Assembly: GCA_038231275.1 (NCBI GenBank)
Contig: JBBRLQ010000002.1
Location: 384,001-448,000, forward strand
Length of the DNA: 64,000 nt
Reading direction: 5' to 3'
From: Polyangiales bacterium
GTDB lineage: Bacteria; Myxococcota_A; Polyangia; Polyangiales; Polyangiaceae
Part shown: positions 1 through 64,000 of the stretch, piece after piece
How the letters are laid out: every line of letters begins with the position of its first letter
Position numbering within the stretch: position 1 is the first letter of the stretch
Notes under the pieces: generated by a model
The model's database searches: none
Told to the model about the DNA's origin: nothing
Seen by the model: the letters and a program-made list of their open reading frames with translations, nothing else
Made by a program: the position numbers and the translations under genes

Positions 1-1
1 C

Positions 2-142
2 TACTACGCGAAAGGACCGATGGGCTACGGAATGGGCAAGGTCGAGATCGTCGACCACGACGGCAAGGGCCACCTCACGTTCGAGGAGCGGCCGTACGTC
101 GTCATGACCGACCACGCGTTCGTCGACCTCGGGGAGTACTGA
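2..142 (+). CDS. 3' end of a gene running in from the left edge (YYAKGPMGYGMGKVEIVDHDGKGHLTFEERPYVVMTDHAFVDLGEY*), possibly YfaP/DUF2135-like
   Basis: Open frame from position 2 to TGA at 140-142 with GC3-biased codons; family guess is from recall only. Confidence 0.5.
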   Translation, partial: YYAKGPMGYGMGKVEIVDHDGKGHLTFEERPYVVMTDHAFVDLGEY

Positions 143-161
143 GCCGGTTGAGAAGCTCGGC

Positions 162-1271
162 TCACACGGACTCGGGCGACGCTTCGATGACGCGGACGAA
201 CCTCGCGAGGGCTTCGAGCGCTTCGACCGGAGGAAACGCGACGCTCGGCGCGACGACACCACGCGCAGTCATGGCGCCGGCGAGCGCACGAGATGCGGCG
301 TAGGCTTGGATCTCCGCCGTCAGGCCGTAGGGATCGCGGCCCGTCATCGAGACCTGCACGCGACGCCCGCCACGCGTCGCGCGCGCGACGACCTCGAACG
401 TCGCGTGGCGCGCGGCGCCTTCCGGTCCATCGGCGGTACGTCGGATCGTCGCGGTCGCGAGCGGCGCGCCGAGTCGAACGAGCGACGGCACCACGGCACG
501 CGCCATGTGGAGGGCCCTCGCGGCGCCCGCGCCCATCGCCAGGAACGTCCTCACCGTGCGTGCGCCCGTGTGACGCGGCACGACGACGGCGTCGGGGCTT
601 GGGATCGATATTCCCATCACGCGCTTCCCGGTCGACAGCGTGAACGTCGCGACCTTCTCTGCCGCGCGCTCGGGCACGAGGGCGCCGTCGCAAAATTGCA
701 CGGCCTGGCGTGACGCGGCGACGCCGAGCGCGGAGAGCTTGGTCCCGCGTGAGGTCGCGCCCGCGCCGTCGGCGAGGCCAAGCGTCGCGTACAAGATTTC
801 GATCGTGTCAGGCGAGCCGCCCACGCGCTCCGACGCGAGGTGCGCGGCCCAATCGCCGATCGCGATCTCGAGCCCCATCGCCGGAACGACGCAGGCGCCG
901 CTCGCCTCCGCGGTGGCTGCATAGCGGGCGACCGCGTCCTTCACGAACGCCTGTTCGCCAGTCGTGTCGACATACGCCACGCCAAGACGTGCGCAGGTCG
1001 CGAGGACGGGCTCGCCGAGGTCCACGAATGGCCCCGCGCACGCGCACACGAGCGCTCGGCCGGCGAGCACCGCCTCGAGCGCTTCGCCATCGCTGACGTC
1101 GACGACGGAGACCTCGACCGCGCCGACCTCGGCCGCGACGCGCTCGAGCTTCGCGCGGCTTCTGCCCGACACGCCGAACACGACGCCGCGCCGCGCGAGC
1201 GCCTCGCACACGAGCTTCCCCGTGAAGCCGGAGGCTCCATGGACGAGGACGGAAGCGCGGGAGGTGGTCAT
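162..1271 (-). CDS. Saccharopine dehydrogenase-like NAD(P)-binding oxidoreductase
   Basis: GASGFTG Rossmann motif, CAGPF and YVDTTGE motifs. Confidence 0.85.
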   Translation of the reverse strand: MTTSRASVLVHGASGFTGKLVCEALARRGVVFGVSGRSRAKLERVAAEVGAVEVSVVDVSDGEALEAVLAGRALVCACAGPFVDLGEPVLATCARLGVAYVDTTGEQAFVKDAVARYAATAEASGACVVPAMGLEIAIGDWAAHLASERVGGSPDTIEILYATLGLADGAGATSRGTKLSALGVAASRQAVQFCDGALVPERAAEKVATFTLSTGKRVMGISIPSPDAVVVPRHTGARTVRTFLAMGAGAARALHMARAVVPSLVRLGAPLATATIRRTADGPEGAARHATFEVVARATRGGRRVQVSMTGRDPYGLTAEIQAYAASRALAGAMTARGVVAPSVAFPPVEALEALARFVRVIEASPESV

Positions 1272-1292
1272 CGGGCCGCCCCTTCTAGCAAC

Positions 1293-1331
1293 AAAAAGAG
1301 AACGGGCCCCGGTTTGTTCCGGAGCCCGTTC
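1293..1331 (-). terminator. Rho-independent terminator downstream of the putative 6S RNA
   Basis: Minus strand reads GAACGGGCTCCGG-AACAAA-CCGGGGCCCGTTC followed by TCTTTTTGT. Confidence 0.8.
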
Positions 1332-1334
1332 AAG

Positions 1335-1538
1335 CGTTCCTTACCGCGATTGGCCGTGTTCTTGATCGCATGAACCCCTAGCCAGCGGCTAGGTGGGAAG
1401 CTTTGGCCGCGCTTTAGGCTTCCGAGTTATCCGCTCGTGAGAGCGGCCCGGCGTGCACACTGAGCGACCAGCGCCTCCCTGGTTCGTGCTTGTAAGGGAT
1501 CCATGGATTGAGAAATCACGTACCTCGAAGAGGGAACG
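1335..1538 (-). ncRNA. ssrS: 6S RNA (probable)
   Basis: About 204 nt of non-coding sequence. The ends pair (1335-1342 with 1531-1538; 1356-1368 with 1506-1520). Minus strand carries 6S-like segments GAACCAGGGAGGCGC, GTGTGCACG, GGAAGCCTAAAG and CCCACCT...GGGGTTCA. Followed by an intrinsic terminator. Confidence 0.75.
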
Positions 1539-1636
1539 ATCTGAAGGTAACGAGCGCCTCCGGATCGGTCAACGCCGCGCGGCCGGCCCCGCAAGAAATT
1601 GGGCCATTCTGTGCGCGGTGTGCGCACATCGGCGAG

Positions 1637-3115
1637 ATGGCAGACGGATTGCAGCTAGAGACGCAGGCTCCTCTCGCGTACGCGGCGCCGCTCGATGGCG
1701 CCTTCTTCTTCCTCGCCGCGGACGAGCGCGCGGCGGTCGCCGCAGAGCTCGAGGCGAAGGGGGCGGTCGTCGCGCGTGTGGACGCGATCGCGGTCACGTC
1801 GCGCGGTCGCCTCGGAGAGCTCGTCGACGCCGCCGTCGCACGCGCCATCGTCACCCGCGGCCTCCGCCCGTCTGCGGCGGTGCGCACGATCGATCTCGTC
1901 CGCGCCCTCCCTCCATCGGCGCGCGCCATCGCCGTGGTTCTTGGTTCTCTCCGCGCGCTCATCGACCAGGACGGCGCGCTCGACGCGGACGACAGCCGTA
2001 CGGTGCGCGAGCTCGCGAAGGCCTCGGAGACCGCGGCCCTGATCCTCGCGCTGGACACCGCGGACGCGACACTCGACGCCTACGGGCCGCCGGTCCCGCT
2101 CGCGTCGCTGGTATCGCCTTCGTCGCACGTGGCGGACACCGACTCCGACTCCGACACCGACTCCGACTCCGACTCCGTGACCACGACCGCGACCGCGACC
2201 ACGACCAGGACCGCGACCAGGAGCGCGACCAGGACCGCGACTGCGACCCCGGCCGCGGTCGCCGTCGCGACGCCGACCGAGCCTCTTTCGCTCCCGCTCC
2301 CGCCTCCGGAGGTCTGGCGCCCTTGGGTCACCGCGCTCATCGGCGCGCGCGGCCCTCAGCCCCTCGCGTCATTCGAGAGGCTCTTCGCGCAGGCGTACAT
2401 GCCGCTCGCGCGCGCGATCGAGGACGGGCTCGCCGATCCGCGGGCGGAGCAGGCGTACGACGAATTTCGGCGAAATTTTGCGCGCGCGTACACGGAGGCG
2501 TGCCCGACGTTCTCCGTCACCGGCAAGCGGCCGCGGATGGTCTTCGACGCGCCGGACCTGGCGTCCAAGAGCGCGCGGCTGCACGGCGCGCGCTCGACGC
2601 AGCTCCTCCTCGTGGACGGGCTTCGCTTCGATCTGGGGCTACGGGTGCGCGATCTGCTCGTGCGCGAGCTCGAGGATCGCGCGACCCTCGCTGAGGAGCA
2701 GCTCCTCTGGAGCGCGCTGCCCACCGTCACCGCGCGGCAGCTCGATCTCCTCGCGCACGGCGTGGAAGCGATGCGCGCGCAGAGCGCTCCGGAGAGCGAG
2801 GCGGAGCCGATGCGCGGCCGCACCGCCGAGACCATCCGGCGCGTGAAGATCGGGCACCGCGACGTCTTCAAGCTCGACGTCGTCCAGGCGCGCCTCACGG
2901 AGGGCGCGTCGGGGTCCGAGCTGCGGGATCTCTCGGCGCAGGTCGCCGAGGCAATCGCACGGCACGCGCAGACCCTCGCGTCTCGCACGCTCCTCTACGT
3001 CTTCGGCGATCATGGCTTCGTCCGCGACCGCGTCGGCGCGGTGACCCAGGGCGGCGCGATGCCGGAAGAAGTGCTGGTACCTGCGTTCTCGTTCCTCGTC
3101 GGCTCGGTGCACTGA
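1637..3115 (+). CDS. Protein with C-terminal PglZ-like (alkaline phosphatase superfamily) domain and a D/S/T-rich linker
   Basis: Motifs LLLVDGLRFDL, SALPTVT, GDHGF and QGGAMPEEVLVP occur in PglZ order; ATG at 1637 chosen as start. Confidence 0.6.
   Translation: MADGLQLETQAPLAYAAPLDGAFFFLAADERAAVAAELEAKGAVVARVDAIAVTSRGRLGELVDAAVARAIVTRGLRPSAAVRTIDLVRALPPSARAIAVVLGSLRALIDQDGALDADDSRTVRELAKASETAALILALDTADATLDAYGPPVPLASLVSPSSHVADTDSDSDTDSDSDSVTTTATATTTRTATRSATRTATATPAAVAVATPTEPLSLPLPPPEVWRPWVTALIGARGPQPLASFERLFAQAYMPLARAIEDGLADPRAEQAYDEFRRNFARAYTEACPTFSVTGKRPRMVFDAPDLASKSARLHGARSTQLLLVDGLRFDLGLRVRDLLVRELEDRATLAEEQLLWSALPTVTARQLDLLAHGVEAMRAQSAPESEAEPMRGRTAETIRRVKIGHRDVFKLDVVQARLTEGASGSELRDLSAQVAEAIARHAQTLASRTLLYVFGDHGFVRDRVGAVTQGGAMPEEVLVPAFSFLVGSVH
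2155..2250 (+). repeat. Intragenic hexamer/12-mer microsatellite (GACTCC/GACACC, ACCGCG/ACCAGG) encoding DSDSDT...TATRTAT
   Basis: Directly visible tandem repeats. Confidence 0.85.
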
Positions 3116-3122
3116 CGCCGCG

Positions 3123-3296
3123 TCAGCCGCGGAGGGCGCGATAAACCGTGCTCCGCGCGACGTCGCGACGCACGGCCAGGTCCGCCCCGCTCGCGCCTTG
3201 CGGGTACGCCTCGCCGTCCGCGCGCGCCCCGAGGCGAACGGCGCGCTCCCAGCGCTCACGGAGGAGCTGAGATCTGGGCTCGTCGAGGATGAGCAC
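3123..3296 (-). pseudogene. Probable internally deleted remnant of an AcoR-type (GAF...HTH) activator divergent from aldB
   Basis: 57-codon frame [23 protein letters not shown]...DLAVRR|DVARSTVYRALRG. It has a GAF-like N-terminal start and a Fis-HTH-like end, with a CGTCGCG direct repeat at the junction. Confidence 0.5.
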
Positions 3297-3466
3297 GCGC
3301 TCATTGTTCCACGCAGAAGGCGCGCGGCCCACGCCGTATTTGCGTGATGCGGCGCAGCAACGCTGTCTCGTTTCGCGACGACTGCAGTCCGGCAGCGCTC
3401 CACCCGCGCTACGAAAATCCCTGCGACGGCCTGCGATCGCCCGGGATGAGAGCGTGACGCGGGGCG

Positions 3467-3482
3467 CGGCCCGAGCGTTGCT
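3467..3482 (+). promoter_or_regulatory. Sigma-54 (-24/-12) promoter upstream of aldB
   Basis: CGGCCCGAGCGTTGCT has exact GG-N10-GC spacing with TTGC, about 40 nt before the ATG; RBS AGGAG at 3511. Confidence 0.65.
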
Positions 3483-3522
3483 AGGGAAGGTGGCGAACCC
3501 GACCCGAACGAGGAGAAACGCC

Positions 3523-5046
3523 ATGGTCTACGTCCCGCCGAACCAGCCCGGCTCGAAGGTGAAGTTCAAGTCCCGCTACGGCAACTACATCGGCGGGGAA
3601 TGGAAAGAGCCGATCAAGGGCCAGTATTTCGAGAACATCTCGCCGGTAAACGGCAAGGCCTTCTGCGAGATCCCGCGCTCGACCGCCGAGGACATCGAGA
3701 AGGCGCTCGACGCCGCGCACGCCGCCAAGGGCAAGTGGGGCAAGACCTCCACCACCGAGCGCGCGAACATCTTGAACAAGATCGCGGACCGCATCGAGGC
3801 GAACCTCGAGATGCTCGCGGTCGCCGAGACGTGGGACAACGGCAAACCCGTCCGCGAGTCCCTCGCCGCCGATCTCCCGCTCTGCGTCGATCACTGGCGC
3901 TACTTCGCGGGCTGCATCCGCGCGCAGGAGGGCACCTCCAGCCAGATCGACGACAACACGGTCGCGTATCACTTCCACGAGCCGCTCGGCGTCGTCGGCC
4001 AAATCATCCCTTGGAACTTCCCCCTCCTCATGGCCACGTGGAAGATGGCCCCGGCCCTCGCGGCGGGCAACTGCGTCGTGCTGAAACCGGCCGAGCAGAC
4101 CCCGGCGTCCATTCTGCTCTTGATGGAGCTCATCGGCGATCTGCTGCCGCCGGGCGTCCTCAACGTCGTGAACGGGTTCGGTGTCGAGGCCGGCAAGCCC
4201 CTCGCATCCTCCAATCGCGTCTCCAAAATCGCGTTCACCGGTGAGACGACCACCGGCCGCCTCATCATGCAGTACGCGTCGGAGAACCTGATCCCGGTCA
4301 CCCTCGAGCTCGGCGGAAAATCGCCGAACATCTTCTTCGAAGACGTCCTCGCGAAGAACGACGCGTTCGTCGAGAAGGCGCTCGAGGGCTTCGGCATGTT
4401 CGCGCTGAACCAGGGCGAGGTCTGCACATGCCCGTCGCGCGTGCTCGTGCAGCAGTCGATTCACGCGCAGTTCATGGAGCGCGCCGTCGAACGCACGAAG
4501 ACGCACGCCGTGCCGGGAAATCCGCTCGATCCGAAGACGACGGTCGGCGCCCAAGCGTCGCGCGATCAGCTCGAGAAGATCCTGAGCTACCTCGACATCG
4601 GCAAGAAGGAGGGCGCCAAGGTCCTCTGCGGCGGCGAGCAAGCCAAGCTCTCGGGCGATCTCGCGGGCGGCTTTTACGTGATGCCGACGGTCTTCGCCGG
4701 TCACAACAAGATGCGCATCTTCCAGGAGGAGATCTTCGGACCGGTGGTCTCGACGACCGCGTTCAAGGATTTCGACGACGCCATCGCGATCGCCAACGAC
4801 ACGCTCTACGGCCTCGGCGCCGGCGTGTGGACGCGCGACGGCTCGCAGGCCTACCGCGCGGGCCGCGCCATCCAGGCGGGTCGCGTGTGGACCAACTGCT
4901 ACCACCTCTACCCCGCAGGCGCGGCGTTCGGCGGCTACAAGCAGTCCGGCATCGGGCGCGAGAACCACGCGATGATGCTCGACCACTACCAGCAGACGAA
5001 GAACCTCCTCGTCAGCTACGACCCGAACCCCATGGGCTTCTTCTGA
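3523..5046 (+). CDS. aldB: NAD+-dependent (acet)aldehyde dehydrogenase, AldB/ExaC type
   Basis: [31 protein letters not shown] and EEIFGPV motifs; C-terminal PMGFF; strong RBS. Confidence 0.93.
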
Positions 5047-5060
5047 GCGAGGGGTGCGCC

Positions 5061-5459
5061 GTGGCCGACGTCGTTCGACGGGTCGACGTGACCCCCGCCG
5101 CCGCGGCGCTGCTTCGCGAGCTCGCGGCCGAAAATGGACCGCTCCTGTTTCACCAGTCGGGAGGCTGCTGCGACGGGAGCGCGCCCATGTGCTATCCGCG
5201 CAAGGAGTTCAAGATCGGGCAGCGCGACGTGCTGCTCGGCGAGATCGAAGGGTGCCCCTTCTTCATGGGAGGGGCGCAGTTCGAGTACTGGAAGCACACG
5301 CACCTGACGATCGACGTCGTGCCGGGGCGCGGCAGCGGCTTCTCACTGGAGGCGCCGCGCGGCGTCCGGTTCCTCACCCGCTCGCGCGTCTTCGAGGACG
5401 CGGAGATCGCGGCGCTCGAGGCGCAAGGCGCCCCGCCGGTAGGCCCGATCGACGCCTGA
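5061..5459 (+). CDS. DUF779 family protein
   Basis: FHQSGGCCDGSAPMC and GRGSGFSLE motifs; typical position after aldB. Confidence 0.9.
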   Translation: MADVVRRVDVTPAAAALLRELAAENGPLLFHQSGGCCDGSAPMCYPRKEFKIGQRDVLLGEIEGCPFFMGGAQFEYWKHTHLTIDVVPGRGSGFSLEAPRGVRFLTRSRVFEDAEIAALEAQGAPPVGPIDA

Positions 5460-5480
5460 GCGCCACCGCGCGTGGGCAGG

Positions 5481-5867
5481 CTAACGTGCGCGGTCGCGCG
5501 TCGGTACCGGGTCTTCCTTTATCCGGTAGGCGCGGCCTCGGATGCTCACGATCGTCCGCCCGCTGAAATCCCAGGCGAGCGACGCGGTCGCGTCGTCGAC
5601 GCTCACGAAGCGCGCGTGGATCTCGGCGGCGCGGTTGCGCAGCATATGGCGCGCCGTGACCGTCGCCTCGCGGCCGCTCCCGCCGATCGCCTGCACGTTG
5701 AGCTCCTGGAACGACTCGTAGATGTCCGCGCTCGGCGTCTCGGTGAGGATCTCGACGTCCTCGGCGGCCGCCGTGAGGGCGACGTTCGCGGGCGGCATCT
5801 CCCAGCAGCCGGCGCCGAGCGCGGACAGTGGCAGTGCGAGCGCGAGCAGGATCGAACCTAGACGCAT
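5481..5867 (-). CDS. Small lipoprotein, possibly DUF4156-like
   Basis: Signal peptide with lipobox (LGAGC); LRNRAAE...GRAY pattern. Confidence 0.55.
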   Translation of the reverse strand: MRLGSILLALALPLSALGAGCWEMPPANVALTAAAEDVEILTETPSADIYESFQELNVQAIGGSGREATVTARHMLRNRAAEIHARFVSVDDATASLAWDFSGRTIVSIRGRAYRIKEDPVPTRDRAR

Positions 5868-5926
5868 GGTACCGCCGCCATCCTTCCACCCCCTGCATCC
5901 CACGTCCAGATCGCGGCGGTCTTGCC

Positions 5927-6784
5927 TCACGTGAAGCCTAGCGCGGCGTCGGGCGACGCCATCGCGTCGATCAGCGTTCGGGCCATTTTTCCAGCGTGGT
6001 AGCCGTCCATGACCCTGTGGTCGAACGCCACACCGACCGTGGCCACCCGGCGGACCACGACCGCGCCATCCCGCACGACCGGCGCCTCGCGGACGACGCC
6101 GAGGGTGAGGACGATGGGGACCCGCGACATCTCGACGAGCGGCGCCCACGCGACGGTGATGCCGAAGACGCCGACGTTGGTGACCATGCACGAGCCGAAG
6201 GCGTCGCGTGGAATGCCGAAGCGACTCAGGTTCAAGCCGAGGTCGTAGGAGAGGAGGCCCCCGGCGCGCGTCGCGAGGCCGACCATCGGCGCGGGGAGCT
6301 TCGCGAGCATCGCCGAGCTCCGCGCGGTCTCGGCGTCGCCGCGCGTCCGGAGCCGCTCTGCACGCTCGCGCAGCTCGCGGGCAATCTCCACCGTGCTCTT
6401 CTCGTTCACTGCGCAGATTTTGGCGCCCGCGAGGTTGGCCTCCTTCTTCTTCGCGCCAGCGGGCGACGCGACGCCGGCGTCCTGGTCGAAGAAGGCAACT
6501 TGGAAGAAGACGTCGACCGTCTCGCGCAGCATCAGGCGGCCGCGCGAGACGAAGCCGTTCACCTCGGGATGCTCGGCGATCGCGAGGCCGATCGCGCGCC
6601 CGAGCACGTGCGTGAGGGTGACCTTCTCTCCCGACGCCTCGCGGAGCCGCTCGATGTAGTCGAGCGCCGGCTCGCAATCGAGATCGATCATGCCGTACGC
6701 GGCGGGGCTTCGCGGGGCGCCCCACGCGGAGAGGGCGACCTTGCGCCACGTCGGGAGCGAACGAAGCTCGCGAAACACGCTCAT
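5927..6784 (-). CDS. 2-oxoacid dehydrogenase E2-like acyltransferase, catalytic domain only
   Basis: TNVG and FDHRVMDG motifs; no lipoyl domain. Confidence 0.85.
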   Translation of the reverse strand: MSVFRELRSLPTWRKVALSAWGAPRSPAAYGMIDLDCEPALDYIERLREASGEKVTLTHVLGRAIGLAIAEHPEVNGFVSRGRLMLRETVDVFFQVAFFDQDAGVASPAGAKKKEANLAGAKICAVNEKSTVEIARELRERAERLRTRGDAETARSSAMLAKLPAPMVGLATRAGGLLSYDLGLNLSRFGIPRDAFGSCMVTNVGVFGITVAWAPLVEMSRVPIVLTLGVVREAPVVRDGAVVVRRVATVGVAFDHRVMDGYHAGKMARTLIDAMASPDAALGFT

Positions 6785-6816
6785 GAAGGCGCAGCCTACG
6801 CTAGAAAGGCGTGCCG

Positions 6817-8328
6817 ATGCCCGTCGCGCACCCCGAGCTACGCTCGCCCCTCCTCCGCTTCTTCGCGCTCGCCGAGGGCGCCGGCGCTGCGACGAGGCTC
6901 GTCCACGACGCGAGCGGGTCGCATACGTTCGCCGAAATCGGCGGCGCGGCACGACGCTGCGCGGGTGCCCTCGGATCGCTCGACGGCGCGCGGGTCGCGA
7001 TCCTCGCGTCGCCGGGCGCGGCGTTCCTGGAAGCCTTCTTCGGCGCGCTCGCGGCGGGCGGATGCGTCGTCGTCCTCTCGCCGCTGCATCCGGAAGCGGA
7101 GACCGCCTATTTTTGCGGGGATGCGGGCGTCTCCACGCTCCTCGTGACGCGTGACCTCGAAGCGCGCGTGACCCAGGTCGCCGACGGCCGCCGTGTCTTG
7201 CGCGTGGACGAAGCGCGCACTGCGGCGCCGCTCGAGAGGATTTCGGCGGCGCGCGGGCCCGATGCGGCGCTCCAGCTCTACACGAGCGGGACCACCGGCA
7301 AACCGAAGGGCGCGGTGCTCACACACGAAAACCTCGCCGTGCAGCAGGAGCTCCTCGGCGACGCGTGGGGCTGGCGCGACGGAGACGTCCTCTTGCATGC
7401 CCTTCCGCTTCATCACTTGCACGGCCTCGGGATCGCGCTCCTGACCGCGCTCGGCGCGGGCGCGGGCGTGCGGATGCTCCCAGCGTTCGACGCGACCGCG
7501 ATCTGGGAGGGGATGGCGCGATCGACGGTCGTGATGGGCGTGCCGACGATGTACACGAAGCTCTTCGCCTGCTTCGACGCCGCCGACGAGCCGACGCGCG
7601 CGCGATGGACCGCCGGCGCGCGCGCCCTGCGTCTCGCGACGAGCGGAAGCGCCGCGCTCCCGGTCTCTCTCGGCGAACGATGGCGCGCCCTCACCGGCCG
7701 CTACCCCCTCGAGCGCTTCGGCATGACCGAGATCGGCGTCGGGATGACGAACCCTTTGGACGGCGAGCGCCGCCCCGGTTTCGTGGGCGCTCCGCTGCCG
7801 AGCGTCGAGGCGCGTATCGTCGGCGAGGACGGCAAGGACGCGCCGAGTGGCGAGCTGTGGATCCGGGGCCCCAGCGTATTTTCCGGCTACTGGAGGCGCG
7901 AGGATGCGACGGCCGAGGCGTTCGTGGACGGCTGGTTCCGCACCGGCGACACCGTCACGCGCGAGGACGGCTCCTTCAAGATCCTCGGGCGCACGAGCGT
8001 CGACATCCTGAAGAGCGGCGGCTACAAGCTCTCCGCGCTCGAGATCGAAGAGGTCCTTCGCGAGCACCCCGCCATCGCCGAGGTCGCGGTCATCGGCGTC
8101 CCCGATCCGACCTGGGGCGATCGCGTCGTCGCCTGCGTGCTCGCGCGCGAAGGTCGCGCTTCGGAATGCGCAGAGGACGCGGTGCGCGCGTTCGCCAAGA
8201 CGAAGCTCGCCGCGTACAAGGTACCGAAGAACGTGCTCCTCCTCACCGAGCTCCCGCGCAATGCGGTCGGTAAGGTCGTGAAGCCCGAGCTCGCCAAGCG
8301 CATCGCCGGCCTCGTCCCCACCGAATAG
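6817..8328 (+). CDS. Acyl-CoA synthetase (malonyl-CoA synthetase MatB/ACSF3-like)
   Basis: YTSGTTGKPKG, ERFGMTE, FRTGD and LPRNAVGK motifs. Confidence 0.88.
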   Translation: MPVAHPELRSPLLRFFALAEGAGAATRLVHDASGSHTFAEIGGAARRCAGALGSLDGARVAILASPGAAFLEAFFGALAAGGCVVVLSPLHPEAETAYFCGDAGVSTLLVTRDLEARVTQVADGRRVLRVDEARTAAPLERISAARGPDAALQLYTSGTTGKPKGAVLTHENLAVQQELLGDAWGWRDGDVLLHALPLHHLHGLGIALLTALGAGAGVRMLPAFDATAIWEGMARSTVVMGVPTMYTKLFACFDAADEPTRARWTAGARALRLATSGSAALPVSLGERWRALTGRYPLERFGMTEIGVGMTNPLDGERRPGFVGAPLPSVEARIVGEDGKDAPSGELWIRGPSVFSGYWRREDATAEAFVDGWFRTGDTVTREDGSFKILGRTSVDILKSGGYKLSALEIEEVLREHPAIAEVAVIGVPDPTWGDRVVACVLAREGRASECAEDAVRAFAKTKLAAYKVPKNVLLLTELPRNAVGKVVKPELAKRIAGLVPTE

Positions 8329-8335
8329 GTGGTCT

Positions 8336-9733
8336 CTACACCTTTCGCGTCTGCCAGCGGCCGCGCCGGAAGAGGAGGCCCGCGACCACGCTCTGCATCG
8401 CGTACGCCGCGGTGATGGCGAGGAAGACCCCGCGCGGGCCGAGGCCCACGACCTTCGCGAGGACGACCGCGCACGGGATCTTGAACAGCCAGAACGCGGC
8501 AAAATTCACGACCATCGGCGTCGTCGTGTCGCCCGCGCCGTTGAAGGCCTGGACCGTAACCATCCCGAACGCGAACACGACGAAGCCGATCGCGACGATG
8601 CGCAGGCAGTCGGAGCCGTACGCGACGACCGCCGGATCGGTCGCGAAGAGCACGACGATGACCCCCGGGGCGATCGCGAAGATCGCCCCCACCGGCCCCA
8701 AGAACGCGACGTTGTAGCGCGCGATCGTCCACACCGACGTCTTCGCGCGTTCCGGCTCGCCGGCGCCGAGGTTTTGACCGACGAGCGCCGCCGCCGCCTG
8801 CGCGAGCCCCCACGACGGCAGCAGCGCGAAGATCGCCACGCGCATCGCGATCGTGTAGCCGGCGAGCGCGGCGCTCCCGTACGAGGAGATGATGCGCACC
8901 AGCGCGAGCCAGCTCGCGGTCTCGATGAGCACTTGCCCGGTCGCGGGCGTCGCGAGCTTCACGAGCTCGCCAATGAGCCCGAGTCGCACCGCGACGTGGC
9001 GACGTGCGATCGCGAGGTGCCCGCGCTTCCGCATGAGCATCGCGAGCTGGTAGCCGACCCCGAGCGCGCGGCTGAACGTGGTGGCCACCGCGGCGCCGAC
9101 GACGCCCATCCGCGGGAACGGACCGACGCCGAAAATGAGGCACGGCGCGAGGACGATGTTGACGAGGTTCGCGAGCCAGAGCGACCGCATCGCGATCGCC
9201 GCGTCGCCGACGCTGCGAAATACCGCGTTGACGACGAACAGCAGGAACACCGTGACGCTCCCACCCAGCATCACGGCGGTGTACGTCGAGCCGGTCGACA
9301 CGACCTCGGCGTCCGCGCCCATGAGTCCGAGCAGCCACGGCGACGTCCCGGCCCCAACCACGCCGAGGACCGCCGCCAGCGCGAGGGCGACGAGGATCAC
9401 CTGAACGGCGGCGATGCCCGCGCCGTCCCAGTCCTTCTGCCCCGCGCGACGCGACACGATCGCGGTCGCCGCCGCGGACAATCCCATCGCCAGCGCGTAC
9501 GTCGGCGCCAGCATCGATTCGGTGAGGCCGACCGTCGCGACCGCCGTGGAGCCGAGCTTCGACACGAAGAAGATGTCCACGATGGTGAGCACCGACTCCA
9601 TCGCCATCTCGAGGATGGTCGGCACCGCGAGGAGCACGACGGCGCGCCGGATCGGGATCGTCGTCAGATCCTGCGTCGTGCCGCGGACCGCCTCACGGAG
9701 GATCGCCCAGGTGCTCGAGGTGTCGGTCGTCAT
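8336..9733 (-). CDS. MATE family efflux transporter
   Basis: Multi-TM protein with DIFFVSKLG, MGVVGAAVAT, GQNLGAG and AFNGAGDT motifs. Confidence 0.9.
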   Translation of the reverse strand: MTTDTSSTWAILREAVRGTTQDLTTIPIRRAVVLLAVPTILEMAMESVLTIVDIFFVSKLGSTAVATVGLTESMLAPTYALAMGLSAAATAIVSRRAGQKDWDGAGIAAVQVILVALALAAVLGVVGAGTSPWLLGLMGADAEVVSTGSTYTAVMLGGSVTVFLLFVVNAVFRSVGDAAIAMRSLWLANLVNIVLAPCLIFGVGPFPRMGVVGAAVATTFSRALGVGYQLAMLMRKRGHLAIARRHVAVRLGLIGELVKLATPATGQVLIETASWLALVRIISSYGSAALAGYTIAMRVAIFALLPSWGLAQAAAALVGQNLGAGEPERAKTSVWTIARYNVAFLGPVGAIFAIAPGVIVVLFATDPAVVAYGSDCLRIVAIGFVVFAFGMVTVQAFNGAGDTTTPMVVNFAAFWLFKIPCAVVLAKVVGLGPRGVFLAITAAYAMQSVVAGLLFRRGRWQTRKV

Positions 9734-9769
9734 CCGGAAGGCGGCACATCATAGCCCGGAACCTCGGCG

Positions 9770-12325
9770 TCAGAGCTCGGCGCGCACGAGGACGAACTTG
9801 TTGCAGAGTGCACGGTCCGTGATCTCGCGGTACGCGCGCGCGCCGACCTCCGCGCGGAGGCCTCCCGTGCGGTTGTGCTCGGTGACGAAATACATCACCT
9901 TGACCCCCTTCTCGCGCTGCTGCTTCATCCATGCAGTGAACGCGGTGCCCGTCGAGACGAAGGTCGCCGCGCGATTGCCGGAGTAGAACGCCTCGCCCTT
10001 CCAGTTCATCTGGTAGGCGACGAGCGGCTCGGCCTCGTTGACGCGGCTCGTGTAATACGCGGCAATGACGTCGCGCTGACCCCAGTGCGCGGACACCTGG
10101 GTCATGTAGACGTCGAGGCAGAAGACCGCCCACGCGCCGCCGAGCACGAGCGTCGCGATCGCCGCGTACTTTCGGATGCGCGCGACGGCGAGGGCGACGC
10201 CCAGGACCACCGCCGCGCCGCCGAAGAGCGCGATCGTACGACCGTAGTCGAGCGTCTCGGGCCACACGCGCCGGTAGTTGTACGTGAAGAGCTGGAGGAG
10301 TCGGATCGCGCCGGGCGAGCTCGAGCCTGCAGCGGGCAGCGCGAGATCGTGGGCGACGAGCCCGAGGACGCACGCCCCCGCGATCGCCGCGCCACCGAGC
10401 ATCGTACGCTCGTGTACGCGACGACGCGCGCTCGTCCCGTCTTCGCCGCCAGCTCCGTCCGCCGCGCCGAGGACGTGGTCGAGCAGGACCCCTACGAGCA
10501 TCGCGAGCGGCGGCACCGCGGGGAAGATGTAGTGATGGAACTTGGTCCCCATGAACGAGAACAGCGCGAAGCCGATCAGGAACCACATCGCGAGGAACAC
10601 CGATGCGTCGCCGCGCCCGCGGTCGCCGGTGTCCTCGCGACGCAGCCACGCGAGCAGCGCCGCCGGCACGAGGCCGGTCCACGGGAAGACCGCGTACCCG
10701 AGCTGCCACACGTAATAGACGAAGCCGGTGTCGTCGCCCTCGTTGGTGTCGTGGATGTGCCCGACGGTGCGGTTGATCATGTGCTGAAAAATGAGCTGAT
10801 CGGTGAACTGGGCCCCGAGCCGTACGTACATGGCGACGTACCAGGGGAGCGCCACGACGAGGACGACGAGGAGCCCGCTCACCGGCGCGAGGTCGAGGAG
10901 ATCCTTCCACCTCCGCGTCGTCGCAACGTACGCGAGGACGCACCCTGCCGGCAGCACGATCCCCGCCGGCCCTTTGCCGAGCGTCGCGAGCGCCGCGCAG
11001 AGCCACGCGCCGACGCATAGGATCGGGCGGAGCCGGCGCTCGCCGCGGTTCAAGTAGAGGAGGAGGCCGATCGCCGCCGCGCCCACCAGCGCTTGCACGA
11101 GGGGCGGAGCGCCGGTCACCGTCGACGCCACCGTGCGACACGCCTCGTTGCCCGGGACGACGCCGCAGTTGCCCGCAGAGCCGCTGCGAAACATGTCCGC
11201 GTGGAGCCGAAATCCGTACGGACCGCTTCCATGGAGGACGAGCTCCACGTTGCGCGACGCAAGGTAGAGGAGCTGTGGCAACGCGCAGACGAGGACGCCG
11301 CCGAAGACGAGGTGCCACGCTGACACCCCAAAGGCGAGCCTCCCGACGCGAACGCGATGGACCCGCGCGACGAGCTCGCGGTCGGTGTGGAGCGCAAGGA
11401 GCAAGAGCCCCATCGCCGCCGACATCGCGGCTACGAACGGCATGTCGGTCATCGTCTGGTGCGCGAGGAAGAGCCAGTCGGGCATCGTCATGAGCACCAC
11501 TGCCCCGAGCGCACCCGCGCGACGGCCGAACACCTTCGCCACGCCCTTGTAGAGGAGGTAGAGCCCCGCGATCGCGAACAGCACGTTCGGCGCGCGCACG
11601 ACCCACTCCGGCCGCGCGACGTGACCAGCTGCGCCGAGGAGCATCTCTCCCGGCGCGTACCCGGTGCCGAGCGACGCCATCGCGAGCGACTGCATCCAGA
11701 ACGTGAGGACCGGCTTCGAGAGGAACCACCCCTCTTGCACCCACCAGAGCGAGATCCAATCGTCGCGCGACAGGATCTCGCGCGAGACCTCGCCGTAGTG
11801 CGTCTCCCACGGATCCCAGAGCGATCCGGCGCCGAGGGCCGGCAGATAGAGGAGGGACGCGGCGACCACGATCCAGAAGCCGTGACGGCGGTGGAGCGGT
11901 CGCGCAGCGCCGGTCTCGTCGGTCGCCCAAGGCCCGAGCGTCTCCCCTGCGCGATAGAGCGCGACGACGAATGCAAGGAACGTCGCGGTGACGAGCGCGC
12001 CGCACGCCCACGTCGGACCGATCCCGGTCTGCGCGAACGCCAGCGAACCTGCGAACGCGAGGGAGAGTCCCAGGACGGCGGCGAGGCGCGGCGCGAGGCG
12101 ACGAAGCGTGGTCTCGGACGCGGCCTCTTCGTCGGATGCATCGAACGATCCGACGAGATCCATCACGCCCCACACCGCCACGAGGACGCACACCAGCCCC
12201 AGCGGGACACCCCACCGCAGTCGGCCATTCTGCGCCATGAGCACAAACGCCCCGAACGCGCCGAGCCCCGCCACGAGCCCACCTCGGCGCAGGTGGAGCG
12301 GCCGCTTCCCAAGCAAGTTCCCCAT
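9770..12325 (-). CDS. GT-C fold glycosyltransferase (ArnT/PMT, GT39/83-like); start uncertain
   Basis: LWDPWETHY, SKPVL, KGPAG, PWY and TKFHHYIFP motifs; many TM helices. Confidence 0.8.
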   Translation of the reverse strand: MGNLLGKRPLHLRRGGLVAGLGAFGAFVLMAQNGRLRWGVPLGLVCVLVAVWGVMDLVGSFDASDEEAASETTLRRLAPRLAAVLGLSLAFAGSLAFAQTGIGPTWACGALVTATFLAFVVALYRAGETLGPWATDETGAARPLHRRHGFWIVVAASLLYLPALGAGSLWDPWETHYGEVSREILSRDDWISLWWVQEGWFLSKPVLTFWMQSLAMASLGTGYAPGEMLLGAAGHVARPEWVVRAPNVLFAIAGLYLLYKGVAKVFGRRAGALGAVVLMTMPDWLFLAHQTMTDMPFVAAMSAAMGLLLLALHTDRELVARVHRVRVGRLAFGVSAWHLVFGGVLVCALPQLLYLASRNVELVLHGSGPYGFRLHADMFRSGSAGNCGVVPGNEACRTVASTVTGAPPLVQALVGAAAIGLLLYLNRGERRLRPILCVGAWLCAALATLGKGPAGIVLPAGCVLAYVATTRRWKDLLDLAPVSGLLVVLVVALPWYVAMYVRLGAQFTDQLIFQHMINRTVGHIHDTNEGDDTGFVYYVWQLGYAVFPWTGLVPAALLAWLRREDTGDRGRGDASVFLAMWFLIGFALFSFMGTKFHHYIFPAVPPLAMLVGVLLDHVLGAADGAGGEDGTSARRRVHERTMLGGAAIAGACVLGLVAHDLALPAAGSSSPGAIRLLQLFTYNYRRVWPETLDYGRTIALFGGAAVVLGVALAVARIRKYAAIATLVLGGAWAVFCLDVYMTQVSAHWGQRDVIAAYYTSRVNEAEPLVAYQMNWKGEAFYSGNRAATFVSTGTAFTAWMKQQREKGVKVMYFVTEHNRTGGLRAEVGARAYREITDRALCNKFVLVRAEL

Positions 12326-12377
12326 CCCGCGCAGAACGCCGGCGCGGCGAGACCGATTCCACATTACTCTCCCGCCC

Positions 12378-13247
12378 ATGTTGTCCCGCCGTACCCAAGC
12401 CGCCGTCCTCGTCCTCACCGCAACGGTGGCGTGTGGCTCGACCAAGCAGGGCTTCACGGACGGGGACGGCGGCGATCAGGGTGGAGGCTCTTCAGGCACG
12501 TCAGGCGCCATCGGTGACGGCGGCACGTTCAACGACGACGTCCACGTCTCCCCTCCGAACCTCGTCGCCGAGGTCTACGGGCACAGCGCTGATACGCTCT
12601 ACCGCCTCGATCCGAACACCAAGGCGGTGACGACGATCGGCGCATTCAACGGGTGCAGTAGCGTCATCGACATCGCGATCGACGCCACGTCGCGCCTCTT
12701 CGGGACCACGTCGACGTCGCTCTACGCGATCGACAAAGGCACCGCCAAGTGCACGCACGTCGCGAGCGGCTCGTACCCCAACTCGCTCTCGTTCGTCCCC
12801 AAGGGGACCGTCGACGCGAACGTCGAGGCCCTCGTCGGCTACGAAGGCAGCGACTATGTCCGCATCGACCCGAGCACCGGCGCGAAGATCACGATCGGCT
12901 CGCTCGGCCAGGGGCTCACGTCGAGCGGCGACATCGTCTCGGTGAAGGGCGGCCCCACCTACCTCACCGTCAAAGGCAACGGCTGCTCCGACTGCCTCGT
13001 CGAGGTCGACCCGAAGAACGGCGCGATGCTCAAGAACTGGGGCTCGGTGAAGCACGCCAACGTCTTCGGCCTCGCGTTCTGGGCCGGCAGCGTCTACGGC
13101 TTCGACGACGCGGGGGATCTCTTCGAGGTCACCGTCGCCAGCGGCACGCTCGCGACGAAGGCGATCGCGATCCCGGGCGGCACGAGCGGCCTCTCCTTCT
13201 GGGGCGCGGGCTCGACGACGAGCGCGCCGGTCGTCCCGACCAAATAG
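12378..13247 (+). CDS. Lipoprotein, predicted beta-propeller-like
   Basis: Lipobox (TVAC), Gly-rich linker, repeated LYxxD / IDPxTG blade-like units. Confidence 0.65.
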   Translation: MLSRRTQAAVLVLTATVACGSTKQGFTDGDGGDQGGGSSGTSGAIGDGGTFNDDVHVSPPNLVAEVYGHSADTLYRLDPNTKAVTTIGAFNGCSSVIDIAIDATSRLFGTTSTSLYAIDKGTAKCTHVASGSYPNSLSFVPKGTVDANVEALVGYEGSDYVRIDPSTGAKITIGSLGQGLTSSGDIVSVKGGPTYLTVKGNGCSDCLVEVDPKNGAMLKNWGSVKHANVFGLAFWAGSVYGFDDAGDLFEVTVASGTLATKAIAIPGGTSGLSFWGAGSTTSAPVVPTK

Positions 13248-13355
13248 TCGACCATCTTTTCCGAGGAAGCTTTCTGGGGGCGGCCGCGTAAGTTCGCGCC
13301 GGGCGGCATCCATTCCGTCCGCTTTGCGTTCCACGTTCGTCGAAAGGTCCCGACC

Positions 13356-14246
13356 ATGCTCCGAACGAGCTCTCTCGTCACCGCCGCCATTCTCTCCGCG
13401 ATCGGCTTCGCGTCGCTCGCCGCCGGGTGCAAGAGCACATCGACGACGACGGAACCCCGGAAGTCCAGCAAGGGCGAGGTCTGCCAGACCACCAACGACT
13501 GCGCCGACGGCCTCGACTGCGTCCCGCGCGCGAACCAGCCGGGCGGCCTCTGCGTGAAGGGCGAGTTCAACGTCACGCCGACTGCCAAAGAGTGCGCGGT
13601 CATCCAGTGCGCCCAGCCGGTCGACTGCTGCCCGACGGTGCCGCAAGGAATCGACTGCACCCAGCTCAACTCCGAGTGCCAGCAGTTCGGCCCGACGTCG
13701 TCGTACTGCACCGAGTACAAGAGCTACTGCGCGTGCGACGGCTCGAAGTACGCGTGTACGAACGGCTCGTGCCAGTCCATCTGCGCGACCGCCACCGACT
13801 GCGGCGGCGGCACCACGTTCCAATGCACGAACGGCAAATGCGTGCAGTGCTCGAACGACTCGCAATGCAACAACGGCAACGTGTGCAGCGACGTCGGCCA
13901 GTGCGTCCCGCCGTGCAAGACGGACACGGACTGCTCGGCGTTCAACCGCTGCGCAGCCGGCCACTGCACCTCGGCGGGCGGCTGCCAGAGCGATCGCGAG
14001 TGCATCGCGTCGACCAAGAACGTGACTGCGACCTGCGCCAAGGACGGCACCTGCGTCGTCCCCTGCCAGAGCGATCTCGAGTGCGGCAACCCCGAGGAGT
14101 ACCGGTTCTACTCGTGCATCTCGAACCAGTGCATCTACGTCGGGTGCGCGTCCGACAAGGAGTGCCAGCTCTACCTCGGCGCCGCCGGCGGCGGGGGCGG
14201 CGGCAAGCACCAGCAGATCGTCTGCCGCGACAAGGCGACGAAGTAG
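13356..14246 (+). CDS. Cysteine-rich repeat lipoprotein
   Basis: Lipobox LAAGC; repeated CxxDxxC units. Confidence 0.8.
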   Translation: MLRTSSLVTAAILSAIGFASLAAGCKSTSTTTEPRKSSKGEVCQTTNDCADGLDCVPRANQPGGLCVKGEFNVTPTAKECAVIQCAQPVDCCPTVPQGIDCTQLNSECQQFGPTSSYCTEYKSYCACDGSKYACTNGSCQSICATATDCGGGTTFQCTNGKCVQCSNDSQCNNGNVCSDVGQCVPPCKTDTDCSAFNRCAAGHCTSAGGCQSDRECIASTKNVTATCAKDGTCVVPCQSDLECGNPEEYRFYSCISNQCIYVGCASDKECQLYLGAAGGGGGGKHQQIVCRDKATK

Positions 14247-14283
14247 TCGCGACCGCGAAGGCCCGCCGTCAGGATGGGATTTT

Positions 14284-15309
14284 TCAGATCCCGCTGACGG
14301 CGAGGAATTTCCAGAGGTATTCGAGGACGACGCGATCGTGCTCGAGGCTGGACATGTACACGAACGCCGGGACGCGCAGATCGTCGAGCGCGGGGATCGG
14401 CGACCACCCGTCGAACGCGTAGTACGCGCCGGCGCCGTGCGACTCCATGAACGTCTTGAGGCGTAGCCCGAAGTCGCGGCTCTGGCGCGCGGTGCCGCTC
14501 TTCCTGCAGAAGACGAGCCCGAAGTGGCGCGGATCGGGCGCGTCGGGGCGAAAGTCTTCGGGCCGCTCGCGCAGGAACGCCGTGAGCGCGCTCGTGTCGA
14601 CGTAGAACGCGTCGAGCAGGTACACGTCGCGGACGCGCTCGACGCGGCCATTGGCGAGCGCAGGCAAGAGGCCCTGGTACCCGCCGCTCGACGCGAGGAG
14701 CATCACGCGCTGCACGTCCTCGTAGCGCCGCGCGCCGAGCTCGGGGACGAGCGCGACCTCCACGAGCTCCTTCACGAAGCGCCGGAGCCCGCCGATCTTG
14801 CCGAGCTTGCCCGGATCGCTGCTCTTCTGATCGTACGCGAGCTGCGGCACGACGAAGATGGCGCCGGTGCCGCTGCGATCGACCTGCGCCGGGATGTCGT
14901 AGCCGGTCCGCTGCTGCTCGCCGGGCGTGCAAATCTTGCCGCCGCGACTCACGTAGCTGTCGATGCAGTTCTTGAAGCCGTGGAAGACGACCGCCAGGTG
15001 CAGCGGCCGGTTCGGATCGAAATTCTTGGGGATGTACACCCACGCGTTGTTCCGGACCTCGTCGTTGCCGCTGTCCAGATGAAGCTTGAGCGCGCGGCCG
15101 GTGGGAGGGGGAAGATCCTCCGGCGTCGCGTCGCTCGGCACGATCGGGTCGGGGACCGCCATGGCCGCGGCCTGCGCGGTCGCCACCCGAAAAATCGGAG
15201 CTTCGGCGTGCTGCCCTTCCGCAAGCACCGCGACGAGCGACGCTCCCGCGCACAGCCCAATGGCGAAGGCGCGAGACGCGGGGCGCGGGGAGGCGCGAAA
15301 GAAGCGCAC
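14284..15309 (-). CDS. Secreted alpha/beta-hydrolase-fold protein
   Basis: Signal peptide; VVFHGF, LASSGGY and LLDAFY motifs. Confidence 0.6.
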   Translation of the reverse strand: MRFFRASPRPASRAFAIGLCAGASLVAVLAEGQHAEAPIFRVATAQAAAMAVPDPIVPSDATPEDLPPPTGRALKLHLDSGNDEVRNNAWVYIPKNFDPNRPLHLAVVFHGFKNCIDSYVSRGGKICTPGEQQRTGYDIPAQVDRSGTGAIFVVPQLAYDQKSSDPGKLGKIGGLRRFVKELVEVALVPELGARRYEDVQRVMLLASSGGYQGLLPALANGRVERVRDVYLLDAFYVDTSALTAFLRERPEDFRPDAPDPRHFGLVFCRKSGTARQSRDFGLRLKTFMESHGAGAYYAFDGWSPIPALDDLRVPAFVYMSSLEHDRVVLEYLWKFLAVSGI

Positions 15310-15335
15310 GATACGTTCAGATTACACGCAAACGC

Positions 15336-15953
15336 TCAACGCCGCATCGCCGCGCGGATTTCCTCGGGCTTCGCCAGGCCAGTCTTTTTCCACACCAGGT
15401 GCCCCTTGACGTCGAGGACGACGAGCGCCGGGATCAGGTGAACGTCGCCGAAGGGCCCTCCCCCGCCGATCGTCTCTTTGTCGGCGAGCGCGACGGGGAA
15501 CGTCACGTTGAGGTTCGTCTTGTAGACCTCGACGAGCTCGCGCTCGGTCTGCTGCTCGAGGGCGACGAGGGCGTAGTTCACCTTGTCGCCGTCGTGCTTC
15601 GCCATCGCGACGAGGAAATTGACCTGCGCCTGGCTGCCGAGATCGTACGTCGTGACGAAGGCGATCACGGTGACCTTGCCCTGCATCGCAGACGACGCGA
15701 CGCGCCGCGCATCGAGTGAGTCGTAGGCGAAATCGATCGCGCTGCCGGTGACCGGCTCGGGGGTGGCGACGTGAGACACGCCGACCGGATCGGGCGGGGG
15801 TTTGCTCCCGCACGCGACGATCACATGGGCCACGAGCGCCAACCCCGTCACGCCGAGGGAGACGCCGAGGAGGGCGCTACTCGTCGCCCTTTTGACCGGT
15901 GAAGGCGTCGTTCTTGTTCGCGAAGAGCACATTGAACGTCGTGAGCGAGCCAT
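15336..15953 (-). CDS. TlpA/thioredoxin-fold lipoprotein lacking CxxC; true start probably downstream of 15953
   Basis: GKVTVIAFVTTYDLGS, TFPV and IPALVVLDVKG match the TlpA layout; lipobox IVAC. Confidence 0.7.
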   Translation of the reverse strand: MARSRRSMCSSRTRTTPSPVKRATSSALLGVSLGVTGLALVAHVIVACGSKPPPDPVGVSHVATPEPVTGSAIDFAYDSLDARRVASSAMQGKVTVIAFVTTYDLGSQAQVNFLVAMAKHDGDKVNYALVALEQQTERELVEVYKTNLNVTFPVALADKETIGGGGPFGDVHLIPALVVLDVKGHLVWKKTGLAKPEEIRAAMRR

Positions 15954-16542
15954 AGCACTGGGTGATGTACTGCTGGAGCTGCACCTTCTCCTCGTCGGTC
16001 AGCTTGCTGCCGTTCACCTTCTGCTCCAAAACACGCAGCTTGTCCCGGATCATGACGACCTTGTGGAAGAGGCTCTCGATGGGGATGCGCTTCTCGGCCG
16101 TCCCCTCCTTGCCAGGCTTCATCACGAGCTCGCCGCCGCTCCATCTACCGCCGAGCTCGACGTCGGAGACGCCCAGCTCGTCGCGGATCACCTCAGTCAA
16201 CACTTGACGAAACTCTTCGGCGTCCATTTCGAGCAAATCCTCCGGCAATCGAACCTCGGTCGGCTCGCGCGGGATGGGCGCGCCGCCGGGGCTCGGGGTG
16301 GTCGTCGTGCGGCGCCGCCGGGTGAGCGGCGCCTTCTTCACCGTGCTCCCGAACGTGCCCTTCTGCACGTACTGCGAGCAGGTGTTGGTCTCGTAGATGG
16401 GCGAAGGCCACACGCCGAGGAGGCAGTCGCCTTGGCGCCGCACCTCGCCGTTCTCGTCGGTCTTCTCGACGACGCGCACGAACCGAGCGCACGTACCGCA
16501 GCGGCGAGCCAGCTGCAGCAGGTCCGGCCGGTCCGCGCTCAC
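15877..16542 (-). CDS. Conserved hypothetical protein with N-terminal Cys cluster and helical C-terminal domain
   Basis: CGTC...C...C; FHKVVMIRDKLRVLEQ...YGSLTTFNVLF; GTG start overlaps the upstream stop. Confidence 0.7.
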   Translation of the reverse strand: MSADRPDLLQLARRCGTCARFVRVVEKTDENGEVRRQGDCLLGVWPSPIYETNTCSQYVQKGTFGSTVKKAPLTRRRRTTTTPSPGGAPIPREPTEVRLPEDLLEMDAEEFRQVLTEVIRDELGVSDVELGGRWSGGELVMKPGKEGTAEKRIPIESLFHKVVMIRDKLRVLEQKVNGSKLTDEEKVQLQQYITQCYGSLTTFNVLFANKNDAFTGQKGDE

Positions 16543-17288
16543 TCGTCCCCGCTCCCGAGCTCCGGCGCGAACAGATGGCTGAAGCGACGCAGCGCCTCGG
16601 GGGCGGGCTTGCCTGCGCGTCGATGCGCGACCACGGCGTGAGCGAGCTCCTCGACGACCATCGGCATCGGGGTGAGCTCGAGCTCGGCGCCTTCGGCCTC
16701 GGGGATCCCGTCTTCGTCGCGCAGGTGACTGAGGGGCTCGTGGCGCGCGCTCACCACTCCGTCGGCGTGGTAACGGCATACGAGGAGCTCCACGAAGTCG
16801 AGGTACAGCGGGCTCACGATGACGCAGAGCTTGTCGCCGTTCGTCGTCGTACCCCGCAGCGCGTGGCGCGCGCTCGCCGCGTGAGGGCCCGCCTCGGTGA
16901 GCACCGTCTCGATGCGGGACCGACGTTCCAGATCGCTCTCCACCGCGAGCAGCGGCGCGTAAAGCGCCACGCGCGGCACGCGGACGCCAGGCGCGTCGAC
17001 CTCGAGCGCCGTCAGCCACGCGTCGCGCCCCTGCGACGGGAGCGACTCGTACGCGAGCGCCGCCGCCATCGCCGCCTTGGGATCGCTCGCCAGCGCGCCA
17101 AGCCACGAGCGCCACGCCGCGTGCGCCCGTGCGTCGATCTCACCGCTCTTCGCTTCTTCTCCGAACATCGTCGTCACTTCAGGGACCCCCTCTCGCGCGC
17201 TCTCGTCCGACACCTCGTGCGGTTCGTCGCCGCTTGGGTCGTCCGGACTTTCGCGCGCGCTTCCCATCGAGAGGCGGCAACCTACCAA
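16539..17288 (-). CDS. Hypothetical protein (start uncertain)
   Basis: Plausible composition; coupled to the downstream gene. Confidence 0.55.
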   Translation of the reverse strand: MVGCRLSMGSARESPDDPSGDEPHEVSDESAREGVPEVTTMFGEEAKSGEIDARAHAAWRSWLGALASDPKAAMAAALAYESLPSQGRDAWLTALEVDAPGVRVPRVALYAPLLAVESDLERRSRIETVLTEAGPHAASARHALRGTTTNGDKLCVIVSPLYLDFVELLVCRYHADGVVSARHEPLSHLRDEDGIPEAEGAELELTPMPMVVEELAHAVVAHRRAGKPAPEALRRFSHLFAPELGSGDE

Positions 17289-17339
17289 TCCACGCGCAGG
17301 AGTAAAGAGTCCCCGGCCCTCGCGGACGTCGCGCTCCGC

Positions 17340-18128
17340 ATGTCACGCGAGCCCTTTCTGTCGCTTGACATCCGCGACCGCGACCGCTCCGATCGAGGTC
17401 TGGTGACGGGGCCCAAGAAAGGCACGCAGCCGCGCGCGGCAGGAACGGATCCGCCCGAGGTCGTGGCGCGCATTCAAGAGGGCCTCGATCTGGTCGACCT
17501 CAACGCGCGCCAATTCTGCAAGCGCCTCGGCCACGCTCTCGCGAAGGACGAGATCGCATCGTACGGCCACGAGGGGCTCCTGCACGCGGCGCGCTCGTTC
17601 GAGGCGGAGCGCGGTGTTCCCTTCCGACGTTGGGCGAACCTTCGCGTGCGCGGCGCGATCCTCGACGGGCTCCGATCTCAAGGCGACCTTCCGCGCCACG
17701 TGCACCGTCGCCTCAAAGCGATCGAGTCCGGTGACACGATGCAGGGCGCGCTCCTCGAAGAGCAGTCGGCGTCGCCGCCCACGACCGCAGAGGACGCCGA
17801 CAAGCGACTGACGACCTACCTCGCCGGCATCGCCACCGCCATGGCCCTCGGTGTGGTCGGCGACGCGCGCGGAGGTGACCTCGATGCGATCGCCGATCGC
17901 GCACCGACGCCAGAAGAGTCGACCCTGCGCGACGAGACTGCGCGCGTCCTCGGCGAGCTCGTCGATGCGCGACCGGACGACGAGCGCACGCTCCTCCGCC
18001 GCCACTACTTCGACGGCGCGACCTTCGAGGAGGCTGCGCGGGAGATCGGCCTGTCGAAGTCGTGGGCGAGCCGCCTCCACGCGCGGGCTGTCGAAGCCAT
18101 CGCGCGCGAGCTGAAGAGGAGAGGGTAG
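17340..18128 (+). CDS. RNA polymerase sigma factor, FliA/WhiG (sigma-28) family
   Basis: GLLHAARSFEAERGVPF..A..RVRGAILDGLR region 2; EAAREIGLSKSWASRLH region 4. Confidence 0.85.
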   Translation: MSREPFLSLDIRDRDRSDRGLVTGPKKGTQPRAAGTDPPEVVARIQEGLDLVDLNARQFCKRLGHALAKDEIASYGHEGLLHAARSFEAERGVPFRRWANLRVRGAILDGLRSQGDLPRHVHRRLKAIESGDTMQGALLEEQSASPPTTAEDADKRLTTYLAGIATAMALGVVGDARGGDLDAIADRAPTPEESTLRDETARVLGELVDARPDDERTLLRRHYFDGATFEEAAREIGLSKSWASRLHARAVEAIARELKRRG

Positions 18129-18198
18129 AGAGGGCCGTCCGTTTCGGCGCAACTTCTCACCCGTGGTGCCGATGGGGAGGAGAAGAGGAGAGCCCCCC

Positions 18199-18531
18199 AT
18201 GCCCGTCACGCCCGCCCGCGAAGCCCGCATCGTCACGCGCGCCACCTTTGACGCCCCGCAGTCGTCCGGCGCCGCCTCGCGACCGAGCGCCGTGTCCCCC
18301 GAGGGCGAGCCCAGCGCGTTTCAGCGTGTGCTCCACGGCATCGGCCGCGAGGTCGAGCGGGGCGAGTCGACGGTTCGGCGCGCGCTCCAAGCCGGAGGAG
18401 CAATGGGAGGCGCCGAGCTGCTCGCGCTGCAAGCTGGCGTCTACCGCTACAGCGAGACCGTGGACCTCGCCGCGAAGCTGGTGGATCGCGCGTCCAGCGG
18501 TGTGAAGACGGTTGTTCAGGGCCAGTCGTAG
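18199..18531 (+). CDS. Small protein resembling T3SS inner rod (EscI/YscI/HrpB2-like)
   Basis: C-terminal ELLALQ...YS..VDLAAKLVDRASSGVKTVVQGQ amphipathic pattern; RBS GAGGAG. Confidence 0.5.
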   Translation: MPVTPAREARIVTRATFDAPQSSGAASRPSAVSPEGEPSAFQRVLHGIGREVERGESTVRRALQAGGAMGGAELLALQAGVYRYSETVDLAAKLVDRASSGVKTVVQGQS

Positions 18532-18884
18532 CCCGCGCACCCTTCTTTTCCCGTGTTTTGACTAATAACTACATTGTCTGACACTGTACGTGTTCAGCGG
18601 TATCCGTGCGACCCAGCCCCCCATTTAATCACTTATTGCGGAACATTCCACACAGGGCGGCTGAAATGGCGACACGTTGCATACCTAAATGAATTTCCCT
18701 ACCTGATCCGGTTTGCACCCACCCCGGTACCCACTATTGGGAAGCCCGTCGTACGGTGGACCCCGGGGAGAGGTCGGGCCCCGAAGCCGCGCGGCGGTCG
18801 CTTCAGAACCATGACCGGTGGGAAGAGCGCATAGACGCGTCGGCGTCTCGATCTGCCCGCACGGCCAAAAGGGAGAGCCACATC

Positions 18885-20390
18885 ATGCGCGTCGCCAACC
18901 GTCTCGTCCTCGTGTCCACGATTGTTGCGTCGGGAGTTCTCAGCGTCGTCGGTTGTTCCAGCGGCAACAAGGAAGACACCGGCTCGAATTCGGATCCCGG
19001 CGCGACCGCCGAAGCCCTGTCGACGACCGACGTCATCACGACGAACTACATGCCGCTCCGCAAGGGCAACGCCGTCCGCAAGGCGCGTCCGCGTTCGACG
19101 GCGAGCGCCAGCGACCTGACCTACCGCGGCGGCCCGCTCATCCAGAACGGCAAGGTCTACACCGTGTTCTGGGGCGCCAACGTCGCCGCCGATCAGGCGA
19201 AGCTCGGGACGTTCTTCCAGACCGTCGGCCAAAGCGCCTACATGGACTGGCTGAAGGAGTACTCGACCAACGGCATGAACATCGGCCGCTCGACCTTCGC
19301 GGGAACGTTCGTCGATACGTCGTCGAACGCGAAGACGACCGGCACGGTCACCAACCAGCAGATCGGCCAGGAGCTCGAGCGCCTCATCACGACCGGCGCC
19401 GTCGCGGCCCCCGACAACGACTCGCTCTACATGTTCTACTTCCCGCCGGGGCTCTCGATCGACCTCGACGGCCAGGCGACCAGCTGCGTCCAGTTCTGCG
19501 CGTACCACTACACGTACACGCGCTCGAACGGCCAGAACGTCATGTACGGCGTCATGCCGGACCTCTCGACGGGCGGCTGCGCGCAGGGCTGCGGCGCCAA
19601 CCCCAGCGTCTTCGACAACCTCACCGAGGTCTCGTCGCACGAGTGGATCGAAGCGACGACGGATCCCGCGGTCGGCATCAACGTGCTGTCTTGGTACAAC
19701 GACAGCCAGGGTGAGATCGGCGACATCTGCGTCGGCCAGGCCGCGACGGTGAGCGGCTTCGTCGTGCAGAAGGAGTGGTCGAACAAGAACGGCGCGTGCA
19801 TCGCGACCGATCCGGGCGGCGGCGGCTCCAGCAGCTCGGGCGGCTCGTCCTCCGGCGGTTCGTCCTCGGGCGGCAGCAGCTCCGGTGGTTCGTCCTCCGG
19901 CGGCAGCAGCTCCGGCGGTTCATCCTCGGGCGGCTCCAGCTCCGGTGGTTCGTCCTCCGGCGGTTCGTCCTCGGGCGGCAGCAGCTCCGGTGGTTCGTCC
20001 TCGGGCGGCTCCAGCTCCGGCGGCTCGTCGTCGGGCGGCAGCAGCTCGGGCGGCGGTGGCTGCACGGGCGACAGCGAGTTCGAGCCCAACGACAGCGCGT
20101 GGGATGCGGACTACCTGGCGACGTCGCTCTGCGGCGACCTCGATCCGGTCGGCGACAAGGACGACTCGTTCTTCCAGCTGAGCGGCACGCAGAACTACGA
20201 CATCGTCCTTTCGCCGAGCGGCGACGCGACGCTCAGGGTCTACAAGCAGACGGCGCGTGGCAGCTGGGGCCGCGTGCAGAACACGACGCCGACCGAGGTG
20301 AAGCACCGCGCGAACGGCGGCGGCACGTACCTCGTGGTCGTCTCCTCTCCTTCGAAGTCGACGCAGTCGTACACCGTCACGCGTAACTAA
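18885..20390 (+). CDS. Secreted lipoprotein: Phi-1/EXORDIUM-like domain, (GGSSS)n linker, PPC-like C-terminal domain
   Basis: YRGGP, FCAYH, SHEWIEATTDP, GEIGDIC and VQKEWSN motifs; EFEPND begins the C-terminal domain. Confidence 0.7.
   Translation: MRVANRLVLVSTIVASGVLSVVGCSSGNKEDTGSNSDPGATAEALSTTDVITTNYMPLRKGNAVRKARPRSTASASDLTYRGGPLIQNGKVYTVFWGANVAADQAKLGTFFQTVGQSAYMDWLKEYSTNGMNIGRSTFAGTFVDTSSNAKTTGTVTNQQIGQELERLITTGAVAAPDNDSLYMFYFPPGLSIDLDGQATSCVQFCAYHYTYTRSNGQNVMYGVMPDLSTGGCAQGCGANPSVFDNLTEVSSHEWIEATTDPAVGINVLSWYNDSQGEIGDICVGQAATVSGFVVQKEWSNKNGACIATDPGGGGSSSSGGSSSGGSSSGGSSSGGSSSGGSSSGGSSSGGSSSGGSSSGGSSSGGSSSGGSSSGGSSSGGSSSGGSSSGGGGCTGDSEFEPNDSAWDADYLATSLCGDLDPVGDKDDSFFQLSGTQNYDIVLSPSGDATLRVYKQTARGSWGRVQNTTPTEVKHRANGGGTYLVVVSSPSKSTQSYTVTRN
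19821..20058 (+). repeat. 15-nt degenerate tandem repeat encoding about 15 GGSSS units
   Basis: Directly visible; synonymous codons vary between units. Confidence 0.9.
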
Positions 20391-20478
20391 CCGGCGACCA
20401 GCGTTATGAGCGGAGCTCGTGATCGAGGATCACGGGCTCCGTTTCGTTTTTGTGAGATTTCTGCGCTAAGAGAGAGGC

Positions 20479-21609
20479 GTGAAGGGCTCGCGGGTCGTCG
20501 TTGCCATGAGCGGTGGGGTGGACTCCGCTGTCGCCGCGGCGCGCCTGCACGCGGAGGGGCACGAGGTGGTCGGCGTGACGCTGCACCTCTGGGACTACCC
20601 CCACGACCCGGACGCGAAGGGCGGGCACGGTCGCTGCTGCGCGCCCGAGGATCAGTACGACGCGCGACGCACTGCCGATCGCCTCGGCTTCGCGCACTAC
20701 ACGTTCGATCGCCGCGCGCTTTTCGAGGAGAAGGTCGTCGCGCCGTTCGTCGACGCGTACCTGAGCGGCCAGACGCCGAGCCCGTGCACCACCTGCAACC
20801 GCGGCGTGAAGCTCGGCGAGCTCTTCAAGATCGCCGATCGCCTCGGCGCGCGATCGGTCGCCACCGGCCACTACGCGCGCATCGTGCGCGACGACGCGGG
20901 CCTCGCCTGGCTGGCCGAAGGGCGCGATGGCAACAAGGACCAGAGCTACTTCCTCTACGCGACGCCTCCCGAGCAGCTCGCGCGCCTCGTCTTCCCGCTC
21001 GGCGAGAGCTCCAAGGCGGAGGTGCGCGCCGAGGCAGTCTCGAGAGACCTCCCGGGCGCGACCAAGGGCGAGAGCCAGGAGCTCTGCTTCGTGGGCGCGG
21101 GCAAGGGCGCGTACGTCGACTTCGTGCAAAAGCGCGCAGATGCGGAGCGAATCAGGCCCGGCGCGATCGTCGACGACTCGGGTCGCGTGGTCGGCGCGCA
21201 CGAGGGCGTGCACCGCTTCACAGTCGGACAGAGGAAGGGGCTCGGCGTCGCGCTCGGCACGCCGGCGTTCGTCACCGAGGTCGACGCGGCGTCCGGCACC
21301 GTGCGCCTCGGCCCCGAGGATCGCCTGCTCGCGGACGGCGCGGAACTCGACGATCTCGTCCTCGCGCGCGGCGTCACGCTGCCGGCGCGCGCGAGGGTGC
21401 GCATTCGCTATCGTCACGGCGGAGCGCTCGGGAACGTCGTGGCCGCGGACGGCGACCAACGCGCGATCGTTCGTTTCGACGCCCCGGTGCGCGCGGTCAC
21501 GCCAGGTCAGATCGCCGTGCTCTACGACGGCGATCGCGTCCTCGGCGGCGGTCGCATCGCCGCGGCCATCGCGAAGACGACGCGAGCAGTGCTACCCTTG
21601 GTCGTGTGA
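20479..21609 (+). CDS. mnmA: tRNA 2-thiouridine(34) synthase MnmA
   Basis: MSGGVDS, TPSPCTTCN, ATGHYAR, KDQSYFL, ESQELCF and TVGQRKGLG motifs. Confidence 0.95.
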   Translation: MKGSRVVVAMSGGVDSAVAAARLHAEGHEVVGVTLHLWDYPHDPDAKGGHGRCCAPEDQYDARRTADRLGFAHYTFDRRALFEEKVVAPFVDAYLSGQTPSPCTTCNRGVKLGELFKIADRLGARSVATGHYARIVRDDAGLAWLAEGRDGNKDQSYFLYATPPEQLARLVFPLGESSKAEVRAEAVSRDLPGATKGESQELCFVGAGKGAYVDFVQKRADAERIRPGAIVDDSGRVVGAHEGVHRFTVGQRKGLGVALGTPAFVTEVDAASGTVRLGPEDRLLADGAELDDLVLARGVTLPARARVRIRYRHGGALGNVVAADGDQRAIVRFDAPVRAVTPGQIAVLYDGDRVLGGGRIAAAIAKTTRAVLPLVV

Positions 21610-22493
21610 AGACGACGATCGGCCGCGCGCTCCGGAGGCGCTCCGCCGTCGCGTGCGCCACGCTGGCGCTCGCGGCGATCGGCTTCGCGTCGCTCGCGCC
21701 CGCCTGCTCTCTCTCCGACGGACAGGGCAACGTGACGGGCACCCTCAACGTGCCGGCGTGCTGGTCCGGCAAGTTCGAGCTCAGACCCGATTTCTTCGCC
21801 GGCGTTCCGTACAGGAAAACGCTGCAGCTCCGCATCCAGAGCGGCGGCGACTTCGAGAGCTTCAGCGACGGCATCTCGATTTTGATCGACGACGTCGCGC
21901 AAATCCGCGGCGCCGACGACAGCTCGCGGCCGAGCCTCTACGGTGTACCGCTCGTCGTCTCGCTGGCGCCCGGCGTCGTCCCGCCCGGCGTGCCTATCCC
22001 CGCCGTCGCGTCACCGGCGAGCGTTCATTTCGCGCTCTACCTTCAGCGCACGTGCCACACGCAAGACGTCGCGCTCTACGCGCTCGATCGCGTGACCGTG
22101 AACGCCGACGGCACGTGCGACGCCGTCGACGGGAGCACCGATCCGCTCGCCTGCTCGGCGATCCAACCTGCGCCCGTCACCGACGGCGGCGCGGAAGGCG
22201 GGAGCGACAGCGGCGCACCCGACGCGACCGTCCCCGTCCCCGACGCCGGAGCTCCCGTCTCGGCGCCGAACGTCCGCGGCAGCACCATCACCTTTACGAG
22301 CCTCTTCGACGGCAACCCGGACGAAGACATCGCCGCGAAGCGCCTCAACGAAGGCAGCTTCGACGTCTACCTCGCCGATCCCCGCGACGTCTGCCCCGGC
22401 GGCCTCGGTCCGCCACCGCGCTGCAGAGGTCACCTCACGGGCAGCTTCAAGTTCTACTTCCAGCGAGGAAGGCCGGCGCAGCCGTTCCCTTGA
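21606..22493 (+). CDS. Hypothetical lipoprotein
   Basis: GTGA overlap with mnmA; signal peptide with lipobox LAPAC. Confidence 0.65.
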   Translation: MKTTIGRALRRRSAVACATLALAAIGFASLAPACSLSDGQGNVTGTLNVPACWSGKFELRPDFFAGVPYRKTLQLRIQSGGDFESFSDGISILIDDVAQIRGADDSSRPSLYGVPLVVSLAPGVVPPGVPIPAVASPASVHFALYLQRTCHTQDVALYALDRVTVNADGTCDAVDGSTDPLACSAIQPAPVTDGGAEGGSDSGAPDATVPVPDAGAPVSAPNVRGSTITFTSLFDGNPDEDIAAKRLNEGSFDVYLADPRDVCPGGLGPPPRCRGHLTGSFKFYFQRGRPAQPFP

Positions 22494-22690
22494 GCGCTGC
22501 GCGCTCGAGGGAACTTCCTTTGTGGTGTGGACCTGCGGTCCCCTCAGGCGCGGAGCACCTGAGCCTCCCCTGCGTCGCCTGCGGCGAGGCGCTTCGCGCG
22601 GGGGGGGGAAAAGGAGGGGTTACTGGTAGGTTTTGGGGGTGCGGGCGGCTTGCGTGAGGGGGGGGAGGTCGATACCCTGTCCATCTAGCC

Positions 22691-23644
22691 GTGCGAAGCC
22701 ACCCGCAGTTTCATGCCCTCCGTTGGGCATGCGCAGCCGCGCTCGCCGTCCATTTTGTGACGGCGGCGGTTCCGGCGCGCGCGGAGACGGCGGCGGCACC
22801 TGGAGCGGAGACGCTCGGGCGCGCGCGAGAGGCGTGGGACAAGGGGGACTTCGACTCCGCCGAGCCTCTCTATAAGGAGGCGCTGGACCGCGGCGGTCTG
22901 CCTGCAAAAGACTCGCTCGACTGTTATGTGCACCTCGGGGCGGCGCGCGCCGTGATGGGGCGCAAGCGTGACGCGCTCGTCGCGTTTCGGCGCGCTGCGC
23001 TGATGGACCCGCGCTTCGTCGTGCCCGGCGAGGCCGGCAAGAAGGCCGTGCACCTCGCGAACCAGGCGCGTCGCGAAGAAGCGAAGATCGGTCCGTTCCA
23101 ACTGAGGACCGACGTGCCGGAGCAGGTGCCCTCGCAGAAGCCGTTCCGCGTCTCGGCCTCGATGGACGCGACGCACACCGCGCTCGTCACGAAAATCGGC
23201 GTTTTTGCGCGCGATCCGGCGAGCGACAAGAGCTTCGAGAAGAGTGACGTCGCGGCGACGACCCTCGCGTGGGATCTGCCGGCGAACGTCGCCGTGCCAA
23301 ACGCGACGTTGACCGTACGCGTCGACGCGCTCGACGCGCACGACAATCGCCTCGTGAGCGTCGAGAAGAAGGTGCGCGTCGGTCCAGGCGCCGAGCCGAT
23401 CGCCGTGGTGCCGGTGCCTTCGCCGTCCGCGACCACCGTGCCGGGCCCCGCGGCCGCCGTGCAGCCGAACCCCAAGGAGCTCGACAAGGACAAGGGACAG
23501 AAAAAAGGCGGCGGCTTCTGGGCGTCGCCTTGGCCCTACGTGATCGGCGGCGTCGCGCTGGCTGCAGGCGGTGCAGCGGTTTACCTCGGCACGCGGCCGA
23601 CCGACGACGCGAGCGTCGGCGCCGCGAACGTGCGGGTGAGGTGA
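22691..23644 (+). CDS. Secreted TPR-containing protein with C-terminal membrane anchor
   Basis: Signal peptide, TPR-like helices, FWASPWPYVIGGVALAAG anchor. Confidence 0.7.
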   Translation: MRSHPQFHALRWACAAALAVHFVTAAVPARAETAAAPGAETLGRAREAWDKGDFDSAEPLYKEALDRGGLPAKDSLDCYVHLGAARAVMGRKRDALVAFRRAALMDPRFVVPGEAGKKAVHLANQARREEAKIGPFQLRTDVPEQVPSQKPFRVSASMDATHTALVTKIGVFARDPASDKSFEKSDVAATTLAWDLPANVAVPNATLTVRVDALDAHDNRLVSVEKKVRVGPGAEPIAVVPVPSPSATTVPGPAAAVQPNPKELDKDKGQKKGGGFWASPWPYVIGGVALAAGGAAVYLGTRPTDDASVGAANVRVR

Positions 23645-23645
23645 G

Positions 23646-26510
23646 ATGACGCAGGATCGCGCGCGGGGAGAGAATCAAGGCGGCATGGGCGCGAGCGTCA
23701 GCGACGTGTCGGCGCCGATGGTCGGCCAGGGGTCCATGCCGGACATCCGCGGCGTGGGCACCTATTTCCTCGGCCGCTACCGCGTCGTCGACGAGATCGG
23801 CATCGGTGGCATGGCCAGCGTGCATCTCGCGCGCATGGACGGCCCCGGCGGCTTCCAGAAGTGGGTCGCGATCAAGCGCATCCACGCGCACCTCATCGAG
23901 GACGAGTCGTTCATCCAGATGTTCCTCGACGAGGCGCGCGTCGCCGCGAGGATCAGCCACCCGAACGTCGCGACGGTGTTCGAGCTCGGCAAGCACGAGG
24001 ACACCTACTGGATCGCGATGGAGTACCTCCACGGCGAGCCTCTCCGCGAGGTGATGCGCCGCACAGAGGAGACCGGCGCGCCGATGCCGCCCGAGATCGC
24101 GTGCCGCGTCATCGCCGACGCCGCCGAGGGCCTGCACGCTGCGCACGAGCTGCTCGGCAAGAACGGCGAGAAGCTCGGCCTCGTCCACCGCGACGTCACG
24201 CCGCACAACCTCTTCGTCACGTACGACGGCAGCACGAAGGTCGTCGACTTTGGGATCGCCAAGTTCCAGTCGCGCATGAGCAACACGCGCGCCGGCACGC
24301 TCAAGGGCAAGCTCGCGTACATGAGCCCGGAGCAGGTGCACGGCGAGGGGATCGATCGACGCACCGACATCTTCGCGCTCGGCGTCGTCTTGTGGGAGCT
24401 GACGACGGGGCAGCGCCTCTTCCGCATGGACAGCGATCTGGACACGCTCGCCAAGGTCCAGGAGTGCAACGTCCCGCGCCCCAGCACGATCGTGCGCGGG
24501 TACCCAATCGATCTCGAGAAGATCGTGATGAAGGCGCTCGCGAAGAACCGCGGCGAGCGCTTCCGCACAGCGCGCGAGTTCAGCCGCGCGCTCCAGTCGC
24601 TCCTCATGCGCCGCGGCTTGTTCATCGCGTCGGATGAAGTTGCAAACTACATCCAATCGATCTTCCAGGACCGCATCCAGAAGCGCGAGGCCCACCTCCG
24701 CTGGGCCGCGGACGTCACGCAGACAATCAACGTCGAGGGCATGCTCGGCAAGCCGAAGCTCCCTGGCGAGGGCTCGCTCGTGACCTTCAACTCGGAGGTG
24801 CAGGCGGCACTGCCTCAGCAAGGGCGCAACCTCCCGCCGCGTCCTGCCGCAGGAGCTCCGCCGCCCACCGTCGCCGCGCGCGCGGTGCGTCCGCCGCTCG
24901 CGAGCACGCAAGAGAGCGCGTCCGGGCCTACGGCGCCGCGACCGACGGCGACGGGCCTCGGTCCGCCGCTCGCGACTGCGCGTCCGCCAGCGATGGGACC
25001 GGGCGCGCCGCCGCCGCCGGTCCCACCGAGCCAGGTCGTGCCGGCGCCGCCCGACTCGGGCGAGATGGACGACGGACCGACCATCCAGGCGCCGCCGGGG
25101 ATGAACCCCGTCGGAATGGATCTCGGCCGCACCGTGCCGGTCACGGGTCGCGACGATCCGCCGACGATGCAGGTGCCCGGCGCGCGCGCCGCCATGATCG
25201 CGGCGATGGTCGCGGAAGAGGCCGCGGCCTCCGGCGGCGTGCCGGTGATGGATCACGACGACGACGACCAGGACGACACGATCGTCCAGACCACGCGCGT
25301 CGACCCCTCCGCGAACCGCGCCGCTGCGCTCGCCGCTGGAAGGCCCGCGCCGATCCCTGCTGCCGGAAGGCCCGCGCCGATCCCCGCCGCCGGAAGGCCC
25401 GCCGATCAGACGATCGGGCTCGGCACCAAGCCCCCGGAGCCATACAACGCGCGCCCCTCGAACCGGGCGATCCCGAGGCAGATCCCGCAAGGGATGCCTC
25501 CGCCGCCGATCATGCAGCACCCGGACTTCAGCGGGCAGGGCATGGCGCCGCCGCCGCAGCAGCAGCAGATGCAGCAGATGCAGCAGCAGCAAATGCAGCA
25601 CCAGCAGCAAATGCAGCACCAGCAAATGCAGCAGCAGCAAATGCAGCAGCAGCAAATGCAGCACCACGTTCATCCGGCCTTCCGGACCGACGAAAACCAG
25701 GGGCCGTCGCTCGCGCCGCCGCGCCTCTTCGCGCCGCCGCAGCCTGGTCGCGACAACCGCACGGTGACGGCGCAGTCGTACAAGCGTCGGCCGCCGGCGT
25801 GGATCGTCGCGCTGGGATCGGCCGCGGCGGTGCTGCTGCTCGCGGCGATCGTGATCGGGATCGTGACGACACGAAAGCCCACCGCCGGCGGCGATCCGTC
25901 GGCCCCCTCGGGGACGGCGCCTTCCGCGAGCGGACTCGCGCTGTCGCCCACCTCGGGGACGCCGACGCCGAGCGCGTCGCCCACAGCGCCGCCGGGAGGA
26001 ATGGGGCCGTTCACCGCCGCGCGTGCGGCGTTCGCGACCGCGATCGGGCCGCAGCCCGGCGCGCAAGCGGTGCCGACGCCCGCGACGACCGATACCGTCG
26101 CCGCCGTCGCGACGACCGCGGCGCCGCCGCCGCCGCCGCCCCCGGCGACGACCGCGGCGCCCCCGCCTCCGCCTCCTCCCCCGCCGCCCACCGCCGCGAC
26201 GACGACGCCGACCGTGCGGCCGACGCCCCCGTCGCCAACCCCGGCGCCCGCGCCGCCGCCGATCACGACCGGGAAAAATCCGGCGGGGCCGACGGGCACC
26301 GGCGTGCTGACGGTCATATGCTTCCCGGCGTGCGATCACGTCTTCGACAACGGGCGCGACCTCGGCGCGTCGCCCGTCTGGCAGAAGCAGGTTCAGGCGG
26401 GCGAGCATCGCCTGAAGCTGACGACCGCGAACCCCCCGGCCACCAAGATCTTGAGCGTCATCGTCGCGGCCGACGAGCTCAAGGTGATCAAGCAACCGAT
26501 GACCCAATGA
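23646..26510 (+). CDS. Membrane Ser/Thr protein kinase (Hanks type) with Pro/Gln-rich linker and C-terminal PEGA-like domain
   Basis: IGIGGMASV, VAIK, HRDVTPHN, DFGIAK and YMSPEQ motifs; TM helix. Confidence 0.93.
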   Translation: MTQDRARGENQGGMGASVSDVSAPMVGQGSMPDIRGVGTYFLGRYRVVDEIGIGGMASVHLARMDGPGGFQKWVAIKRIHAHLIEDESFIQMFLDEARVAARISHPNVATVFELGKHEDTYWIAMEYLHGEPLREVMRRTEETGAPMPPEIACRVIADAAEGLHAAHELLGKNGEKLGLVHRDVTPHNLFVTYDGSTKVVDFGIAKFQSRMSNTRAGTLKGKLAYMSPEQVHGEGIDRRTDIFALGVVLWELTTGQRLFRMDSDLDTLAKVQECNVPRPSTIVRGYPIDLEKIVMKALAKNRGERFRTAREFSRALQSLLMRRGLFIASDEVANYIQSIFQDRIQKREAHLRWAADVTQTINVEGMLGKPKLPGEGSLVTFNSEVQAALPQQGRNLPPRPAAGAPPPTVAARAVRPPLASTQESASGPTAPRPTATGLGPPLATARPPAMGPGAPPPPVPPSQVVPAPPDSGEMDDGPTIQAPPGMNPVGMDLGRTVPVTGRDDPPTMQVPGARAAMIAAMVAEEAAASGGVPVMDHDDDDQDDTIVQTTRVDPSANRAAALAAGRPAPIPAAGRPAPIPAAGRPADQTIGLGTKPPEPYNARPSNRAIPRQIPQGMPPPPIMQHPDFSGQGMAPPPQQQQMQQMQQQQMQHQQQMQHQQMQQQQMQQQQMQHHVHPAFRTDENQGPSLAPPRLFAPPQPGRDNRTVTAQSYKRRPPAWIVALGSAAAVLLLAAIVIGIVTTRKPTAGGDPSAPSGTAPSASGLALSPTSGTPTPSASPTAPPGGMGPFTAARAAFATAIGPQPGAQAVPTPATTDTVAAVATTAAPPPPPPPATTAAPPPPPPPPPPTAATTTPTVRPTPPSPTPAPAPPPITTGKNPAGPTGTGVLTVICFPACDHVFDNGRDLGASPVWQKQVQAGEHRLKLTTANPPATKILSVIVAADELKVIKQPMTQ
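25332..25403 (+). repeat. 27-nt tandem repeat (about 2.7 copies, AAGRPAPIP)
   Basis: Directly visible. Confidence 0.85.
25557..25667 (+). repeat. CAG/CAA-ATG repeat encoding a poly-Q/M/H tract
   Basis: QQQQMQQMQQQQMQHQQQMQHQQMQQQQMQQQQMQHH. Confidence 0.9.
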
Positions 26511-28285
26511 CGTGGCGCGGCGCCTCCCGCGTGGGGCTCGCCGTGGCGGTGCTGGCCGCGTGCCACGCCGTCGCCGCGTGCCGCAAGAAACCGAACGTCG
26601 GCGTGGTTGTCGACGTCCCGAGCAGCATCGCGGACGCGACCAAGTGGGTCGAGATCGGCGCGTTCGGCGGGACGTCGTGCAACGCGCTGGCGTCGCTCCT
26701 CCCAGGCGGCATCCCGCCCGAAGGCGCAGCCGCACGCGTCGCGTTCGAGCCGGGCAAGTCGTCACCCGCGCTCGGCGATCTGCCGAAGGCGAAGTACGCG
26801 TTCGCTGCCGTCGGCAAGGACGTCAACTGCGGCGTCATCGCGATCGGGTGCCGCGACGTGGACATCGGCGTGGAGACGACGGTCGACATTCCACTTCAAG
26901 CGGCGCAGGGCGCGGGTCCCTGCCCCGCCGGCGCGAGCTGCCTCCAGGCGCGCTGCGTGGCGGGTGCGAACAACGGCGATCCGGCGCTCGGCGCCGACTG
27001 CTCGCTCGAGCTCGTCGGCGCCGGTCCCCTCGGCGATCCGCTCGTCGCGGCAGGCGGCAACGTGAGCTCGCCGGCGATCGCCGCCACCGCCACCGGATTT
27101 CTCGTCGCCTACCGCCAGTATTCGCAGTTCGACGGCGCCGTGCTCCTCAGCTTCGTCCAGATCGACAACGGCGGCGGCGCGACGCCGGGGCCTGCGACGG
27201 TGCCGCCCGATCGCTGCTCCAACGCCGACGAGTCGGACGCGCTCGGCCTCGCCTTCGCGCCCGATTTTTCCGTGGGCCTCTCGGTCCTCTCGCGAGCGCC
27301 GTGCCCGCCGAAGTTCAGCGGCATCGACTTCTTCCAGATCGATCCCACCGGATCGGTTGCGTCGAGCGGCTTCGAGGGGAAGGGCACGCCGCGGCGCATC
27401 CTGTCGACGTCGCACTCGCTGGCATACGACAAGGCGGGTAGCGATTTCTTGCTCGCGTTCGTGGAAGACAAGAAGACCGCCAACGTGGTCTTCGCGTCGG
27501 GAAATCACCTCGAAGGGGGCCGCCCTGGGATTCCATTCGGCGGCGCCGGGACGAAGACCGGCGCGTGGGTGGCCTCGAGCGACGGCGCGCGCGCGTTCCT
27601 CGCGGCGGGGACCGGCGACACGGGGTCGTTCGACGCCGGCACCGACTCCGCTCCTCCGCCCGACGCGGGCGACGACGGAGGCGAGGGCGGCATCGACGCG
27701 GCCCCTCCGCCTCCGCCGCCGCCCCCCGTCGACGGAGGCAGCACCGGCGCCACGCTGCGACTTCAGATCCTCGCCGGCGACGCGGACATGACGACGCTCG
27801 CGACGGCGCCCATCGTCGACGCGTTCCCCGCGACGTGGGGCTCGGTCGTCGCGGTCGGACAGCGCGTCATCGTCGCCAGCGACACGACGCAGGCGGGCAA
27901 GCAGGTCGCTTTCCGCATCTACGAGAGCGGCGTGCAGAAGACGTCCGACGGGATCGTGGTCGACGGTCCCGGCAAGGTCGCCTACGCCGATCTGGCGCTC
28001 GTGCAGGACCGCATGTTCTTCGCGGTCGAGAAGGTCGCGACTGCGCCGGCCCCCAGCACCATCGCCCTCTACGCGTATACGCAAGCGACCACGACGCCAG
28101 CGCTCAAGCGTCGCGTCGTCTTCAACGACGACTCGCGCATCCCGACGCTCACGGCGGTCCGCGACGGTCAGATCGCGGTGGCGGCGTCCGAGACGCGCGT
28201 GGCCGTAGTGTGGACGACCGGCAAGACACTCACCGACAAAGACGCGGTCGGCGGCTACGCGGTCTTCGCCTGTTCGGCCAAGTGA
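26507..28285 (+). CDS. Large hypothetical lipoprotein
   Basis: ATGA overlap with the kinase; lipobox VAAC; beta-rich. Confidence 0.65.
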   Translation: MTWRGASRVGLAVAVLAACHAVAACRKKPNVGVVVDVPSSIADATKWVEIGAFGGTSCNALASLLPGGIPPEGAAARVAFEPGKSSPALGDLPKAKYAFAAVGKDVNCGVIAIGCRDVDIGVETTVDIPLQAAQGAGPCPAGASCLQARCVAGANNGDPALGADCSLELVGAGPLGDPLVAAGGNVSSPAIAATATGFLVAYRQYSQFDGAVLLSFVQIDNGGGATPGPATVPPDRCSNADESDALGLAFAPDFSVGLSVLSRAPCPPKFSGIDFFQIDPTGSVASSGFEGKGTPRRILSTSHSLAYDKAGSDFLLAFVEDKKTANVVFASGNHLEGGRPGIPFGGAGTKTGAWVASSDGARAFLAAGTGDTGSFDAGTDSAPPPDAGDDGGEGGIDAAPPPPPPPPVDGGSTGATLRLQILAGDADMTTLATAPIVDAFPATWGSVVAVGQRVIVASDTTQAGKQVAFRIYESGVQKTSDGIVVDGPGKVAYADLALVQDRMFFAVEKVATAPAPSTIALYAYTQATTTPALKRRVVFNDDSRIPTLTAVRDGQIAVAASETRVAVVWTTGKTLTDKDAVGGYAVFACSAK

Positions 28286-28298
28286 CGGAGCGGCGAGC

Positions 28299-29576
28299 GT
28301 GCGTCTCGCGCTGACGTTCGAGGAGCTCGCGCCAGGAGGCGACGCCGTCGCGATCGCGGAGATCGGCGGCGAGCGGCGCGCCGTGTTCGTGCGCGGCGGG
28401 TGCCCTGGCGATCGTGCGCTCGTCGAGGTCGACGCCGCCAAGCGCCCCGCGCGCGGCCGTCTCGTCTCGCTGGAGTCGGCCGGCGAGGATCGCGTCGCGT
28501 CTCCGTGCAAATACACCGAAGCGTGCGGCGGGTGCGATTGGTTGCACATTGCACCTTCTTCGCAGGCGCGACACCACGCGGAGATCGTCCGCCGCGCGCT
28601 ACCAGAGGCGTGGCGCGCGCACCCGGTCACGTCCCACCCCGCGGCTGCTCCGCTCGGCTATCGAACGCGCGCCCGCCTCCACGCGCGCGTGAGCGGCGGC
28701 CGCGCGATCTGCGGGATGAACGAAGCCCAGGGACACGACCCGGTCGAGGTCGACCGCTGCGTGGTGCTCGCCCCTGAGCTCGACGCCGCGCGCGCTCGCC
28801 TCGCGCCGCTCCTCGAGGGCGCGCACGGACGCGGCGACGCGCAGATCGCCCTCGGCGCCGTCGGCGAGGGTCCCCGCAAGCCGGTCCTCGAGCTGCGCTG
28901 GAGCGGCGTCCTCGCTCCTCAGGTCTACGCCCGGATCGAGCGCGCGATCCAGCTCGGCGAGTGGGCCGGCGCGCGCGTCTTCGCCGGCGACGTCTCGCGA
29001 CCCGCAACGATCGGCGATCCGACGCCGTGGATGCAGGGCGCCGATGGACGTCCCATCCGGCTCGCTCCCGGCGGCTTCGGTCAAGCCGCGGAGTCGCTCA
29101 ACGTCGAGCTCGCGCGACGCGTCGCAGAGCTCGCAGTCCACGCGCGCGGCAAAAAGGTCCTGGAGCTCTTCGCGGGCGCGGGCAACCTCACCGTCCTCCT
29201 CGCCGCCCGAGAGGAGCACAGCGTCACCGCGATCGAATCGGACCGCGCCGCATGCGAGGCCGCCCGCACGAACCTCTCCGCGCGCGATCTCCGCGCGAAG
29301 ATCGTCGAGGCGGACGCGGAAGAAGCGGCGATCCCGCCCGGCACGGACCTCGTCGTCCTCGACCCACCGCGCACCGGCGCACGCAAGGCCACGTCGACCT
29401 TGGTCGCCAGCAAAGTGAAGCACGTCATTTACGTGTCGTGCGATCCACAGACACTGGGCCGCGACCTCGGGGTCCTCTCCGCGCGCTTCGATCCTCGCGC
29501 GATCGAGACGTTCGAGATGTTCCCCGGAACGAGCCACGTGGAGACCGTCGTCCACATGGAGCGGCGACGCCCATGA
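28299..29576 (+). CDS. rlmD: 23S rRNA m5U methyltransferase, RlmD/RumA (TrmA) family
   Basis: TRAM N-terminus, C-x5-CGGC, LELFAGAG, DPPRTG, YVSC and FPGTSHVE motifs. Confidence 0.85.
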   Translation: MRLALTFEELAPGGDAVAIAEIGGERRAVFVRGGCPGDRALVEVDAAKRPARGRLVSLESAGEDRVASPCKYTEACGGCDWLHIAPSSQARHHAEIVRRALPEAWRAHPVTSHPAAAPLGYRTRARLHARVSGGRAICGMNEAQGHDPVEVDRCVVLAPELDAARARLAPLLEGAHGRGDAQIALGAVGEGPRKPVLELRWSGVLAPQVYARIERAIQLGEWAGARVFAGDVSRPATIGDPTPWMQGADGRPIRLAPGGFGQAAESLNVELARRVAELAVHARGKKVLELFAGAGNLTVLLAAREEHSVTAIESDRAACEAARTNLSARDLRAKIVEADAEEAAIPPGTDLVVLDPPRTGARKATSTLVASKVKHVIYVSCDPQTLGRDLGVLSARFDPRAIETFEMFPGTSHVETVVHMERRRP

Positions 29577-29794
29577 GCGCGCGATCGGGGTCGGAGTCGG
29601 CGTCGGCGTCGGCGTCGGAGTCGGAGCGCAGAGGGGGTCCCTCGGCTTCGCCTCGGGATGACTTCAGGTTCACCTGCGAGGACTGCGCGCATTTCGTCGC
29701 CGAGACCGGCGTCTGTGCGAACGGCTACCCGAACGCCGAGCACCGGCGCGGCGCGCCAACGATTGTATTCTGCAAAGAGTTCGAGCTCGCGTGA
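29573..29794 (+). CDS. Small Cys-rich (putative metal-binding) protein
   Basis: CEDCAHF...CANGYP...H...FCKEFELA; overlaps both neighbours by 4 nt. Confidence 0.6.
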   Translation: MSARSGSESASASASESERRGGPSASPRDDFRFTCEDCAHFVAETGVCANGYPNAEHRRGAPTIVFCKEFELA

Positions 29795-30687
29795 GCTCTC
29801 ACCCCCCGACGCTGATCACGCTCGCGAAGCGGACGATCGCGACCCACGCGCTCTTCGGCAAAGGGACGCGCGTGCTCGTCGCCGTGAGCGGCGGGCCCGA
29901 CTCCATGGCGCTCCTTCACGTGCTGGCGCTGCTTCGCGGGAAGATCGGGCACACGCTCGTCGCGCACGGCGTCGATCACGGGCTCCGCGAGGAGGCGGCC
30001 GCCGAGCTCGATCTCGCCGAGCGTCTCGCCGAGCGCCTCGCGATCCCCTTCGGACGTTCGCGCGTCCTGGTCTCGCGCGGCGGCAACCTCCAGGCCCGCG
30101 CGCGCGACGCCCGGTACGCCGCGCTGAAGGTGGCCGCACGCGCGGCGGGTGCGCACGTCATCGCGACGGCCCACCACGCCGACGATCGCGCCGAGACATT
30201 CCTCCTGCGCCTCCTCCGTGGGAGCGGCCCCTCCGGCCTCGCCGTCCTGCCGCCGCGGGCGCGCGACGATGACCTCGTCCGCCCCCTCATCCACGCGCGC
30301 AAGATCGACATTTTGACGCACCTTGTCCGACACGAAATCGACGCGGCCCGTGATCCCTCGAACCTCGATCCACGCTTCGACCGCGTTCAGGTTCGGACGC
30401 GCCTCCTCCCGCTCCTCTCGGAGCTCAGCCCCGGAATCGTCCTCCACCTCGGCGCGCTCGCCGACCAGCTTGCCGCGCTCCCCGATGACCCGCTTGCAGG
30501 AATTCCTCGCAAATCACGCGAGGCGCTGCTCGACCTCGCGCGCCGGGCGAGGCCGTCCGCGCGCGTCCGCTTGGGGGGTGACCTTGTCGCGCGCATCGAC
30601 CGTACACATCATGAGGTGGTGACGGAAGCGGCGGCGCCTCGCCCCAGGGGGCCTCGAGCGTGCAAAAAAGGCACGGATCCCATGTAG
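29791..30687 (+). CDS. tilS: tRNA(Ile)-lysidine synthetase TilS (short form)
   Basis: VAVSGGPDS, DHGLR, ARDARY, TAHHADD.AET and DPSN motifs; directly upstream of ftsH. Confidence 0.9.
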   Translation: MSSHPPTLITLAKRTIATHALFGKGTRVLVAVSGGPDSMALLHVLALLRGKIGHTLVAHGVDHGLREEAAAELDLAERLAERLAIPFGRSRVLVSRGGNLQARARDARYAALKVAARAAGAHVIATAHHADDRAETFLLRLLRGSGPSGLAVLPPRARDDDLVRPLIHARKIDILTHLVRHEIDAARDPSNLDPRFDRVQVRTRLLPLLSELSPGIVLHLGALADQLAALPDDPLAGIPRKSREALLDLARRARPSARVRLGGDLVARIDRTHHEVVTEAAAPRPRGPRACKKGTDPM

Positions 30688-30798
30688 TTCAGCCGTGGCC
30701 CAAAACATGGAGGGTCCTAGGCGAATCCGAGACGCGATGGTACGCATCAGAATACGTAGTAGCTTTCTAGAGGTCTCTTTCCCGCGGCCGTCTCTGAG

Positions 30799-32748
<1,950 letters not shown>

Positions 32749-32774
32749 ACGGACAGGCGCTTAACTGCGCGAAA

Positions 32775-32808
32775 CGAGGGCGCCTCCGGTTTCCGGACGG
32801 CGCCCTCG
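32775..32808 (+). terminator. Hairpin/terminator after ftsH
   Basis: CGAGGGCGCC-TCCGG-TTT-CCGGA-C-GGCGCCCTCG; weak U-tract. Confidence 0.55.
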
Positions 32809-32914
32809 GCGCATTTTCGGCGCCCGGGGAGGCGCGCCTGTGCCTTGCGCTAAAGCTCGGTAGGCACTAAGTTTTGCGACCCTTCAGCACGTTTGCCTAC
32901 AAGGAGCACGCGTC

Positions 32915-33931
32915 ATGTCCACGAAGATTGCCATCAACGGGTTCGGTCGCATCGGTCGCTGCATCCTTCGCGCGATCCATGAGCGCAACATCAACGACCT
33001 CGAGCTCGTGGCAATCAACGATCTGACGGACGCGAAGACGCTCGCGCACCTCTACAACTACGACACCGTCCACGGCCGCGCGAAGGCGAAGGCGACGCCG
33101 GGCGAAGGCTCGCTGACGGTGGACGGCCACAAGGTGAAGATCACGGCCGAGAAGGATCCGGCGAAGCTGCCGTGGAAGGAGCTCGGCGTCGACATCGCGT
33201 TCGAGTGCACCGGCCTCTTCACCGACAAGGAGAAGGCGCAAGCGCACATCGCGGCGGGCGCCAAGAAGGTCATCATCAGCGCGCCGGCGAAGAACCACGA
33301 TCTGACGGTGGTGCTGGGCGTGAACACGGAGAAGTACGACTCCGCGAAGCACCACATCCTGTCGAACGGCTCGTGCACGACCAACTGCCTCGCCCCGATC
33401 GCGAAGGTCCTCTTGGACAGCTTCGGGCTGAAGCAGGGCCTCATGACGACGATCCATTCGTACACCAACGACCAGGCCGTCCTCGACATCCCGCACCGCA
33501 AGGGGGACCTGCGGCGCGCGCGCGCGGCGGCGATGAACATGATCCCGTCGTCGACCGGCGCGGCCAAGGCCCTGGCCGAGGTCATTCCGGAGCTGAAGGG
33601 GAAGTTCGACGGGCAGTCGATGCGCGTGCCGACGATGGACGTCTCGATCGTCGACCTCACCTTCGAGAGCGAGCGGCCGATGACGAAGGACGCGATCCAC
33701 GCCGCGATGAAGGCCGCGAGCGAGGGCTCGATGAAGGGCATCCTCGGCTACACCGAAGAGCAACTCGTCTCGAGCGACTACATCGGCGACCCGCGCTCGT
33801 CGATCTTCGACGCGACGATCACGCAGGTGATGGGCGACCGGTTCGCGAAGGTCTTCTCCTGGTACGACAACGAGTGGGGCTTCTCGAACCGCATGATCGA
33901 TCTCGCCCAGATCGTCGGCGCCAAGCTCTGA
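32915..33931 (+). CDS. gap: Type I glyceraldehyde-3-phosphate dehydrogenase
   Basis: INGFGRIGR, SCTTNCL and WYDNEWG motifs. Confidence 0.97.
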   Translation: MSTKIAINGFGRIGRCILRAIHERNINDLELVAINDLTDAKTLAHLYNYDTVHGRAKAKATPGEGSLTVDGHKVKITAEKDPAKLPWKELGVDIAFECTGLFTDKEKAQAHIAAGAKKVIISAPAKNHDLTVVLGVNTEKYDSAKHHILSNGSCTTNCLAPIAKVLLDSFGLKQGLMTTIHSYTNDQAVLDIPHRKGDLRRARAAAMNMIPSSTGAAKALAEVIPELKGKFDGQSMRVPTMDVSIVDLTFESERPMTKDAIHAAMKAASEGSMKGILGYTEEQLVSSDYIGDPRSSIFDATITQVMGDRFAKVFSWYDNEWGFSNRMIDLAQIVGAKL

Positions 33932-33944
33932 GCGGCGCGCCGTC

Positions 33945-35156
33945 ATGACAGCCAATCCGCTCCAAGGCATCAAGGCGATCAAAGATCTGCCGATCGAGAA
34001 CAAGAAGGTCTTCGTCCGCGTCGACTTCAACGTCCCGCTCGACAAGAAGAATCCTTCGCTCATCACAGATGATTCTCGTATCCGGGAAGCCATCCCGACC
34101 ATCAAGCACGCGCTCGAGCGCGGCGCGCGGGTCATCCTCGCGAGCCACCTGGGGCGACCAAAGCCGGGGAAGACAGCGGGCCTCGGCATGGAGGCGTGCG
34201 GCGCGCGCCTCGCCGAGCTGATGGGCATCGAGGTCCACGTCCCCGAGGACTGCATCGGGGACGCGCCGAAGAAGGTCATCCAGGATCTGCGCGCGGGCCA
34301 GGTGTGTCTGCTCGAGAACCTCCGCTTCCACGAAGAAGAGGAGAAGGACGACCCCGACTTCGCGCAGAAGCTCGCGAACCTCGCCGAGGTGTACGTCGAC
34401 GACGCGTTCGGAGCGGTCCACCGCGCGCACGCAAGCGTGCATGGGATGGCAAAGCTCTTCGCCGATCGCGGGTGCGGGTTCCTCCTCGAGAAGGAGATCG
34501 CCGCTCTCGGAAAGCTGGTGCTCGGCGCCGACAAGCCGTACGTCGCGGTGCTCGGCGGGGCCAAGGTGAGCGACAAGATCGCCGTCATCGAGGCGCTCCT
34601 CGCGCACGTGGACGCGCTCGTCATCGGCGGCGCGATGGCCAACACGTTCCTCGCGGCGAAGGGCGTGAATGTCCAGGCCTCTCGGGTCGAGGAGGACAAG
34701 CTGGCGCTCGCGCGGACGCTGCTCGAAAAGGCGGCAGAAAAGAGGGTCGAGATCCTCCTTCCGGTGGACGTGGTCGTCGCGGAGAGCCTGGAATCGACCG
34801 AGGGCAAGACGGTGCGCGTGTCCGAAATTCCGGAGGGACACATGGCGCTCGACATCGGGCCCGACACGATCGCTGCCTTCGGAAAGCGCTTCGAAACCGC
34901 GAAGACGATCTTCTGGAACGGGCCGATGGGCCTCTTCGAGAAGAAGGCGTTCGCTGCGGGCTCGTTCGGCGTCGCGAAAGCGATGGCCGACTCGAAGGCG
35001 TTCACGGTGGTGGGCGGTGGGGACAGCGCGGCGGCGGTCCACGCCGCCGGCGGCGACATCGCGCAGAAGATGGGCCACATCTCGACGGGCGGCGGCGCGT
35101 CGCTCGAGCTCATCGAGGGGAAGAAGCTGCCGGGGATCGAGGTTCTGCGCTCATGA
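33945..35156 (+). CDS. pgk: Phosphoglycerate kinase
   Basis: RVDFNVP, SHLGRP, LENLRF, WNGPMG and STGGGASL motifs. Confidence 0.97.
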   Translation: MTANPLQGIKAIKDLPIENKKVFVRVDFNVPLDKKNPSLITDDSRIREAIPTIKHALERGARVILASHLGRPKPGKTAGLGMEACGARLAELMGIEVHVPEDCIGDAPKKVIQDLRAGQVCLLENLRFHEEEEKDDPDFAQKLANLAEVYVDDAFGAVHRAHASVHGMAKLFADRGCGFLLEKEIAALGKLVLGADKPYVAVLGGAKVSDKIAVIEALLAHVDALVIGGAMANTFLAAKGVNVQASRVEEDKLALARTLLEKAAEKRVEILLPVDVVVAESLESTEGKTVRVSEIPEGHMALDIGPDTIAAFGKRFETAKTIFWNGPMGLFEKKAFAAGSFGVAKAMADSKAFTVVGGGDSAAAVHAAGGDIAQKMGHISTGGGASLELIEGKKLPGIEVLRS

Positions 35157-35962
35157 ATCCCACGAGGCGGCCGCTCATCGCGGGAAACTGGAAGATGCAC
35201 CACGGCGGCCCGACCGGCGTCTCGCTCGCGGCGGACGTGGCGGCGATGGCCAAGACGGTTCCCCACACCGACGTCGTCATCGGCCCTCCGTTCACCGCCC
35301 TCGCGGCGTGCGCGGCAGAGGTTCATGGCACTCCATTGACGATCGCCGCCCAGAACATGCACGCGAAGGGCAGCGGCGCATTCACCGGCGAGATCAGCGC
35401 CGCCATGCTCAAGGACGCAGGCTGCACGTGGGCCATCCTCGGGCACAGCGAGCGGCGCCAGCTCTTCGGCGAGACGGACGAGTCGGTGGCGGAGAAGACC
35501 GTCGCCGCGCTCGCCGCCAAGCTGCTGCCCATCGTCTGCGTGGGTGAGACGCTGAAGGAGCGCGAGGCCGGCGAGACGCTCCGCGTCGTGAAGCGCCAGA
35601 TCGACGCCGTCCTCGACATCCTCGCGCAAGACGCCAACGGCGGCGGCACGCCCGTCGCCATCGCGTACGAGCCCGTGTGGGCCATCGGCACCGGCAAGAA
35701 CGCGGGGCCTGCGGAGGCGGAGGAGGTCCACGAAGCCATCCGCACGTGGCTCGGCGGCAAATCGAAGGAGCTCGCCGTGCGCACGCGTATCCTCTACGGC
35801 GGGTCCCTGAAGCCCGACAACGCCGCGGGACTATTGGGTTGTCCGAACGTCGACGGCGGGCTCATCGGTGGCGCGAGCTTGGATGCGGCGCAGTTCGGTG
35901 CTATCGCCCGTGCGGCAGAGGCCATCGCCTCCGTCGCCCCTGGCACCACTAGAAGGTCCTGA
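35153..35962 (+). CDS. tpiA: Triosephosphate isomerase
   Basis: AGNWKM, GHSERR, AYEPVWAIGTG and GGASL motifs. Confidence 0.97.
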   Translation: MNPTRRPLIAGNWKMHHGGPTGVSLAADVAAMAKTVPHTDVVIGPPFTALAACAAEVHGTPLTIAAQNMHAKGSGAFTGEISAAMLKDAGCTWAILGHSERRQLFGETDESVAEKTVAALAAKLLPIVCVGETLKEREAGETLRVVKRQIDAVLDILAQDANGGGTPVAIAYEPVWAIGTGKNAGPAEAEEVHEAIRTWLGGKSKELAVRTRILYGGSLKPDNAAGLLGCPNVDGGLIGGASLDAAQFGAIARAAEAIASVAPGTTRRS

Positions 35963-36312
35963 TGCTGACCACGATCCTCGACATCATCCACATCGGCGCG
36001 TGCGCGGTCCTCATGTTCGTCGTGCTCCTCCAGCAGGGCAAGGGCGGCGGGCTCGGCGCGGCGTTCGGCGGCGGCGCTGCGGCGCAGGTCTTCGGCGGTC
36101 GGGGGGCCGGCAACATCCTGACGCGCGCGACGGCGATCTGCGCGGGCATCTTCATGCTCACGAGCGTGTCGCTGGCGTACCTCTCGTCGAGCGGCGACCG
36201 CGCGCTCAAGGCGAAGGCGGCGCAAGAGGCGGCGAAGAAGACGAACGACAAGGGCACCGCGCGTCCGAAAGAGGCGAAGCCGGAGCCCAAGCCGCAGGAC
36301 GCGCCGAAGTAA
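35962..36312 (+). CDS. secG: Preprotein translocase subunit SecG
   Basis: VLLQQGKGGGLGAAFGG; two TM helices; follows tpiA. Confidence 0.92.
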   Translation: MLTTILDIIHIGACAVLMFVVLLQQGKGGGLGAAFGGGAAAQVFGGRGAGNILTRATAICAGIFMLTSVSLAYLSSSGDRALKAKAAQEAAKKTNDKGTARPKEAKPEPKPQDAPK

Positions 36313-36454
36313 ACCCCGGAGCATGGAGCATGCTCCGGGATTTACTCGTCGTCTTGTGGGGCTTCGCCCCTCCGCCGCTTCGCGTCGGAACCACCCCATG
36401 TGCCTGCGCCAACCGTGCTGACGCACGGACGAGACTAGAGCCCCAAAAGACGAC
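36309..36454. repeat. Palindrome plus inverted-repeat-bounded structured element (REP/MITE-like)
   Basis: 17-bp IR at 36309-36325/36329-36345 and 16-bp IR at 36348-36363/36439-36454, each with one mismatch; internal CTTCG hairpins. Confidence 0.6.
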
Positions 36455-36459
36455 CGCGC

Positions 36460-37779
36460 GTGCACGCTGAGGAAGGGCGCCGGCGAGACGGGCTCGGCGT
36501 CGACGTCGCGCTCCTGATGGCCTTGAAGGCCGCAGTGACCGTGGGAGTCCTCGCGCTCGGCTTCACGCACGTGTCCGACGATGATTACGCGCGCGTCGTG
36601 ATCGCGGAGTCGTTCGCGCACGCGCCAAAGCTCGATCCGACGGGGACGAGCTGGCTGCCCCTGCCCTTTTGGGTCTACGGCGGCGCGATGATGGCGCTCG
36701 GACGCTCGCTCGGAACCGCGAACGCGCTCGCGGGCGTCCTCGGCGTCGTCGCGACGGCGGCGCCGTACCTCGCCGCGCGGGCGGCCGGTGTGGCACGGCT
36801 CCCGGCGGTGCTCGGAGTCCTCTTGGCGACGACGCTGCCGTGGAGCGCGTGGACGGGCGCAGCGCCGATCCCGGAGATGCCCGCGGCGGCGCTGGTCGCG
36901 ACGGCGGCGCTCGGGTGCGCGTGTCCGCGCGTGCCGTGGTGGGCGGCGGCGTGCGCGTTCGCGGCGGCGCTCTCGCGGTACGAGGCGTGGCCGGTGTGCG
37001 CGATCGTCGCGTTGGCCGCGGTCGCGCGGGGGCGGCGTATTGGCTCGAAGTCGGGAGCATTGGGTGTCGCGGCGCTGGCGATGGCGGGGCCGGCCGTGTG
37101 GATCGCGTGGAACGCGCATGCGCATGGCGATCCGCTTCATTTCGTCGCACGGGTGAGCGCGTACCGGCAAGCGCTCGGCGCCGCGTCGATCCCGCTCGCC
37201 GAGAAGCTCCTCGGCAATCCGGTGGCGCTGATGCGCGGCGCGCCGTTCGTCGGGGTCCTCACGCTCGCGAGCCTCGGCGCGGTCGCGTGGCCCGACGTCC
37301 GCGCGCGCTGGGCGTGGCCGCTCGCGTGCGCCGTCGCGACGGTCGCGTTCCTCGTGTACGGCGATATTCGTGACGGCGCGCCCACACACCACCCAGAGCG
37401 CGCGCTCCTCGGCGCGTGGTGGATCCTCGTCGTGTTCGGCGCGGACGCGGTCGGCGCGTACGCCGCGCGCGCATGGCGGGCGGCGCCACGGGGGCTCGTG
37501 GTAGGTGCGGTCGCGGCGGGGGCCGCGGCTTTCCTTGGATTCTCCGTCGGCGGCTGGCCGGGCTATCCGGGGCGCGTGGGAGACGAGGATCGCGGCGCGC
37601 AGGTCGCGCGCGGTTACTTGCTGCGCGCCCGCGGCGCCGAGCATCTCGACGTGACGCCGTGCGCGTACGAGCACTTCGCGGTCCTCGCGGCGTACGGCGC
37701 TCCGGAGCGCGCGACGGTCGTGGCGTCTGCGCGCGCGCCGGTGGACGCGTCATGTCCGCGCGTCGTCGCTCGGCCCTGA
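36460..37779 (+). CDS. Multi-TM membrane protein, GT-C-like
   Basis: SDDDYARV acidic loop after TM1, WLPLPF and RYEAW motifs; many TM helices. Confidence 0.6.
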   Translation: MHAEEGRRRDGLGVDVALLMALKAAVTVGVLALGFTHVSDDDYARVVIAESFAHAPKLDPTGTSWLPLPFWVYGGAMMALGRSLGTANALAGVLGVVATAAPYLAARAAGVARLPAVLGVLLATTLPWSAWTGAAPIPEMPAAALVATAALGCACPRVPWWAAACAFAAALSRYEAWPVCAIVALAAVARGRRIGSKSGALGVAALAMAGPAVWIAWNAHAHGDPLHFVARVSAYRQALGAASIPLAEKLLGNPVALMRGAPFVGVLTLASLGAVAWPDVRARWAWPLACAVATVAFLVYGDIRDGAPTHHPERALLGAWWILVVFGADAVGAYAARAWRAAPRGLVVGAVAAGAAAFLGFSVGGWPGYPGRVGDEDRGAQVARGYLLRARGAEHLDVTPCAYEHFAVLAAYGAPERATVVASARAPVDASCPRVVARP

Positions 37780-39411
37780 CGGTTTCGGTGCTGCCGGGGG
37801 CTGCGCGTCGCTGGCAACGTTGGCCGGGAGCCGGACCAGCGTCCCCGCGAGATCGAAGAGCTCCTCGGTGTGCGCGACGACGGCGATCAGCTTGTGGGGG
37901 GAGAGCTCCTTCACGATGGCGCGGACGCGCGCGATTCCCGCCTGATCCAGGTTCGCGTCGGGCTCGTCGAGGAGGAGCACGGGCGCGTCGATCGCCAGTA
38001 CACGAGCGAGCGCGACGCGCTGGCGCTGCCCGACGGAGAGGGTGCCGATGCGCACGTCGAGCGGCGGCGTACCGGACGACGTGAGCGCGGCCCACACCTC
38101 GACGCTCTGGAGGACGGCGTGCATCGCGTCGTCGGTCGCGTCGGGAGCGAGGAGGTGAATGGCCTCGCGCACCGTCGCGCGATCCGAGAGGTACGGGCGC
38201 TGCGCGAGGTAGGCGATTCCGCGCCGCCAGGCGGCGCCGTCTAGCTCGCGGAGATCGCGGCCATCCACAAGAATTTTGCCCGCCGTCGGCTTCGCCAAGC
38301 CGAGCAGGAGCCGCAACGCCGTGCTCTTGCCTGCGCCGTTCGGGCCCGTGAGCACGAGCGGCGCCCCGCGACACCACGAGAACGATGCGGCCGACAGCGC
38401 GACCCGGCCGGCGCTCGTATACGCGAACGCCGCGCCTTCGGCGTCCACCCGCCGCGGTGCTTCCCCGAGGACGTGGCCCGTTCGCGCGTGCTCACCACGC
38501 GCGCCTTCGAGGATCTCCGCCAGCGCGCGCACACGCGTCCCCACGCGCACGACTTCGTGAAGCGCTCGAGCGAGACCGACGAACGACGGCAGCCCGGCAA
38601 CGACGAGCGCGGTCTCCAACGCCGTCCGCCCTTCGAGCATCTGCTTCCACGACGCTCCTGCCCAGATCCCGATGGCGAGCCCGAGCACCAACGCCAAAAT
38701 CGGCAGGCGACCCACCAACATGCTGAGCCGATCGGCGTGCAGCGACGCGCGACGCCACGCCGCGAGCCTCCCCTTCACGTCTCCTAGGAAGGCGACTTCG
38801 CGGCCGTTTGCGACCAGCTCGAGTCGGCTGGAGAGCATCGCGAGCAGATCGTCGACGACAGGCCCGTGCAATCGCCACGCGCGGTCCTCGTGCCGGCGTA
38901 CCGTTCGTCGGACGAGAATCGCAGCGCCGGCCGCCGCGCCGAGCCCAACCGCGGATGCGGCGACGACGCCGAATGGCTGCGCTGCGACGAACCACGCCAT
39001 GATGACGATCCCGACGAGCGCGTCGGCGACGAGGTCGGGCACGATGTCCGCGACGAATCTCGATCCGTAGACTGCCCCATCGAGCACCGCGCCTTGCGCG
39101 TCCTCGTCGTCGAGAGGGCTCGCGCGGAGGACGTCGCCGCCGAGGAGCGCGTGCGCGGTGGCCGCGTGGAGACGCTCCTGAACCGCGGAGCGCTGCGTGC
39201 TGCGCAAGATGGCGCGCGCGGCGTAAAGAGCCGCGAGGGCGCCGCTCGCGAGCAGCGCCGTCTCCCGTGTTCCGCGGACCAGCTCGAGCGCGAACGCGAT
39301 GGTCCCGGCGCGCTCGAGGACGAGGATCGCTGCGGAGACGGCGACGTCGCGAGTCGGCGAGGAGGCGGAGGCCGACCACACCGTCGAAAGCGGCCACGTG
39401 CGTCTGTGCAT
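37750..39411 (-). CDS. ABC exporter (TMD+NBD fusion), lasso cluster protein D
   Basis: GPNGAGKS, LSVGQRQR, LLLDEP and H-loop; last gene of the lasso operon; start uncertain. Confidence 0.8.
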   Translation of the reverse strand: MHRRTWPLSTVWSASASSPTRDVAVSAAILVLERAGTIAFALELVRGTRETALLASGALAALYAARAILRSTQRSAVQERLHAATAHALLGGDVLRASPLDDEDAQGAVLDGAVYGSRFVADIVPDLVADALVGIVIMAWFVAAQPFGVVAASAVGLGAAAGAAILVRRTVRRHEDRAWRLHGPVVDDLLAMLSSRLELVANGREVAFLGDVKGRLAAWRRASLHADRLSMLVGRLPILALVLGLAIGIWAGASWKQMLEGRTALETALVVAGLPSFVGLARALHEVVRVGTRVRALAEILEGARGEHARTGHVLGEAPRRVDAEGAAFAYTSAGRVALSAASFSWCRGAPLVLTGPNGAGKSTALRLLLGLAKPTAGKILVDGRDLRELDGAAWRRGIAYLAQRPYLSDRATVREAIHLLAPDATDDAMHAVLQSVEVWAALTSSGTPPLDVRIGTLSVGQRQRVALARVLAIDAPVLLLDEPDANLDQAGIARVRAIVKELSPHKLIAVVAHTEELFDLAGTLVRLPANVASDAQPPAAPKPSGPSDDART

Positions 39412-39433
39412 GGTTTCGCCGGAGACGCGGCCG

Positions 39434-39772
39434 TCAAAGCCGCGCCATCTCCTGGCCCACGACCTCTCCGTCGACCAACGGCTTACCCCGGAGCTCCACC
39501 CACGCGTGCGCTCGAACGGCCCCGACCCCCTCGGTTCGGACACCGATGACGACCTCGGCGTTCGGAAGACGCGCCGCAATGGCAAGGCTGCGGCTCAAGC
39601 AGGTTCCGACCGGCTTGAGCCGGGCGACGGCATCGCGCGCGGCCGCCTCGTCCAACCGGTGCGGAAGACGCGCCCCCAGCCGACCGATCAGCTCGTGCGC
39701 ATCCCGCGGCCTCATGAACGCGAGGGCGACGAGTGCCGCGAGGTTCAGCGCGTGGAGCGACAACATGGTCAC
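39434..39772 (-). CDS. Lasso peptide leader peptidase B2 (transglutaminase-like)
   Basis: CLSRSLA (Cys), VIGV and AHAWVE (His) motifs; GTGA overlap with B1. Confidence 0.85.
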   Translation of the reverse strand: MTMLSLHALNLAALVALAFMRPRDAHELIGRLGARLPHRLDEAAARDAVARLKPVGTCLSRSLAIAARLPNAEVVIGVRTEGVGAVRAHAWVELRGKPLVDGEVVGQEMARL

Positions 39773-40047
39773 ACGGGCTCGACCAGACCCCGTCGCACGA
39801 GCTCGTCGGTGAGCGACACCAAGTCCACGACGAGACGATCGAGCGTGACGTCGTGCTCGGGCTCCAGGCGCGCGGCGATCTGCTCCGGCGTCTCTCCCTG
39901 CACGAGACCGCTCCAGACACGCCCTCCCAGCTCGTCGAGGCCGAAGTACTCGCCGCGTTCGAGATCGAGCAGCACCATCTCGCCGTCGAACTCGCGAACG
40001 TGGATGCCCTTGGTCGGTCGCACGCGACCCGTTTTTCCGACGCTCAT
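39769..40047 (-). CDS. PqqD-family RiPP recognition element (lasso B1)
   Basis: EMVLLDLERGEYFGLDELGGRVW...GLV; 92 aa. Confidence 0.9.
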   Translation of the reverse strand: MSVGKTGRVRPTKGIHVREFDGEMVLLDLERGEYFGLDELGGRVWSGLVQGETPEQIAARLEPEHDVTLDRLVVDLVSLTDELVRRGLVEPV

Positions 40048-40832
40048 GACAATCCATCTTCCCCCGGCGCGAGCAGTGAGGCAACCAGCCTCGCCGATTC
40101 ACGCTGGCCATCCAGACCCTTCGGGCGCACGAGCTCGTAGACGGCCACGCGCTCGACGAGACGTCCGAGCTCGGACAGCTCCCACACCTGGGCAGCCGGC
40201 TCGTCCACCACCAGCCGAATCACGTTGGGGACGAGACGCGCGAGCGCGGCTTGCCCTCGCAGTCGCCGGAGCTCAGGCCGTTGCAACGTGGGTTCGAACG
40301 CGAGCGCGCACACGGCGTTCAACCCCTGGCGGGCATCGGCCATTCGCGCCGGCGCCACCGGCTTCTTCACGTCCGCTGCGCAGGGTTCAAGCGAGCCCTT
40401 CACGAGCCAATGCACGCGCTCGGTCGGGGTGACCCGGACGGCCGCACCGTCGAAATCGAGTGCCGTGGTGTCGTCCGCGACGAGGGAGGCGCCTTGGTCG
40501 GCGCAGAGCGTCGCCGCGAGCGTGGATTTGCCGGCGCCGCTTGGACCGAGGAGCGAGACGGCGCGACCACCTCTTGCGACGGCCGCGCCGTGCAGCGTCA
40601 ACCTCCCGCTCGCGTGACGGAGCAACGCCGGCACGAGGCTGGCACGTACCTTTGCGAGGTCGATCGCATCCGCGCCCGGCGACGGCTCGAAGGCGAGCTC
40701 GCGGCCGTCCCTGCTCGCGTAGAGAGTGGCCAAGCCCACGAACTCCGCGACGAGATCGTCGCCGCGCCGCCCCACACGAAACGCGAGCGCGCCATCCTCG
40801 TGCTGCTCGCTGATCCAGTGAACGGCGCTCAC
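40044..40832 (-). CDS. HPr-kinase-like P-loop kinase (lasso tailoring kinase)
   Basis: LHGAAV, GPSGAGKST and LVADD motifs; lies between cyclase and RRE with 4-nt overlaps. Confidence 0.82.
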   Translation of the reverse strand: MSAVHWISEQHEDGALAFRVGRRGDDLVAEFVGLATLYASRDGRELAFEPSPGADAIDLAKVRASLVPALLRHASGRLTLHGAAVARGGRAVSLLGPSGAGKSTLAATLCADQGASLVADDTTALDFDGAAVRVTPTERVHWLVKGSLEPCAADVKKPVAPARMADARQGLNAVCALAFEPTLQRPELRRLRGQAALARLVPNVIRLVVDEPAAQVWELSELGRLVERVAVYELVRPKGLDGQRESARLVASLLAPGEDGLS

Positions 40833-42553
40833 GCGGCCTCCAGGGCTTGCCGCGCAAACGCCTCGAGCGAGAGAAGCGGCCACAAGGAATGCCAGCCCTC
40901 GTGGTCGATCTCGCCTCGAATGAACGCGTCGAAGGACTGGCGGAATGCAGCGCTGCGAACGACGCCGAGGCCTTCGAGCGCGCGCAACGACGCGAGCTCG
41001 GGGAAGGCTCCGCGGCCCCCGATCGGCGCGTGCATGTCTTCGATCGCGGTCTCGAAGTCGGCCTTGTCGGTGCGCAGCCGCACCCGCTCGGGCACAAGGC
41101 CCGCGAATGCCTCTCGGAAGAGCCCGCGCAGGTACCCCCCCCGAAGGAGACTCTCGGCAGGCAGGCGGGCGACGAAGGAGATCAGCGCCTCGTCGCGAAA
41201 AGGAGTGCGCGTGGCGCATCCGGCCTGGGCGTCGATCGAGCACTGAGCTTCCGACACCTCGAGCGCCCACTTCGAGTCGCTGATGCGGGTGAAGAACTCC
41301 GTAGGCGTCCGCGGACCGAAATCTCCCACGGGCTCTGGCATGGGGCGCCGTAGCACCTCTCGAATGAGCGGGCCCGCCCAGGGGACGCCACGGGAGCCGA
41401 CGCGGCGGCGACGTACGACCCGGCGAATCTGGCGCGGCACGGCGTGCACCGCGATCGGGCGCAGTACGAACTCGTACAGGCGCTGCAAGCGCGAGCTCGT
41501 CCAGGGGACTCGCAGACGGACCGCCGCGCGCGCGGCGCTAACGAAATGGCCGCGGAGTGCCTGGAGCGCGAAGCAGCGTGGATCGCCGTCGAAGAGCTCG
41601 TCTCCGCCTGTGCCGGAGAGGAGCACGTCCGCCCCTTTCTCCCTGGCGAGGTCGAGGAAGCCGAGCTCCCACCCGCCCATCGGCGACGCGTAGGGTTGCC
41701 CGTCGACGACGAGCGACGGCCCCACGAATCGCGCGAAGGTCCCCGGCGAAACGCGCACCGGCAGGAGACCCAGCGCCTTCGCGAGCTCGTTCATGTAGGG
41801 CCGATCGTCGCCACGGCCCGCGAAGTGGAGGCTCAAGGCCAGTACCTCCTTTGCGGTCCCACCCCGCACGAGCGCGACGACCGCCGCCAGCAGCGCGCTC
41901 GAATCGACGCCGCCGCCGGCGAGGACTGCGACCCTTCCGAGGCCATCGATCGACCTGCGGACCGTCGCGAAGATCTCGTCGCGCAGCGCGTGGGCGAGCT
42001 CGTCGGGCTTGCCCGTGAGCGGTGACAGGCTTGGCGGAGGGAGCGTCGTCGACGTGACGGCGCCGCCGGCACCGACGCGGAGCAGCTGGCCGGACACCAA
42101 GCGCTGCACCCCTGTGAACGATGTCGCGCTCGGCCGTGCATGCATGTCGCCCGCGGCAAGCTCCGCCAAACGCATCGCGTCGAGCGCGGGTCGAGCGTCG
42201 AGAGCTCGCACGAGCACCGGTAGACGCGTGCTCGCAAGGACCACCGAGCCCTCTCGCGCCCAGTACATGGCTCGGCCGCCGACGCGACCGCGCGCAACGA
42301 GGAGTCCGCCCTCGTCGAGCTGCACTGCGGCGAAGCAACCGCGCGCGTGCCCTTCGCGCAAGTTGCCGTGAAACGGCCCCGCCGACGCGCACAGGAGCCT
42401 ATCGTCGATGGCGGCACGCTCCTCAGAAGGCCACACGGCGAGGCACGCCCCACCATCACGCAGCACGACAGGCTGCCCCGGCAGGGCGGCGCGCACTCGG
42501 TCGAGACGGGCAACCGCTTCCTCGCACCGAAGCGCGAGTGCGGCGAAGATCAT
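40829..42553 (-). CDS. Lasso cyclase (asparagine synthetase-like, protein C)
   Basis: GGGVDSS, LSGTGGDELF, RTPF.D and LRTDKADF motifs; no N-terminal Cys1 glutaminase; ATGA overlap with precursor. Confidence 0.88.
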   Translation of the reverse strand: MIFAALALRCEEAVARLDRVRAALPGQPVVLRDGGACLAVWPSEERAAIDDRLLCASAGPFHGNLREGHARGCFAAVQLDEGGLLVARGRVGGRAMYWAREGSVVLASTRLPVLVRALDARPALDAMRLAELAAGDMHARPSATSFTGVQRLVSGQLLRVGAGGAVTSTTLPPPSLSPLTGKPDELAHALRDEIFATVRRSIDGLGRVAVLAGGGVDSSALLAAVVALVRGGTAKEVLALSLHFAGRGDDRPYMNELAKALGLLPVRVSPGTFARFVGPSLVVDGQPYASPMGGWELGFLDLAREKGADVLLSGTGGDELFDGDPRCFALQALRGHFVSAARAAVRLRVPWTSSRLQRLYEFVLRPIAVHAVPRQIRRVVRRRRVGSRGVPWAGPLIREVLRRPMPEPVGDFGPRTPTEFFTRISDSKWALEVSEAQCSIDAQAGCATRTPFRDEALISFVARLPAESLLRGGYLRGLFREAFAGLVPERVRLRTDKADFETAIEDMHAPIGGRGAFPELASLRALEGLGVVRSAAFRQSFDAFIRGEIDHEGWHSLWPLLSLEAFARQALEAA

Positions 42554-42723
42554 CTCTTCTTGTTCTTGGCCGGGAAATCGGAGCGCGCGCCCCCGGTCCC
42601 GCCCAACGTGAGAGACCTCACCGAGCCCAGGTACCGGAGCACGGGCGCACGGTAGGGCCGGCGAACACCGCCCTCGGCCGGCTTCAGCGCCGCACTGCTC
42701 TCTTGCTCGTTCTTGTCGGTCAT
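42550..42723 (-). CDS. Lasso peptide precursor (57 aa; predicted core GGTGGARSDFPAKNKKR)
   Basis: Leader YRAPVL (YxxPxL) and LGSVRSLT; Thr at -2; core Gly1 with Asp9. Confidence 0.88.
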   Translation of the reverse strand: MTDKNEQESSAALKPAEGGVRRPYRAPVLRYLGSVRSLTLGGTGGARSDFPAKNKKR

Positions 42724-42796
42724 CCCCGGGAGCTCCGTTGTACCTATGTGTACTCCAACTGAGTGGCGCCGGGTACGACGAAAATTCACGGCGTCG

Positions 42797-43426
42797 CTAT
42801 TGTGCCGAAGGGAGCACAAGTGCGGGAATTTTCGCGACCTTTCCCTCGTGTGCACGGATGCCGTTCAAGACCAGATCCAGACCGGCGGCCCCTCGACGGG
42901 CGATGCGCGCGTCGCGGTTCAGGGGATGGTTGTGGAAGATGTAGGTCGTGAGCTGAAGGTCCTGAAGTAGCGAAGCCACCTCGTCGCAATCGAGCTCCGG
43001 ACGGAAAATCCCTTGGACGACCCCGAGCCGGAGAACCTCGACCACGTGGCGCGTCCCGTGCGCGCGCAGCTGTTGAAAGCGCTCCTGGCGCGACGGCAAC
43101 AGCTCGCTCGTCTTGCCGAAGAGCAGGTCCTGGACAAGCGGATGGCTCTCTAGATAGGCCATTCCCGCGAGGGACATTCGGACGAGCAACTCGTCGGCGG
43201 GGACCTTCGGGTCGATGAGCTTCGCCACCTCGCTCACCCACGAGGCGACCTCCCGCTCGACGACCTGAAAGAACAGATCCTCCTTGGACTCGCAGGCGAG
43301 GTAGACCGTCCCCTTCGCGACCCCGGCGCCCTTCGCGATGTCGTCCACGGAGGTCTTCTTGAAGCCCCATCGGGCGAACGCCTTGGCTGCCTCAACCAGA
43401 ATGCAGTCTTTTTTCGCGGTGTCCAT
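42797..43426 (-). CDS. TetR/AcrR family transcriptional regulator (alternative start 43456)
   Basis: GFKKTSVDDIAKGAGVAKGTVY...SKEDLF HTH. Confidence 0.9.
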   Translation of the reverse strand: MDTAKKDCILVEAAKAFARWGFKKTSVDDIAKGAGVAKGTVYLACESKEDLFFQVVEREVASWVSEVAKLIDPKVPADELLVRMSLAGMAYLESHPLVQDLLFGKTSELLPSRQERFQQLRAHGTRHVVEVLRLGVVQGIFRPELDCDEVASLLQDLQLTTYIFHNHPLNRDARIARRGAAGLDLVLNGIRAHEGKVAKIPALVLPSAQ

Positions 43427-43431
43427 GAGCG

Positions 43432-43456
43432 TTGACCGTTTGAACAAAGTAGTCAT
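43432..43456. promoter_or_regulatory. Candidate TetR operator (TGAC-N15-GTCA imperfect palindrome)
   Basis: TTGACCGTTTGAACAAAGTAGTCAT, AT-rich, at the TetR start. Confidence 0.4.
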
Positions 43457-43544
43457 TCTGCGGCCGCCGTCAACCCCGGCGTGGCCTTGCGTGGCGGACT
43501 CCGGGCAGGCACAACCATCCAGGCCCGGGAGAGAAGCAGCGAAA

Positions 43545-43988
43545 ATGAGCTTGCCTGGAACGACGCTCTGCACAAGCTGTGGCCTTTGCTGCTCCGGTGC
43601 GCTCTTTCCGCGAACCGTCCTGCGCCCGGAGGAAGTGACGTGGGCGCGCGAGAAGCGTCTGCTCTCCGTGATCGACGATCCCGTGGAACCGAGCTTTGCG
43701 CAGCCCTGCGGGCTGCTTCGAGACCGAAGGTGCACCGCGTACGAGGAACGCCCCCAGGTCTGTCGAACGTTTCGATGCAAGCTCTTGAAGCAATTCGAGG
43801 ACGGCGAGATCGGACTCGACATCGCGCTCGCGAAGGTGCGGCGTGTAGAAGTGCTCTTTGCGCGGCTGCCCCACGATGCGACGCCGACAACCGTTGATGC
43901 CTTGCTCGACCTGGGTGAGCTCGAGGCGCTCGCCGCACGGGATTTCCGGGAGTCGACGGAGACAAATTCGTCGAAGGCGCAGAGTTGA
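43545..43988 (+). CDS. YkgJ-family (CxxCxxCC) cysteine cluster protein, copy 1
   Basis: CTSCGLCC...PC..L...C..YEERP..C..F.C. Confidence 0.85.
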   Translation: MSLPGTTLCTSCGLCCSGALFPRTVLRPEEVTWAREKRLLSVIDDPVEPSFAQPCGLLRDRRCTAYEERPQVCRTFRCKLLKQFEDGEIGLDIALAKVRRVEVLFARLPHDATPTTVDALLDLGELEALAARDFRESTETNSSKAQS

Positions 43989-43990
43989 CG

Positions 43991-44419
43991 ATGGAGCCTG
44001 GAACGACGCTTTGCACGAGCTGCGGCCTCTGCTGCGCCGGCGCGATCTTCGCCACAGCGACCCTCGAGCCCGAGGAGGTCGAGTGGGCGCGAACCAAACG
44101 CTCCCTCAAGGTCATTCAGCGACCCGAAGGCCCCCGGTTCGAGCTGCCCTGCCATCTCCTCCACGAACGAAAGTGCTCGATCTACGCGGAGCGACGCCCC
44201 GACGTCTGCGGAGCCTTCAAGTGCAAGCTGCTCTCACGCCTCGAAGCGGGCGAGATCCCGCTCGACGCTGCCCTCGTAAAGGTGCGCCGCCTCGACGAGC
44301 TCTTCACGCGCGCGCGCGCGCACGCGACACCTACGACCGTCGAGGCGCTGCTCGATCTGGGTGAATTCGAGGCGCTCGTGACGCGCGATTTCCGCGAGCC
44401 GCTGCCGCCGCCAGCCTGA
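43991..44419 (+). CDS. YkgJ-family (CxxCxxCC) cysteine cluster protein, copy 2
   Basis: Same motifs; clear paralog of copy 1. Confidence 0.85.
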   Translation: MEPGTTLCTSCGLCCAGAIFATATLEPEEVEWARTKRSLKVIQRPEGPRFELPCHLLHERKCSIYAERRPDVCGAFKCKLLSRLEAGEIPLDAALVKVRRLDELFTRARAHATPTTVEALLDLGEFEALVTRDFREPLPPPA

Positions 44420-44423
44420 CCGT

Positions 44424-45209
44424 CTACTTCAGCGCCGCCTTCAGCTGCTGCTCCGCGAGCGCATCGAGCGTCGCGGCACGCTTCACAGTGTCGGCCGGCG
44501 GAGGCGCTGGCGGCGCGGCAGCTACGGTTGGGGCCGGCCGCTTAGCGCCCAGCGGCGCGGCGGTGGCGGTCTGCGCGACGACAACTCCGGTCGGTGCGGG
44601 CGCGACGGGAGCGGCCGCCTGGAATGCGGGGGACGCCTGCGCGGCGGGCGCCACGGGGCTCGCGCCGCCCGCGGGGGTCGGCTTGGAGGCCGCGACCGTG
44701 ACCGTGTCCGCAGCGCCGAAGTTGAGAACGACGGGCGCAGGCTTCGCGGGAACCGGGAGCGGCGCGGCGATGGCGAGCGAAGGAGGCGGAAGCGCGCCCG
44801 CAGCGGCCGGGGGCTCCGAGTGCGAACGACCGTCGAGAGCGTCGAGCATGCGCGTGCTCGCAGCCGATCCGATCGCGCCCAGCGCGAGGAGCGCCGCCGC
44901 CCAAGGGAGGCTCGGACGATTGCCCGCACGTGCGAAGAAGGCCGACATCCGCGACGCGCCACCGCGATCGATGCGCGTGATGAGGAACGTCTCGTCGTGC
45001 ATGGCGTGAGGCGGCGTGGACATCGCGACCGGCGCGACGGAGCCCACTTGCGGCGGACGGATCGTCTTCGCCTTCGGGGGTACGACGCCGGTGTCGACGA
45101 GATCTTCCGGATCGCTCCCTGCGCCGCTCCCGAGCTCGACGAGATCGCCGTCCTCGAGATCGATCGATTTGGTCCGCAGGCGCTTCGGGAAGCGAATCAT
45201 CGTCTCCAC
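44424..45209 (-). CDS. Hypothetical single-TM Pro/Ala-rich protein
   Basis: Acidic N-terminus, hydrophobic helix, low-complexity C-terminus. Confidence 0.55.
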   Translation of the reverse strand: METMIRFPKRLRTKSIDLEDGDLVELGSGAGSDPEDLVDTGVVPPKAKTIRPPQVGSVAPVAMSTPPHAMHDETFLITRIDRGGASRMSAFFARAGNRPSLPWAAALLALGAIGSAASTRMLDALDGRSHSEPPAAAGALPPPSLAIAAPLPVPAKPAPVVLNFGAADTVTVAASKPTPAGGASPVAPAAQASPAFQAAAPVAPAPTGVVVAQTATAAPLGAKRPAPTVAAAPPAPPPADTVKRAATLDALAEQQLKAALK

Positions 45210-45381
45210 TTAGGTGTGGACCAATGAGGGGACTTTGTCGAGGCGCCCCCACAATCTTTCCCGCCCGACTGCAAACGTACGCAAAAACCAGGTGTGATGT
45301 CGTCGTAGCTGCGACCGAAATTCATGAAAACGCTGCAAGTTAGGAGCGTGATTCGTCGCCGTCTCGTAAACTCGCTCCCGC

Positions 45382-45999
45382 ATGAACGGCGCAGTTGTCG
45401 GGAACGGCGGCGGGCAGTGGTTGGTGCGCGGATCGAAGATCGCGGTCTTCGAACTTCCGCCGGCGACCCCTCACGAGACGCCTCATTTCACACCTCATGA
45501 ACGGCCTCATGACGGCGCCGAGATCGATCTCGATCTCTCTGACGCCGAGCGGACGTCGAAGCGTCAGATCGCAGCGGCCGACCCCGTCCCCGATCCGGCG
45601 GGCAACACGAGCGAGATCGACGTCGACGACATCCTCACCGCGGTGCCGATCGATCCGACGGTCCCTTTCGAGATGCGCGTCCCCGACAAGGTGCACGCCC
45701 GCGCGGCGCGCCTGACCGCGCAGCTGCCACAGCCAAGCGCGCGCGCCATCGTCGACGCGCCGAGCCGCTCCGCGCCGCCGAAGAGCAGCACTCTCTTCGC
45801 GGCGGTCTTCGCCGTGGTCTCTGTGCTCGGCGTCGGCGGCGGCGTCGTCGCCTACAAGACCGCGCCCATCCCTTCGGCCACCGCGCACGCCTTCAAGGCG
45901 GCTGCGGCGGCGAAGGTGATGGCGCAGCGTCCCTCGGTGATCGTCGGCGCCGCGGTCCCGACGGTCAGCGTCGATAGCCTCCCGCGCGCGCGCCGTTAG
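45382..45999 (+). CDS. Hypothetical single-TM protein
   Basis: Acidic N-terminus, TM helix, C-terminal VPTVSVDSLP. Confidence 0.55.
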   Translation: MNGAVVGNGGGQWLVRGSKIAVFELPPATPHETPHFTPHERPHDGAEIDLDLSDAERTSKRQIAAADPVPDPAGNTSEIDVDDILTAVPIDPTVPFEMRVPDKVHARAARLTAQLPQPSARAIVDAPSRSAPPKSSTLFAAVFAVVSVLGVGGGVVAYKTAPIPSATAHAFKAAAAAKVMAQRPSVIVGAAVPTVSVDSLPRARR

Positions 46000-46040
46000 C
46001 GCCCTTCGCTTCGCGAGGGAATCCAGCTATAAACGCGCGC

Positions 46041-46916
46041 ATGATCCGACCTCACGCCGCGTTCGCGCTCGCTGCCATCGTCCTCATCGGCGTGGGCTGC
46101 AACAAGTTCAAGAAGGACTCCGGCGACGGGGGCGAAGGCTCCGGCGGCGGCGGCGGGCTCTCGCTCTTCGGCAAGCCGTTCGAGGGCAAGATCGATCTCC
46201 AGTTCTCGGACAAGAAAGCCGGCAAGCCGCCCGTGCCCTTCACCTACGAGGTGAAGCAGCCGAAGATGCGCTTCGACCTCCCGTCGTCGATCGGCGCCGA
46301 CATCCCGCAGATCGGCAAGAGTGTGTGGGCCCTGTTCGATCCGCCCGCGAAGAAGCTCTACGGCGTGATGGACGACCCCAAGAAGGCCGTCGTCTTCGAC
46401 TTCGACAAGATCGGCGACGACGTCAAGAAGGCGAAGGGCGGGCATCACTCCTCGTCGTCCTCCGGCGGCACCTCCGACCCTCCGCCGAAGTTCGAGAAGA
46501 CCGGCAAGATCGAGACGGTCGCCGGCTACGAGTGCGAGATCTGGAAGATCATCGAGGACAAGCCGAGCCAGAAGAAGAAGGAGGAGATCGACCTCTGCAT
46601 GGCGAAGAAAATCGGCTTCCTCGATCTGCGCACGATGGGCATCGGCACGATGGATCCCAAGATCGCCGTCCTGATGACGCTCACGGACATGAACCACTTC
46701 CCGCTCCGCGTCGTCATGAACGAGAATGGCGCCGAGACCGGGCGAATGGAAGCGACGAAGATCGAGGAGAAGAAGCTGGAGGACGCGCGCTTCGCGGTGC
46801 CGGCCGACTACCAGATCCTGACGCTCGATCAGATGATCCAGACCTTCATGACACCGGGCATGGGCTCGGGCAGGCCGCCGGGGATGCCGAACATCCCTCA
46901 GCCCCACCACAAGTGA
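46041..46916 (+). CDS. DUF4412-like lipoprotein
   Basis: Lipobox GVGC; KTGKIETVAGYEC, FPLR and FAVPADY motifs. Confidence 0.75.
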   Translation: MIRPHAAFALAAIVLIGVGCNKFKKDSGDGGEGSGGGGGLSLFGKPFEGKIDLQFSDKKAGKPPVPFTYEVKQPKMRFDLPSSIGADIPQIGKSVWALFDPPAKKLYGVMDDPKKAVVFDFDKIGDDVKKAKGGHHSSSSSGGTSDPPPKFEKTGKIETVAGYECEIWKIIEDKPSQKKKEEIDLCMAKKIGFLDLRTMGIGTMDPKIAVLMTLTDMNHFPLRVVMNENGAETGRMEATKIEEKKLEDARFAVPADYQILTLDQMIQTFMTPGMGSGRPPGMPNIPQPHHK

Positions 46917-46922
46917 TCGCCG

Positions 46923-47675
46923 TCAGACGCGCGTGCGGTGCGTCGCGTAGCCGACGAAGAATGGGCCCATCTTCTGGATGAACTCGCTCGTCTGCTTCGT
47001 CTTGCGCATCGACTGGACGAGGTGGCTGAGCGGGTGCAGCTCCTTGCCGACGAGGCCGATGACGAACTCGTTGTCCTCGGAGTCGATGCCGTGGCACGCG
47101 AGGCGAATGTCCGTGCCGAGGCCCTGCTGCCCGTACGCGTGGCCGATGGTGCCGTGCTCGCGGAGGATGCCGCTCTGAACCTGCGGCTCGAGCGCCGCGA
47201 ACGCGCCGGTGCGCCGTAGGGGGTACCAGACGTGCCACGGGGTCGCCTCGTCCATGACGTTGTCGATCGAGCGCTGGAGGAGCCAGTGCGCGAGATCCGG
47301 TTCGTGGCCGAGCGCGTACGTGCGGCCGATCATCGTGAACGACGGACGATGAACGACGCTGGCGAGCGGACCCTCCGCGAACGCGGGGCGGACGGCGCGC
47401 ACGAAGTGGGCGGGATCCTCGCTCCACGTCAGCAGACCAACGCCGGTCGGCGCGTTCGCGTCGGCGTACACCACCGACGGGACCTTCCGCGCGCCCATCG
47501 CTTCTTGGGTGGCTTTCGCGACCTTCTCCGCCGACGTGCCCGCCGCAGCGTCGAAGACGAGGAGCTGCATGAAGAGGCGCCGGTTCATGTGCTGGCGCTC
47601 GCCGTCCTTCTTTCCCCCGTACTCGTTGACGTCGATGTGGGGGAGGCCGGGCGGCTTGGCTTCGGGCTGCGTCAT
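46923..47675 (-). CDS. hemQ: Chlorite dismutase family protein, probably coproheme decarboxylase
   Basis: WYPLRR, EHGTIGHAY (proximal His), D.EFVIGL and MRKT motifs. Confidence 0.7.
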   Translation of the reverse strand: MTQPEAKPPGLPHIDVNEYGGKKDGERQHMNRRLFMQLLVFDAAAGTSAEKVAKATQEAMGARKVPSVVYADANAPTGVGLLTWSEDPAHFVRAVRPAFAEGPLASVVHRPSFTMIGRTYALGHEPDLAHWLLQRSIDNVMDEATPWHVWYPLRRTGAFAALEPQVQSGILREHGTIGHAYGQQGLGTDIRLACHGIDSEDNEFVIGLVGKELHPLSHLVQSMRKTKQTSEFIQKMGPFFVGYATHRTRV

Positions 47676-47727
47676 GGCACGAATGCTACCAGACCGTGCC
47701 GCGCCCGGCGCGCTACGATGGATACGG

Positions 47728-48840
47728 ATGCGCAACTACATCGCGCTCGCGATCCCGCTCTTCTTCGTGATGATCGGCGTGGAGCTCCTCGTGGCCCGCG
47801 CGAAGCGGGCGCGCGTGTACCGCACGAACGACGCGCTCACCGATCTGTCGTGCGGCATCCAGCAGCAGACCCTCCTCATCTTCGAGCGCAGTGCGCAGCT
47901 CGCGATCTTCGCGTGGGCGTACCAGCACCGCGTGACGACGCTCCCGGTCTGGGCGGATTGGCTCCTTGCGTGGGTCGGCGTCGATTTTCTCTACTACTGG
48001 TGGCACCGGATGAGCCACGAGGTGAACTTCATGTGGGCGGCCCACGTCGTCCACCACCAGAGCGAGGACTACAACCTCGCGGTCGCGCTTCGGCAGTCCA
48101 TCCTCACGAGCTGGACGACCCTCCCCTTCTACTTGCCGCTGTCGCTCGCCGGCGTATCGCTCACAGCGTTCGCCACCGCGGCGTCGTTCAGCACGCTCTA
48201 CCAGTTTTGGATCCACACCGAGCTCGTCGGCAAGGTGAAGGGGCCCGTCGACTGGATCTTGAATTTGCCGAGCCACCATCGCGTGCATCATGCAATCAAT
48301 CCGCAGTACCTCGACAAGAACTACGGCGCGATACTCATCGTGTGGGATCGGATTTTTGGCACGTACGCCGAGGAGATCGAGTCCTGCGTCTATGGCACGA
48401 CCAAGCCGCTCGCCAGCTTCAACCCTGTGTGGGCGCAGCTGCACTACTGGCCGGAGCTGGCGAGCATGGCGGCGCGTGCGCGAGGGATCGACAAGCTGAA
48501 GGTTTGGTTCGCGTCGCCGGCGTGGAAGCCGCGCGGGCAGGAGGTCGCGCCCGGTCCGCCCCCGCGTCGGGAGACGTTCCACAAGTACGATCCCCCGGTG
48601 TCGCGCGCGCGGGCGATCTACGTGCTCTCGCAGTACGCGATCCTGGTGGCGCTGACGTTCACGCTCATGATGTGGGAGGCGAGCCTGCCGCGCGTCGTGC
48701 TCGTCCTCGCGGCGCTGTGCATCTTCGGCGCGGTGCTCTCGGTGGGGGCGATCATCGAGAAGAAGCGGTGGGCGATCCCGCTCGAAGTGACGCGCCTCGC
48801 GGTCGGCGCCGCGGCGCTCGTGATGTGGCTGCGCCGATAG
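47728..48840 (+). CDS. Sterol desaturase family / alkylglycerol monooxygenase-like membrane di-iron enzyme
   Basis: YWWHRMSH, HVVHHQSEDYNL, FWIHT, PSHHRVHH and DKNYG motifs. Confidence 0.85.
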   Translation: MRNYIALAIPLFFVMIGVELLVARAKRARVYRTNDALTDLSCGIQQQTLLIFERSAQLAIFAWAYQHRVTTLPVWADWLLAWVGVDFLYYWWHRMSHEVNFMWAAHVVHHQSEDYNLAVALRQSILTSWTTLPFYLPLSLAGVSLTAFATAASFSTLYQFWIHTELVGKVKGPVDWILNLPSHHRVHHAINPQYLDKNYGAILIVWDRIFGTYAEEIESCVYGTTKPLASFNPVWAQLHYWPELASMAARARGIDKLKVWFASPAWKPRGQEVAPGPPPRRETFHKYDPPVSRARAIYVLSQYAILVALTFTLMMWEASLPRVVLVLAALCIFGAVLSVGAIIEKKRWAIPLEVTRLAVGAAALVMWLRR

Positions 48841-48850
48841 AGATCGGCGT

Positions 48851-50689
48851 CTACTCGACGATCCGCAGGCGCGTTCGCGGGTCCAGCCCCTTGGCGCTGC
48901 CCTCGACGTCCGGCGTCTTCACGTACGCGGCCGCGGGCTCGGCGGGCGACGGCGCGGCGCTCCAGATCGCGAAGTCGTCGGGCAACGGCCCTGGGAGCGT
49001 CGGCTGCACGGTGCGCTCGAGGAGCTGGAAATCGTTGCTCACCGTGAGGTTCAGCGGCAGCTTCTTCGCCGGCCCCTCCGCCTTGAACCACGCGCGCGCC
49101 GCCTGGACGTTCTGGATGAGGACGTAGTGCTGTGGGTCGACCTTCGCCGCGGTCGTGAAGTTGTCCATCATGCCGTCGAGGTCGCCGCGCGCCTTCGCGA
49201 TGCACGCGAGGTGGTTGTAGACGAGGCCCGGACAAGGGAACTCGAGCTCCTGCGCGCGCCGCACGTGCGTCTCCGCGCCATCGAGATCGCCCGCGTCGTA
49301 CAGCGCCACCGCGAGGTCCATGTGCGCCGCGTGATGATCGCCGAGAAGGTCGAGCGTCTCCTTACGCTCGGCGACGGTGTCGCGATGCAGATGACGAAGC
49401 CCGCTGTTCTGCGAGAACCACGCATTCATACGTGCCGTGTCCGTCTCCGACGCGTCGAACGGGATCTTCAATTCCTGGAAGCGCTCCTGGAAGTAGATCT
49501 CGCGATTGAGCCAGCCGGCCTTCTCGGCGTCCTTGAAGTCCGGGGTCCCGGGGTAGATGGAGAGGCACGAGAAGATGTACTCGTGAGGCCTCGCGCGCTC
49601 GAGAAAGCGATGCGTCTCCGCCATCGACTCCGCCGTCTCGCCGCGGTTGCCGAGCATCATGTAATAGCGAACCTTGATGCCGTATTTCTTCGCGAGCTGG
49701 GTCGTGCTCGCGATCTCGTCGACGGTGATCTTCTTCTCGATGAGGTCGAGGATGCGCTGCGAGCCGCTCTCGACGCCCAGGCTCAGGCGCTGGCATCCGG
49801 CGAGGCGCATCTCCTTCAAGAGCTCGTCGTTCAGCATGTCGACGCGCGTGTCGCAGCTCCAGAAGAACTTCAGCTTTCGCGCGCGCATCTCGCGGCACAT
49901 CTCGACCACGCGTTTCTTGTGGGTCGTGAAGGTGTCGTCCTTGATCTGGACCATCTTCACCGGGAGGCGCGCGACCATCTTCTCGAGGGCGTCGACGACG
50001 TAGCCGATCGAGTTCGCGCGGAAGCCGCGGCCCCAGCTCGTCTCCGCGCCGCAGAAAGTGCAGGCCCACGGGCAGCCGCGCGAGGTCATGAGGATGTGCG
50101 TGTCGAAGTAGTCTTGTGGCGAGGCGAGCGTGTCGAGATCCTTGATCTGCGGGCGTTCGGGCGCGACGACGATCGCGGCGCCGTCGCGGTACGCGGTGCT
50201 CGCGAGACCCTTGACGGGCGACCCCGCGGAGACACGGTCGACGATCTCGAGGAACGTGGCGTCGCTCTCGCCCACGCAGATCGTGTCGATGTGCGGGTGG
50301 TGGGCGAGGAGCTCCTTTGCGAGCGGCGTCGCGTGCGGGCCGCCGACGACCACGTGCGCGCGCGGGTGGACGCGCTTGACGAGCTCCGCGACGAGGGCGA
50401 CGCCTCGCCGATTCGCGGTCCAGCACGACATGCCGAAGACGTCGGCGTCGAGCGCGCGCACAATCTCCTCCACGCGCGACCACGCGAATCCGCTCAGGTT
50501 CAGGACCTTCACCTGATGCCCCGCGCGGAGGGCTTGCGCACCGATCGAGAAGAGCCCGTAGGGGGTCTGGTAGAAATCCGCGTCGAGATCGCCCGCTTTG
50601 TAGCCGTCGGGAGGACCGTCGACAGGATCGGGCGCCTCGGAGGCCGCGGCAATCTTCCACGGCGGCGGGTAGACGAGCGCGATCTTCAC
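48851..50689 (-). CDS. B12-binding radical SAM protein with C-terminal TPR-like region
   Basis: VVGGPHAT, SRGCPWACTFC, DDTF, GVESGSQ and YPGT motifs. Confidence 0.88.
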   Translation of the reverse strand: MKIALVYPPPWKIAAASEAPDPVDGPPDGYKAGDLDADFYQTPYGLFSIGAQALRAGHQVKVLNLSGFAWSRVEEIVRALDADVFGMSCWTANRRGVALVAELVKRVHPRAHVVVGGPHATPLAKELLAHHPHIDTICVGESDATFLEIVDRVSAGSPVKGLASTAYRDGAAIVVAPERPQIKDLDTLASPQDYFDTHILMTSRGCPWACTFCGAETSWGRGFRANSIGYVVDALEKMVARLPVKMVQIKDDTFTTHKKRVVEMCREMRARKLKFFWSCDTRVDMLNDELLKEMRLAGCQRLSLGVESGSQRILDLIEKKITVDEIASTTQLAKKYGIKVRYYMMLGNRGETAESMAETHRFLERARPHEYIFSCLSIYPGTPDFKDAEKAGWLNREIYFQERFQELKIPFDASETDTARMNAWFSQNSGLRHLHRDTVAERKETLDLLGDHHAAHMDLAVALYDAGDLDGAETHVRRAQELEFPCPGLVYNHLACIAKARGDLDGMMDNFTTAAKVDPQHYVLIQNVQAARAWFKAEGPAKKLPLNLTVSNDFQLLERTVQPTLPGPLPDDFAIWSAAPSPAEPAAAYVKTPDVEGSAKGLDPRTRLRIVE

Positions 50690-50749
50690 GTCCCAAGCTT
50701 AGCGAATGGCGGGACAAACACGAACGCCCAGCTGCCCCGATGTTTTCCG

Positions 50750-51334
50750 CTAGTCCTTGGGCGGCGAGGGCGGCGCGAGCGAGACCTGGGTGTCGTCGTC
50801 CGACGGCGGCATCATCGACGGGGGTACGGACGAGCGGCGCTCGAGGGCGGCGCGGCATTGTTCTGCGATCGCGCGCGCCATGCGATCGTTCGGGTTCGCC
50901 TCGAGGAGCGTCTCGGCGAGGATCAGCGCCGCCGGATGATCGCTTTCGAGGAAGCGTCGACACATCTCGCGGCTTGGCTCGCCGCGCGTGACCGTGACGT
51001 ACACAGGCGTCGCCTCTTCGCTGTCGGCGGGGAGCGGGCCGATCTCCGCGCCGGTCGGCGCCTCGGAGTCGAAGCGCTCCGGATCGGTTGGCGCGGGGGC
51101 TGGCACCGTCTCGGGCCGGAAGATCGCCGCCTGGCACTCGGTCTGGATCGCGAGCGCCATCACGTCATCCGGCTGGAGGCGCAGGACCTCCTCCGCCATC
51201 GCGAGCGCGTCGGGGTAGTCGCTCTCGAGGAAGCGCCGGTACATCTCGCGCGCGCGATCGGCGCTCGCGGCGACGATGATCGCCTCCGCGCTCGGATCGA
51301 CTTCGCCCGACGGCTCTCGCTTGTCCTCGACCAC
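50750..51334 (-). CDS. Hypothetical protein with two TPR-like repeats
   Basis: REMYRRFLESDYPDALAMAEEVL and REMCRRFLESDHPAALILAETLL; start uncertain. Confidence 0.55.
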   Translation of the reverse strand: MVEDKREPSGEVDPSAEAIIVAASADRAREMYRRFLESDYPDALAMAEEVLRLQPDDVMALAIQTECQAAIFRPETVPAPAPTDPERFDSEAPTGAEIGPLPADSEEATPVYVTVTRGEPSREMCRRFLESDHPAALILAETLLEANPNDRMARAIAEQCRAALERRSSVPPSMMPPSDDDTQVSLAPPSPPKD

Positions 51335-51420
51335 GTCCCCTCTCGAACTCCGGGGCGACCTTGCCACCTTCGCCGCGAAAAGCAAAGCGCTTGCGCGTTG
51401 CTCGTCTAGCGCGTGGCGGC

Positions 51421-53088
51421 TCAGCTCGGCTCGGACGCCGGCGCTTCGCTCCCACGAGGCGGAGGGGCGTCGCGTTCTTCCGTCAGGAGCGGAAGATCGA
51501 TCTCGAAGACGGCGCCCCCGCCCGAGCCGGATCGCACCGAGATGCGCCCTGCATGGCGCTCGACGATCGTGCGGGCGATGTAGAGGCCGAGGCCCGTGCC
51601 GCTCCACTCGCCACCGCGCTTCGTCGAGAAGCCGCGCTCGAAGACCTTCTCGTGCAGCTCCGACGGAATCCCTGGACCGCGATCCTCTACCGTTAGGATG
51701 GCGCGACCATCGCGGGCGACGACGCGGACCTTCACGGTGCCCTCGCCGCCCATCGCTTGCGCGGCGTTCGTCACGAGGTTGACCGCCACCTGGCCGAGCT
51801 GCCCCTCATGCGCGGCGATCTTCGCAGGCTGGAGCTGCATGTCGACGTTCACGCGGCCGAGGTGCCGGGAGAGCGGCCGCACCGCGGTTTCGACTTCGAG
51901 CGCCAGATCACGCGGAGCGAGCTGCGATGGAGTGCTCCGGTAGAGGCTCACGAACCAACCGAGCACGGTGCGGATGCGCTCGACGCCGGCGCGCATGTCG
52001 CGTGTGACCTCGACGAGATCGCCGACGTCGGTGGGCAGGCCCCCCTCGAGGAAGTTGAGGTTGGCGCTCACCACTGTCAGCGGGTTCTTGAACTCGTGCG
52101 CGAGCTCTCCCACCGCTTCGCCGAGGAGCTTGTTCTCGCCGGCGAGGAGCAGCTCCGCCTTGAGCTTCTCCATCTCGAGGATCGTCGTTCGCAGGTATGC
52201 GTTCTGCTCGCGCAGCTGCTGCAGCGTACGGGCGAGGGCCTTGGTGCGCTCGGCGACGCGCTCCTCGAGCACTTCGTTGGAGCCGAGGAGATCGTCGAAG
52301 CGCGCGGCGAACTCGCGCTCGTGCTCGGCGAGGACGCGGCGCTGCTCCTCGGTCGTGCTGGTCATGAGCCGCCGAAGGCGCGAGAGGCGCATCTCGCGAC
52401 CGACGAGCGCACCGATGATCGGCGCGAGGAGCCACCACCCGGTAGGCGCCAGCAGGAGGCCCACCGCGAGGACGAGGGCCCCGAGCCCCGCGCCGATCGT
52501 CGCGAGCGGGCGCTCGTTGCGCCAGTGCACCGAGTACTCGCACGCGTCCGCACCCTTCGCGAAGCAGCGCTCCTCGGTCAGCTCCGCCGGGGGAAGATCG
52601 AAGAGGAGCGGCACCGCGTGCAAGACCCCCCGGGCGACCTGGCACGAGTGCACGTGACGCGGAAGGCCGGCGCGGTACCGCAGCGTGATCGTCGCCTTGT
52701 TCCTCGCCATCGCCCCGACCTCGAAGCGGACGTGACGCGCGAAGAACTCGCGCGCATGATCGATGTTCGCGAAAAAGAGGCGGGGCGTTGCCAGCGCGGT
52801 CAAGCTCATCGCCGAGAGATCGCGGCGCGTGGGGACCACCCAGGTGACGGCGTCCGTGATCACCTCGCCGCCGATTTGTTTGGAGAGAGCGTCGGCGACC
52901 GCCTCCAGCGCCTCGAGGGATACCCACGCGTGCGCGTCGCTGCTCGTGCGCGCGTCGACGGCGTTCGCGGCGAGCGCCTCTTCGGTGGCGACGACCGCCG
53001 CGTTCTTGCCGATCTTCTGCGCGGCGTAGTCGGTCAGCGCGTGGACGAGGCGCATGTTCACATCGGCGGCGCGCGCGGGCTCGGTCAT
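51421..53088 (-). CDS. Sensor histidine kinase with N-terminal V4R/H-NOX-like domain and TM hairpin
   Basis: AHEFKNPL, NLVTNA, DRGPGI, GFSTK and GTGLGL motifs; C...CFAKGADACEY in the sensor region. Confidence 0.88.
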   Translation of the reverse strand: MTEPARAADVNMRLVHALTDYAAQKIGKNAAVVATEEALAANAVDARTSSDAHAWVSLEALEAVADALSKQIGGEVITDAVTWVVPTRRDLSAMSLTALATPRLFFANIDHAREFFARHVRFEVGAMARNKATITLRYRAGLPRHVHSCQVARGVLHAVPLLFDLPPAELTEERCFAKGADACEYSVHWRNERPLATIGAGLGALVLAVGLLLAPTGWWLLAPIIGALVGREMRLSRLRRLMTSTTEEQRRVLAEHEREFAARFDDLLGSNEVLEERVAERTKALARTLQQLREQNAYLRTTILEMEKLKAELLLAGENKLLGEAVGELAHEFKNPLTVVSANLNFLEGGLPTDVGDLVEVTRDMRAGVERIRTVLGWFVSLYRSTPSQLAPRDLALEVETAVRPLSRHLGRVNVDMQLQPAKIAAHEGQLGQVAVNLVTNAAQAMGGEGTVKVRVVARDGRAILTVEDRGPGIPSELHEKVFERGFSTKRGGEWSGTGLGLYIARTIVERHAGRISVRSGSGGGAVFEIDLPLLTEERDAPPPRGSEAPASEPS

Positions 53089-54599
53089 GGCGCCTTCGCC
53101 TTTCCGCGCTGTCGGGCGTACGAGGCAGAGCGACGCGGCGTAGGCTTGGCGACGACCTCGGAGACTCGCGCCGCGGCGTACGCGACGAGCACCGCCGGCA
53201 AGAGCCCCGCGCGCAGCGCGAGCAAGAGCGCGCGCGAAGGAACCGGCGGCTGAAGCGGCTCCGGCAGCCCGCTCGTGACCCCCGCATCTTGGAGGAGCGC
53301 GCGCGCCGCGTGGAGCGAGGCCTGCACGGCTCCCTCCATGCATGCGAGATCGATCCCGTTCTTCGCGTAGTCCCCGGCGACGTAGAGGTTCTTGGCGTGG
53401 GAGCGCGCCGTTGGCCGGTTGGGCCACGCGCCGATCGTGTTGATGAAGAGCGGCGTGGTGACGTTGGTGTTGATCACGACGTCGGCGATGTCCTGATCTT
53501 TGATCGGGAGATAGTCGAAGATCTCGCCGAGGAGCACGCGCGTGGCCGCCTCCTCGGAGAGCGCGCGCAGCGGCGCGAAGTTGCTCGAGATGAAGCTCAG
53601 CTCCGAGCCTTCCCACCCGCTCCATAGCGGCGCGACGTCGATGAACGAGAGCCCGTACGCCCCGCCGTGGAAAAAGACGTGCTCGCGCGGCATCTGCGGG
53701 AGCCGCTTCTTGGTGCGCACGTGAAGCGAGCTCATCGGCTGCGCCTCGAGAAGGTGCATGTTGCCGAGCGCCGGATCGAGGGCGAAGAGTTTGTCGTCGA
53801 CCCACCCGCGCGCGACCTCGAAGGGGACGGCCAGCACGAACGCGTCGGCGGTGAGACGCTCGTCGCCGATCTTGACCGCCGCGACGCGCCCGTCCTCCAC
53901 CTCGAAGCCGGTGACGTCCACCCCCAGCCGCACCTCCACCCCCGCGTCGCGCACCGTCTTCGCGAGCGGATCGATGAATGTAGACTGCAAGTCCCCCGGC
54001 AGGACGCTCAGGAAGGGCGACGCCTGCTTCATCCAATACCCGCCGATGTGCTTGGCGGTCATCGCGCTCATCTCGTAGGCGGGGATCGCGCTCGCCTTGA
54101 GCAGGTTCTCCTGGTTCATCTCGGCGACGGCCTCGGTGACGTACCAGGCCTTGCGCATCAGCCCGATCTCGCTGACGCGATCGAGCAGGCGCTTGTTCGA
54201 CATGTCCTGCGAGATGAGATCGAGCGTGAAGTTGTAGAAGAGGAGCGTCTGGTACCAGGGGAGGAGGCCGTGCCCGAGGTTGTAGAGCACGGCGCCGAGG
54301 CCGCTCGGGCCGCGGACGGTCACCTTGCTCGGGTACGCGCCGGGCAGGAGGTAGTGGTAGCGATCGAAATCGATCAACGTGACGTCGATCTCGCGCAGGA
54401 TGCGCCGGACGTTCGGGTACCAGGCGGGGAAGACGTGGTAGCCGTGCTCGACGAGGCGCTCGCCGTGACGATTCGCGCCGGCCTTGCCGCCGAGCCGATC
54501 GCTCTTCTCGAGGAGCGTGACCTTGCGGCCCGTCGCCGCGATCGCGCGGGCCGAGACCATTCCGGCCAGCCCTCCTCCGACGACGACGACGCGCTGCAT
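53085..54599 (-). CDS. FAD-dependent oxidoreductase, carotenoid/hopanoid desaturase-like (amine oxidase family)
   Basis: VVGGGLAG, LGGK, EHGYHVF, AGDY and MEGAV motifs. Confidence 0.8.
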   Translation of the reverse strand: MQRVVVVGGGLAGMVSARAIAATGRKVTLLEKSDRLGGKAGANRHGERLVEHGYHVFPAWYPNVRRILREIDVTLIDFDRYHYLLPGAYPSKVTVRGPSGLGAVLYNLGHGLLPWYQTLLFYNFTLDLISQDMSNKRLLDRVSEIGLMRKAWYVTEAVAEMNQENLLKASAIPAYEMSAMTAKHIGGYWMKQASPFLSVLPGDLQSTFIDPLAKTVRDAGVEVRLGVDVTGFEVEDGRVAAVKIGDERLTADAFVLAVPFEVARGWVDDKLFALDPALGNMHLLEAQPMSSLHVRTKKRLPQMPREHVFFHGGAYGLSFIDVAPLWSGWEGSELSFISSNFAPLRALSEEAATRVLLGEIFDYLPIKDQDIADVVINTNVTTPLFINTIGAWPNRPTARSHAKNLYVAGDYAKNGIDLACMEGAVQASLHAARALLQDAGVTSGLPEPLQPPVPSRALLLALRAGLLPAVLVAYAAARVSEVVAKPTPRRSASYARQRGKAKAP

Positions 54600-54782
54600 T
54601 TTTCTGCCCAGTCTCGAGCCCCTGAGCCGGTATGGCCTCGGGAGGCTCAGAGTAGCCGACGCCAAGCACCAACGGGGGAACGCGCGTTCCCGTTCCATTC
54701 CGTCCGTCCATGGCGGACTTTTGGGGTCCGGAGCACGACGCAACCCTGTGTCGGACACTGGGGGGTGGTATCGTCCGCGGCC

Positions 54783-55244
54783 ATGTCTCAGCCAGTGCCG
54801 TGCACGAACTGCGGCGCGATGATGGTGCCGCAATGGGACGGTCGGGTGCACGCCTGCCCGTTCTGCAAGACCCAGATCCAGGTCGCGATCTCGGGCGATC
54901 AGCTCGCCGCCGGGATGGCGCTCGATCTCGCGAACATCGACGCGTTCCTCGGCCGGCTTGCGCAGACGCTATGGCAGGGGTTCTCCGAGCACACGCGCAT
55001 CGAGGCGAACGGAAATTACGTGATGGCGATCGAGGTGAACCTCGAGCCCGACGTGTTCATGGTGCGGCGCGAAGGGAATCACGCGCAGGCGCACCACAAG
55101 AAGGTGGTTCGTGGCGTCGCGCTGCGAACGCGCGCGGTGGCCCTCGACGTGTGGGTGCAAATGCTGACCGACGCGCTCGCCGCGCACGCGAACACGAACG
55201 CGCGCGCCGCTTGGGTGCTCGGACAGCTCGGAGGGCCGCGATGA
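54783..55244 (+). CDS. Zn-ribbon (CxxC...CxxC) fused to an uncharacterised domain
   Basis: CTNC...CPFC; ATGA overlap with the next gene. Confidence 0.7.
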   Translation: MSQPVPCTNCGAMMVPQWDGRVHACPFCKTQIQVAISGDQLAAGMALDLANIDAFLGRLAQTLWQGFSEHTRIEANGNYVMAIEVNLEPDVFMVRREGNHAQAHHKKVVRGVALRTRAVALDVWVQMLTDALAAHANTNARAAWVLGQLGGPR

Positions 55245-56149
55245 CGATCCCCGGCGTGCACCCGTTCTTGCCCGATCGCCCAGTGAACGAGGCGCTGAGC
55301 CAGCAGCAGCTCGCGCAAGGCGGCCTTCCGCTCCGCGCGCAGCGGCGCATCCACGAGCTCAACGCTGGCGGCCGAGCGGTCTTCACGAGCACGCTGTCGA
55401 CGAGCGAGACGGTGGTCGCGCGCGCGACGGGGCTGTCGCCGATCAGCCAGGTGATGGGCTCGAGCGTCTTCCACGTCGGCTTCCGCGGCTTCACGACGTG
55501 GACTGGCGGCGAGCTCGTGCCCCTCACGCGCGCCTACGATCGCGCCCGCGCGCTGGCCCTGTCGCGGATGCAGCAGGAGGCGCAGCTGCTCGGCGCGCAC
55601 CTCGTCATCGACACGCGCTTCCTCGGCAGGGGCTACGACTGGGGGCAAGATCTCATCGAGTTCACCGCCGTCGGCACCGCGGTCCGCCTCGACGGACAAC
55701 CTCCGCCTCCCCTCCCTGCGCTGACGCTCCTCACCGCCGACGAGCTCTACAAGCTCCACCGCGCCGGCTACTGGCCCGTCGCGATCGCGATGGGCAATTG
55801 TTTTTTCTACGCGCGCCACGCCGACTGCGTGAGCGAGGGCACGTACTTCTCGAGCGAGCTGCCGGTTCACACGCAAGCGTCGCAGGTCGGGCGCGACCTC
55901 GCCGTGTCGCGCTTCCGCGCTTTCGCCGCCCACTTCGGGGCGCACGGCGTCGTGGGCGTCACCATCCAACGCGACGCCCGCGACCACGAGTACGAGTCGG
56001 GCGGCCGGAGCCACACCGCCTTCTCGCTCGACCTCGTCATGATGGGCACCGCCGTCGTCCGCCGCGGACAGGCCGAGGCCCCTCCGCGTCCGCCCCTCGT
56101 CGTCGATCTGCGCGACTCCCCTACCCGCTACGGAAAGCACGGTTACTGA
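55241..56149 (+). CDS. Tandem YbjQ/UPF0145 (heavy-metal-binding) domain protein 1
   Basis: FTSTLS...VMGSSVFH...AR.LALSRMQQEA..LGA...EFTAVGTAV pattern, twice. Confidence 0.8.
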   Translation: MTIPGVHPFLPDRPVNEALSQQQLAQGGLPLRAQRRIHELNAGGRAVFTSTLSTSETVVARATGLSPISQVMGSSVFHVGFRGFTTWTGGELVPLTRAYDRARALALSRMQQEAQLLGAHLVIDTRFLGRGYDWGQDLIEFTAVGTAVRLDGQPPPPLPALTLLTADELYKLHRAGYWPVAIAMGNCFFYARHADCVSEGTYFSSELPVHTQASQVGRDLAVSRFRAFAAHFGAHGVVGVTIQRDARDHEYESGGRSHTAFSLDLVMMGTAVVRRGQAEAPPRPPLVVDLRDSPTRYGKHGY

Positions 56150-56151
56150 TC

Positions 56152-57009
56152 ATGGCGAACTACGTCCGCCCCCAGGTGCAGCGTCAGGCCCTCCCGCAGC
56201 ACGCCGCCGAGCGCATCCAGCGAATGCGCGGCGGTGGCCCGGGACAAGGTCCGCGATTTTTCACGAGCGACTTGTCCGTGAAGGAGTTCCTCCTCGTGCG
56301 CGAGGCGGGCTTCGAGTGCGCGGGGCTCGTGATGGGCTCGTCGATCTACCACGTGGGCTACCAGCAGGCCGGCTACACGCAGAACATGGAGATGGGCGTC
56401 CTCACGCAGGCGCTCTACCAAGCGCGTGAGCTGGCGATGGCGCGCATGGAAGAAGAGGCGCACGAGCTCGGCGCCGACGGCGTCATCGGCGTGCGCCTGC
56501 GCGTGAACCGCCACGCGTGGGGTGAGAACCTGCTCGAGTTCGTCGCGATCGGCACCGCCGTCTACGGCCGCCCCGAGACCGGACAGAAATTCCAGGTGCA
56601 GACCTGGCGCGCGCCCTCCGGCATGCCGTTCACGAGCGATCTGTCCGGCCAGGATTTCTGGATGCTGCTCAAGAGCGGCTACCGCCCGGTGTCACTCGTG
56701 ATGGGCAACTGCGTCTACCACGTTGCGCACCAGACGCTGGGGGGCTGGTTCTCGAGCGTCGGCCAGAACATCGAGATGCCGAATTTCACCCAGGCGCTCT
56801 ACGACGCGCGCGAGCTCGCGATGGAGCGGCTCCAATACGAGGCGCAGCTCGACGGCGCGAGCGGCGTCGTCGGCACCGAGGTGTACGAGACCTCCCACGG
56901 GTGGGACTCGCACGTCATCGAGTTCTTCGCGGTCGGCACGAGCGTGCTCCGCATCCACGCCGCCGAGGCGCCGCCGGTGCCCGAGCTCGTGATGACGGTG
57001 AACGAGTAG
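56152..57009 (+). CDS. Tandem YbjQ/UPF0145 domain protein 2
   Basis: Two FTSDLS...ARELAM.R...EA...GA.GV.G...EF.A.GT repeats. Confidence 0.85.
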   Translation: MANYVRPQVQRQALPQHAAERIQRMRGGGPGQGPRFFTSDLSVKEFLLVREAGFECAGLVMGSSIYHVGYQQAGYTQNMEMGVLTQALYQARELAMARMEEEAHELGADGVIGVRLRVNRHAWGENLLEFVAIGTAVYGRPETGQKFQVQTWRAPSGMPFTSDLSGQDFWMLLKSGYRPVSLVMGNCVYHVAHQTLGGWFSSVGQNIEMPNFTQALYDARELAMERLQYEAQLDGASGVVGTEVYETSHGWDSHVIEFFAVGTSVLRIHAAEAPPVPELVMTVNE

Positions 57010-57021
57010 CGGAGCGGGCTG

Positions 57022-57777
57022 ATGAGCGGATACTTCACCAGCGATCTGTCGATCGACGAGCTGCTCCTCGTAGAGGAGTGCGGCTTCGAGCCGCTCGAGC
57101 TCGTGCAGGGGTCGAGCTACTACCACATCGGATGGTCGTCGGCGCCGTGGACGACCAACATGGAGCTCGGCAACGTGTCGCAGATGATGCTGGCGGCGCG
57201 GCACGTCGCCATGAAGCGCTTGACCGATCAAGCCGCGCAGCTCGGCGCCGACGGCGTCGTCGGAATGCGCATCGACATGGAGCGCGAGGGCCACCACGCG
57301 GAGTTCGTTGCGGTGGGCACCGCCGTGAAGCGCCGCAAGGGCGACGGCGCGGCGTGGCGTGATCGCTACGGGCGCCCCTTCACGAGCGATCTCTCCGGCG
57401 TCGATTTCTGGGGCATCGTGCGCGCCGGGTACCGGCCGGTGAGCCTCGCCCACGGCGTGTGCGTCTATCACGTCGCGCACCTGTCGCTCGGGCAGTGGTG
57501 GAAGAGCCTCGGGCAGGCGCAGCAGAACATGGAGCACGCCGCCTTCACCCAGGGTCTCTACGACGCGCGTGAGCTCGCGATGGCGCGGATGCAGTACGAG
57601 GCGCACGAGGCAGGGGCCACCGCCGGCGTGCTCGCCGTCGACGTTCGCGAGGAGAGCCACGGCTGGGACTCGCACGTGATCGAGTTCGTCGCGGTGGGCA
57701 CCGGCGTGGCGCCGCTCGACGCGGCGGATCACGAGCTCCACGCGCCTGCGCGCGCCGTGCTCTTCGCGCAGGACTGA
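57022..57777 (+). CDS. Tandem YbjQ/UPF0145 domain protein 3
   Basis: Two FTSDLS...GADGVVG...EFVAVGT repeats. Confidence 0.85.
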   Translation: MSGYFTSDLSIDELLLVEECGFEPLELVQGSSYYHIGWSSAPWTTNMELGNVSQMMLAARHVAMKRLTDQAAQLGADGVVGMRIDMEREGHHAEFVAVGTAVKRRKGDGAAWRDRYGRPFTSDLSGVDFWGIVRAGYRPVSLAHGVCVYHVAHLSLGQWWKSLGQAQQNMEHAAFTQGLYDARELAMARMQYEAHEAGATAGVLAVDVREESHGWDSHVIEFVAVGTGVAPLDAADHELHAPARAVLFAQD

Positions 57778-57946
57778 GACGCGCCGCGCACCGCATTTTT
57801 TTTGCCGGCGTCGACTGAGGCGAGCTTGCTGTGACCACCTGGTCACGAGCGCCACAAGGTGAGGCCTCGGTGCCTCACGGTCACTCCATGGTCCACTTGC
57901 GCGCGCCGAATGCGTGAGCACGTAGGACTGCGAAGGAGGGTCAACC

Positions 57947-58759
57947 ATGGTCACCTCGATTGCTGTCGCGCTTCGCCGCTCGGGCCACGCCGCGGCGCTC
58001 GCCACGCTCACCGCGTTCGCCGCCTGCGCGCCGTCGACGACCGACGTAGGAACCTCCTCAGCGCCGCTGACCGCCACCTGCGTCGATAGCAGCGCAACCA
58101 TCCCGCCGGGCGCGCTCCGCTGCAGCGACGTTCGCGTCGTCGAATGCACGGGCCCCAGCGGGACCGATCCCGGCACGATCTACGTCGTGCCCGCGCCCGT
58201 CACGGACGGCGGCACGGCGCCGCTGTGTGCCGACACCCAGCTCACGATCGATCACCCGCAGCCGCTGCCGCTCGGCAGCACGACCGTCACGGTCACTGAG
58301 ACCGCGGAGGCGGGGACGGGGCGCGTGTGCACCTCGACCATCACCGTTCGTGACACGACGCCGCCGCGCGCGACGTCGAAGGACTCGACGATGTGGCCTC
58401 CCAACCACGAGATGACGCGGTTCGCCGCGGCCGACTGCGTGACCGCGGTCGATACGTGCAGTGCGCATGTATCTCTCTCGTTCACCTACGTCACCTCGGA
58501 CGAGCCCGCCGACTCCACCGGCGACGGGCACACGACCGCCGACGTCGCGCCCGTCGGCTGCGACGCCGTCGACCTGCGCTCCGAGCGCAAGGGCAACGCG
58601 AACGGCCGGGTCTATCGCCTGGGCTGGCGCGCGGTCGACGAGAGCGGAAACGCGACGCTCGGCGAGTGCCGCGTCTCGGTGACCCACGACCAGAGGCCCG
58701 GCGGCTCCGCGACCGGCGGCCCCGAGGCCTACCGCGTGACGTTTCCACCCTGCAAGTGA
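57947..58759 (+). CDS. Lipoprotein with HYR/Ig-like domains
   Basis: Lipobox FAAC; PLG.T.VT...TVRDTTPP, MWPPNH and LRSER.G..NGRVY motifs. Confidence 0.7.
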   Translation: MVTSIAVALRRSGHAAALATLTAFAACAPSTTDVGTSSAPLTATCVDSSATIPPGALRCSDVRVVECTGPSGTDPGTIYVVPAPVTDGGTAPLCADTQLTIDHPQPLPLGSTTVTVTETAEAGTGRVCTSTITVRDTTPPRATSKDSTMWPPNHEMTRFAAADCVTAVDTCSAHVSLSFTYVTSDEPADSTGDGHTTADVAPVGCDAVDLRSERKGNANGRVYRLGWRAVDESGNATLGECRVSVTHDQRPGGSATGGPEAYRVTFPPCK

Positions 58760-58816
58760 TGGGCAAGTGACGCGCAACTGACGCGGAGGCCCACGGGACG
58801 CGCTACATTTCCGGTC

Positions 58817-64000: not shown

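Follow-up and report, generated by a model that had tools for sequence, protein, structure and literature searches.

The locus described here raises the question of which residue an HPr-kinase-like enzyme would modify in a lasso peptide cluster whose precursor does not end in Ser. Lasso peptides constitute a very large and well-mined class of RiPPs; their scaffolds are stable, their activities include antibiotic action and receptor binding, and enzymes that tailor them are in demand for engineering. We analysed a 64-kb window (the whole stretch of DNA under study, 64,000 nt) from an uncultured myxobacterium, and propose that a seven-gene unit, TetR-A-C-K-B1-B2-D, is responsible for the synthesis and export of a single class II lasso peptide, with the kinase K acting on Thr3 of the ring. 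We place the probability of this reading at roughly 0.55.

Organization of the gene cluster

The open reading frames of the window include six co-oriented genes, A, C, K, B1, B2 and D, at 37750-42723 on the minus strand. A TetR-family gene lies directly upstream of the precursor gene in the same orientation, at a distance of 73 nt. The features are as follows.

42797..43456, minus strand: TetR-family regulator (TetR_N, 6.4e-12); the start is the first in-frame ATG
42550..42723, minus strand: precursor A, 57 aa, ATG start; leader 42604-42723 (40 aa), core 42553-42603 (17 aa), stop 42550-42552
40829..42553, minus strand: lasso cyclase C, 574 aa, Asn-synthetase homologue (PF00733, Asn_synthase, 2.8e-32)
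40044..40832, minus strand: HPr-kinase-like protein K, 262 aa, GTG start (TIGR04352, HprK_rel_A, 6e-10; PF07475, Hpr_kinase_C, 2e-4)
39769..40047, minus strand: B1, PqqD-type RiPP recognition element (RRE), 92 aa (PF05402, PqqD, 1e-13)
39434..39772, minus strand: B2, transglutaminase-like leader peptidase, 112 aa, GTG start (PF13471, Transglut_core3, 7.9e-10)
37750..39411, minus strand: D, fused permease/ATPase ABC exporter, 553 aa (ABC_tran, 3.2e-30)

A preliminary description of this DNA had claimed six co-oriented genes with these domains and had recognized lasso RiPP logic in them. Both claims held up, as the open reading frames and domain searches returned the genes at these positions and every essential lasso gene is present with the right domain. 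The 4-nt overlaps that it had described between the first five genes were seen at all four junctions when these were read base by base (ATGA at A/C and K/B1, GTGA at C/K and B1/B2); B2 and D are separated by a gap of 22 nt. As read from these junctions, genes A to B2 are translationally coupled. From the gene content we conclude that 37750-42723 is a complete, conserved lasso RiPP cluster in which the B protein is split and a kinase is present. As lasso clusters go it is unremarkable, save for a kinase that is barred from a C-terminal Ser. A terminator scan gave 3 terminator-like sites against 2.9 expected. A search for sequencing runs carrying the cluster found no RNA run; the DNA consisted of one probable source sample and one run with a small share.

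The precursor and its predicted core

The precursor leader fits the pattern YxxPxLx3Gx5Tx exactly, with Thr at position −2, which bears out the 57-aa precursor and leader motif proposed earlier. This pattern occurs once in the six frames of the window, and the NCBIfam model lasso_leader_L3 scored 17.4 bits with the precursor, slightly under its cut-off of 19. The predicted core, GGTGGARSDFPAKNKKR, is 17 aa long and contains no Cys; the string was not found in the literature text that was searched. The leader pattern and a leader profile built from pattern matches each hit the window once, and we therefore rejected the possibility that it hides another precursor, one ending in Ser.

Six orthologous precursors, all metagenomic, completed a set of seven sequences, with 60-82% identity to that of the window. 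The leader motif for RRE binding and cleavage, including Thr(−2), was kept in all seven, as were core residues G1, G2, T3, G5, R7 and D9 and leader residues T2, S34, S37 and T39. Thr3 is the sole invariant hydroxyl residue of the core; Ser8 is present in one of the seven, the window's own copy. A C-terminal Ser was found in 0/7, the last residue being R, Q or P. [quoted passage not shown] The 9-membered ring and 8-residue tail would leave scant room for a loop plus plugs, and stable threading is not assured.

Proteins for processing, cyclization and export

In addition to its Asn_synthase domain, C scored low with the macrolactam and lasso cyclase models of NCBIfam (70-82 bits for the latter, whose cut-offs are 300-525), and a phmmer search of PDB sequences at E<=0.001 returned 0 matches. 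The protein begins MIF... and lacks Cys2, the residue that is the nucleophile of glutamine-hydrolysing AsnB. B1 matched the lasso PqqD models at 6e-12 and 2e-11. It shows the strongest conservation in the cluster, with 92% identity to its counterpart in the related genome G001 and a dN/dS of 0.04. B2 scored 45.3 bits with the NCBIfam lasso B2 model NF033537, over the cut-off of 33, and is the sole B2 match within the 9.28-Mb genome. Its residues Cys58 and His89 are invariant in 8/8 aligned B2 proteins. An alternative B2 start exists, an ATG at 39766, which would replace the overlap with B1 by a 2-nt gap. Residues 24-528 of D align full-length to a CydD-type model (1.3e-48); D is the predicted exporter of the product and probably also gives self-protection.

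Conservation of the locus

Three other genomes carry the cluster at the same chromosomal position, and the order tpiA-secG-membrane gene followed by D-B2-B1-K-C-A-TetR is common to G001, G002 and G174, the last from a second genus. As the same genes stand in the same order in related genomes, the features of the cluster are far beyond chance. The TetR gene adjoins the cluster in both G001 (88% identity) and G174 (58%), and its product is the probable cluster regulator, a role that we infer. Comparison with the G001 orthologues yielded dN/dS values of 0.04-0.35 over all six genes (0.35 for A and 0.27 for K), and all six are under purifying selection. Horizontal transfer was considered as an origin and rejected, because the GC content of the cluster (0.69-0.73) resembles that of its flanks and synteny at the locus extends across genera.

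The kinase K

Both family matches of K listed above fall under curated cut-offs. A profile search matched K to HprK/P (1ko7) at 1e-7, with the His, the P-loop and the Asp-Asp pair aligned. The AF2 model of K has a pLDDT of 92.6, and its top Foldseek matches are HprK/P and PEPCK; on this model, K adopts the HprK/P fold. Residues H81, K102, D120 and D121 were kept in 11/11 relatives and in 150-151 of the 151 sequences of the clade. The available text of the respective papers reports the same His/Lys/Asp/Asp residues as essential in PadeK/ThcoK (PMC9266682) and in BsfK (PMC10368454).

Kinases were surveyed by a genome search, as a related-locus search with K gave one locus; the K family extends over 141 clusters at 50% identity and E<=1e-30. 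In a tree built without PadeK, ThcoK, SyanK, PsmK, BsfK and LppK, K falls within a 15-member Myxococcota clade (SH-aLRT 99), and the deep branches are weak (79). The kinases of Ile/Val(−2) loci, which are bsf-like with Ser/Thr3, group apart from K's clade in the same tree, from which BsfK itself is absent. Cyclase-kinase fusions also occur: in P0121 the Asn_synthase domain spans 193-556 and the kinase 590-846, and the fusion at L054 5052-7655 is a single open frame. Such natural fusions are a physical link between K and the peptide machinery, and we consider it likely that K phosphorylates the precursor. A predicted complex of K, B1, precursor and ATP scored 0.86 and was discarded, as the score was still 0.85 with K swapped for an unrelated protein and the signal came from the retained chain.

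Comparison with known systems

Published systems are compared here as they appear in the available portions of the cited papers. The gene order A-C-K-B1-B2-D had been described as matching that of paeninodin-type clusters. It resembles that order but is not the same, since the paeninodin cluster of Paenibacillus dendritiformis C454 (padeCAKB1B2D) and the firmicute type are published as C-A-K-B1-B2-D (PMC5067487). The product of the paeninodin and ThcoK/PsmK firmicute clusters is of class II, as predicted here. These clusters share with the present one the split B1/B2, an ABC exporter and an HPr-kinase-like enzyme with His-Lys-Asp-Asp, and in paeninodin, too, the kinase gene stands immediately before B1-B2-D. 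Paeninodin-type kinases (PadeK, ThcoK and PsmK) act on a C-terminal Ser only, whereas 0/7 of the present precursors end in Ser, an absence that the preliminary description had overlooked. The paeninodin analogy therefore fails for the chemistry, and K, as judged from the precursor sequences, cannot act on the C-terminal Ser that is the acceptor of paeninodin-type lasso kinases. The SyanK type of Sphingobium yanoikuyae ATCC 51230 is likewise Gram-negative and has an HprK-like kinase with a split B, but differs in the polyphosphorylation of its C-terminal Ser and in its order, A-B1-B2-C-K-D, that of the proteobacterial kinase type (PMC5067487). The actinobacterial lariatin, sviceucin and streptomonomicin clusters have the same core-gene order as the present cluster, A-C-B1-B2-D (PMC5067487), but belong to a different phylum and, as described there, lack a kinase gene at the C/B1 junction.

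The bsf cluster (BsfA/K/B1/B2/C/D/N) comes from Bradymonas sediminis FA350, of the same broad group, formerly Deltaproteobacteria (PMC10368454, Front Microbiol 2023). Like the present one, its precursor has no C-terminal Ser and bears a hydroxyl group on the third core residue. BsfK has the same catalytic residues as K and works on the leader-bearing linear precursor; its target is Ser3 of the BsfA core, an S3T variant is also accepted, the leader is required and BsfB1 stimulates the reaction (PMC10368454). The two systems differ in that bsf has Ile(−2), Ser3 and a nucleotidyltransferase gene, whereas the present cluster has Thr(−2) in 7/7 precursors and Thr3; domain searches with 10 ORFs from 36460-44419 returned no bsfN-like nucleotidyltransferase domain. 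The LppA/K/B/S/D/N systems of Bacillota, which make linear polyphosphorylated peptides, also use an RRE-dependent HprK-like kinase directed at residue 3 of the core (PMC13381572, Nat Commun 2026). LppK phosphorylates S3 of its own core and refuses S3T. Unlike the present cluster, these systems are described as having no cyclase and no B2, with signal-peptidase-like removal of the leader and linear products (PMC13381572).

The residue that K would phosphorylate

As BsfK and LppK both phosphorylate core residue 3, Thr3 is the most likely target of K, and by analogy with these two enzymes we give it about an even chance of being the acceptor site. Within K's clade, Ser or Thr occupies core position 3 in 5/12 precursors, positions 3-5 in 11/12 and the ring in 12/12; one of the 12 ends in Ser. 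A fixed 'residue 3' rule is thus not valid across this clade. Gly/Ser/Thr-rich rings are common among lasso peptides, so that a ring Ser or Thr by itself carries little weight.

In the pathway that we favour, B1 would bind the 57-aa precursor through its YxxPxL...G.....T leader, and K, with ATP, would phosphorylate a ring residue of the still-linear peptide, likeliest Thr3 and possibly more than once. The Cys58/His89 peptidase B2 would cleave after Leu(−1). C would activate the side chain of Asp9 and link it to the amine of Gly1, and the basic tail of GGTGGARSDFPAKNKKR, 8 residues long, would thread the resulting 9-residue macrolactam. D would export the product, with transcription controlled by TetR.

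The same lasso pathway could instead operate with K directed at a residue other than Thr3, either ring Ser8 or Ser34, Ser37 or Thr39 of the leader. A leader phosphate would be a transient processing signal only, lost together with the leader. Such a target would fit the variable position of the ring Ser/Thr in K's clade, the separation of this clade from the bsf-like kinases, and the invariance of leader residues T2, S34, S37 and T39. These leader residues are already explained, however, by RRE binding and by recognition of Thr(−2) by B2, and the four characterised kinase systems, in the available literature, act on the core and not the leader. Ser8, for its part, is confined to a single orthologue. 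We therefore regard a target other than Thr3 as unlikely.

Another explanation is that the lasso peptide is unphosphorylated, K being non-catalytic, serving in some other role (scaffold, regulation or immunity), or phosphorylating a protein and not a peptide. The missing C-terminal Ser and the kinase-family matches under curated cut-offs are consistent with this explanation, and the available description of paeninodin reports both phosphorylated and unphosphorylated products on expression, with a lasso peptide still formed after padeK deletion. Against it stand the near-complete conservation of the four catalytic residues, the translational coupling of K between C and B1 together with its dN/dS, and the existence of cyclase-kinase fusions; moreover, the characterised HprK-like proteins of RiPP clusters are peptide kinases in the portions of the literature covered. 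An unphosphorylated product is accordingly rather improbable. All frames are intact, selection has acted on all six genes, the precursor motif is invariant and the locus has been retained across genera, all of which makes a silent or decaying relic, with a product no longer made, highly improbable. The bsf cluster is reported to be silent under laboratory conditions (PMC10368454), and a promoter scan of the present cluster returned 0 promoter-like sites, but myxobacterial promoter types lie outside its range.

Scope of the C-terminal Ser rule

Among the kinase-linked lasso precursors found in Myxococcota, 8 of 37 end in Ser, indicating that the textbook 'C-terminal Ser' rule misses most kinase-bearing clusters in the phylum. 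No isolated lasso peptide from classical myxobacteria was found in the literature searched, the exception, so far as its available text goes, being the Bradymonas precursor work (PMC10368454). The present cluster is a compact target of ~5 kb from classical myxobacteria, a lineage known for natural products. Phosphorylation of Thr3, if true, would mean that ring phosphorylation, with one in vitro case to date, also occurs in a mature lasso peptide, and it would provide a kinase usable on canonical Thr(−2) leaders.

We tentatively suggest that K may belong to a third specificity class of lasso kinases, with canonical Thr(−2) precursors, a Ser/Thr at ring positions 3-5 and, in some members, fusion to the cyclase. 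Such a class would differ both from the kinases of C-terminal Ser and from those of Ser3 in Ile(−2) precursors, and the product in this case would be a strongly basic lasso peptide with a ring phosphothreonine. For the lasso peptide we compute a monoisotopic mass of 1727.918 Da, and for its monophosphorylated form one of 1807.884 Da.

Organization of the gene cluster

The genome holding the window (9.28 Mb, 164 contigs, 94% complete) is that of a myxobacterium, as the preliminary description had suspected from sequence. Six co-oriented ORFs were identified on the minus strand between positions 37750 and 42723.

Genes of the cluster and its upstream neighbour (window coordinates)
42797–43456, minus, TetR-family gene, 73 nt upstream of A and on the same strand
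42550–42723, minus, A, precursor, 57 aa
40829–42553, minus, C, Asn-synthetase-like cyclase, 574 aa
40044–40832, minus, K, HPr-kinase-like, 262 aa, GTG start
39769–40047, minus, B1, PqqD RRE, 92 aa
39434–39772, minus, B2, peptidase, 112 aa, GTG start
37750–39411, minus, D, ABC exporter, 553 aa

Base-by-base reading gave ATGA at the A/C and K/B1 junctions and GTGA at the C/K and B1/B2 junctions, in exact agreement with the 4-nt overlaps previously noted for the first five of the six co-oriented genes. The gap between B2 and D is 22 nt. The TetR stop codon, just upstream of A, is spanned by an inverted repeat of 11 nt at 42795–42824, with an 8-nt spacer and 82% complementarity, which may serve as a terminator stem or as an operator.

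The match to PF00733 (2.8e-32) identifies C as an asparagine-synthase homologue; its N-terminus reads MIF, and therefore the glutaminase Cys is absent. B1 consists of a PqqD domain (1e-13) and is also matched by lasso-specific PqqD models. B2 matched Transglut_core3 (7.9e-10) and passed the NCBIfam lasso B2 cut-off (45.3 versus 33 bits); its Cys58 and His89 were invariant in all eight aligned relatives, and no other lasso B2 match was found in the whole genome. A domain scan identified D as a fused permease/ATPase exporter. Matches of K to HprK-related kinase A (6e-10) and Hpr_kinase_C (2e-4) were both under the curated cut-offs.

Precursor and predicted ring

The leader is an exact fit to YxxPxLx3Gx5Tx, with Thr at −2, and a six-frame translation of the 64-kb window contains this pattern once. 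Cleavage after Leu(−1) is predicted to release a core of 17 residues, GGTGGARSDFPAKNKKR. When 5.8 billion proteins were searched, seven precursors were obtained from seven candidates, including that of the window. Their alignment showed that the leader is nearly invariant from Arg22 to Leu40, that G1, G2, T3, G5, R7 and D9 of the core are invariant, and that the tail is variable. Invariance of Gly1 and Asp9 supports a putative nine-membered Gly1–Asp9 macrolactam, and the peptide contains no Cys and is therefore class II; both assignments had been proposed earlier and hold. Every testable defining feature of a class II lasso cluster was found. We estimate a probability of about 0.85 that it encodes a lasso peptide with the predicted Gly1–Asp9 ring. 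Four strings from this precursor family were not found in the literature searched; the core sequence is new in detail.

Conservation of the locus

Two genomes of the same genus share the gene content and gene order of the cluster, with proteins 69–92% identical (G001, locus L012) and 67–89% identical (G002, locus L001, where the sequence ends within C) to those of the window. The flanks are also the same, with tpiA, secG and the gene of a 439-aa membrane protein bordering one end of the cluster, and TetR and CxxCxxCC-domain genes bordering the opposite end. Comparison with G001 gave dN/dS values of 0.35 (A), 0.17 (C), 0.27 (K), 0.04 (B1), 0.10 (B2) and 0.23 (D), which are rough because dS was 0.4–1.2. 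GC content of the cluster (0.69–0.73) is similar to that of its surroundings. From the common order and flanks, the low dN/dS and the flank-like GC, we conclude that the cluster is old, has been inherited vertically and is constrained by purifying selection, with a core peptide that diversifies. In a genome of another genus (G174), the orthologous locus (L061, G174:C3:1828000-1843000) also has TetR, the membrane gene, secG and tpiA as flanks and encodes a quite different core of 15 aa; the core has diversified, and its chromosomal site has stayed fixed.

The polytopic 439-aa membrane protein gene (36460–37779, plus strand) converges on D, with the 3′ ends overlapping by 30 nt. Pfam and NCBIfam scans of this protein gave no match; its position beside the cluster is kept in G001 (71% identity), G002 (73%) and G174 (49%). 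Divergent from the TetR gene are two adjacent paralogous genes (43338–43988 and 43985–44419, both plus strand) for a CxxCxxCC putative zinc/iron-chelating domain (PF03692, 2.5e-8 and 4.8e-9), one copy of which is also found beside the G001 cluster.

Fold and active site of the kinase

A profile built from 11 relatives matched HprK/P structures (1ko7, 1e-7), and His81, the P-loop with Lys102 and Asp120–Asp121 aligned onto HprK/P catalytic elements. The AlphaFold2 model of K was confident (pLDDT 92.6), with HprK/P (3tqf, 1kkl) and PEP carboxykinases as best Foldseek matches. A scan of 1.84 billion representatives matched 141 proteins at E ≤ 1e-30; the number rose to 568 at 1e-10 and to 8771 at 0.001. 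When the query was aligned with its 150 best matches, Lys102, Asp120 and Asp121 were present in 151/151 and His81 in 150/151, the remaining one being a gap. These His/Lys/Asp/Asp residues are reported as essential for PadeK and ThcoK (PMC9266682) and for BsfK (PMC10368454). Cyclase–kinase fusions, in which Asn_synthase precedes the kinase, were found as a single open frame of 868 aa (L054 5052–7655, genome G249) and as the 846-aa protein P0121; they are a strong hint that K acts within the peptide-maturation complex.

Survey of kinases and acceptor residues

Precursors encoded together with a kinase have been described as sharing a conserved C-terminal Ser, the phosphate acceptor of the paeninodin-type kinases; it was found in none of the seven orthologous precursors. 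The kinase profile was run against 401 Myxococcota genomes, of which 60 matched at E ≤ 1e-15. From these, 50 loci were fetched, in which kinases and precursors were located by the kinase profile, a leader regular expression and a leader profile. Of the 51 kinases, 37 had a precursor next to them; for the other 14, some of them on short contigs, none was found. A few accepted assignments (e.g. L085, L060) are doubtful, and the rows are related genomes rather than independent samples. The quick maximum-likelihood kinase tree carries SH-aLRT support only, is weak in its deep branches (79) and covers the kinases of these Myxococcota loci.

K belongs to a clade of 15 kinases (group a, support 99) with loci mostly in A-C-K-B1(-B2) order. 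The last residues of its 12 precursors are R, R, P, M, M, S, L, M, M, M, P and R, so that one ends in Ser. This distinct, fairly large clade is new in detail. Five of the 12 precursors end in Met (L014, L052, L054, L055, L058), and several tails are Met-rich. Two close relatives of K (L056 in G115, L057 in G406) adjoin B2 and B1; a cyclase match and a credible precursor were not found in the 11.5–14.5 kb fetched, which gave only chance-like pattern matches, and these loci may be cyclase-less or rearranged variants.

Group b (14 kinases, support 87) has Ile/Val at −2 and Ser/Thr at position 3 in 8/8 recognisable precursors and a C-terminal Ser in 0/8, features reported for the Bradymonadales bsf family (PMC10368454). 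These precursors lie beside HprK-like kinases at L070, L076, L077, L079, L080, L084, L087 and L090, in genomes of family f29. Scattered kinases with Thr(−2) precursors make up group c, in which 7/17 precursors end in Ser.

Proposed maturation and alternatives

BsfK of Bradymonas sediminis is reported to phosphorylate core Ser3 of BsfA, a ring residue, accepting S3T and refusing S3Y. It was inactive on leaderless core, was strongly stimulated by BsfB1 and depended on H148, G163, K169, S170, D186 and D187; the last residue of BsfA is Asp (PMC10368454). LppK, from cyclase-less Bacillota clusters, also phosphorylates core S3 (PMC13381572). As both act on core residue 3, this residue is a recurrent acceptor of RRE-guided HprK-like kinases, and this prior art would resolve most of the acceptor puzzle.

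We infer the following order of reactions. B1 would bind the precursor leader, and K, in contact with B1 and C or close to them, would phosphorylate Thr3 of the linear precursor. B2 would then remove the leader, C would close Gly1–Asp9 around the basic, presumably threaded tail, and D would export the product, with TetR gating expression.

Phosphorylation of the peptide by K is likely, and the odds that Thr3 is the site are roughly even. Thr3 is the sole invariant hydroxyl residue of the core in the seven orthologues; in group a, Ser/Thr occupies position 3 in 5/12 precursors, positions 3–5 in 11/12 and the ring in 12/12. We consider it unlikely that K acts on another acceptor. Slightly less probable still is that the peptide is not phosphorylated at all, given domain matches of K under curated cut-offs on one side and its conserved catalytic residues on the other. 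A silent relic is very improbable for genes with such low dN/dS; the bsf cluster itself is described as silent, and a mature lasso peptide is not among the results in the sections of that report cited here (PMC10368454).

Comparison with known systems

The A-C-K-B1-B2-D order had been said to match paeninodin-type clusters; however, the published order is C-A-K-B1-B2-D, and the window's precursor also lacks the C-terminal Ser of that type. Actinobacterial A-C-B1-B2-D clusters have the same core gene order, into which K is inserted here. The precursor resembles that of the bsf type in its hydroxyl at core position 3 and in having no C-terminal Ser, but it lacks Ile/Val(−2), a nucleotidyltransferase gene was not found among the 10 ORFs scanned at the cluster, and K groups apart from the kinases of the Ile/Val(−2) loci in the survey tree, whose deep branches are weak. 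As bsf features are thus partly present and partly absent, the cluster probably works like bsf by ring phosphorylation, outside the bsf family. Thousands of predicted lasso clusters, kinase-bearing ones among them, and a precedent for ring phosphorylation are already known. Judged by titles and abstract openings, the literature searched listed no lasso peptide that had been isolated from a classical myxobacterium; the myxobacterial lineage of the cluster is new in detail.
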